In this document: positions 1 to 38,327 of the stretch, piece after piece
Layout of the letters: every line of letters begins with the position of its first letter
Numbering within the stretch: the first letter of the stretch is position 1
Assembly: GCA_033721955.1 (NCBI GenBank)
Contig: JAWVZY010000001.1
Location: forward strand, 1 to 38,327
Direction of reading: 5' to 3'
DNA from: Candidatus Spechtbacterales bacterium
Lineage (GTDB): Bacteria > Patescibacteriota > Minisyncoccia > Spechtbacterales > 2-12-FULL-38-22
Length of the DNA: 38,327 nucleotides
The notes under the pieces: model-generated
Databases searched by the model: none
The model's input: only the letters and a program-made list of their open reading frames with translations
What the model was told of the DNA's origin: nothing
Program-made: the position numbers and the translations under genes

Positions 1-2
1 AG

Positions 3-1349
3 ATGCTTGAGTTCCCAGGCGATACTTACGGCCTGGCACTTAACTTAGAAGAAGATACGGTTGGTACAATTATCATTGGCGATTTTAAACATATTAAAGA
101 GGGCGATACAGTAAAGCGCACAGGAAAGGTTTTATCTATTCCTGTGGGTTCTGAAATGGTGGGGCGTATAATTGACCCGCTCGGCCAGCCAACAGACGGA
201 AAGGGATCTATAAATACAACAGATGAATATTTGGTTGAAAAAATAGCTCCCGGAGTGATGGACAGGGAGCCCGTAGATACTCCGGTGCAAACCGGCCTTA
301 AAGCCGTGGACTCAATGATACCTATCGGCCGGGGGCAGCGCGAGCTTATAATTGGCGACCGCCAAACAGGCAAAACAACAATTGCAATAGATACTATCTT
401 AAACCAAAAAGATCAGGATATGATTTGTGTTTATGTAGCCGTGGGACAGAAGAAATCTAAAATAGCTCGGCTTGTAAATACCCTGGAGCAAAACGGTGCC
501 ATGGATTACACTATTGTGGTTGCAGCGGGTGCCTCAGACGGCCCGGCATTTTCCTATCTTGCGCCTTATTCGGGTGTCGCAGCTGCTGAGTACTTTATGG
601 ATCAGGGTAGGGATGTATTAATTGTATATGATGATCTTTCAAAGCATGCTACTGCTTATCGTGAGATATCACTTTTGCTTCGTCGTCCTCCGGGGCGAGA
701 GGCATATCCGGGAGATGTATTTTATATTCACTCGCGCTTGCTTGAGCGCGCCGCTAAAAGAAATGCAGAGGCGGGAGGAGGTTCTATTACAGCGCTTCCC
801 ATAATTGAAACACAGGCAGGAGATATTTCAGCATACATTCCTACAAACGTAATTTCTATTACAGACGGCCAGATATTTTTAGAGAGCGGTCTTTTTCATA
901 AAGGCATCCGTCCCGCGATTAACGTAGGGCAATCTGTGTCGCGTGTGGGAGGTGCGGCTCAAATTAAATCAATGAAGAAAGTTGCAGGAAAGCTAAAGCT
1001 AAACTTAGCACAGTTCCAGGAGCTTGAGGCTTTTGCCCAATTTGCAAGCGACTTAGATGAAGAGACACAAAAGACGCTGGACAGAGGAAGGCGTATTCGA
1101 GAGCTCTTAAAGCAACCTCCGTATTCACCGGTTCGTGTGGGTGTGCAGGTAGCGATTATTTACGCTGTAAATAACGGATATTTTGATGATGTGGAATTTT
1201 CTGAGATCAAAAAAAGAGAACAGAAACTTACCGAACATATGGAATCAGCTCAGGGTGAGTTGCTTTCAGAAATTGAGCGTGACTGGGATGAGGGGCTGGA
1301 GAAGAAATTAAAGACAGCGATTGAGGATTTTATAAAAACACAATCATAG
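3..1349 (+). CDS. atpA: F1 ATP synthase subunit alpha (5' end outside window)
   Basis: 448-aa ORF. It has Walker A GDRQTGKT and the [27 protein letters not shown] block typical of alpha. It is followed by gamma, beta and epsilon in the canonical order. Confidence 0.97.
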
Positions 1350-1503
1350 CAAACAGGTCAGGACTTTACTTTTCAAGTACCGGCGGTTATTTTGCTCCAG
1401 CGGCAAAATCCCGCCTGCGCTCTCGGCGGTTTTGCCCGCGTCGCGGGACCAAGCCAAAACACGCCTGCGAGAGCTACTTAAAAGCAAAGTCCTGACCTGC
1501 TTG
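1349..1503 (+). ncRNA. Unclassified structured intergenic element, copy A (atpA|atpG spacer)
   Basis: Outer helix of about 25 bp (1354-1379 with 1475-1499) encloses several inner helices. Conserved strings are the UCCAGCG hairpin loop (1396-1402), GCUCUC/GAGAGC and GACCAAGC (1447-1454). The same architecture with compensatory changes occurs at 3852-3983. The strand is assumed from co-transcription with the atp genes. Confidence 0.5.
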
Positions 1504-1524
1504 AAAAATTTCCTTACCCAATTT

Positions 1525-2436
1525 ATGGCAAATACAAAAGAAATAAAACAAAAGATCGACTCCGTAGCCAACTTAAAAAAAATAACAAAGGCGATGGAAA
1601 TGGTAGCCAGAAGTAAAATGAAAAAGGCAACAGATGCCGCAGTAGCGACGCGCACTTACGCGGAGCTTGCACTTGAGCTTTTAGTAAACCTATCAACAGA
1701 GGATCATCGTAAAAATCCGTATTTGAGCGAACAGGAAGGCAAAAAGATATTAGTGTTGCATATTGCGTCAAACAAAGGACTTTGCGGTGGCTATAATGTT
1801 TCGCTCCTTCGTGCTTTAAATAAATATTTTGAAAAAAGAAACGAGGAGATAAATTTTGTCACAGTAGGCCGTTATGCCTATCGCCATGCTCTAAAGCTGG
1901 CTGACGGTTCGCTTGAGCGCTTTGATGATTTTTCAGATAATATTGAACCCGAAGAGACAAACGGGCTTGTAGATAAAGTTTTAGAAACTTACAAGTCAGG
2001 CGAGTACAAAGAGACATTTATTGTATATACAAATTTTGTATCAATATTTAGCCAGGAGGTTGTAATTAGAAAATTGCTACCTTTATCTGAAGAAAGCTTG
2101 GAGAGTGCAATAAAAGAGGCAGGTGCTGAGGGCGAGAGAACAGAAGATAAAAAAGACAAGGCAGCGCGCAATAGGGCACTGTATCTCTATGAGCCAAATG
2201 AGGAAGATATATTAGATTTTGTAGTTCCACGACTTATAAAGGTGCAAATTTATCAGGCATTGCTTGAGGCAAACGCGAGCGAGCATTCAGCGCGCATGGT
2301 AGCTATGAAGAGCGCAACGGAGAATGCTGATAAAAGGGGAGAGGAGCTTACCCTCCAGTTTAATAAAGCAAGACAGGAGGGCATTACAAAAGAAATATTA
2401 GAAATTGCCTCGGGTGCTGAGGCATTAAGTCAATAA
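1525..2436 (+). CDS. atpG: F1 ATP synthase subunit gamma
   Basis: The N-terminus MANTKEIKQKIDSVANLKKITKAMEMVARSKMKKA and the C-terminal ITKEILEIASGAEAL are typical of gamma. I place the start at ATG 1525; the ORF-track start at 1432 translates the structured spacer element. Confidence 0.93.
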   Translation: MANTKEIKQKIDSVANLKKITKAMEMVARSKMKKATDAAVATRTYAELALELLVNLSTEDHRKNPYLSEQEGKKILVLHIASNKGLCGGYNVSLLRALNKYFEKRNEEINFVTVGRYAYRHALKLADGSLERFDDFSDNIEPEETNGLVDKVLETYKSGEYKETFIVYTNFVSIFSQEVVIRKLLPLSEESLESAIKEAGAEGERTEDKKDKAARNRALYLYEPNEEDILDFVVPRLIKVQIYQALLEANASEHSARMVAMKSATENADKRGEELTLQFNKARQEGITKEILEIASGAEALSQ

Positions 2437-3828
<1,392 letters not shown>

Positions 3829-3851
3829 TTTTTGTAGTGTTTAATCGTTCC

Positions 3852-3983
3852 GCCAAACCGTTTCTTTAAAGTACCGCGGTCAGATTTTTCCAGCGAAAAT
3901 CTGCCGCTGCGCTCTCAGCGCAAATCTTCCTTCGGAAGACCAAGCATTTGCGCTTCCGAGAGCTACTTTAAACAAAGTTTGGC
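3852..3983 (+). ncRNA. Unclassified structured intergenic element, copy B (atpD|atpC spacer)
   Basis: Outer helix 3852-3873 with 3964-3983. Hairpin cagatttt / UCCAGCG loop (3889-3895) / aaaatctg. Further pairs are gctctc (3911-3916) with gagagc (3958-3963), agcgcaaat (3917-3925) with atttgcgct (3946-3954), and hairpin cttcc/ggaag. GACCAAGC lies at 3938-3945. Confidence 0.5.
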
Positions 3984-3990
3984 TCCGCTT

Positions 3991-4257
3991 ATGAATTTAT
4001 TAAATATTAAAATTATTACCCCGGCTGGGGTAGAATATGAAGGCAAAGTTGAACGTGCGACCATTCCAACAGCTGATGGCCAAATTACGGTGCTTGCAAA
4101 TCATACGCCCCTTGTATCTTTGCTTAGCGAGGGAGAGATAATTTTGAAGGGAGGAGATACGGATGAGGTGAAGTACAAGACGAAGGCGGGGTTTTTGGAG
4201 GTGCGACATGATAGCGAAGCGATACTCCTACCCGATTATATAGAAAAATCAAACTAA
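3991..4257 (+). CDS. atpC: F1 ATP synthase subunit epsilon, short form (88 aa)
   Basis: MNLLNIKIITPAGVEYEGKVERATIPTADGQITVLANHTPLVSLL matches the epsilon N-terminal beta-sandwich, and the gene sits after atpD. I place the start at ATG 3991 rather than TTG 3979, which lies inside the spacer element. Confidence 0.8.
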   Translation: MNLLNIKIITPAGVEYEGKVERATIPTADGQITVLANHTPLVSLLSEGEIILKGGDTDEVKYKTKAGFLEVRHDSEAILLPDYIEKSN

Positions 4258-4282
4258 AATACCCGGCGTAAGCCGGGTATTA
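4258..4282. terminator. Bidirectional intrinsic terminator between convergent atpC and tsaD
   Basis: Hairpin aatacccggc-gtaa-gccgggtatt flanked by A/T-rich runs on both sides. Confidence 0.7.
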
Positions 4283-4304
4283 ATATATATATTAAAATAT
4301 ATAT

Positions 4305-5450
4305 TTATTCTGTAATAAGTTTTGTGCTGTCTGCCTCAAGCGTGCGCCAATCGCTGTCCTCTCCCGCGTTGTGGCGCAGATAGCCGGCTATAGCTATCAT
4401 AACTCCGTTATCTGTAGCTAGCGTTATTTCAGGCACTATGAACCGGGCTTCGGGCAGTTCTTCTTTAAGTTTTGCCTCCATTTGTTCTCTCAGGGCTGTG
4501 TTTGCGGCAACTCCGCCCGCTAACATAAATGTTTTTATATCATTATCTTTAGCCGCTTTTATGCTTTTTATAACAAGCGTGTCTACAACTGCCTGCTGAA
4601 ATGATGCGGCAAGATCTACCTTTTTATCTTCAAGTTCTTTTTTAGATAATTTCTGTACTGTATATAAAACTGCAGTTTTTAGGCCCGAGAAGCTAAAATT
4701 ATAATTTGGTTTTTTGAGCATAGGGCGGGGAAAATCAAAAGCATTTGCATTACCTTTTTTTGCCAACTTTTCAATTGCGGGACCTCCGGGAAAGCCAAGG
4801 CCAAGCATGCGCGCCACCTTATCAAATGCCTCACCCGCCGCATCATCAAGCGTCTCACCCAAAAGCTCATAGTCCATCCAGTTTTTAACCAGTATAAGCT
4901 GTGTATGCCCTCCGCTTACAGCTAAGGCAAGTGCTGGAAATTCTACTTTTTCAGCGCTAAGTAAATTTACAGCAATGTGTCCTTCCATATGATCTACTCC
5001 CACCAGAGGAATGTTCCAAAGAACCGCAAGGGCGCGGGCGAAATTAACCCCCACCCAAAGTGCGGGCTCAAGCCCCGGGCCATGTGTTACCGTTATTAAA
5101 TCAATATCAGGTTTTTCTAAGGGCACTACTTTTCCCTTGAATTCTTCAAGAAGCTTAGGATAGCGTTCAAGTATTTTTTCTATATCTTTTAATTTATCCT
5201 TTGAAGTTTTATTTTGTTTTTTCTCCGTTGTCTCTTCAAGAATTTGATAAAGTACAGGTATCAAATTTTTAGCGTGTTCTCTTTTAGCTAGACCAGGCAC
5301 TACTCCGCCAAATTCAGCATGTGCTTCAAGTTGACTTGATATAATATTTTGAAGCATTTTGAAAGAAGGCACCTTTGAGGTGCCTTCTTCTGCTTCTAAT
5401 AAAGCGAGAGCGGTATCATCGCACGATGTTTCAATACCTAAAATTTTCAT
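4305..5450 (-). CDS. tsaD: tRNA N6-adenosine threonylcarbamoyltransferase TsaD (Kae1/Gcp family)
   Basis: N-terminus MKILGIETSCDDTALALL, plus VDHMEGH and GGVAAN motifs typical of TsaD. At 381 aa it carries a lysine-rich insertion of about 40 aa. Confidence 0.93.
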   Translation of the reverse strand: MKILGIETSCDDTALALLEAEEGTSKVPSFKMLQNIISSQLEAHAEFGGVVPGLAKREHAKNLIPVLYQILEETTEKKQNKTSKDKLKDIEKILERYPKLLEEFKGKVVPLEKPDIDLITVTHGPGLEPALWVGVNFARALAVLWNIPLVGVDHMEGHIAVNLLSAEKVEFPALALAVSGGHTQLILVKNWMDYELLGETLDDAAGEAFDKVARMLGLGFPGGPAIEKLAKKGNANAFDFPRPMLKKPNYNFSFSGLKTAVLYTVQKLSKKELEDKKVDLAASFQQAVVDTLVIKSIKAAKDNDIKTFMLAGGVAANTALREQMEAKLKEELPEARFIVPEITLATDNGVMIAIAGYLRHNAGEDSDWRTLEADSTKLITE

Positions 5451-5527
5451 GGCGGTCCCAACGGGATTCGAACCCGTGTTACCAGGATGAAAACCTGGCG
5501 TCCTAGGCCGGACTAGACGATGGGACC
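5450..5527 (-). tRNA. tRNA-Glu (anticodon UUC), CCA encoded
   Basis: Minus-strand cloverleaf: GGTCCCA TC GTC TAGTCCGGCCTAG GAC G CCAGG TTTTCAT CCTGG TAAC ACGGG TTCGAAT CCCGT TGGGACC G CCA. The architecture resembles E. coli tRNA-Glu. Confidence 0.9.
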
Positions 5528-5541
5528 AAGCAATAACCTTT

Positions 5542-5569
5542 ATTTTACCAAGAAATTGAAAAAAATCAA
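5542..5569 (-). promoter_or_regulatory. Putative sigma70-type promoter for tRNA-Glu/tsaD
   Basis: On the minus strand, TTGATT, 16 nt, then TGgTAAAAT (extended -10). The -10 ends 14 nt upstream of the tRNA 5' end. Confidence 0.4.
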
Positions 5570-5570
5570 G

Positions 5571-5600
5571 TTGACGGGGATTTAGCTCATAATTTATGAT
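5571..5600 (+). promoter_or_regulatory. Putative sigma70-type promoter for the AAA+ gene
   Basis: TTGACG (5571-5576), 18 nt, TATGAT (5595-5600). It is followed by SD aaaggaggtg and ATG 5642. Confidence 0.45.
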
Positions 5601-5641
5601 AACTCTAACGCTAAGTACATTAAAAAGAAAGGAGGTGAACT

Positions 5642-7108
5642 ATGTCAGGCGAAGAACTTATTTTTGCAGACAGTGAACCTGAGCCTCGGGAATTTACTAA
5701 AACTGTCCCCAAAGATCTTTCTCCTTTTTGGAGGAACATGAGCCAGAAGGTAAGCAGGGCTGTAGTGGGCCAGGAAAGAGCAGTTCGCAAAACCATTAGA
5801 AATTTAAGTATTCTTGAATCTCCCGCCCGCAATAACAGGAGAGCGGTACCCGCACTTTTGTTTGTAGGCCCCTCTGCCAGCGGTAAAACGCTTTTGGCCG
5901 AAGTTATCGCCCGTGAGTGGTTGGGTATTGCCGAAAATGAAAATGATGAGCAGGCAACAAGCCCGCTCGTTGTAATAGATGGCGAAAATTACAGTCAAAG
6001 GCATGAAGGATCTACGCTTAAAGGCGCTCCGCCCGGTTATGTAGGTCAGGATACTCCTTCACCATTTGAGGAAATAGGAAAGTTTGATAGAGAAAATCGT
6101 GAAAAAGCTTTTTTTGACGCCCTAGCTATATTTTGGAAAAAATATGAAGATCATCTTTTGGAGTCCGATAGATTATCACATCTTATGGACGATTATTTTG
6201 AAACTAAGCTAGAGTCCTATTTGGATAGTTTTAGGCCATTTCGTTCAGTTCTTTTGATAGATGAATGGGAAAAGATGCACCCCGTTGTACAAAAGCAATT
6301 TCTAAAAATACTGGATAAAGGCACATTCCAGACACATCATGGCAAGAAGATCAATTTCCGAAGAACTCTTATAATCCTGACAAGCAATATAGGCACAGAG
6401 AAGATTGCTAAAATACTCGACAACAATACAGTTGGTTTTGACCTTAGTCCCTCGACGGACGAAATTTCAAAACAAGAGATAAGCCAGGATATATACAGAG
6501 AAGTAGAAAAAGAAGTTCGCAGGAAACTTGATCCGGCGCTATATAGCAGGATAGGTCATGACGGCATAGTGGTATTCAATCGCCTGACAAAAGAAGATTA
6601 TGAAAAGATAGTCAATAGAGAAATTGAATATCTGCAGGAGAGATTCTTTCCGGATCAAAGTAATGCTGAAGTTATATTCATATATACAACAAAGGAATTT
6701 CGCGACATGATATTAGATAAATCTGATGTTGAGCGCGAGGGTGCTCGTCAGATTAACCGTCTTATATCTAAATATATGGAAAATCCTCTTGCAAATGCCT
6801 TTGACGGAGGTTACATCCTAAGCGGTGATCAGGTATTATTTGACGCTGTAGATGGAGAGGCCGTTATGCGCCGCAAGCCCAGATCAGCTAATTTCAAGAT
6901 ATTGCCCGCAGAAATTATAGATAGGGATAACAGTTCCGCTGCCCCCCGTAGCGAAGATAAAACAACTCAGGAATTTTTAGAAGAATTCGAGCACTATATG
7001 GAGCAAGCCCTTAAAGCCCTTCTTGAGAGGGATTCACACCCTCGCCCTCCTAAACATTTAAAAGATGATGATCCGCCCGATAGCGATGATCCACCTGAAG
7101 AAAGCTAA
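5642..7108 (+). CDS. Stand-alone AAA+ ATPase related to the second (D2) module of ClpA/ClpB/ClpC
   Basis: Walker A GPSASGKT and a D2-type pore-loop block LKGAPPGYVGQD. Walker B LLIDEWEKMHP, then NFRRTLIILTSNIG and a sensor-2-like EREGARQINR. It has no Clp_N, D1 or M-domain. An insertion of about 60 aa sits between GYVG and Walker B, and the C-terminal tail is Pro/Asp-rich. Confidence 0.75.
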   Translation: MSGEELIFADSEPEPREFTKTVPKDLSPFWRNMSQKVSRAVVGQERAVRKTIRNLSILESPARNNRRAVPALLFVGPSASGKTLLAEVIAREWLGIAENENDEQATSPLVVIDGENYSQRHEGSTLKGAPPGYVGQDTPSPFEEIGKFDRENREKAFFDALAIFWKKYEDHLLESDRLSHLMDDYFETKLESYLDSFRPFRSVLLIDEWEKMHPVVQKQFLKILDKGTFQTHHGKKINFRRTLIILTSNIGTEKIAKILDNNTVGFDLSPSTDEISKQEISQDIYREVEKEVRRKLDPALYSRIGHDGIVVFNRLTKEDYEKIVNREIEYLQERFFPDQSNAEVIFIYTTKEFRDMILDKSDVEREGARQINRLISKYMENPLANAFDGGYILSGDQVLFDAVDGEAVMRRKPRSANFKILPAEIIDRDNSSAAPRSEDKTTQEFLEEFEHYMEQALKALLERDSHPRPPKHLKDDDPPDSDDPPEES

Positions 7109-7130
7109 AAAATAGTTTATTTTTCAATGC

Positions 7131-7161
7131 TCCGCCCAAAAGCGGAGCTTTTATTTTTTGC
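7131..7161 (+). terminator. Intrinsic terminator after the AAA+ gene
   Basis: gctccgc-ccaaaa-gcggagc followed by ttttatttttt. Confidence 0.75.
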
Positions 7162-7205
7162 ATAAAGTATGCTCAATAACACCACAAATTATTTTTTTTA
7201 CAAGA

Positions 7206-7234
7206 TTGACCATATGCCTCTCTTCTTTTATCAT
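7206..7234 (+). promoter_or_regulatory. Putative sigma70-type promoter for prkA
   Basis: TTGACC (7206-7211), 17 nt, TATCAT (7229-7234). Confidence 0.5.
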
Positions 7235-7304
7235 ACTCGTATAACAAGCCCTTTAAAAACTTAATAAGGGTTGAGTCGATAATTCAAAGGAAGGAGGATA
7301 TATC

Positions 7305-9428
7305 ATGTCCTCACAAGATGAACTCAATTCGAAAGGAGGTGGAGACGTGAGCGATAAGAAAGAAATAATTGTGCCCGAAAACAAAACCCTTAGTTTTCAT
7401 TTAAACGCGGTACTTGAAGAGGAAAGACGTTTTGAGAACGCATTTCAAGGCGTCTCCAGGATGATACTGGAGCAAGGCGTAGAAAAGGAAACAAGAGGCG
7501 GCAGAACTACTTACGATTTTCCCTTTTTCCGACAAGGAAAGAGGCATATCGTTGGTTGGTATGATGAGATAAACGCATTTGTAAACTTTGTACAGGAGGG
7601 CGCTCGAGGAGGCGCGGGTGCTGAACAGGCATTCGTCCTTATTGGTGAGCCCGGCAACGGTAAAACCTTTTTTGTGGAATACGTATCCACCGGTTACAGG
7701 CGATTTTTGTCAGAGCCGGAGAATACAAAATACACAATAGAATTTGTGAATCTGGATAGGATTAGTAAATACGAAAGACTTCCCGTTATTCAGTCGCAGA
7801 CATTTGAGGATCCACTTATTCTTGCCATGAACCTTTATCAGGCAGAGGACAAGAACAGGGAATTCCTGGCTGAGGCTGGATTTAGTGAGAAAGAAAATAT
7901 TTCTAAGTTCTATGATAACTACCGCCCTTTGGGTGCGTGTACCGAATATATCTGGGATGACATCCGTAATTATTGCGATGGTGATATGGGAAAGATGCTC
8001 TCATTTGTGAGAGTTGTTCCTGTACCCATTGCTGAGAGTTTGGGGACAGTAACCGGTAAATATTCAGCCGGCGATAAGATAACATCCTCTGCTACAGATC
8101 TTCTGGGCGAGCAGGATATATCACGCTTGTTGAACCTGGCGGAAGATACCAACCACCCCTACAAATACAATGTGCGCATAGGCGCTCTTGCACGCGTAGG
8201 CGGCGGAGGCATCCATTTCTCCGATGAGATATTTAAGAATAAAAAAGATCTTGTGCAGATATATTTGCAGGTTATCCAAAACAGGAATATTGAACTTGAT
8301 GGTTATAGATGGCCTATAGATACTCTTATTATCGCGACAAGCAATAATTCAGAGTATAATACATTTATTTCTGAAAAGGAGCAGGCCCCTGTTAAAGACA
8401 GGAGCACAACCTGTTACGTATCTCACAATACCCATTACAAAGAGCAAGAAAAGCTAACACGATATGTGCTTGGCTCAGAGAAGAAGTCAACAGTTGAGGG
8501 TGAGAATCTTCATGAAGATCCCAACCTCAATTACGCGCTTTCAGTGGCAGCCACGCTTACCCGTCTTCCTCATAGCAAGAAACTGTCTCCTATTGAGACA
8601 ATGAAGCTTGAGGCTGATGAAGTAGCAGGTGATAAGGGTGTAAAAACTCTTCAGGAAGTTAAAGATATAGCTAATACCAACCAGGATGTTACAAAGCGTT
8701 GGGGTCAGAAGGGTATCGGGCATAGAGGCCTGGGCAGAACTGTCCAACGCATGCTTTCTATGGCTGAGACCCACGAAGGCAAATGTCTTTTTGCCAAAGA
8801 CGCTTTTGACGCGTTGGAGCGAGAGATAATTGATTATGTGCCCGAGAGCACGGATCGTCAGAAATTTGAACAAGATGTTCAGGTAGCGCGCGAACTTTAC
8901 AGGGAGCGCATCAAGACAGAGATCTATAATGCATTCAGGGATGACCCTGATGCCATTAGGAAAGATGTCATGGCATATGTGAATATGGTTATCGGCATTG
9001 ATTCTGAACAACTTGGTCCCGATAAAATTTGGAGATATAAAGATCCCCAGACAGGAAAATTGACTCCTATCAAAATAGATGAACGCTTTATTGATAGCGT
9101 TGAATCGCGCATGGGACTTAATTCTCAGGAAAGGCGCGACGCCCATCGCACAAGTATTCGCAAGATATATGGACAGAAGATAAGTACTGATCCTTCATAC
9201 GACTTTATGGATAACGAGAAATTGGTTAAGGCCGTTACAGATGTGCGGCTTGAATCTGATGTTGCAGGTGCCGGTTCTTTGGTCGGCGCTCTGAGCAATC
9301 GTACCCATGAAGAGAATGTTGAGATCTACAACAGAATGGTAAACACAATGTTTAAGAAGCTGGGTTATTGTAATACCTGTGCTGAAAAAACAATCGAGTA
9401 CTTCTGTGAAAAAGACGATGAAACTTGA
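7305..9428 (+). CDS. prkA: PrkA family AAA+ protein (PrkA/YeaG; annotated serine protein kinase)
   Basis: 707 aa with Walker A GEPGNGKT and a GGGIHFSDEIFK Walker B region. Size and layout match PrkA/YeaG, and it is followed by DUF444 and SpoVR genes as in yeaG-yeaH / prkA-yhbH loci. An in-frame GTG at 7347 also has a strong SD (gaaaggaggtgg), so the start is ambiguous by 14 codons. Confidence 0.85.
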   Translation: MSSQDELNSKGGGDVSDKKEIIVPENKTLSFHLNAVLEEERRFENAFQGVSRMILEQGVEKETRGGRTTYDFPFFRQGKRHIVGWYDEINAFVNFVQEGARGGAGAEQAFVLIGEPGNGKTFFVEYVSTGYRRFLSEPENTKYTIEFVNLDRISKYERLPVIQSQTFEDPLILAMNLYQAEDKNREFLAEAGFSEKENISKFYDNYRPLGACTEYIWDDIRNYCDGDMGKMLSFVRVVPVPIAESLGTVTGKYSAGDKITSSATDLLGEQDISRLLNLAEDTNHPYKYNVRIGALARVGGGGIHFSDEIFKNKKDLVQIYLQVIQNRNIELDGYRWPIDTLIIATSNNSEYNTFISEKEQAPVKDRSTTCYVSHNTHYKEQEKLTRYVLGSEKKSTVEGENLHEDPNLNYALSVAATLTRLPHSKKLSPIETMKLEADEVAGDKGVKTLQEVKDIANTNQDVTKRWGQKGIGHRGLGRTVQRMLSMAETHEGKCLFAKDAFDALEREIIDYVPESTDRQKFEQDVQVARELYRERIKTEIYNAFRDDPDAIRKDVMAYVNMVIGIDSEQLGPDKIWRYKDPQTGKLTPIKIDERFIDSVESRMGLNSQERRDAHRTSIRKIYGQKISTDPSYDFMDNEKLVKAVTDVRLESDVAGAGSLVGALSNRTHEENVEIYNRMVNTMFKKLGYCNTCAEKTIEYFCEKDDET

Positions 9429-9433
9429 TCTTA

Positions 9434-9462
9434 AAACCCCTCCCGATCGGAGGGGTTTATTT
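9434..9462 (+). terminator. Hairpin plus short T-run after prkA (terminator or attenuator)
   Basis: aaacccctcc-cgat-cggaggggttt followed by attt. Only about 35 nt remain before the next start codon. Confidence 0.6.
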
Positions 9463-9497
9463 ACAAAAACATCTTAAATGAAAGGAGGTGTTAGACA

Positions 9498-10826
9498 ATG
9501 AATAATGATAAAAATAGAAATGAAGAGTATATGACTGAGTTGGATAGAATAATGATGCGCCAGCGCGCTAAAGAAGAGCTTGAAATAGAGTATGGGCTAC
9601 GCAAGAGGCGTGATATAACCGGCATGGCCACAGCGCTTGAATCCATGAAAGATATTCAAGAACGTGAAAAACAAAGAGAAGAAGACGGACTTCCCAGAAA
9701 AGTGAAATATAGAAGGATCTTGGTTGGGCCCGGCAAAGTTATTACCGTCCCTTACGTGGAAGAGGAGCATCTGACTCATGGGGAGTCAGAGCCAAAGAGC
9801 ATCATTGATGAATATGGTAGTAACTTTGCAATCGGTCGCAGTGATGATGACATCATAACTTCTCCCGGAAGCGGAGAAGGTGAAGAGGGCGAAGTTATAG
9901 GTGAACGACCTCTTCCTTTAGGCGGAGAGGGCGAAGAAGGCCAGGAAGCTGGTGAAGATGAGGGTGAGCATGATATTGAAGAAGAGGCATATGAGATAGG
10001 CCAGCGCATTAGTGAACAGCTGGAATTGCCAAATCTTTCAGAGAAAAGAAAGAAATTTCCAACAAATGAATATACTTATGACCTGACAGATCGCCATCGT
10101 GGTTCCGGCCAATTCTTAGATAAGAAGGAATCTCTTAAACGTATTACGAAAACCAATATTCTTCTTGGGCGTACGGACAGAGATAATCCCAATCCTAAGG
10201 ATATGATAGTGGTTCCTCAAGATAAGGTATATCGCGTACTCTCTCGTGAGAGGGTTTGGAAATCCCAGGCGGTGGTATGCTTTTTGAGAGATTATTCGAT
10301 CTCTATGTATGGCGAACCCACAGAAGCTCTTGTGTCACAGCACTTGCTGATATATTCGTGGCTGCTAACACAGTACGAGAAGCGGGTTATTCCCAGATTC
10401 TTTGTACATGATGTAAATTGTCGCGAGGTAACGGCGAGACAGTATTTTCGACTTAGTGCCGGAGGCGGTACGTTTATACCCTCGGGTTATCAGAAGATAA
10501 ATGAGGTAGTAGAAAGTGAAGGCCTCCAGGACGAGTATGATATATTTGTCTTTCAGGGCAGTGATGGAGATGATGGCGATTGGCGGGGCGATGTAGCTAT
10601 TCCCGAGCTGGAAAAGATACTGAGCTACGCCAACCGTATGGGTGTTACACTATTTAAGCATCCTTATCGACTTGAAACAGGGACGGAAACAACCTTTGAG
10701 GGTTACATTAATGAGTCAGGCATTCCTGAGCGTAAAGATGTGTTTCGTATGCACATTATGCCAAGCACGGATGTAACAGAGGAGATGAATATTGAGGCAC
10801 TTAAGGCGCTTATTGCTCAGGATTAG
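9498..10826 (+). CDS. yhbH: YeaH/YhbH family protein (DUF444, vWA-like with MIDAS motif)
   Basis: 442 aa with an acidic Gly/Glu-rich linker (GEGEEGE...GEDEGEHDIEEE). A DxSxS MIDAS-like motif occurs in FLRDYSISMYG. It sits between prkA and spoVR. Confidence 0.8.
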   Translation: MNNDKNRNEEYMTELDRIMMRQRAKEELEIEYGLRKRRDITGMATALESMKDIQEREKQREEDGLPRKVKYRRILVGPGKVITVPYVEEEHLTHGESEPKSIIDEYGSNFAIGRSDDDIITSPGSGEGEEGEVIGERPLPLGGEGEEGQEAGEDEGEHDIEEEAYEIGQRISEQLELPNLSEKRKKFPTNEYTYDLTDRHRGSGQFLDKKESLKRITKTNILLGRTDRDNPNPKDMIVVPQDKVYRVLSRERVWKSQAVVCFLRDYSISMYGEPTEALVSQHLLIYSWLLTQYEKRVIPRFFVHDVNCREVTARQYFRLSAGGGTFIPSGYQKINEVVESEGLQDEYDIFVFQGSDGDDGDWRGDVAIPELEKILSYANRMGVTLFKHPYRLETGTETTFEGYINESGIPERKDVFRMHIMPSTDVTEEMNIEALKALIAQD

Positions 10827-10874
10827 CGCCTTGAGCTCAGTTAACTACACTAGACAAAAGAAAGGAGGTAGAGA

Positions 10875-12578
10875 ATGAAATTGCTTAACCAGAGAATGAA
10901 AGCGGAAATGGAAAGATGTAAAGATGTAGCTCGCAGTGAGGGTTTGCAGTTTGACGATAACACGCTTGAATACATAGTTAGCAACAGGGATATGCTTGAG
11001 CTCAAGCCCAAGATAATGATCCCGACCCTCTATGATTATTGGGTTCATGATGTTGGCGCCATACGCAACAGATGGATATATGATGTATATCCCAATAACC
11101 CCTATGAGACAGTTATTAACACGCGTCCAGCAATGTCTTTTTATAACCAGGATAATACCGATTGGTTTAATGTGATGATCTTTTATCACGTTTTGGGCCA
11201 CATTGATTATTTCCAGAATAATATTTATTCCAGAAATACCTGGGATGATGACTTTGCAGGGCAAGCTTTGGCTGATAAGCGTCTTATCAACAGGATCCGC
11301 GATGAGCTGGATACTGAAAGAAGATGGGTCGATTATGTTATTGAGTTTTCAAGAGCTATTGATAACCTTGTAGGTTATTATCCTGAACTGAAAGAGACAG
11401 ATAAGAAAGATTACCCTGAAATGTTTGGTTTGGTTTCTGAGAGAGTAGATTATTACTTCGGACAGTTCCTGCAGGAACGCTACGAAGATGGTCAAGTTGA
11501 TCTGAATTTTTACCACAAGGAGATAGACAGGCTTAATAAATTTACCCAGCGCTTGGGTGAAGAAGAAGGGGAGAAGGCATTTTTTGAAGATCTTCGCCTT
11601 AGGGGTAAATTCCCTGAGTTTGGAGATGTTTTCAAAAAATGGAAAAAGAAAGAAAACAAACCCATGCCAAAGGATATTTTTGAATATCTTTGGGAAAATT
11701 CAAGTGTTCTCAATGATGAAGATAATCTATGGATGAAAGATGTGATGCAGGTTATAAGGCGCACATCGCTTTATTTCCAGCCGCAGATGCGAAGCAAGAT
11801 AGCTAACGAGGGATGGGCAAGCTTCTGGCATGAGCGCCTGTTTATACAGGATGAGCATATTGAAGGCCATGAGGTTGACTATTCCATAGTTAATTCAGGA
11901 GTTACCGCTTCGCCTCGCGTGGGGCTAAACCCATACGCTACTGGCATGAAGCTTTTTGAATTTATTGAAGAGCTGGGGCGCAAAGGACGCCTTTCGCGTG
12001 AATATCAGCTGCTAGATAGAATTGAAGACAGAAGGAATTATGATAGCGGAGGGGGCGAGGCCGCCGGTAAAGAGGCCTTGTTCGCGGCCAGGAAATATCT
12101 TAACGATGAAGGCCTGATAGATTTTCTCTCTGAGAAGGACTTTCAGGATTTTGTTGATAAAAACAAGCTTTTTATTGCGGGCATCAGGCCTCACAGGGAT
12201 CCCTATAAATGGGACAGGGCTGAAGTGTATATTAAAAGCAGAGATGGCGAAGAGTATAGGAAATTGCTTAAAGAGCAGTTATATCATCCTCCAAACATAA
12301 AGATAAACGAAAAGAAGGCCTATGATTTTGAAGTTGAACTGTATTTGGATCACATTTATGAGGGCAAAGCCCTGGTTGAAAAGTATATTGAACCCGCGCT
12401 CAGAGGGTTGGAATTCCTTGCAGGCGGGCCCGTAGTGCTTGAAACCACCGAATATGAGGAGGTTTATCCTAGTGATTGGTGGGAGTGGCATGAATGGGGT
12501 TACGAGCCTAAGCATAGAATGATTAGAGTCGTCTATATATGCGAAGATGGATATGTCTTCAGAGATGAGCTTTACTAA
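10875..12578 (+). CDS. spoVR: SpoVR family protein (SpoVR/YcgB)
   Basis: 567 aa with the ANEGWASFWHERLF signature block and FYHVLGHIDYF. It lies 48 nt after yhbH with no intervening hairpin, so the two are probably co-transcribed. Confidence 0.85.
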   Translation: MKLLNQRMKAEMERCKDVARSEGLQFDDNTLEYIVSNRDMLELKPKIMIPTLYDYWVHDVGAIRNRWIYDVYPNNPYETVINTRPAMSFYNQDNTDWFNVMIFYHVLGHIDYFQNNIYSRNTWDDDFAGQALADKRLINRIRDELDTERRWVDYVIEFSRAIDNLVGYYPELKETDKKDYPEMFGLVSERVDYYFGQFLQERYEDGQVDLNFYHKEIDRLNKFTQRLGEEEGEKAFFEDLRLRGKFPEFGDVFKKWKKKENKPMPKDIFEYLWENSSVLNDEDNLWMKDVMQVIRRTSLYFQPQMRSKIANEGWASFWHERLFIQDEHIEGHEVDYSIVNSGVTASPRVGLNPYATGMKLFEFIEELGRKGRLSREYQLLDRIEDRRNYDSGGGEAAGKEALFAARKYLNDEGLIDFLSEKDFQDFVDKNKLFIAGIRPHRDPYKWDRAEVYIKSRDGEEYRKLLKEQLYHPPNIKINEKKAYDFEVELYLDHIYEGKALVEKYIEPALRGLEFLAGGPVVLETTEYEEVYPSDWWEWHEWGYEPKHRMIRVVYICEDGYVFRDELY

Positions 12579-12590
12579 ATTGTACCTATA

Positions 12591-12630
12591 AACCGGCGTT
12601 GATTATATTGATCAAGCCGGTTTTTTATTT
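12591..12630 (+). terminator. Intrinsic terminator after spoVR
   Basis: accggcgttgat-tatattg-atcaagccggt (one bulge) followed by ttttttattt. Confidence 0.75.
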
Positions 12631-12756
12631 GAATTGACCTTGTTTTTTTAGCTGAAATCAAGTAATATACTATATAAGTTTTACAGCGACATGTAGAAAG
12701 GAGTTGCTGGAAATGCACCTTAAAAATAACAAAATACAGAAAGGAGGTGTTTGCTG

Positions 12757-14964
12757 ATGAGTAGTGAAAACCAAGCTATGAGTTTTTTGCGGGAGCAGTT
12801 TGAGCGTAAAGAAAAGCGTGTTAGTTTGACATTTGAGCAATATTTGGAGGCCGTACAGCAAGAACCCGGCCTTCTTTTGCGCAATGTTTTTCAGCTTTAT
12901 TATGACATGGTAGATGAATATGTTGAGGCTGAAGAGAGTGAATATAGCGAAGACCCCGAATTTATAGGTTTTGTAAAGTATGACTGCTCAAAACTGTTTA
13001 TTGACGGGGCTGATAATCCGTTTTTTGCAGATACCCCATTTGCCAATAGATTTGTTAGGCAGGCCAAGAGTTTGCGTCAAGGTTATCAGCAAAACAGGAT
13101 ATATGTATATGATGGACCAAGTGGCGCGGGAAAAAGCACTTTTCTCAACAACCTTCTCCGCTCTTTTGAGGCATACACCAAAACTGCCAGAGGAACCGTA
13201 TATGAAACAGTTTGGAAGATAGATGAAGGTGTCATTTTGGAAAATGATGATGATGCGGGAACATTTATAGTACCGTGTCCAAGTCATGATTACCCTATTC
13301 TTATTATTCCAAAAAGTTATCGGGGCGAGTTTCTCAAGAGACTTCTTCACGGAAGTTCAGAGATAAAGGATAAGATATTCGGCGATAAAGAATATTCCTG
13401 GGTTTTGCGCTCAGAGGCATGCACTATTTGTAGGTCAATATTTGATGCTTTGCTTCGAAAATTGGGATCTGTTGAGGATGTGCTGGCCATGGTTAGTGCA
13501 AGACCTTACAGGTTTGACCGCAGCAGGGGAGAGGGCATTAGTATCTTTAACCCTGGTGACAAATCATTTGTTGCCCGAGGCAAGGAAGGCGCGAAGCGCG
13601 GCATTTACTTTACTAATGAAGGCATACAGAAGCGCCTGGACAGATTATTTGGTCCGGAGGCAGTACGTTACATATATTCGCCTCAGGCAAAAACAAATAA
13701 CGGTATTTACGCTCTCATGGATGTAAAGGAGCATAACAGAGAGCGTCTGACAGAGCTTCACAATATAATTAGTGAAGGAGTTCACAGGGTTGGAGATATT
13801 GAAGAGCGTATTCATTCTCTATTCTTTGCCCTTATGAACGAAGAAGATAAGAGCGTATTTGAAGATATGGAATCACTTAGGGGAAGAGTACAGGAAAACC
13901 ATATATCTTATGTTTTGGAGCCCGAGACCGAGGCAAATATCTATCGTAATGTGTTTGGCAAAACCATTGACAGGAGATTTTTGCCCAGAATCCTTGAGAA
14001 TTTCGCTCGTGTAATAATTTCTTCCCGCATGAACACAAAGTGTGAACCGCAGGAAGAATGGATATCTGATATGAGTAAGTATAAGCTCTATTGTGATAAA
14101 GACGGGCTTTTGCTTAGGATGAAGCTGTATAGAGGCGATATACCAAGCTGGCTTTCTCAAGAAGACAGAAAAAACTTTACCGCCCCTATACGCAAGGCAA
14201 TAATCGCCGAAGGCCAGAATGAAGGAAATGATGGTATTGACGGCAGGAGATCCATAGCCCTGTTTAGCGATTTCTATAATCGTTATCAGGATAAGGATAA
14301 TCTTATAAATATGGAGAATTTGGTGGAATTTTTTGAAAAGGAAGCTGGTAAAGATATAAAATCTCAAATACCTGACAAGTTCCTAAGTTCGCTGGTGGAT
14401 TCATATGATTATATGGTCCTAAACGAAGTTAAAGAGGCGCTTTATTTCTATAATAAAGCCCAGATAGAACGCGACCTGCTTAACTTTTTGTGTGCTACCA
14501 GTTATGATCTGGGAGACACTATACGCTGCAGCCATACAGGTGAAGATATAGAAGTTACAGGAAGTTTCTTTAAACTCATGGCAAAGCGCATACTTGGCAA
14601 AGACCTTGGTGTTAAAGCAGCTTTGGAGTATGCCAAGGGCATACAGCAGAAATATATTACGATCATTGCAAGTAGGGATAAAGATATAAGGGATACAGAT
14701 CTATATGAAGAATTGTTTAACGCCTGCATGCGCCACCTTAAAGACGAGGTTTTGGAGCCCTTTAGCGAGAGTAAGAGCTTTAGAGAAGCTGTTAAGGCCT
14801 ATGATACCGCGGCATTTGATAAATTTGATATAAGAATAAAAGATCACGTCAATCATATGATAGAGAATCTAAGAGAGGTCTTTGACTACTCCCAACAGGG
14901 AGCACAGGAGATCGCTTTGTATGTTTTGGATAAGAATTTGGCAGAGAAATACTCTTCTGAGTAA
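12757..14964 (+). CDS. Second, divergent PrkA-like AAA+ protein
   Basis: About 735 aa. The N-terminal LTFEQYLEAVQQEPGLLLRNVF resembles the PrkA N-terminus, and Walker A is GPSGAGKST. Blocks CPSHDYPILIIP and GEGISIFNPGDK resemble conserved PrkA AAA-domain blocks. ATG 12757 sits 7 nt after SD aaggaggtg; the ORF-track start is TTG 12751. Confidence 0.7.
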   Translation: MSSENQAMSFLREQFERKEKRVSLTFEQYLEAVQQEPGLLLRNVFQLYYDMVDEYVEAEESEYSEDPEFIGFVKYDCSKLFIDGADNPFFADTPFANRFVRQAKSLRQGYQQNRIYVYDGPSGAGKSTFLNNLLRSFEAYTKTARGTVYETVWKIDEGVILENDDDAGTFIVPCPSHDYPILIIPKSYRGEFLKRLLHGSSEIKDKIFGDKEYSWVLRSEACTICRSIFDALLRKLGSVEDVLAMVSARPYRFDRSRGEGISIFNPGDKSFVARGKEGAKRGIYFTNEGIQKRLDRLFGPEAVRYIYSPQAKTNNGIYALMDVKEHNRERLTELHNIISEGVHRVGDIEERIHSLFFALMNEEDKSVFEDMESLRGRVQENHISYVLEPETEANIYRNVFGKTIDRRFLPRILENFARVIISSRMNTKCEPQEEWISDMSKYKLYCDKDGLLLRMKLYRGDIPSWLSQEDRKNFTAPIRKAIIAEGQNEGNDGIDGRRSIALFSDFYNRYQDKDNLINMENLVEFFEKEAGKDIKSQIPDKFLSSLVDSYDYMVLNEVKEALYFYNKAQIERDLLNFLCATSYDLGDTIRCSHTGEDIEVTGSFFKLMAKRILGKDLGVKAALEYAKGIQQKYITIIASRDKDIRDTDLYEELFNACMRHLKDEVLEPFSESKSFREAVKAYDTAAFDKFDIRIKDHVNHMIENLREVFDYSQQGAQEIALYVLDKNLAEKYSSE

Positions 14965-14982
14965 CTAATAAGTACATAATAT

Positions 14983-15009
14983 AAAGCATCCTTTACAGGG
15001 TGCTTTTTT
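14983..15009 (+). terminator. Intrinsic terminator after the PrkA-like gene
   Basis: aaagcatcc-tttaca-gggtgcttt followed by a T-run. Confidence 0.7.
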
Positions 15010-15034
15010 ATATATACAATACTGAAGGTAAATC

Positions 15035-16603
15035 ATGAAAAGCAAAAAATTACCCGACTATCTTTTTGTCGGAAGAGCGCAAGATCTAAAAAACAAATCT
15101 GACAGAAAATTATACAGGCGTTTTGAAATGCTGCCCGGCCTTTTGGTTTGGGGCACATTTGCTATAGTTATTTTACTTTCATGGCTTAAGCCGGTATGGA
15201 TGAGTATTATAATTATCGCTTTTGCCTTTTTTTGGCTTTTAAAGTCAGTTTATTTGGCAATTCATACAAGGAGTGCCTATAAAATAATGCTTCGCCATGA
15301 AAAAATAAACTGGATAGATAAATTAAAAAAACTTCCCAAAGAAGATTATAGGGCAAATGTGGATAATTGGCAGAATATATGGCACCTTATTGTAATTCCA
15401 ATGTACAACGAATCATTTGAGGTTGTCGGTCAATCTTTTGAAGCATTGGCAAGTTCTGATTGGCCTAAAGATAAAATGATAGTAGTACTTTCTGCCGAAG
15501 AATTGGGAGGAGAAAAAGCTCAAAAGACAATGCGAAAAATAGAGAGAAAATATAAAGATGAGTTTTTCTCTGTTATAACCACCACTCATCCTGCCGGCCT
15601 GAAGGGCGAGATGGCAGGCAAGGGCTCTAATGAGACATGGGCCGCAAAAAAAGCAGGGGAGATAATAGATGCAAATAATATTCCTCATGACGCTATTCTT
15701 GTTTCTGCCTTGGATTCAGATACAGTAGTTTATCCTCGATATTTTTCATGCATTTCTTACCATTTTTTAACAGCAGAAAAACCTTATCGCTCCAGCTACC
15801 AGCCCATACCTCTTTTTATAAATAATATTTGGCAAGCACCCGCATTGAGCCGCATTAGCGCTTTTTCCAGTACATTTTGGCACACTCTTAGCCAGGAGAG
15901 GCCCGAAAAACAAACGACATTTTCTTCTCACTCTATGACCTACAAAGCCCTTTTAGATGTGGGTTATTGGCAGACAAATGTGGTATCGGAGGATTCGCGT
16001 ATATTTTTTCAGTGTTTTTTAAGATACAGCGGAGATTACAGTGTTGTAAGCTTGTATTATCCTATAGCTATGGATGCTAATGTCGCTCCCTCATACACTA
16101 AAACCTTGAAAAATATCTACAAACAAATGCGCAGATGGGCCTATGGATCTGAAAATATACCATATTTGCTTTTTGGCTACACCAAGGATAAAAGCATTCC
16201 TTTTATGAAGTTTTTCCGACATGCCTTTAATAAGATAGAGGGTTTTCATTCTTGGGCTACGCATGCTTTACTTTTATTTATTATGGGTTGGCTGCCTATA
16301 TTTTTGGGAGGAGATGAATTTAATGTTACCTCAACCGCATATAATCTTTTACCAATGGTACGCTGGCTGCTTACAGCGGCAATGATAGGCCTTGTATCAT
16401 CTGCTTACCTAAGTATACTTCTTTTACCTCCTCGTCCCCCTAATTATGGAAAACATAAATATATCGTAATGGTAGCTCAGTGGCTACTTATACCATTTAC
16501 ACTTATAATATTTGGCGCTTTTCCCGCGATAGAAGCCCAAACTCGCCTGATGCTTGGAAAATATATGGGTTTTTGGGTTACTCCAAAGCATCGCAAGGAA
16601 TAG
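15035..16603 (+). CDS. Membrane-embedded family-2 glycosyltransferase, processive (cellulose/chitin/hyaluronan-synthase-like) type
   Basis: VIPMYNES, a DSD (DxD) in SALDSDT, SEDSRIFF, and a Q-x-x-RW motif in KQMRRWAYG. Hydrophobic segments lie at the N-terminus and across the C-terminal third. Confidence 0.8.
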   Translation: MKSKKLPDYLFVGRAQDLKNKSDRKLYRRFEMLPGLLVWGTFAIVILLSWLKPVWMSIIIIAFAFFWLLKSVYLAIHTRSAYKIMLRHEKINWIDKLKKLPKEDYRANVDNWQNIWHLIVIPMYNESFEVVGQSFEALASSDWPKDKMIVVLSAEELGGEKAQKTMRKIERKYKDEFFSVITTTHPAGLKGEMAGKGSNETWAAKKAGEIIDANNIPHDAILVSALDSDTVVYPRYFSCISYHFLTAEKPYRSSYQPIPLFINNIWQAPALSRISAFSSTFWHTLSQERPEKQTTFSSHSMTYKALLDVGYWQTNVVSEDSRIFFQCFLRYSGDYSVVSLYYPIAMDANVAPSYTKTLKNIYKQMRRWAYGSENIPYLLFGYTKDKSIPFMKFFRHAFNKIEGFHSWATHALLLFIMGWLPIFLGGDEFNVTSTAYNLLPMVRWLLTAAMIGLVSSAYLSILLLPPRPPNYGKHKYIVMVAQWLLIPFTLIIFGAFPAIEAQTRLMLGKYMGFWVTPKHRKE

Positions 16604-16641
16604 GATTTATCTTTGCCCGCATTTTTCTTCTTTATCATATA

Positions 16642-16665
16642 AAAAACCGCCGATGAGCGGTTTTT
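16642..16665. terminator. Bidirectional intrinsic terminator between the GT2 gene and the small minus-strand ORF
   Basis: aaaaaccgc-cgatga-gcggttttt. Confidence 0.7.
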
Positions 16666-16679
16666 GAGATAGCTAAGAG

Positions 16680-16892
16680 TTACTGGGGTAGTTTTAGCTT
16701 GCCTGCTTTGAGGAGATACCAATATTCTTCTTGCACTGTTGAAATATCTATTTTTACTGAGCGGGCAACACGTTCTATTAATTTAAGCCCGTAATAATTT
16801 TTTCCTTCGCTTATGAGTTTATTTCTTATAAGCTCCGTTTGTTTACGTTCTTTTTCTGCCATTTTTTCAGCGTATGCTATCAAATCTGCCAC
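16680..16892 (-). CDS. Hypothetical small protein (70 aa)
   Basis: GTG start 5 nt after SD taaggagg. It is terminator-bounded and has no family I recognise. Confidence 0.5.
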   Translation of the reverse strand: MADLIAYAEKMAEKERKQTELIRNKLISEGKNYYGLKLIERVARSVKIDISTVQEEYWYLLKAGKLKLPQ

Positions 16893-16960
16893 TGCGCCTC
16901 CTTATTTTGCGGAACTAAATACAATATATAGCAAGTTGTACCGACTGTAAAGATAAAGCC

Positions 16961-19042
16961 TTATTCAAAATGCATCGTCTTTTGCATTTCCTCCACTTTA
17001 TTTTTGAGTATTTCCCACTTTTTTAATTTTGCATCTTTTTCTAAAAATTTATTTGCCTCTTCTCGCGCTTCTTCAATAAGTTCTACATTGTCTAAAGATG
17101 CCATGGCAAGGTCGGGCATACCGCTTTGCCTTACTCCATACATATCTCCCGCACCCCTGAATTTTAAGTCATATTCGGCAAGCTCAAAACCGTTTTTAGC
17201 TTTAACCAAGGCATTCATTCTTTTGCGCGTACCTTCAGAGTCAGATTCAGTAAGCAGGAAGCAGTATGATTGATGCTTGTCTCTTCCGACGCGACCTCTA
17301 AATTGGTGCAATTGTGCCAAGCCAAATCTTTCAGCTCCATCCACCATCATAATTGTTGCATTTGGAATATCTATTCCCACCTCAACTACAGAGGTTGAAA
17401 TAAGGAGATCAATCTTGCCTTCTTTCATTTTATTCATTATCTCATCTTTCTCCTGGCCCTTCATCCTTCCATGTAAAAGTCCTAAATTATAATCTTTAAA
17501 TGGTCCGCTTGATAATTTTTCATATTCGTCGGTTGCAGCCTTTGCCTCAAGCTTATCTGAAACTTCAACAAGAGGAAATATGCAAAATGCTTGTCTTCCT
17601 TTATCCAGTTCTTTTTTTATAAGTTCAAATGCCTCCTTTCGTTTTTTAGGAGGCACTATCTTTGTAATTACCTTTTTTCTTCCCTTCGGCATTTCTTTAA
17701 GAAGTGAAATATCAAGATCTCCATAAATGGTTAAAGCAAGCGAGCGGGGTATGGGGGTTGCGGTCATAGAGAGCAGGTGGGGGATTGTTTTATTTTTTGC
17801 TTTGGAGCCGCTTTTGGCAAGTGCTGCCCTTTGCCCGACTCCAAAGCGATGCTGTTCATCAATTGTTACAAAACCTATATTTTTGAATTTAACATCTTTT
17901 TGTATTACAGCATGCGTGCCTATTAGCATATCTACCTCTCCCTTTTTTATTTTTTCTTTAAGTTCGGGTTTTTTTATTTTTTCATTATTTAATTTAGATG
18001 AACTTCCCGTAAGTAGGCCTATGCTGGGACTGTATTCTTTATCATCGAATAATTCTGTTATTGTTTTGTTGTGTTGTTCGGCCAGTATTTCAGTTGGTGC
18101 CATAAATGCCGCTTGAAATCCGGCATCTACCGCGTTTAATGCGGCAGTGGCCGCTACAACTGTTTTTCCGCTTCCCACATCCCCCTCAAGCATGCGATTC
18201 ATAGGAATAGGTCGTTCCATATCTTTAAGTATGCGCCACGCCGCTTTCTTTTGGGAATCAGTTAAAGTAAAGGGTAAGGAATTTACAAATTTTTTGGTAA
18301 GTTCTACATTTGTTTTTACTTTGGGTGAATTTTCAGCTTGCATTTCAGCTTTTGTTTTTAGGGCGGCAAGTTGTACATAAAATATTTCTTCAAATTCAAA
18401 TCTACGCCTGGCCTCTTGAGCCTTTTCAATAGAGGAAGGGAAGTGAATATTAAAAAGCGCATCACGCAGTGGCATAAGTTCCTTTTCTTTTACAAATTCC
18501 TCAGGCAGAGGATCTTCAATATTTTGGGCTATAGGTAAAAGTTTATATATTATATATCTTAGCCACTTAGAAGAAACACCTCTTGTTTCTGGATAAATAG
18601 GTACTATGCGGGCAGTATGCACAGGTGAGGTTTCCATGCTTCGCACTTCGGGCGTTGGGTTTGAAAGATAAACCCCATCTTTGCCAAGTGAGGTCTTGCC
18701 TGCAAGCAACACGCTTTCCTCAGTATTTAACTGTTTTTTTATGTATGATTGATTAAACCACACCGCCTTTATTGTATCTGTACGATCTTCAATAACTGCT
18801 TCAATAATTTTAAGACGGCGGCGTTTTGCCATACGTTCATTTATGTGAACAACCTTGCCTTCAATAGTAACTTCTTCATCAGGTTTTATATCCGCAATGC
18901 TCTTTACCGTAGCGTAATCTTCATAACGGGATGGGAAGTGAAAAAGAAGGTCGCGGACCTCCTTTATTCCTAATTTTTTAAGCTTACCGGCATATTTTGG
19001 GCCGATACGTTTTATTTCTTCAACTGGAGTGCTTAGATTCAT
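16961..19042 (-). CDS. recG: ATP-dependent DNA helicase RecG
   Basis: 693 aa with an N-terminal wedge/OB region. Helicase motifs are GDVGSGKT, DEQHRFG and SMTATPIPR, with a C-terminal QFRGRVGR. Confidence 0.95.
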   Translation of the reverse strand: MNLSTPVEEIKRIGPKYAGKLKKLGIKEVRDLLFHFPSRYEDYATVKSIADIKPDEEVTIEGKVVHINERMAKRRRLKIIEAVIEDRTDTIKAVWFNQSYIKKQLNTEESVLLAGKTSLGKDGVYLSNPTPEVRSMETSPVHTARIVPIYPETRGVSSKWLRYIIYKLLPIAQNIEDPLPEEFVKEKELMPLRDALFNIHFPSSIEKAQEARRRFEFEEIFYVQLAALKTKAEMQAENSPKVKTNVELTKKFVNSLPFTLTDSQKKAAWRILKDMERPIPMNRMLEGDVGSGKTVVAATAALNAVDAGFQAAFMAPTEILAEQHNKTITELFDDKEYSPSIGLLTGSSSKLNNEKIKKPELKEKIKKGEVDMLIGTHAVIQKDVKFKNIGFVTIDEQHRFGVGQRAALAKSGSKAKNKTIPHLLSMTATPIPRSLALTIYGDLDISLLKEMPKGRKKVITKIVPPKKRKEAFELIKKELDKGRQAFCIFPLVEVSDKLEAKAATDEYEKLSSGPFKDYNLGLLHGRMKGQEKDEIMNKMKEGKIDLLISTSVVEVGIDIPNATIMMVDGAERFGLAQLHQFRGRVGRDKHQSYCFLLTESDSEGTRKRMNALVKAKNGFELAEYDLKFRGAGDMYGVRQSGMPDLAMASLDNVELIEEAREEANKFLEKDAKLKKWEILKNKVEEMQKTMHFE

Positions 19043-19147
19043 TTAAGCTCGTTTTTTAAAGGGGGAGAGGCAGAGATTTTTCTAAATCTCATTTCTCCAT
19101 ATAATAAATTAAATTTCAATTTCAAAGCAATTAAAAGCTAATTAGTG

Positions 19148-19230
19148 CGGAGGGGGTGGGATTCGAACCCACAAGTGCTTGCGCACGCCGGTTTTCAAGA
19201 CCGGTGGAATAGCCGTTATCCGACCCCTCC
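19148..19230 (-). tRNA. tRNA-Ser (anticodon UGA), no encoded CCA
   Basis: GGAGGGG TC GGA TAACGGCTAT TCC A CCGGT CTTGAAA ACCGG, then a long variable arm (GTGC-GCAA-GCAC), then GTGGG TTCGAAT CCCAC CCCCTCC G. Confidence 0.85.
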
Positions 19231-19234
19231 TCAT

Positions 19235-19288
19235 TTTCCAACAACGCCAAAAGGCATTATTGAAATAATTGCGGAGAGGGTGGGATTC
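19235..19288. repeat. Direct repeat copy 1 (trailer plus the last 17 nt of a tRNA-Ser)
   Basis: It matches 19354-19406 with 3 substitutions and 1 indel. The last 31 nt (tattgaaataattgcggagagggtgggattc) are identical. Confidence 0.85.
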
Positions 19289-19338
19289 CCCTTCGGGCCG
19301 GAGAATGCCATTTAAGGCATTCTCTTCTCATCCCACCT
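19272..19338 (-). pseudogene. tRNA-Ser(GCU)-derived 3' fragment fused to a non-tRNA hairpin body
   Basis: It shares GAATCCCACCCTCTCCG with the genuine tRNA at 19390-19474 but has no 5' acceptor strand, D arm or anticodon arm. Instead GGTGGGAT/ATCCCACC closes two hairpins, one of them a perfect 9-bp stem gagaatgcc/ggcattctc. Confidence 0.45.
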
Positions 19339-19353
19339 AGCTCGCATAAGATA

Positions 19354-19406
19354 TTTCAACAACACTAAAAGGCAGTATTGAAATAATTGCGGAGAGGGTG
19401 GGATTC
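19354..19406. repeat. Direct repeat copy 2 (trailer plus 3' end of tRNA-Ser-GCU)
   Basis: See copy 1; the spacing between copies is 118 nt. Confidence 0.85.
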
Positions 19407-19474
19407 GAACCCACGGGCCGCTAACGCGGCATGGATTAGCAATCCATTGCTTTAGGCCACTCAGCCACCTCTCC
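19390..19474 (-). tRNA. tRNA-Ser (anticodon GCU), no encoded CCA
   Basis: GGAGAGG TG GCT GAGTGGCCTAA AGC A ATGGA TTGCTAA TCCAT, then a long variable arm (GCCGC-GTTA-GCGGC), then GTGGG TTCGAAT CCCAC CCTCTCC G. Confidence 0.9.
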
Positions 19475-19487
19475 AGGTTATGCCTAA

Positions 19488-19516
19488 ATTATACACTATA
19501 TTATTGTGTTTTTCAA
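19488..19516 (-). promoter_or_regulatory. Putative sigma70-type promoter for the tRNA-Ser array
   Basis: On the minus strand, TTGAAA, 17 nt, TATAAT. The -10 ends 13 nt upstream of the tRNA-Ser(GCU) 5' end. Its -35 overlaps a plus-strand candidate, TTCAAT-16-TGgTAATAT at 19512-19539. Confidence 0.5.
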
Positions 19517-19551
19517 TAAATAACAAAGAATGGTAATATATAATTAACCAT

Positions 19552-19992
19552 ATGGAAGAATTTACCTGGAAAGTTTCAAAAGAAGATAGACCCATGCCCT
19601 GGGTGCTGTATAGTATTGTGGGGATTGTATCTATTGCTATAGCAGCTTTTTTTGTATATTCAGGCAATATTTTTGGCGCCGCACTTTTTATTATGGGTCC
19701 GGTTGTAATTGTAATCTCTGCAACCAAAGGACAGAAAGAAGTTTATTGCACGATTACAGATAGCGAAATAAAGGTGAATAATCGCCAATACCCCTTTAAA
19801 AATTTAGAATATTATAGTATAATAGCCGATACCTTGATATTAAAGCCAAAAGAGCAGGGTGTTGTATATGTCCCTATATTTATTGAAGATACCGAGCATA
19901 TACATGAGTATCTTTTTGGTAAGGTAAAACAGAATGAAGATTACCAAGAAGATTTTTCTCAAATAGTAAACAGGTTTTTGAGAATACATTAA
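19552..19992 (+). CDS. Hypothetical membrane protein (two N-terminal TM helices plus a small soluble domain, possibly bacterial PH-like)
   Basis: 146-aa ORF with a hydrophobic stretch VLYSIVGIVSIAIAAFFVYSGNIFGAALFIMGPVVIVI. It has no SD. The fold assignment is a guess from topology. Confidence 0.5.
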   Translation: MEEFTWKVSKEDRPMPWVLYSIVGIVSIAIAAFFVYSGNIFGAALFIMGPVVIVISATKGQKEVYCTITDSEIKVNNRQYPFKNLEYYSIIADTLILKPKEQGVVYVPIFIEDTEHIHEYLFGKVKQNEDYQEDFSQIVNRFLRIH

Positions 19993-19994
19993 AT

Positions 19995-20070
19995 GTCCTC
20001 GTAGTTCAGTGGATAGAACGCTTCCTTGCGGAGGAAGAGGTCGGAGGTTCAAATCCTCCCGAGGACGCCA
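19995..20070 (+). tRNA. tRNA-Arg (anticodon GCG), CCA encoded
   Basis: GTCCTCG TA GTTC AGTGGATA GAAC G CTTCC TTGCGGA GGAAG AGGTC GGAGG TTCAAAT CCTCC CGAGGAC G CCA. Confidence 0.9.
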
Positions 20071-20073
20071 TTG

Positions 20074-20102
20074 AAACTACCATAATTTTATGGTAGTTTT
20101 TG
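20074..20102 (+). terminator. Intrinsic terminator after tRNA-Arg
   Basis: aaactacca-taatttta-tggtagttt followed by ttg. Confidence 0.7.
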
Positions 20103-20144
20103 TTTAGCACATATCACCGCAGTCAAAACAAAAGGAGAATAAAA

Positions 20145-20612
20145 ATGACAAATAAACCACTTGTGTATTTGGCAGGACCCATTACAGGGCTTGGTATTGA
20201 TGATGCAACTGACTGGCGCAATAATGCAATAGAGAAGCTTGCAAAACACAATATCGACGGATTATCACCAATACGTGGCAAAAAGTATCTTTTACTTGAA
20301 AAGACCGATATAAAAGATTCGTATGAAGATGAGGTGCTTGGGTCGCAAAAAGGTATTACAACCCGTGATCATTTTGATGTTATGCGCTCAGATATGATAC
20401 TGGTTAATTTTACAGAAGCTGAAAAAGTATCAATTGGTTCTGTGATGGAAATAGCATGGGCGCACGCTTATAGAAAACCTATTGTACTTGCCATGCAAGG
20501 CGGCAACCCCCATGATCACGCCATGGTGCGTGAGGTTAGCGGGTTCACGCTTTCAACACTTGAAGAAGCGCTTGAAGTCATAGTAGCTATCTTGTCTCCC
20601 GACGTTGTTTAA
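20145..20612 (+). CDS. Nucleoside 2-deoxyribosyltransferase-like protein (NDT / DNPH1-Rcl superfamily)
   Basis: N-terminal VYLAGPITG and a SIGSVMEIAWA block containing the family's conserved Glu. SD aaaggag is upstream of ATG 20145; the ORF-track start at 20100 lies in the terminator. Confidence 0.65.
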   Translation: MTNKPLVYLAGPITGLGIDDATDWRNNAIEKLAKHNIDGLSPIRGKKYLLLEKTDIKDSYEDEVLGSQKGITTRDHFDVMRSDMILVNFTEAEKVSIGSVMEIAWAHAYRKPIVLAMQGGNPHDHAMVREVSGFTLSTLEEALEVIVAILSPDVV

Positions 20613-20634
20613 CACCAGAGAAAAGGAGTAATAA

Positions 20635-20910
20635 ATGCTTTTTGATATAGCAGGGTGGGCAGGAATGTCCTCTATATTATTGGCCTATTTATTGCTTTCA
20701 AGAGGAGCAGTTACAGGAGAGAGTAGATTATATCACTGGCTGAATTTGCTTGGTGTTATCGGAGTAGGCATGAATGTTTTTGTGCAGAAGGCATGGCCGG
20801 CACTTGGCCTCCAAGCTGCATTTGGCTTGATAGCAATCTATGCTCTTATAAAGATACAAAAGAACAAAAATAAAGGGGGTCGGAATGCCAAGCGCCTTGA
20901 TAATAGATGA
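20635..20910 (+). CDS. Small integral membrane protein (about 3 TM helices)
   Basis: 91 aa with three hydrophobic segments and a basic tail. SD aaaggag is upstream. No secure family assignment. Confidence 0.55.
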   Translation: MLFDIAGWAGMSSILLAYLLLSRGAVTGESRLYHWLNLLGVIGVGMNVFVQKAWPALGLQAAFGLIAIYALIKIQKNKNKGGRNAKRLDNR

Positions 20911-21268
20911 GCCGTGGATAAGTAAAATACTTTCCGGGCAAAAAAATTGGGAGATAAGGACTCAGACCACTCACAAAAGGGGAGAGATAGGACTAATACG
21001 CAAGGGTTCGGGCCTTATAGTGGGCTCGGTTGAGATTGTAAATGTATTAGAACTGCCGAGAAATATTAGTGTTCTTCATGATACATTTCAAAATCACAAT
21101 TGCTGGGCTATGGATCTTATAAATTACGGCGATCCTGAAAAACCTCTTTATGCGTGGGTTTTAAAAGATGCAAATAGGTTTGAAGACCCAATACCATATG
21201 ACCATCCTCGGGGTGCTGTGATATGGGTAAAAGTACCTGACTGGAAAAAACAAAAAGCTGAAGTTTGA
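20885..21268 (+). CDS. ASCH domain protein (PUA-like fold)
   Basis: LIIDEPWISKILSGQKNWEIRTQ...RGEIGLIRKGSGLIVGSVEI matches the ASCH pattern. It overlaps the preceding ORF by 26 nt. Confidence 0.65.
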   Translation: MPSALIIDEPWISKILSGQKNWEIRTQTTHKRGEIGLIRKGSGLIVGSVEIVNVLELPRNISVLHDTFQNHNCWAMDLINYGDPEKPLYAWVLKDANRFEDPIPYDHPRGAVIWVKVPDWKKQKAEV

Positions 21269-21282
21269 ACTTCAGCTTTTTT
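21252..21282. terminator. Bidirectional intrinsic terminator (ASCH gene / comFC)
   Basis: aaaa-agctgaagt-ttga-acttcagct-ttttt. The ASCH stop codon lies in the loop. Confidence 0.7.
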
Positions 21283-21295
21283 AATGTTTTACAGT

Positions 21296-22012
21296 TTAAT
21301 CTTTTAATACAGCAAGTCCCCAAACCTCCTTTGTGCCCGCACTATTTAAAGCTATAGCGCATTGGCGCATTGTAGAGCCGGTAGTTATTACATCATCTAC
21401 CAGGAGGATGGTTTTATTTTTAACAGAATCATTTGAAACTTCAAATACACCTTCAAGATTTTGCAGGCGTTCTTTTCGTGAATCCGTTTTAACTTGCGGA
21501 ATTGTCCTATTTGTTTTAATTAGTGTCTCTGTTTTTACAGGTACATTAATAATGTCGCTTAGGTGGCGCGCTATAAGTTCTGCTTGGTTAAAACCTCGTT
21601 TTTTTAACTTCCTTTTATGCATTGGCACCGGAATTATTACATCTGCATTTTCTTTGATTGTATTCAGATATGCGCCTTGTTCAAGTTGCCACAGAGCGAA
21701 AGTTGACAGGGGAGAGGCAAGCGCTCGGGCATATTTATATTTCATATCTCTTATCATGTCCCCCAGGGCGTTATCTGAGTAGAGGCCGCAGGTAAATATT
21801 CTATTTAGCTTAAGTTCGCTTTTGCATTTTGGGGGTAGCTTGCCAAAAGGAAGGCGAAGGTCGCAGTGAGGACAGGTCGGCTCGTACAAGGCCTTTAATT
21901 GCCATAAACATTCATTGCATAGATAAGTTCCCGTCTTTTTACATTTATAGCAAAAGGAAGGAAATAAGCTTTCTGTAACCATATTTTTAATTGTATTTAG
22001 CTCTTTATACAT
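21296..22012 (-). CDS. comFC: ComF family protein (ComFC-type phosphoribosyltransferase-fold protein)
   Basis: N-terminal CxxC...CxxC zinc-finger cysteines and a PRT motif ILLVDDVITTGSTM. Confidence 0.85.
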   Translation of the reverse strand: MYKELNTIKNMVTESLFPSFCYKCKKTGTYLCNECLWQLKALYEPTCPHCDLRLPFGKLPPKCKSELKLNRIFTCGLYSDNALGDMIRDMKYKYARALASPLSTFALWQLEQGAYLNTIKENADVIIPVPMHKRKLKKRGFNQAELIARHLSDIINVPVKTETLIKTNRTIPQVKTDSRKERLQNLEGVFEVSNDSVKNKTILLVDDVITTGSTMRQCAIALNSAGTKEVWGLAVLKD

Positions 22013-22020
22013 TTTTTAAA

Positions 22021-22037
22021 GCGCGCCATGGGCGCGC
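22021..22037 (-). other. GC-only perfect palindrome between clpC stop and comFC start
   Basis: gcgcgcc-atg-ggcgcgc in an AT-rich spacer. On the minus strand it is followed by tttaaaaa and then the comFC ATG. It may be a weak terminator or attenuator. Confidence 0.35.
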
Positions 22038-22067
22038 AGTAGTTGATTAGAATAATAGCTGAGCAAT

Positions 22068-24587
22068 TTATTTTTGCTCTTTGAGTATAAGTTTACTGCC
22101 CTTAGTGCTTATTTTTATATTTTTATTTTTTCCACTTAAAATATGCTCTGCAAGACGTTCTTCTATTTCAGTTTCTGTCGCTTTGCGTATTCCTCGCGCC
22201 CCCTTCTGCTTCGTATCTGCTTTTGAAACTATATAGCTGCTGACTCCCGGTGTAAATTCAAGTTTTACAACTCCTTGCATCCTTTTATTTAGGCGGTCTA
22301 AGTGCAGATTAGCTATTTTCTTCAAAGAGTTTTCGCTTAAGGTTTTGAATATCACAATATCATCAAGGCGATTTATTATTTCAACTTTCATTATATCTTT
22401 TAGGTTCTTAAGGGCGCTTGTTTCTGAATTTCTTGAGCTCATATCTTCATAGCCCATACTTTTTACATTGCTAAAAAACTCTGCTCCTACATTTGAGGTA
22501 AGTATTACGAATGTATTTTTAAAATTTGCCTCTCTGCCTTGGGCATCGGTTAAGGAGCCGTTTTCCAGTATTTGCAGCAGGATATTAAATATTTTAGGGT
22601 GCGCTTTTTCTATTTCATCAAACAGTACAACAGAGTAAGGATTTTTACGAACTTTATCAGTAAGTAATCCTGCCTCTTCATATCCTATATAACCCGGAGG
22701 GGCGCCTATAAGACGCGCTATGGTGTGCGGCTCGGAATATTCGGACATATCTAACTTTATAAAGGAGACAGGATCCTTTGAGGTTTTGGGGTCAGTTTCT
22801 GCCATAATGTGTGAAATTATGCGTGCTAATTCTGTTTTGCCCGTACCGCTTGGACCCATAAATAAAAGCGAACCCATGGGCCTTTCATGTGAGCGTACTC
22901 CTGCTCTGCTGCGCCGTATTATTTGAGCTGTTTTTTTAACCGCATCTTTTTGCCCGATGACAAAGTTTTCTATTTTATTTTCAAGTTCAGCAAGGACCTC
23001 GCTTTCACTTTTTGTGAGCTGAGACAGGGGAACTCCCGAAATTTCTGATACAACCTCATACACATCTTTTCTAGATACATTTGGCATAACCTCATTGGTA
23101 TCGGTGTTGCCTAGTTTTTCTATTTTACCTTTGATTATTTCTTGGCGGTTTTTTATCTGCATTGCTTTTTGGTAGTGTTCTTTTTTGAGTGCTTCGTTTT
23201 TTTCTTCGGCAAGCTCCTTTAATTTATTTTTGAATATTTTTAGTTTTTTAATGTCTTTTTTGGGCATTGTGCGAGCACGAGAGAAACTTGCTGCCTCATC
23301 CATAATATCCAGAGCTTTATCCGGCAGTGCTCTGGAGGGTATGTGTTTTATTGAAAGGTCAACACAAAGCTTGGCAATATTTTTTGCTATTTTCACATTA
23401 TGGTGCTGTTCATAAAAGGGCTTGAGGCGTTGCAGTGTTTTTATTGCCTCGCCGGCACTCGGTTCTTGAAGAAATATTTTTTGGAACCTTCTTTCAAGTG
23501 CAGGATCTTTTTCTATTGTCTTTTTATATTCTTCAAATGTTGTAGCTCCTATACACTGAAACGCACCGTTTGCAAGTGCGGGTTTTAGTATATTTGCGGC
23601 ATCAAGAGATCCTTGCGCCGCACCTGCTCCGGGCAAAATGTGTATTTCATCTATAAACAATATTACGTCGTTATCTTGTGCCTCATCCATAATGTCTTTT
23701 ATTCTTTCTTCAAATTCTCCTCTATAGAGAGTCCCTGCTATAAGTGAGCTGAGGTCAAGTGCGTAAATTTGTTTATCTATAATGGTTTGTGGTACATTTC
23801 CCTCCGCTATTTTTTGTGCCAGACCTTCTACCAGTGCGGTTTTTCCCACTCCTGCATCTCCCACCAAAAGGGGATTATTTTTATTTTTACGAGATAATAT
23901 GCGGATTAAACGGTTTAATTCCTGCTCCCTGCCCACAAGGGGTTCTAATTCATTATTGCGTGCTTTGCGTGATATATTTTCTGAAAAAGCGTCTAATGCC
24001 GGCATTTTAGATGATCTGGAAAGTGTTTTTGCATCTCCCATTAACGCTTCTTTGAGTACGTTATCTTCAAAAAGAGCCTCGTCCTTTGCTGTACCTGAAT
24101 TTGTATTGCCTTTTGTGGCATTGAGCAGTTGAGAATCCATAGACAGGTATCCAGCCATTAAGCTATCCAAGTGTTCTTTTATTTTGCGGGCCTTGGCTGG
24201 GCTAACGCTCTTGCTTCTACTTATTGCCCCGTATAGAAGATGCTCTGTTCCTATAAAATAATGATCCTGGTCCATGGCGTAGCTTGCCGCTTTTTTAAGG
24301 GACTTCTTGTATGATGCTCCAAGTGCATTAGGCGTTTTATTTTTTTCTGTATTTTGGGAATTATTTTTGAGTTTTTTTAATAAATGCGCCTGCTTTACAT
24401 CGTTTGCCGCTAAAATATTTCCCGCAATGGAACCTTTTTCATGGGCAAGTGCGTATACAAGATGAGACGCTGTAACCTTGCCCACCTCTCCTTTATCGGG
24501 ATATTGTGCCGATATTTTAAAAGAGGCGGCGATGGCGTTTTTTGCTCGTTTTGTAAGATATTTATCGAGTTTTTTTGGTATATTCAT
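22068..24587 (-). CDS. clpC: Class I Clp/Hsp100 AAA+ chaperone, ClpC-like
   Basis: Clp_N repeats, D1 Walker A GDAGVGKT, a short coiled-coil middle region and D2 Walker A GPSGTGKT. Also present are GAPPGYIGYEE and LFDEIEKAHP. The start is taken at MNIPKK (24587); the ORF-track extension to 24698 has no support. Confidence 0.85.
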   Translation of the reverse strand: MNIPKKLDKYLTKRAKNAIAASFKISAQYPDKGEVGKVTASHLVYALAHEKGSIAGNILAANDVKQAHLLKKLKNNSQNTEKNKTPNALGASYKKSLKKAASYAMDQDHYFIGTEHLLYGAISRSKSVSPAKARKIKEHLDSLMAGYLSMDSQLLNATKGNTNSGTAKDEALFEDNVLKEALMGDAKTLSRSSKMPALDAFSENISRKARNNELEPLVGREQELNRLIRILSRKNKNNPLLVGDAGVGKTALVEGLAQKIAEGNVPQTIIDKQIYALDLSSLIAGTLYRGEFEERIKDIMDEAQDNDVILFIDEIHILPGAGAAQGSLDAANILKPALANGAFQCIGATTFEEYKKTIEKDPALERRFQKIFLQEPSAGEAIKTLQRLKPFYEQHHNVKIAKNIAKLCVDLSIKHIPSRALPDKALDIMDEAASFSRARTMPKKDIKKLKIFKNKLKELAEEKNEALKKEHYQKAMQIKNRQEIIKGKIEKLGNTDTNEVMPNVSRKDVYEVVSEISGVPLSQLTKSESEVLAELENKIENFVIGQKDAVKKTAQIIRRSRAGVRSHERPMGSLLFMGPSGTGKTELARIISHIMAETDPKTSKDPVSFIKLDMSEYSEPHTIARLIGAPPGYIGYEEAGLLTDKVRKNPYSVVLFDEIEKAHPKIFNILLQILENGSLTDAQGREANFKNTFVILTSNVGAEFFSNVKSMGYEDMSSRNSETSALKNLKDIMKVEIINRLDDIVIFKTLSENSLKKIANLHLDRLNKRMQGVVKLEFTPGVSSYIVSKADTKQKGARGIRKATETEIEERLAEHILSGKNKNIKISTKGSKLILKEQK

Positions 24588-24732
24588 ATAGTTATTATAG
24601 CACCTTAAGATGAAGATCTGTGTTTTCTGGTGTGGATTAAAATAATAGCTAATCTTTTGGGTTATTGTTATAATAAAAACATGAAAAGTCAACCCCAAAT
24701 AAAATTAAAAAGCCAGGGGTAATTTTTGCTAT

Positions 24733-25773
24733 ATGATCTGGAATCCATTTGCGAAAAAAAGCTATAAATACAAGCTGGGTATAGATATAGGAACTTCTTC
24801 TCTTAAGGTAGTAGAGTTATTGCAAAAAGGAGGGGATATTTACTTAAATAATTATGCTCAGTTTTACTCAAAGGCAAACTATATTACGGCACGCTCCGGT
24901 TCTTATAATATATTAGATTCTCAGGTAGCCAGTATTTTAAACCATCTTTTTAGCAAAGCTGAATTTGCAGGCCGTGAGGCAGCTATGGCTTTGCCGGTAT
25001 TTTCAAGTTTTTCAACTATTATTGATTTGCCCGCTATGGCTGAGGAAGAGTTGGAAAATGCTGTTCGTTTTGAGGCCAGAAAATATATTCCTTTGCCAAT
25101 TGGCGAGGTACAGTTTGATTGGGCTAAGGTAGATCATTTATCAACTTCTGATAGAACAAAAATTCTGACAGTGGCGGTTCCTAATGAAATTGTGGAGAAA
25201 TATAATAGAATTGCTGAGCTTGCCGGAATTGAGCTTACAAACATTGAGCTTGAAACATTTAGTGCCGCCCGCGCCCTTGTGGACTCAGATCCGGATCCGG
25301 TAGCTATTTTAGATATAGGCGCCAGGACCACAGATGTAAGTATAGTAGATGGAGGTACTGTTGTTATGCACCATAATATAGATTCAGGCGGTTCTAAATT
25401 TATACAGGTTATAGCTCGCGGCATGTCTATTGACCACAATAGAGCTAAAGAATTAAAAAATCGAAATGGCATACAGGAAGCTTCAGGCCAGGTAGCAGAG
25501 CTTATACGTCCGTCTATAGATAAAATAATTCTTGAAGTAGAGCAGCTTATTGAAGATTATGTAAGGGAAGGAGGCAGAAAAGTTGCGCGTATTATATTGA
25601 GCGGAGGGGAGGCTGATATGCCCGGACTTGTTGAATACTTTAATAGTTCACTTGGTATTAAGGCAGAAAAAGGAGATCCTTTCCGCAATATTATGGTGCC
25701 CCCGGAGCTTGAGCAGTTTTTAGGCGAAACAGGCGCGGAGTTTACAGTGGCTATAGGGCTAGCTTTACGTTAA
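24733..25773 (+). CDS. pilM: Type IV pilus assembly protein PilM (actin-like ATPase fold)
   Basis: LGIDIGTSSLKVVEL N-terminus, 346 aa, at the head of the pilus locus. Confidence 0.85.
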   Translation: MIWNPFAKKSYKYKLGIDIGTSSLKVVELLQKGGDIYLNNYAQFYSKANYITARSGSYNILDSQVASILNHLFSKAEFAGREAAMALPVFSSFSTIIDLPAMAEEELENAVRFEARKYIPLPIGEVQFDWAKVDHLSTSDRTKILTVAVPNEIVEKYNRIAELAGIELTNIELETFSAARALVDSDPDPVAILDIGARTTDVSIVDGGTVVMHHNIDSGGSKFIQVIARGMSIDHNRAKELKNRNGIQEASGQVAELIRPSIDKIILEVEQLIEDYVREGGRKVARIILSGGEADMPGLVEYFNSSLGIKAEKGDPFRNIMVPPELEQFLGETGAEFTVAIGLALR

Positions 25774-25788
25774 TTTCAATCTTTTGTT

Positions 25789-26346
25789 ATGGCTATATCA
25801 CTTATTCCAACAAAAAAACGCAGGGGACCCGCTTCAGGATTATTTGACGACCTTAGGACATATGCTAAAGATTTCCTGCCGGGCTTTGCGGTTATAGCAG
25901 TGGTATTTGTTATTTATCTTGTTACCTCCCTTTGGTTTAACGATATTAATAATGAATATAATGAATTACAAAACGAAAAGGATAAGTTATTTGAACAATT
26001 AAAAGCGGGGGCTGCTTCATCGCAAGCAGAAGAACTTGTTTCGCGTGCTCGTGCTATTGAAAAAATAATAAGTAATCATACCTTAAGCTCTAAAGCATTT
26101 GGTCCATTTGAAGAATCTGCTCATCCTGAGATAAGAGTTACTGATATGAGTTTTAATATCAGCGCCGGCGAACTTTCCTTAATAGGAACAGCTCCAAATC
26201 TGGAAGCATTGGGCGAGCAATTCATTATATGGAGGGATGAGACACTGTATTTAAATGATGCAGATCTGGGTAACTTTTTGAAAGATGAAGAAGGTATTGT
26301 TAATTTCAATGCGACTTTAAAAGTTAAAGAGGATTATTTTAAATAA
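25789..26346 (+). CDS. PilN-like bitopic pilus alignment protein
   Basis: A single TM helix followed by a coiled-coil region, positioned after pilM. The assignment rests on position and topology. Confidence 0.5.
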   Translation: MAISLIPTKKRRGPASGLFDDLRTYAKDFLPGFAVIAVVFVIYLVTSLWFNDINNEYNELQNEKDKLFEQLKAGAASSQAEELVSRARAIEKIISNHTLSSKAFGPFEESAHPEIRVTDMSFNISAGELSLIGTAPNLEALGEQFIIWRDETLYLNDADLGNFLKDEEGIVNFNATLKVKEDYFK

Positions 26347-26349
26347 AAG

Positions 26350-26901
26350 ATGAATACAAGGTCAATAATATTTTTTATTTCAGTTGTGATGGCGGTAGCT
26401 TTTGCATGGTTTTTTATTCTACCTTCGTTGCAAAGTATTGACGCTGCCCAAAAGGCAGTAGAAATAATAAAAGGTGATATTGAAGTTTTGATGGCAGCAA
26501 ATAATGAACTTCAAGAGGCCAGTTCCTTTCTTGGGAGTATTTCTGAAGAAGAAAGAGAACTTATGGAACTAGCGGTTCCTGGTAGCTCAGATAGGGTAAA
26601 TGCTGCGGTGTTAATTGAGAGTATAGCCGAGGATAATGGATTGAGCGTGGATGATATTGTGGTTGGCATAGGGCAGGACAGCTCTAGCAAGGGTGAGATG
26701 ATTGGCCTTGTGCCGGTATCTATGAATGCTACCGGTAGCTATTTTTCTATTAAGGCCTTCATTATTCGCCTTGAGAAATCTTTGAGAATATTTGATGTAA
26801 ATGCTATTAAAATAACCCCTGTAGAGGAAAGTGACAACTTGTTAACATTAGAAATTGCAGGCAGTGTTTACTATGTAGATGCTGGAACTTCTAATAAATA
26901 A
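26350..26901 (+). CDS. PilO-like bitopic pilus alignment protein
   Basis: An N-terminal TM helix, a coiled coil and a C-terminal mixed domain, positioned after the pilN-like gene. Confidence 0.5.
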   Translation: MNTRSIIFFISVVMAVAFAWFFILPSLQSIDAAQKAVEIIKGDIEVLMAANNELQEASSFLGSISEEERELMELAVPGSSDRVNAAVLIESIAEDNGLSVDDIVVGIGQDSSSKGEMIGLVPVSMNATGSYFSIKAFIIRLEKSLRIFDVNAIKITPVEESDNLLTLEIAGSVYYVDAGTSNK

Positions 26902-26904
26902 AAT

Positions 26905-27309
26905 ATGGCAAATATATCTATTTCTCAAAATAAAAAAAGAACAAAACAGCTTATGCCGCTGGTTTTAGGGATAATTATATTGGGCGCTATTTTTCTTTTA
27001 GTGGTTCTTCAGGGGGGTGCAGAAGGTCCAGAGGTATTTCAACAGGCCGAAGTTGCCTCTGTAAGTATACAGAAGCAGGCAAACGATATTAAAAGGGATG
27101 CTCAGATACCTCAAGGGTTTTTCGGCGATGAGCTTCTTGGGCAATTTATTCCTTATGAGCCTATAACAATACCTGATCAGTGGGGTAAGTCGAACCCGTT
27201 TCTTTTAGAAAATCCTGAAGATGAGAATGTAGAAATAGAAGACCAGGATATAGAAGAATCTCCTCCGGAACAACCTGAAGAAACAGCAGATGAGCAACCA
27301 TCCCAATAG
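26905..27309 (+). CDS. Hypothetical bitopic protein with a highly acidic C-terminal tail
   Basis: One TM helix (LMPLVLGIIILGAIFLLVVL) and a tail ENPEDENVEIEDQDIEESPPEQPEETADEQ. It occupies the slot where pilP sits in diderm loci. Confidence 0.45.
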   Translation: MANISISQNKKRTKQLMPLVLGIIILGAIFLLVVLQGGAEGPEVFQQAEVASVSIQKQANDIKRDAQIPQGFFGDELLGQFIPYEPITIPDQWGKSNPFLLENPEDENVEIEDQDIEESPPEQPEETADEQPSQ

Positions 27310-27330
27310 ATTACTTAATTATCTAATCTG

Positions 27331-29076
27331 ATGACATCATTTGAAGAAAAACTTATTTCTGTTCTTTTAGAGAATGGAACGATCACAGATACGCAAGCAA
27401 AAGAGGTTAGAGAAAAATCTGACTCCTCACCCCTGAGTTTTGAGGAGTATTTAGTAAAGAAGTTTAAAGTAGAGAGCGAAGATATAGTGAGGGCAAAAGC
27501 TAAGCTTGGAGAAGTCCCCGCCTGGACATATGATGAGACAAAGCCAATCCCAAAGGAGATACTTAAGCTTATCCCCCAGGAAGCGGCAGAGCAGTACCAT
27601 ATGGTACCTCTTGAGAAAAAAGGTAAAGAACTTGTGGTAGGAATGGTTGATCCCACAAATATAAAATCTCAACAAGCTGTGAGATTTATATTGTTGCGCA
27701 GTGACTTCACTCCGTCGGTAGTGGCAATAAGTGAAGCTAATTTTAAAAAGATACTTTCTTTATATAGTGGCCTTAAAGTAGAGGTAAAAAGTGCGTTGAA
27801 GGAAATAGAGAAGAGCATGGAGGAAGAGAAGAAGACTGGAGCAGCAGTGCCTCAGAGGGCTGAAGAAATGCAAGAGAGTCCTGTTACAAAGATTGTGGCG
27901 GTAATTTTAAAACATGCAATTGATGGAAATGCCTCAGACATACATATAGAGCCAATGAGAGAACAGACAAAGGTACGGTTTAGGGTGGATGGTGTTTTGT
28001 ATCCGAGTATATTTCTTCCCTCTACTGTGCATAATTCAATAGTGGCAAGAGTAAAAATACTTTCTAATTTGCGCCTTGATGAATCTCGAGTGCCTCAGGA
28101 TGGTAGATTTGGAACACAGGTTAACGGCAAACAAATAGATTTTCGTGTGTCGACTTTTCCAACAAACACTGGAGAAAAGGTTGTAATGCGTGTCTTGGAT
28201 CCTTCAACCGCTGTTTTGTCTTTTGAGGACTTGGGGTTAATAGGGGAGAATAGAAGGAGGATGGAGTGGGCTTTGCGCCAACCTTTTGGAATGATAATTG
28301 TTTCAGGTCCTACCGGTTCAGGTAAGACGACTACGCTTTATGCGGCACTGGGCAAGGTTAACACAGATGACGTAAACATAGTAAGCTTGGAGGATCCCGT
28401 AGAGTACTATATTGAAGGCGTAAGCCAATCGCAGGTAAAACCTGAAATTGACTACACCTTTGCATCTGGCTTGCGTTCTATTTTACGTCAGGACCCCGAT
28501 ATTATAATGGTAGGTGAGATTCGTGACGGTGAGACAGCCCGCCTTGGCGTACAAGCAGCCCTGACAGGTCACCTTGTATTTTCAACGGTTCACACCAATG
28601 ATGCTATGGGCGTTATTCCTCGTCTTGTTGATTTAGACGTTGAGCCGTTTCTATTGCCCAGTTCGGTCACTCTTGCTATAGCTCAAAGATTGGTAGGCAG
28701 GCTGTGTAATTATTGTAAAAAAGAATATACTGCAACACCTAAGGTGGCTAATATGATAGAGGAAGAATTAGGCAAGCTTCCGGCCGAATCATTAAAGGAT
28801 TTTGATATACAAAAGCCATATAAGTTGTGGCAATCAGAAGGATGCCCTAAGTGTAATAATAAAAGAACAAAAGGAAGAATAGGAATTTATGAGATGTTGC
28901 AAATGACAGATGAGCTAAAAAGGATTATACTGGAACAGGAGGCTGAGGCTTTGGCCATAGAAGAAGAGGCAAAGCGCCAGGGCATGATATCTATGCGTCA
29001 AGATGGTGTAATAAAAGCATTAATGGGCGTTGTAGCACTTGAAGATGTGTTGCGCGTCGTTGAAGAGCAAATATAA
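27331..29076 (+). CDS. pilB: Type IV pilus assembly ATPase PilB (GspE family)
   Basis: T2SSE N-terminal domain, Walker A GPTGSGKTT and a tetracysteine CNYC...CPKC motif. Confidence 0.9.
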   Translation: MTSFEEKLISVLLENGTITDTQAKEVREKSDSSPLSFEEYLVKKFKVESEDIVRAKAKLGEVPAWTYDETKPIPKEILKLIPQEAAEQYHMVPLEKKGKELVVGMVDPTNIKSQQAVRFILLRSDFTPSVVAISEANFKKILSLYSGLKVEVKSALKEIEKSMEEEKKTGAAVPQRAEEMQESPVTKIVAVILKHAIDGNASDIHIEPMREQTKVRFRVDGVLYPSIFLPSTVHNSIVARVKILSNLRLDESRVPQDGRFGTQVNGKQIDFRVSTFPTNTGEKVVMRVLDPSTAVLSFEDLGLIGENRRRMEWALRQPFGMIIVSGPTGSGKTTTLYAALGKVNTDDVNIVSLEDPVEYYIEGVSQSQVKPEIDYTFASGLRSILRQDPDIIMVGEIRDGETARLGVQAALTGHLVFSTVHTNDAMGVIPRLVDLDVEPFLLPSSVTLAIAQRLVGRLCNYCKKEYTATPKVANMIEEELGKLPAESLKDFDIQKPYKLWQSEGCPKCNNKRTKGRIGIYEMLQMTDELKRIILEQEAEALAIEEEAKRQGMISMRQDGVIKALMGVVALEDVLRVVEEQI

Positions 29077-29192
29077 AGTTAAATTTAACAAATATTTAGT
29101 GTGAGCTTGGTGGGCTTATCGAATATCCAGATTGTCGATAAAATTACTGTTAAGCTTATCCATCGCAGATGGACTCACTAATCATTTATTCT

Positions 29193-29564
29193 ATGCCTAA
29201 AAAAATTATATTAGTAGAGGATGACCCTTTCTTGTCAGAAATTTATATTACTAAATTTGAAGAAGCCGGTTACGTTGTAGAGGTAGCTGATGATGGCGAA
29301 GAAGGTCTTGAAAAAATTAAAAGCGGAAAGCCCGATATTATCCTTTTAGATATTATATTACCCAAGCTTACGGGACTTGAGATTATGGAAGCTTTGCAAA
29401 AAGATGGCACTCTTGAAAATACCCCTGTTATAGTGCTTAGCAATCTTGGCTCGGATGAAGATGTAAAAAAAGCTATGGATATGGGTGCCAGGGGATATTT
29501 GGTAAAAAGCCAATATACGCCCAGTGAAGTCGTAGCTCGGGTTGAAGATATGATAAATAAATAA
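29193..29564 (+). CDS. Single-domain response regulator (CheY-like receiver)
   Basis: ILVEDD, the phospho-acceptor context IILLDIILP, VLSNL and YLVKS. There is no output domain. The start is taken at MPKKIIL (29193). Confidence 0.85.
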   Translation: MPKKIILVEDDPFLSEIYITKFEEAGYVVEVADDGEEGLEKIKSGKPDIILLDIILPKLTGLEIMEALQKDGTLENTPVIVLSNLGSDEDVKKAMDMGARGYLVKSQYTPSEVVARVEDMINK

Positions 29565-29574
29565 AATAATAAAT

Positions 29575-30645
29575 ATGGCTAACTACGAACAAAAATTATT
29601 TGAACTTCTTGAAACTGTGGCGCGTCAAAACGCCTCTGACCTCCATTTATCGGCGGGGCGTATACCTACTTTGCGAATAGATGGAAGCTTAGTGCCCATT
29701 AAAAAGGGCGATATTTTAAAGCCCGAAGACACAGAGGGCTTGGCTGATGTGATGCTAAACGATATACAGAAGAAAGAACTTGAGGAAAATCGCGCTGTTG
29801 ACTTGTCTTATGCTTATAAAAACATAGCTCGTTTTCGTGTTAACGCGTATTATCAGTTTAATACTATATCAATAGCTCTACGTTTTATCCCAGCCAATAT
29901 ACGCACCTTGGATGAATTAAGTTTGCCTGATACTTTGCATCGCTTTGCCAAATATCAGCAGGGCTTGGTTTTAGTAACAGGTCCGGCCGGACATGGAAAA
30001 TCAACTTCGCTCGCTGCTATTATAGATGAGATAAACAACACTAGAACAGAGCATATTATAACTATTGAAGATCCCATAGAGTATATTTTCACTCAAAATC
30101 GATGCATTATTGACCAGAGAGAAGTGGGTCGTGATACGCCTAATTTTACAACAGCGCTTCGCGATTCTTTTCGCCAAGACCCCGACGTTATTATGCTGGG
30201 AGAGATGAGGGACGCTGAAACAATTTCCACCGCCATAACGGCGGCAGAAACAGGCCACCTTATTTTTGGCACGCTTCACACAAATAATGCATCTCAGTCG
30301 ATAGACAGAATAATAGACAGCTTTCCTCCTAACCAGCAGGGCCAAATTAGGGCGCAACTCGCTTTAACACTTGTGGGCGTTGTATCTCAGCGTCTTTTGC
30401 CAAGAATTGACGGAGGGCGTATTCCGGCCATCGAACTCTTATTGGCTAATGCAGCTGTACGCAATCTTATACGCGAGAACAAAGTACACGAGCTTCCGCT
30501 TGTCATAGAGACAAGTGCTGATGAAGGCATGATATCCATGAATAGATATTTAGCAGATCTCATAAAGCAGGGCGATATTTCTGCTGATATAGCAGAAAAT
30601 TATTCGCTGAATCCGGCGGAACTTAAGATGTTAATTAATAAATAA
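29575..30645 (+). CDS. pilT: Type IV pilus retraction ATPase PilT
   Basis: ASDLHL, Walker A GPAGHGKST and the PilT signature AVRNLIRENK. Confidence 0.9.
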   Translation: MANYEQKLFELLETVARQNASDLHLSAGRIPTLRIDGSLVPIKKGDILKPEDTEGLADVMLNDIQKKELEENRAVDLSYAYKNIARFRVNAYYQFNTISIALRFIPANIRTLDELSLPDTLHRFAKYQQGLVLVTGPAGHGKSTSLAAIIDEINNTRTEHIITIEDPIEYIFTQNRCIIDQREVGRDTPNFTTALRDSFRQDPDVIMLGEMRDAETISTAITAAETGHLIFGTLHTNNASQSIDRIIDSFPPNQQGQIRAQLALTLVGVVSQRLLPRIDGGRIPAIELLLANAAVRNLIRENKVHELPLVIETSADEGMISMNRYLADLIKQGDISADIAENYSLNPAELKMLINK

Positions 30646-30658
30646 ACAAACAAGCATT

Positions 30659-31867
30659 ATGCCTTTATTTGAGTATGAGGCGCGTACAAAAGAAGGCGAA
30701 ACGCAGGTTGGGCGCGTTGAGGCAGTGAATAGAGAGGCGGCGCTTGAAATATTACAGCGCCATAGTTTAGTGATTATCAACCTCGAATCCATAGAAGAAA
30801 GGCCGATCTTTCAAAAAAGGATCGCCTTTTTTGAGCGTGTAAATAAAAAAGAGGTTTCTATTTTTTCTCGTCAGCTTTCTACTTTGTTTAAGGCATCTGT
30901 GCCCCTTGTGGTATCTGTAAGAACTCTTGCTAAGCAAACCGAGAATCCAAAATTCAAAGAAGCTTTGTTGAATGTCGCCTCAAATGTTGACGGAGGTATG
31001 CCTTTTTCACAGGCCTTAGAGGAGCATGAGGATATTTTTTCTAACTTTTATGTCCAGATGATACGCGCGGGAGAGGAGTCCGGAACGCTTGAGCAGGTAT
31101 TAAGTTATTTGGCCCAATATACAGAAAGAGATTATTATATTGTATCTAAAATACGAGGTGCTATGACTTATCCCGCGTTTATTATAGGAGTTTTTGGCAT
31201 TGTTGGAATTGGAATGCTTGTGTTTGTAGTACCCAACCTTCTTGATGTTTTGGATCAGCAGGGCGCTGAACTTCCTGCGCTTACAAAAGGTATAGCTTTT
31301 CTTTCTGACTTAGTTCGCACAAGATGGCCAATTTTAGCAATAGGCCTGCCAGCTCTATTAGTCGGAGCTTGGAGGTTTACTAAAACACCTACAGGCCAAG
31401 ATACATGGGGCAAGGTTCAATTGAAGATGCCCGTATTTGGCAAGCTGTTTAAAAATATATATATGTTTCGTTTTTCCAGTTCTTTTGGCATGCTTGTTAA
31501 GGGAGGTATTCCCGTAAATCGCGCCCTTGAGATAACATCTAATGTTATAGATAACGCCGTTTATAAAGAAATTGTTATGAGCGCTCAGGATAAGGTAAGC
31601 AAGGGGGAGAGTATAGCTAAAACACTTGAGGAATATGAACAAGTGGATGTTATGGTAACGCAGATGATAGCTGTAGGAGAAAAGACGGGTAAACTTAGTG
31701 AAATACTTGAAAATGTTTCTGATTTTTATCAAAGCGAAATAAGCAACACCATTGAGAATCTGGTGGCTCTTATAGAACCTATAATGATAGTTTTGCTTGG
31801 GCTTGCAGTAGCTTTGCTGGTGGCAGGTATACTTTTGCCTATTTACAACAGTGTTGGCTCATTTTAG
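30659..31867 (+). CDS. pilC: Type IV pilus platform protein PilC (GspF family)
   Basis: 402 aa with a duplicated GspF-type domain and three TM segments. Confidence 0.88.
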   Translation: MPLFEYEARTKEGETQVGRVEAVNREAALEILQRHSLVIINLESIEERPIFQKRIAFFERVNKKEVSIFSRQLSTLFKASVPLVVSVRTLAKQTENPKFKEALLNVASNVDGGMPFSQALEEHEDIFSNFYVQMIRAGEESGTLEQVLSYLAQYTERDYYIVSKIRGAMTYPAFIIGVFGIVGIGMLVFVVPNLLDVLDQQGAELPALTKGIAFLSDLVRTRWPILAIGLPALLVGAWRFTKTPTGQDTWGKVQLKMPVFGKLFKNIYMFRFSSSFGMLVKGGIPVNRALEITSNVIDNAVYKEIVMSAQDKVSKGESIAKTLEEYEQVDVMVTQMIAVGEKTGKLSEILENVSDFYQSEISNTIENLVALIEPIMIVLLGLAVALLVAGILLPIYNSVGSF

Positions 31868-31887
31868 TTTCCTGTGGATTATTTTAT

Positions 31888-31915
31888 TTGTTTGGCTTGC
31901 ATAAAAAGTTATAAT
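31888..31915 (+). promoter_or_regulatory. Putative promoter for the major pilin gene
   Basis: TTGTTT, 16 nt, TATAAT (31910-31915). This would give a leader of about 75 nt. Confidence 0.35.
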
Positions 31916-31995
31916 GGTTTTATAGGGGCAAATTGCCTTGAATAACAATTATCAAAAGGTCGGTACTGACACTAAGCTTAAAAAGAAAAGCATAT

Positions 31996-32514
31996 ATGCA
32001 AATTTTTACTAAGAAATCAAAAGGTTTTACGCTTATTGAGCTTTTGGTTGTTATTGCCATTATTGGTATTTTAGCAACTATTGTGCTTGTATCCTTGAAT
32101 GATGCACGTGAAAAAGCTCGTGATACAAAGCGAGTAGGCGATCTTCGCCAGGCGCAAATAGCGCTTGAGGTGTTTCTTGATGATAATGCCGGGGGATATC
32201 CTACTGGTGCGGATGATGGCTGTACAACTGGAAATGCTGACACCATGTTCACAGCTGTTGGCATGAATGGTTTTGCTGACCCTCTCAACTCGGCGCCTTA
32301 TCAGTATACCTATGACTCTGATGGTACAAATACAGCCGGAACAGACGATGCAACAGATTACGTAATTATGGTTCAATTAGAAGGAGACACTCATCAGGCA
32401 TTGGTAAGTGATTTGGACGGTAGTATTGATTTTGCGCCTGCGGGTGCAGCTTGTGATTGTGGAACTAACGATGATGTGGCAGGTAATACGCCTGTTTACT
32501 GCGTTGGCCCATAG
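31996..32514 (+). CDS. Type IV major pilin (prepilin with class III signal peptide)
   Basis: MQIFTKKSKG|FTLIELLVVIAIIGILA has Gly-1, Phe+1 and Glu+5. Cysteines lie near the C-terminus. The gene has its own terminator. Confidence 0.88.
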   Translation: MQIFTKKSKGFTLIELLVVIAIIGILATIVLVSLNDAREKARDTKRVGDLRQAQIALEVFLDDNAGGYPTGADDGCTTGNADTMFTAVGMNGFADPLNSAPYQYTYDSDGTNTAGTDDATDYVIMVQLEGDTHQALVSDLDGSIDFAPAGAACDCGTNDDVAGNTPVYCVGP

Positions 32515-32534
32515 TTAGCAGCGGCAAATCAAAC

Positions 32535-32566
32535 AAAAATTCCCCCATATGGGGGAATTTTTGTTT
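32535..32566 (+). terminator. Intrinsic terminator after the pilin gene
   Basis: aaaaattccccc-atat-gggggaattttt followed by gttt. Confidence 0.8.
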
Positions 32567-32593
32567 GACCATATATGTTAAAATAAGTGTATA

Positions 32594-33427
32594 ATGCAAA
32601 CTTTAATCTATATCATTACAGGGGGATTCGGTCTTATTGTGGGCAGTTTTTTAAATGCTGTTATATACCGTCTTTATTTAAGTGAATCAGCTTTTCGTGG
32701 GCGCTCACATTGCCCCTACTGCAATAAAACATTAAAGTGGTATGAACTTGTACCGGTTTTTAGTTTTATCGTTCAAAGAGGCAGATGCCGTTCATGTGCT
32801 CATGTTATTTCGTGGCAGTACCCGCTAGTTGAGCTGGCAACAGGCGGTCTATTTATATTTTTAATTTCAAACTCTCAATTTCAAATTTTTAATGAATTTT
32901 TGCCTGCTCAAACATTTAAACTCTTATTTATGGCCTTTATTGGTTCGGGTTTGATAGTGATATTTGCTTATGATCTAAAACACTACATAATACCCGATAG
33001 AGTTCTTATTCCCTTAATCAGCGCCACCTTGTTAGCAGAGATATTTGGTATTTGGGATTTGAATTTTATATGGAACTTCGAACTTGGGATCTTTCATTTT
33101 GGGAATGTTTTTAATGGATTAGCACTGGGGGTACTTTCAGCTCTTCCTTTTGCCGCTATACACTTTATTTCGAAGGGGCGCGCTATGGGCTTTGGCGATG
33201 TGAAGCTGTCTTTTTTCATGGGTATTTTATTGGGGTATCCTGCGGTTATAGTCGCCATGTTTATAGCTTTTGTGCTCGGTGCTATAATAGGTATAGGGCT
33301 TATGGTGGCTGGCAAAAAATCGCTTCAGAGCAAGGTTCCTTTCGGCCCCTTTTTAATATTAGGCGTATTTTTGGCATTATTTTGGAGCGAGGAGCTTATA
33401 GTATTTTATTTTAATCTGTTGCTTTAA
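32594..33427 (+). CDS. pilD: Prepilin peptidase PilD (A24 family)
   Basis: N-terminal CPYC...CRSC zinc motif, catalytic Asp contexts AYDLKHYIIPD and GFGDVKL, and a polytopic membrane profile. Confidence 0.9.
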   Translation: MQTLIYIITGGFGLIVGSFLNAVIYRLYLSESAFRGRSHCPYCNKTLKWYELVPVFSFIVQRGRCRSCAHVISWQYPLVELATGGLFIFLISNSQFQIFNEFLPAQTFKLLFMAFIGSGLIVIFAYDLKHYIIPDRVLIPLISATLLAEIFGIWDLNFIWNFELGIFHFGNVFNGLALGVLSALPFAAIHFISKGRAMGFGDVKLSFFMGILLGYPAVIVAMFIAFVLGAIIGIGLMVAGKKSLQSKVPFGPFLILGVFLALFWSEELIVFYFNLLL

Positions 33428-33432
33428 TTTTT

Positions 33433-34047
33433 ATGAAAAAGTTTAAATTTAATAATTTAGGATTTACATTAGTGGAGTTGCTGGTAGCAATGTCTGTTAT
33501 AGCAATAATAAGTTCTGTTGTGATATTTAATGCCAGGCCTGGTGAGAGAAATTTAGCTCTTCAACGTTCAGCTCAGAATGTTTTGCAAGCTATTAATCAG
33601 GCAGCAAATAATGCTCTCGGAGGCAAGAGGCATGATGCCACCAATCAATCCCCAACAATAAGCCAGGGTGGCTATGGTGTGCATTTTGAGGATGGAGCGA
33701 GTGTTTTAACTATTTTTGCCGACTGTAACCAGAACCAGACCTTAGATATTAGCGGTACAGCGCCTTCTTGCATAGAGGCACCAACAGAGGGGCCTTATCC
33801 TGAGGAATTTGAAGCTTTGCCCCTTGAGAATTTTATTGAAATTAACAGAATAGAATTTACAGGTACAGGTAGCCCCATTACTCCTCTTGATGTTGTGTTT
33901 ATTCCTCCCGACGGAGATATTTTAATGAATCCTGCCCCTCCTCCGGGTTCTGATGAGGCAATGATAGAAATAATAAATACGGTGGAAGGAGATACAATTC
34001 AGATATATATAAATAAAGCGGGCGCGACCCGTGTGGTGATACCATAA
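33433..34047 (+). CDS. Minor pilin (GspH/FimT-like prepilin)
   Basis: Prepilin motif NNLG|FTLVELLVAMSVIAII. Confidence 0.75.
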   Translation: MKKFKFNNLGFTLVELLVAMSVIAIISSVVIFNARPGERNLALQRSAQNVLQAINQAANNALGGKRHDATNQSPTISQGGYGVHFEDGASVLTIFADCNQNQTLDISGTAPSCIEAPTEGPYPEEFEALPLENFIEINRIEFTGTGSPITPLDVVFIPPDGDILMNPAPPPGSDEAMIEIINTVEGDTIQIYINKAGATRVVIP

Positions 34048-34049
34048 TT

Positions 34050-34562
34050 ATGAAAAAAGGTTTTACACTTTTGGAAGTTATTGTGGCTGTGGGCGTTTTG
34101 CTTATGGCCGTTTCTGCTTCAGCCGGCCTTGTTTTAGACAGCTTGCAGAGCGTAAACAGAGCCCAAAATAGAGTAATTGCTGCTTATTTAGCACAAGAGG
34201 CAATTGAGGTAACCCGCAATATTCGCGATACAAATTGGATAGAGGGTGTCGGTTTTTCAGATGGCTTGAATCCGGGAGCATCTGATCAGTGTGTAGATTA
34301 TGACGCTCCAGGAGATACTTTAGTTAATCCTTGCTCAAACCATGCTCTTTATTGGGATAGAACACCTGGCGTTTATACCCACGATAGCGGGGGGAATAAT
34401 GAACTTACAATTTTTGAGCGCAGGATAAATGTGCAATCAATAAATAATCCTGAAACACCAATAGGAGTAGATGATATTTTACAGGTGCAGGCAACTGTGA
34501 GCTGGCTTGGGCCCGATTCCGGCTCTATAACAGTTGAAACTCGCTTGTATGACTGGAGATAA
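34050..34562 (+). CDS. Minor pilin (PilV-like prepilin)
   Basis: Prepilin motif MKKG|FTLLEVIVAVGVLL. Confidence 0.75.
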   Translation: MKKGFTLLEVIVAVGVLLMAVSASAGLVLDSLQSVNRAQNRVIAAYLAQEAIEVTRNIRDTNWIEGVGFSDGLNPGASDQCVDYDAPGDTLVNPCSNHALYWDRTPGVYTHDSGGNNELTIFERRINVQSINNPETPIGVDDILQVQATVSWLGPDSGSITVETRLYDWR

Positions 34563-34575
34563 TCTGAAGTATTAT

Positions 34576-35157
34576 ATGCATAATAAAAATAAACAAAAAT
34601 CAAGCGGATATACCATTGTAGAGACCTTAATTGCTATGAGCATTTTTGTTATTGTAGCGGTTTTGGGTGTGCAGTCTTTCTTAAATGCTCTTCATGCTCA
34701 GCGAATAGTTATTATGGAGCAAACTGTAGCACAGAATGTGAGTTTTGCTCTTGAGTTTATGAGCAGGCAGATGCGTACTGCAGTTAAAAGCAGTCAATCT
34801 CCTGATGATGATTGTCTACCTTTCGGCAGTACATTTAACGCTAATCCGCCTTCAATAATATTTTTAAATGATGACGGTGAATGTATCGAGTTTCGAACTC
34901 AAGGCGGCCGGCTTTTGTATACATCAGATGCCACAGTTCCACTGGGTACAAGAGAATATATAGAACTCATTTCAAGTGGTTTGGTTGCTATAGACACTTA
35001 CGATATTATTGTATCGGGACAGACGGATGCAGATAACATGCAGCCGAAGGTAACAACAATCCTTGAAGCCAGCGGCGTGCCACAGACGCCAAAAGACCCT
35101 CAAAATGTGGTAATAAGGGCTCAAACAACAATATCTACAAGGTTATTGGATATATAA
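34576..35157 (+). CDS. Minor pilin (PilW-like prepilin)
   Basis: Prepilin motif KSSG|YTIVETLIAMSIFVIV. The start is taken at ATG 34576, after the stop of the preceding gene. Confidence 0.7.
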   Translation: MHNKNKQKSSGYTIVETLIAMSIFVIVAVLGVQSFLNALHAQRIVIMEQTVAQNVSFALEFMSRQMRTAVKSSQSPDDDCLPFGSTFNANPPSIIFLNDDGECIEFRTQGGRLLYTSDATVPLGTREYIELISSGLVAIDTYDIIVSGQTDADNMQPKVTTILEASGVPQTPKDPQNVVIRAQTTISTRLLDI

Positions 35158-35159
35158 AA

Positions 35160-35561
35160 ATGAATAAATTTAGAGAACAAGACGGTATAACCCTATATAT
35201 GGCACTTTTAATGCTTAGCGTTATTGTATCTATTGCTTTGGGTATAAGTAGTTTAATGCTTAGAGAGCTGTATACAGTCAAAGATATAGGGAGTTTTGTA
35301 GTTGATATATATGCAGCTGATGCCGGAGTAGAGAGGACGTTGTATAAAATACGCCAGACACCTGATTTTGGCAGTTGCCAGTCAACTAGTGATTGTATTG
35401 TTACTTCTCAGGATATGGGTGTTGCCTCTTTCATTAATAATGCTCAATACAGAACAACTACATTAGATGGAGGTGTGCTGTGGTGCACAGGAACATTTAA
35501 ATGCATCCGTTCACTGGGTTCTTTGTTTGATACAAGCCGTGCTTTTGAGCTTAGTTTTTAA
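35160..35561 (+). CDS. PilX-like pilus protein (hydrophobic N-terminus without Glu+5)
   Basis: DGITLYMALLMLSVIVSIALG N-terminus; last gene of the minor-pilin run. Confidence 0.55.
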   Translation: MNKFREQDGITLYMALLMLSVIVSIALGISSLMLRELYTVKDIGSFVVDIYAADAGVERTLYKIRQTPDFGSCQSTSDCIVTSQDMGVASFINNAQYRTTTLDGGVLWCTGTFKCIRSLGSLFDTSRAFELSF

Positions 35562-35563
35562 AT

Positions 35564-37606
35564 ATGCCGGAAAATTTAAATAAAACTCAGGCAAAAAAAA
35601 GAATAGAAAAGTTAAAAAAGGTGATAAAACATCACCGCTATTTATATCATGTGCTTGATAGCCCCGAAATATCGGATGCAGCCCTTGATTCACTTAAATA
35701 TGAACTCAAAGAACTTGAAGATGAATATCCGGACCTTGTAACTTCTGACTCACCCACTCAGCGAGTAGGGGGTGAGGCGCTTGATAAATTTGAAAAGGCC
35801 GAACATTCAAAGCCGATGCTCTCCATTGAGGATATATTTGATCGCGAAGAGCTAGATTCATGGGAGTCATATATAAAAAAACTTGCAGAGCAGGATTTTT
35901 CTTATTTTTGTGAAGTAAAAGTGGATGGCCTTGCTTTAGCTCTTAGGTATGAGGAGGGAGTATTATCTAAGGCAATAACGCGGGGAAATGGGCGCATAGG
36001 GGAAGATGTTACAAGTAATGCCAAAACAATTGAAAGCATTCCCTTGGGATTGAAATTTCATGAGGATATAAAAGATAGTTCCTTGCAAAAAAATATAGAA
36101 AATATTATAAACAGTGGGATATTTGAGATTAGGGGAGAGGTTTATATAGCAAAAGAAGATTTCGAGCAATTTAATAGTGAAAAAGAAAAAAAAGGAGAGG
36201 ATACTTATGCAAATCCGCGTAATTTAGCTGCCGGCTCCGTGCGACAGCTTGACCCTAAGCTCGCCGCCTCGCGTCCGCTTAATTTTATCGCTTACGATAT
36301 AGTAACTGACATAGATACAGAGCTGCACTCTATCGAGCATGATATAATGCATGCCCTTGGATTTAAGACCGACCCCACAGCTAAAAAATGTAAAAATACA
36401 GATCAGGTTTATAAATATTGGCAAAACATTAGTGACAAAAGGGATAAGTTGCCTTATCAAATTGACGGTGTTGTTATATCTGTTGATCAAAATAAAATAT
36501 TTGACAATTTAGGGGTTGCCGGAAAGAGCCCCAGGGGCATACGCGCCTTTAAGTTTGCTGCAAAACAGGCAACAACCGTTGTAGAAGATATAAGAGTGCA
36601 TGTTGGCAGAACAGGAGCTGTGACGCCTCTTGCTGTTTTGAGGCCTGTACAGATAGGGGGTGTTACTGTAAGTCGTGCGACTTTGCATAATTTTGAAGAG
36701 GTGGAAAGATTGGATGTACGTGTAGGCGATACTATTATACTTGAGCGTGCCGGAGATGTAATACCAAAGGTAGTTGAGGTAGTCGGGGATTTACGCCCCA
36801 ATAATGCTAAAAAAATAAAACCTCCCAAAAAATGCCCTAAGTGCAATACACTATTAGAGAAAAAAGAAGGAGAGGCAATACTTTATTGTCCAAATCCCGA
36901 ATGCGAATCAAGAAAGGAAGAGCATTTATATTATTTTGTATCTCGCCCTGCTTTTGATATAGAGGGTCTCGGCCCGAAAATAATAGATAAGTTATTGGAG
37001 GAGGAATTAATTACAGGCCCCGAAGATATTTTTACGCTCAAAAAAGGCGATTTGGTGCCTTTAGAGCGATTTGCCGAAAGGTCTGCTCAAAACATTATAG
37101 ATTCTATAGAAAATAGCAAAGAGATACCCTTTGCGCGCTTTATTGCAGCTCTTAATATACGTCACGTAGGAGGCGAGACAGCTATTGATCTTGCCCGCCA
37201 CTTCAAAAATATCAAAAATCTACAAAACAGTTCATTGGAGGAATTAAAATCCATAGATGGCATTGGAGAAAAAGTCGCCAAAAGCATATATGATTGGTTT
37301 GGGCAAAAAGAAAATAAAGAGTTTATTGAGAAGTTATTAAAAGCGGGAGTAAAAATAGTGCCTCCTGAAGGAGTAGGTAATAAACTGGATGGCCTGACCT
37401 TTGTATTTACCGGCTCTTTGAATAATTTTACAAGAGAGGAGGCAGAGAATAAAGTGAGAGCGCTTGGGGGTAATCCTTCTGGCTCTATATCAAAAAACAC
37501 AGATTATCTTGTTGCCGGAGAAGGAGGGGGTTCAAAATATAATAAAGCAAAAAAACTAGGTGTTAAAATAGTAAACGAACAAGAATTTTTAAAGCTTGTA
37601 AAATGA
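35564..37606 (+). CDS. ligA: NAD-dependent DNA ligase LigA
   Basis: Adenylation lysine context CEVKVDG, a Zn-finger CPKC...CPNPEC, HhH repeats and a C-terminal BRCT (FVFTGSL). Confidence 0.95.
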   Translation: MPENLNKTQAKKRIEKLKKVIKHHRYLYHVLDSPEISDAALDSLKYELKELEDEYPDLVTSDSPTQRVGGEALDKFEKAEHSKPMLSIEDIFDREELDSWESYIKKLAEQDFSYFCEVKVDGLALALRYEEGVLSKAITRGNGRIGEDVTSNAKTIESIPLGLKFHEDIKDSSLQKNIENIINSGIFEIRGEVYIAKEDFEQFNSEKEKKGEDTYANPRNLAAGSVRQLDPKLAASRPLNFIAYDIVTDIDTELHSIEHDIMHALGFKTDPTAKKCKNTDQVYKYWQNISDKRDKLPYQIDGVVISVDQNKIFDNLGVAGKSPRGIRAFKFAAKQATTVVEDIRVHVGRTGAVTPLAVLRPVQIGGVTVSRATLHNFEEVERLDVRVGDTIILERAGDVIPKVVEVVGDLRPNNAKKIKPPKKCPKCNTLLEKKEGEAILYCPNPECESRKEEHLYYFVSRPAFDIEGLGPKIIDKLLEEELITGPEDIFTLKKGDLVPLERFAERSAQNIIDSIENSKEIPFARFIAALNIRHVGGETAIDLARHFKNIKNLQNSSLEELKSIDGIGEKVAKSIYDWFGQKENKEFIEKLLKAGVKIVPPEGVGNKLDGLTFVFTGSLNNFTREEAENKVRALGGNPSGSISKNTDYLVAGEGGGSKYNKAKKLGVKIVNEQEFLKLVK

Positions 37607-37765
37607 AATTTATACCACAACACGCTATCCGATTTAATGGTATAACATCATTATATAGTTTTAAGGGGCTAAAAAAGAATATCAAATTGTGATAGAATTA
37701 AATCCGCAGGACATTAAAGCCAGAGAGAAAATTAAACAATTACAAAATGTAGAGGAAAATTAATT

Positions 37766-38071
37766 ATGAAGCTCACAAAAGAAGAAGTTAAAAAAATAGC
37801 TGACTTGGCGAGATTGGAAATATCTGATGAAAAACTAGAGTATTATACCGAGGAATTATCGGCAGTTTTAGATTATGTCGAGCAATTGAACGAGCTTGAT
37901 ACTGAGGATGTGGAGCCAATGGCTCAGGCAACGGAATTATACACCGTTTATAGGGAAGATATACAGGCGCCCGGAGAACGTAGTAATCTGGTGAAAAAGC
38001 TTATGAGTGCTGCGTCAATGATTAAAGGCGGTTTTATAAGTGTAAGATCAGTATTTAATAAAAAAGATTGA
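37766..38071 (+). CDS. gatC: Asp/Glu-tRNA amidotransferase subunit C
   Basis: MKLTKEEVKKIADLARLEISDEKLEYYTEELSAVLDYVEQL is typical of GatC, and the gene is followed by gatA. Confidence 0.9.
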   Translation: MKLTKEEVKKIADLARLEISDEKLEYYTEELSAVLDYVEQLNELDTEDVEPMAQATELYTVYREDIQAPGERSNLVKKLMSAASMIKGGFISVRSVFNKKD

Positions 38072-38327
38072 TGACATTAACTGAAATAATAAAAAAACTT
38101 CAAGGTGGCGATATTTCAAGCGCTGAGCTTGTAGATATTTATTTGGGGAGAATAAAGGAAAAAGATAATGATATAAGTAGTTTTTTGTCTATAAACGAAA
38201 AAAACGCCAAGATGCAGGCAAAGCATGCTGATGAGCAGATGGATGTAAAAAATTCTAACCCCCTTCATGGAATTCCCTATGCTCTAAAAGATAATATTTT
38301 AGCACGTGATCTTCCCGCAACCGCTGG
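38071..38327 (+). CDS. gatA: Asp/Glu-tRNA amidotransferase subunit A (5' part, runs off the window)
   Basis: My own translation gives MTLTEIIKKLQGGDISSAELVDIYLGRIKEKDNDISSFLSI...PLHGIPYALKDNI, a GatA/amidase N-terminus. The ATG overlaps the gatC TGA by 1 nt. This ORF is not in the ORF track because it is open-ended. Confidence 0.85.
   Translation, partial: MTLTEIIKKLQGGDISSAELVDIYLGRIKEKDNDISSFLSINEKNAKMQAKHADEQMDVKNSNPLHGIPYALKDNILARDLPATA

Follow-up and report, generated by a model that had tools for sequence, protein, structure and literature searches.

Two hairpin elements in the spacers of an atp operon

The DNA analysed here is a 38-kb stretch (the window) of a 'Candidatus Spechtbacterales' contig that carries the ATP synthase genes atpA, atpG, atpD and atpC. 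Two spacers of this operon are occupied by long hairpin elements, referred to as copies A and B, and their parts are arranged as follows:

3-1349: atpA, stop codon at 1347-1349, flanks copy A upstream
1350-1503, + strand: copy A, whole hairpin element in the atpA-atpG spacer (RNAfold)
1350-1379 / 1475-1503: outer stem of copy A
1375-1479, + strand: three-way-junction core of copy A, consisting of P1 (AAGUA/UACUU), P2 and P3 (covariance models)
1382-1386 / 1411-1415: lower P2 of copy A, GGCGG / CCGCC
1389-1395 / 1403-1409: upper P2 of copy A, ATTTTGC / GCAAAAT
1396-1402, + strand: P2 loop of copy A, TCCAGCG (UCCAGCG), near-invariant in the family
1419-1424 / 1469-1474, + strand: P3a of copy A, GCTCTC / GAGAGC, sequence-conserved family-wide
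1425-1433 / 1456-1465: P3 helix of copy A, GGCGGTTTT / AAAACaCGCC
1435-1447: P3c hairpin of copy A, CCCGC / GCGGG
1447-1454, + strand: bulge GACCAAGC of copy A on the 3' side of the P3c hairpin, near-invariant
1525-2436: atpG, ATG at 1525, between copies A and B
2443-3828: atpD, stop codon at 3826-3828, upstream of copy B
3852-3983, + strand: copy B, whole hairpin element in the atpD-atpC spacer (RNAfold)
3869-3968, + strand: three-way-junction core of copy B (covariance models)
3889-3895, + strand: P2 loop of copy B, TCCAGCG
3911-3916 / 3958-3963: P3a of copy B, GCTCTC / GAGAGC
3938-3945, + strand: bulge GACCAAGC of copy B
3991-4257: atpC, ATG at 3991, downstream of copy B

Copy A directly abuts the atpA stop codon with its 5' end and terminates 21 nt upstream of the atpG ATG; copy B lies 23 nt downstream of the atpD stop and 7 nt upstream of the atpC ATG. 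All helices and motifs that a first-pass annotation had assigned to the two spacers were located at the positions claimed. Its proposal that both spacers adopt the same fold agrees with the RNAfold results, as the three-way junction is both the MFE and the centroid prediction for each copy, with an MFE of -76.5 kcal/mol (z -8.9) for copy A and -56.5 kcal/mol (z -7.1) for copy B, and no equally good shuffle among 200 in either case. The unpaired motifs are identical between the two copies and the stems are different: 13 of 45 consensus pairs are changed on both sides with pairing kept, which bears out the earlier statement that the helices persist despite sequence change. Within the window, the pattern GCTCTC..GACCAAGC is restricted to copies A and B (0.00 occurrences expected by chance), and even an unfiltered search with the family-wide covariance model detected no third copy in the 38 kb.

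Neither copy can be read as an intrinsic terminator, as the combination of a GC-rich hairpin and a U-run is missing in both; no U-run follows copy A or B, and neither whole element is terminator-like. The only terminator-like site inside either copy is a small hairpin of copy B (3908-3922) that matches the consensus within P3, and the terminator-like hairpin of the atp operon itself is located after atpC (4258-4281). The GC content of the two copies amounts to 52-61%, compared with about 29-51% in flanking 150-nt windows.

A covarying family in CPR bacteria and Omnitrophota

Candidates for further copies were collected by a nucleotide pattern scan, which returned 78 loci, and were then evaluated with two covariance models, R1 and R2. 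The models confirmed 46 copies in 40 of the 78 pattern loci, and together with the window (two copies) and three copies in additional loci the collection comprises 51 model-confirmed copies from 44 sources, a sample that pattern-based discovery biases towards well-preserved copies. For each genome 8-kb pieces were examined, and copy counts, with up to three copy-bearing loci per genome, refer to these loci. The cores of copies A and B score 124.8 and 109.4 bits with R1 and 99.9 bits (E 4e-19) and 96.1 bits (E 2e-18) with the family model R2. The covariance-model search that the first-pass annotation had suggested for related genomes has thus led to about 50 strongly covarying copies. All hosts belong to CPR lineages (Saccharibacteria, Niyogi-, Colwell-, Lipton-, Wolfe-, Jorgensen- and Peregrinibacteria) or to Omnitrophota, or are bacteria unclassified in their records.

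The element is about 130-155 bp long and is framed by a terminal stem, an inverted repeat of 15-30 bp that is specific to each element lineage. Strong constraint on the structure, as postulated from the two atp copies, is evident across 48 family members: 95.1% of the stem cells are paired, as against 67% for shuffles and 42-47% for slid controls, and double changes were counted in 465 cells and affect 29 of 35 pairs. The exception is P3a (helix 4, GCUCUC/GAGAGC), which is near-invariant, with changes on both sides in one of its six pairs and two pairs that never vary, whereas the remaining stems vary freely provided that Watson-Crick pairing persists. Near-invariance also applies to the unpaired nucleotides, namely CC in J1/2, the P2 loop UCCAGCG (closing U·G pair in 47 of 48 members), UGC in J2/3, the bulge GACCAAGC and a 3-nt bulge (UCC/UGC). 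The three-way-junction core with its near-invariant loops and freely covarying stems is new, as is its host range.

Besides this compact element we found an extended form of about 330 nt, in which copies are flanked by GGGCAKGGUGCC. It has a second covarying hairpin, whose loop and the P2 loop are reverse complements, and the base of the extended form consists of the conserved GAGCGGGCAKGGUG / CGAGCGAGGNCGAG. The flanking motif recalls P10-P12 of RNase P; this candidate was dismissed, as Rfam returned no match at the gathering threshold, nor at E <= 1 for six extended-form loci.

The view of the first-pass annotation that the structure belongs to no named RNA family withstood comparison with Rfam 15 for either copy up to E <= 10. 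The window contains only tRNAs at the gathering threshold, positions 1300-4050 gave two chance snoRNA matches and nothing else at E <= 10, and 18 copy-bearing loci remained without a match at the gathering threshold. In the literature on CPR palindromic elements, MITEs and RNA motifs we found no earlier description of the family. Several other candidates were discarded. A K-turn in P3, suggested by a 3-nt bulge followed by GA, is contradicted by the opposing bases, which are Watson-Crick partners on inspection. A phage origin was considered on account of one pattern match in a viral contig, which is due to chance (20.7 bits with R1, nothing at E <= 0.01 with R2). Finally, a weak model match in the TsaD gene of the window coincides with a 38-aa insertion that is AT-rich and K/E-rich and has no spanning hairpin, and is hence unrelated.

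Filled and empty sites in related atp operons

Across two phyla, near-invariant loops together with covarying stems are what one would sooner expect of a functional RNA than of selfish DNA in decay. One reading of copies A and B is a cis-acting RNA module that is reused in many transcripts as a site for RNase III or other processing, as a stabiliser or as a protein-binding site, and that would set the relative expression of alpha/beta versus gamma/epsilon in the atp operon. The very strong covariation speaks for it, as do the longer form with a second hairpin and a complementary loop and the position of both atp copies, in sense orientation and each directly 3' of the gene for a high-stoichiometry subunit.

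The atp operons of relatives argue against such a role. In two genomes with an AtpG 66% identical to that of the window (L160 and L161) the atp sites are empty, with atpA-atpG spacers of 36 nt in L160 and 4 nt in L161 and an atpD-atpC spacer of 17 nt in L160. The element is also absent from 80 more distant atp operons of metagenome relatives (35-41% AtpG identity), which served as negative controls. The atpA-atpG site is filled in L162 alone (AtpG 70% identical), so that conservation at the same position in related organisms was not found. The L162 copy resembles window copy B at its 3' terminus and carries compensatory changes in P3a relative to the window. Its retention with such changes, together with the sense orientation of the window copies, leaves room for some function in the mRNA. 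Of the original reading as an atp-operon RNA, the fold and the constraint on it are real, but the specificity for the atp operon is not: the family is a dispersed repeat, present in multiple copies and polymorphic in its insertion sites.

Copies within genes

Nine copies are located within ORFs, which were called naively in the copy-bearing loci: three in mnmA, three in genes of class-V aminotransferases (cysteine-desulfurase-like) and one each in the genes of FolD, TGT and ComFC. The host reading frame is open through all nine, and their lengths are multiples of three. Comparison with solved structures revealed clean inserts of 39 residues between residues 136 and 137 of MnmA and of 64 residues between residues 101 and 102 of TGT. 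The element thus tolerates in-frame placement within essential genes as well as placement in intercistronic spacers. At the MnmA site, 30 of 120 CPR cluster representatives carry the element-derived peptide, and the nearest MnmA relative (74% identity) has an empty site; the same MnmA and cysteine-desulfurase-like sites are occupied in several lineages.

Such recurrence would be explained if the element were a small ORF-less ribozyme or intron-like RNA that is removed from transcripts by itself or otherwise, as removal would account for the occupation of conserved positions in conserved genes. The compact three-way junction with near-invariant unpaired nucleotides recalls small self-cleaving ribozymes, and the long terminal stem joins the two borders. 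We nevertheless consider this very unlikely in view of the open host frames and of two in-gene copies (TGT, ComFC) that are antisense and unable to act as the same RNA. Besides, the ribozyme and intron families of Rfam gave no match even at E <= 10. Five intergenic copies with Pfam-checked flanking ORFs are informative as well: four lie between arginase and SecA, Ddl and a class-II tRNA synthetase, UvrD and malic enzyme, and DnaG and RpoD, and the fifth is followed by an ORF without a Pfam match. As the flanking ORFs are distinct genes, none of these five copies splits a gene.

In the seven sense copies within ORFs a single frame is used throughout (7/7), encoding the recognisable peptide ...TGRSSAPAAEA.LRSR..GDQA..SESF..., and this uniformity, along with the spread of the peptide among MnmA homologues, could indicate a protein-coding module that is selected as a peptide insert and whose nucleic-acid fold is incidental. 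The window copies and most others are intergenic, however, with the conserved blocks in mutually different frames, the antisense copies within ORFs give another peptide, and the encoded residues vary freely where the nucleotides of the stems covary. The peptide as the selected entity is largely refuted by the copies that are intergenic or antisense, and we regard it as scarcely credible.

Strand symmetry and orientation

For an RNA acting on one strand, G·U pairs should greatly outnumber A·C mismatches and the orientation should be consistent. The stem cells contain 23 G·U and 24 A·C combinations, and the opposite strand of copy A folds into a mirror junction (z -9.3), that of copy B into a structure of -60.1 kcal/mol (z -5.6). 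G·U is thus no commoner than A·C and either strand forms an equally good fold, which places the constraint on the Watson-Crick complementarity of the two strands and not on RNA in particular. Both orientations occur between genes as well as within ORFs; among intergenic copies between co-directional ORFs, our count from the ORF table gave 14 sense and 6 antisense copies. The lean towards sense fits a cis-acting RNA, whereas the antisense copies, the symmetry of the strands, the copies read through in-frame in coding sequence and the near-identical copies at unrelated loci (see below) all count against it, and taken together with the empty atp operons they make this reading unlikely.

Near-identical copies and insertion ends

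Evidence for recent mobility comes from single genomes. Two unrelated loci of one Colwellbacteria genome (L006 and L019) carry copies identical at 157 of 161 positions, and in a Liptonbacteria genome (L016 and L018) the identity amounts to 154 of 161. In these cases near-identity spans the full terminal stem and ends at the stem base. The element therefore has terminal inverted repeats in the manner of a MITE, which are the same in recent copies and differ between lineages. The first-pass annotation had argued that covariation excludes a MITE- or REP-type repeat; in the light of near-identical copies, terminal stems included, at unrelated loci, this argument fails. The element is multi-copy and insertion-polymorphic, and both orientations are tolerated.

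Inspection of the borders of copies from Colwell-, Lipton- and Wolfebacteria made no direct repeat evident, and we identified neither a transposase nor a target motif at the ends of recent copies. With none of these features identified there, the mechanism of transposition is entirely inferred.

Comparison with known repeats

Judged by shared features rather than by sequence comparison, the closest analogue appears to be the Rickettsia palindromic elements (RPEs), which occur between genes and also in-frame within unrelated housekeeping genes, whose products thereby gain a conserved peptide (PMC10969869). Like RPEs, the present elements are short palindromic, hairpin-forming repeats (about 100-150 bp in RPEs) without a transposase of their own. 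Both are dispersed in many copies in-frame within unrelated housekeeping genes and between genes, and both reside in small-genome bacteria that depend on other cells. As the host phyla differ, Rickettsiales on the one side and two phyla, Patescibacteria/CPR and Omnitrophota, on the other, we classify the family as an analogue of RPEs and not as a member. It further differs in its three-way-junction core, the near-invariant unpaired nucleotides and stems that are almost wholly different between lineages.

MITEs and related repeats (ERIC, Correia/NEMIS, BOX, RUP) are commonly co-transcribed within operons and can alter mRNA processing or stability (PMC10969869). They share with our family the short, non-autonomous nature, the inverted-repeat ends and the long hairpins. 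The present family, in contrast, has no conserved terminal inverted-repeat sequence, its terminal stem being alike in recent copies only; family-wide conservation resides in the internal junction instead of the ends, and no target-site duplication was seen at the borders inspected.

REP/REPIN sequences combine a hairpin with a short conserved motif that is recognised by RAYT (HUH) transposases; REPs are extragenic by definition, with units of about 35 nt and a GTAG head. The present elements resemble them in the maintenance of structure rather than sequence and in their intercistronic sites, but have another architecture and, with nine copies inside ORFs, are not strictly extragenic. REPs have no target-site duplications, and none was evident at the inspected borders of the present copies. 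In yeast mitochondria, mobile GC-rich palindromic clusters, among them the translationally bypassed 'byps', likewise invade coding regions, and as in our case the elements are more GC-rich than the genome around them. Hosts and sequences are unrelated, and as the host frame is preserved through the present element, bypassing need not be assumed. The ATPC RNA motif (Rfam) of cyanobacterial atp operons is also a structured element between ATP synthase genes; copies A and B differ from it in having no Rfam match at E <= 10 and in belonging to an element that is not atp-specific.

Proposed origin and implications

Copies A and B are probably members of a non-autonomous palindromic mobile DNA repeat that is distributed across CPR bacteria and Omnitrophota, with the atp copies as passengers. 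We propose a trans-acting factor whose target is the set of conserved unpaired nucleotides presented by the junction; the junction itself could arise in RNA or in either DNA strand when single-stranded. The complementarity of the stems may be kept by this recognition requirement together with the swapping of whole hairpin modules between copies. The passengers in the atp operon would be co-transcribed in sense orientation and would fold into very stable structures. With the inserted bases looped out in this way, the stop codon before the element and the start codon behind it would remain near each other in space. Effects on atp expression, if any, would then be by-products; the mRNA 3' of atpA and atpD, which encode the two high-stoichiometry subunits, might for example be protected or processed.

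A more far-reaching and doubtful possibility is that CPR bacteria and Omnitrophota share an undescribed mobility system guided by structure, in which the junction serves as the module for recognition or catalysis. The 330-nt form would then be the master, a functional RNA or ssDNA, from which the short copies, including the atp pair, derive as non-autonomous elements, with pairing kept by the copying mechanism and not by stepwise compensatory mutation.

For the mobile repeat as such, the combination of invariant loops, freely covarying stems and strand symmetry is unusual for selfish DNA. This conservation pattern points to a folded single strand that is recognised by a putative enzyme, a question tractable in cultivable Saccharibacteria. 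It also holds a caution for the discovery of RNA motifs, as strong covariation alone failed to tell a palindromic mobile element from a functional RNA. CPR bacteria and Omnitrophota have tiny, gene-dense genomes that are thought to be poor in repeats. In view of a palindromic repeat shared across phyla, their 'lineage-specific protein insertions' and long intergenic spacers need rereading, as the affected sites include operon spacers and in-frame positions in tRNA-modification and Fe-S enzymes. The covariance model R2 provides a ready annotation marker for the repeat.

Two copies of one fold in the atp operon

The window is an entire contig (38,327 nt) of a 'Candidatus Spechtbacterales bacterium' MAG (Patescibacteria/CPR) and carries a hairpin element in each of two atp spacers.

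Annotated features of the window
3-1349, atpA, first gene of the window
1350-1503, copy A of the hairpin element, nearly filling the 175-nt atpA-atpG spacer
1525-2436, atpG
2443-3828, atpD
3852-3983, copy B of the hairpin element, nearly filling the 162-nt atpD-atpC spacer
3991-4257, atpC
5453-5527, 19148-19230, 19390-19474 and 19995-20067, four ordinary tRNA genes (Rfam RF00005)

All helices and motifs described for the two copies in the first-pass annotation lie at the coordinates given there, and RNAfold bears out their shared fold: minimum free energy and centroid structures are the same three-way junction for copy A (-76.5 kcal/mol, z -8.9) and copy B (-56.5 kcal/mol, z -7.1), with no shuffle as good in either case. 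Between the copies, 13 consensus pairs are changed on both sides with pairing kept, and the motif pair GCTCTC..GACCAAGC occurs in the window only in these two instances (0.00 expected). The structure is real and under strong constraint. It also belongs to no named RNA family, as had been supposed: neither copy matches Rfam 15 at the gathering threshold or even at E <= 10, the four tRNA genes being the sole Rfam matches of the window.

Downstream, atpC converges on tsaD, and the perfect 10-bp hairpin between them (AATACCCGGC..GCCGGGTATT, 4258-4281, flanks T-rich) is probably a bidirectional terminator marking the true end of the atp operon. In TsaD (4305-5450), a K/E-rich stretch of 38 residues (5115-5228, minus strand; local GC about 29%) is inserted between the positions that correspond to residues 66 and 70 in solved structures of TsaD; the insertion is not bridged by any hairpin, and it was rejected as an unrelated sequence rather than an element copy.

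A dispersed family in two phyla

Searching one genome of each GTDB species with an exact pattern from the three identical motifs yielded 78 loci, about half of which fold into the element architecture; the others are chance matches in GC-rich genomes. A covariance model of the two window cores (R1) detected 48 copies at E < 0.01, six of which the pattern had missed. With the family model R2, 40 of the 78 loci were confirmed to hold 46 copies in all, and loci fetched later added three. A lone pattern match on a viral contig was confirmed by neither model. Hosts are Saccharibacteria, Niyogi-, Colwell-, Lipton-, Wolfe- and Jorgensenbacteria (Parcubacteria-type), Peregrinibacteria, five Omnitrophota MAGs and a few bacteria without classification in their records.

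The proposed covariation of the stems extends to these homologs. In the 48-copy alignment, standard pairs make up 95.1% of cells vs 67.2% after shuffling and 42-47% when partners are slid, both sides are changed at 29 of 35 pairs (465 cells), and none of 500 shuffles matches it on any measure; fitting of the alignment to the model somewhat inflates these figures, but the margin is nonetheless very large. The family consensus is cgg.nACCgg.nng.UUc-[stem]-U CCAGC G-[stem]-cnnc.CUGCGCUCUCg-[stem]-[hairpin]-gACCAAGC-[stem]-cUcCGAGAGCU. This conservation pattern, an invariant junction with free stems, is unusual. Literature searches turned up no account of an element of this kind in CPR; the family seems to be undescribed.

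Signs of mobility and origin of the window copies

Copies at unrelated loci of one genome are nearly identical in Colwellbacteria (157/161 positions, L006/L019) and Liptonbacteria (154/161, L016/L018), and likewise in Wolfebacteria and Omnitrophota pairs. Since this identity spans the whole terminal stem and stops at its base, the stem behaves like a terminal inverted repeat specific to the element lineage. The borders of these copies show no evident target-site duplication or target motif. The unlike termini, previously taken as an argument against a MITE/REP-type copy, arose because two old copies were compared and the terminal stem is lineage-specific; in recent copies it is identical.

In two Wolfebacteria copies (L043:1027-1145 and L045:5443-5561), helices P1 and P3 are nearly identical, while the P2b hairpin is wholly different and paired in both; in the L043 copy the terminal stem lacks its distal 3' arm. 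Such sequences suggest that copies may swap whole hairpin modules, with conserved junction segments as anchors, rather than change by stepwise compensatory mutation. Individual copies also vary in layout: two share an intergenic region, placed head-to-head with 78 nt between them (L076:2069-2170, plus, and 2248-2360, minus), one has a 51-nt nested insert in its 5' part (L040, ~2490-2540), one has an additional perfect hairpin after GACCAAGC (L003:5451-5592), and another is similarly oversized (L047:2346-2481, 136 nt).

The element is not, as it had seemed from the window, specific to the atp operon: in 80 atp operons whose AtpG is 35-41% identical, no copy is present. Among the closest relatives, which were recovered via the protein collection, the atpA-atpG spacer is 4 nt in L161 and 36 nt in L160 (AtpG 66% identical in both), and L160 also has a 17-nt atpD-atpC spacer. 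L162 (AtpG 70% identical) has a copy upstream of atpG with a variant P3a (CCCCUC/GGGAG) and a 3' end (..AAAGTTTGGTTCCGCTTA) like copy B and not copy A. Both window spacers are therefore insertions acquired within this lineage, and the elements in them must be read not as an atp-operon RNA but as two members of a new mobile palindromic repeat family resembling the Rickettsia palindromic elements (RPE).

Copies inside genes

Nine copies lie within long ORFs whose frame is still open.

In-gene copies (gene assignment by Pfam)
L075, L020, L066: sense, MnmA
L067, L024, L046: sense, class-V aminotransferase / cysteine-desulfurase-like
L048: sense, FolD
L072: antisense, TGT
L007: antisense, ComFC

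All seven sense copies share one frame, encoding ...TGRSSAPAAEA.LRSR..(F)GDQA..SESF..., and the antisense copies encode a peptide unlike it. Against solved structures, the copies are clean inserts of 39 residues in MnmA (query 1-128 and 168-412 matching chain 3-136 and 137-362) and of 64 residues in TGT (query 2-80 and 145-392 matching chain 22-101 and 102-356). At E <= 1e-3, hmmsearch found the element-derived peptide at the MnmA site in 30 of the best 120 MnmA cluster representatives (P0121-P0240); the same search of an AtpG control set gave nothing below E = 1.9. The site is empty in the nearest MnmA relative (P0122, 74% identity, locus L165), and at L163:1894-1998 it holds a diverged copy (65 bits with R2) whose frame change is compensated downstream. 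As in-frame insertion is tolerated in both orientations, we infer that in-gene copies are translated rather than spliced out. Around five intergenic copies inspected for split genes, the flanking ORFs with a Pfam match are distinct genes.

In CPR, the MnmA surface loop between residues 136|137 of the solved structure is a hot spot for insertions, with unrelated low-complexity inserts such as NSKFKIQNSKF in other homologues. A strong intergenic copy lies directly upstream of mnmA at L164:1356-1460.

The closest analogue is the RPE, repeats of about 150 bp without transposase whose in-frame copies in many unrelated genes code for a conserved peptide (review PMC10969869). The family is treated as an analogue rather than a member, the comparison covering described features; it differs in its host phyla, of which it spans two, and in its invariant junction with free stems. 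Hairpin ends and probable co-transcription within operons recall MITE, ERIC and Correia elements, and a maintained structure with no evident target-site duplications recalls REP/REPIN, but unlike REP the family is not confined to extragenic sites.

RNA or DNA constraint

The covarying fold had been read as a structured RNA. In stem cells (n=1,589), however, G·U pairs are no commoner than A·C mismatches (23 vs 24, excluding the near-invariant U·G closing the P2 loop). The opposite strands fold as well, copy A as DNA into the mirror junction (-53.6 kcal/mol, z -9.3) and copy B as RNA (-60.1 kcal/mol, z -5.6), and intergenic copies between co-directional ORFs are 14 sense and 6 antisense (hand count, naive ORF calls). 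Hence, the constraint is on complementarity of both strands, as expected of a DNA palindrome or of a fold needed in either single strand, and not of an RNA acting solely as sense transcript. A functional-RNA role is unlikely.

The palindromic repeat is shown to be dispersed and polymorphic for insertion, and it is tolerated both in the spacers of operons and, in-frame, within genes. It would be non-autonomous and mobilised in trans, with the near-invariant unpaired nucleotides displayed on the junction as the putative recognition determinant, and the stems would need only to pair. In the atp mRNA it is predicted to fold very stably, without a U-run, and looping out of the inserted bases would keep the upstream stop codon and downstream start codon near each other. 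As copies A and B each lie 3' of the gene for a three-copy subunit (alpha, beta) and 5' of that for a single-copy subunit (gamma, epsilon), a stabilising or processing side-effect on the mRNA is conceivable.

An extended form and a neighbouring palindrome

An extended form of ~330 nt exists in both CPR and Omnitrophota.

Extended forms of the element
L016:~870-1250
L021:~6920-7290
L034:~1230-1500
L054:~2300-2620
L069:~7190-7500
L060:~1400-1760
L011:~2950-3200, possible, from a CYCGCYGGGR match at 3151-3160

From the outside inwards, it consists of a 15-25-bp outer stem, a conserved GAGCGGGCAKGGUG and a long stem with the three-way-junction core, followed by CGAGCGAGGNCGAG, also conserved, and a second hairpin that covaries; it has no match in Rfam. 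The 7-nt loop of this hairpin, (U/A)CGCYGG, and the P2 loop CCAGCG are reverse complements; in two of the six loops examined, a C would mismatch. The loop could serve as a kissing loop or as a second binding site in inverted orientation. We regard as unlikely a more exotic reading in which the junction forms the core of a novel, structure-guided system of mobility and the extended form is its master copy.

Near element copies in Liptonbacteria, Saccharibacteria and Omnitrophota, genomes from different phyla, we also noted an exact 20-nt palindrome, CCTGCCTGCCGGCAGGCAGG (L016:2468-2487, L021:6985-7004, L060:1645-1664). It may represent another small family of palindromic repeats.
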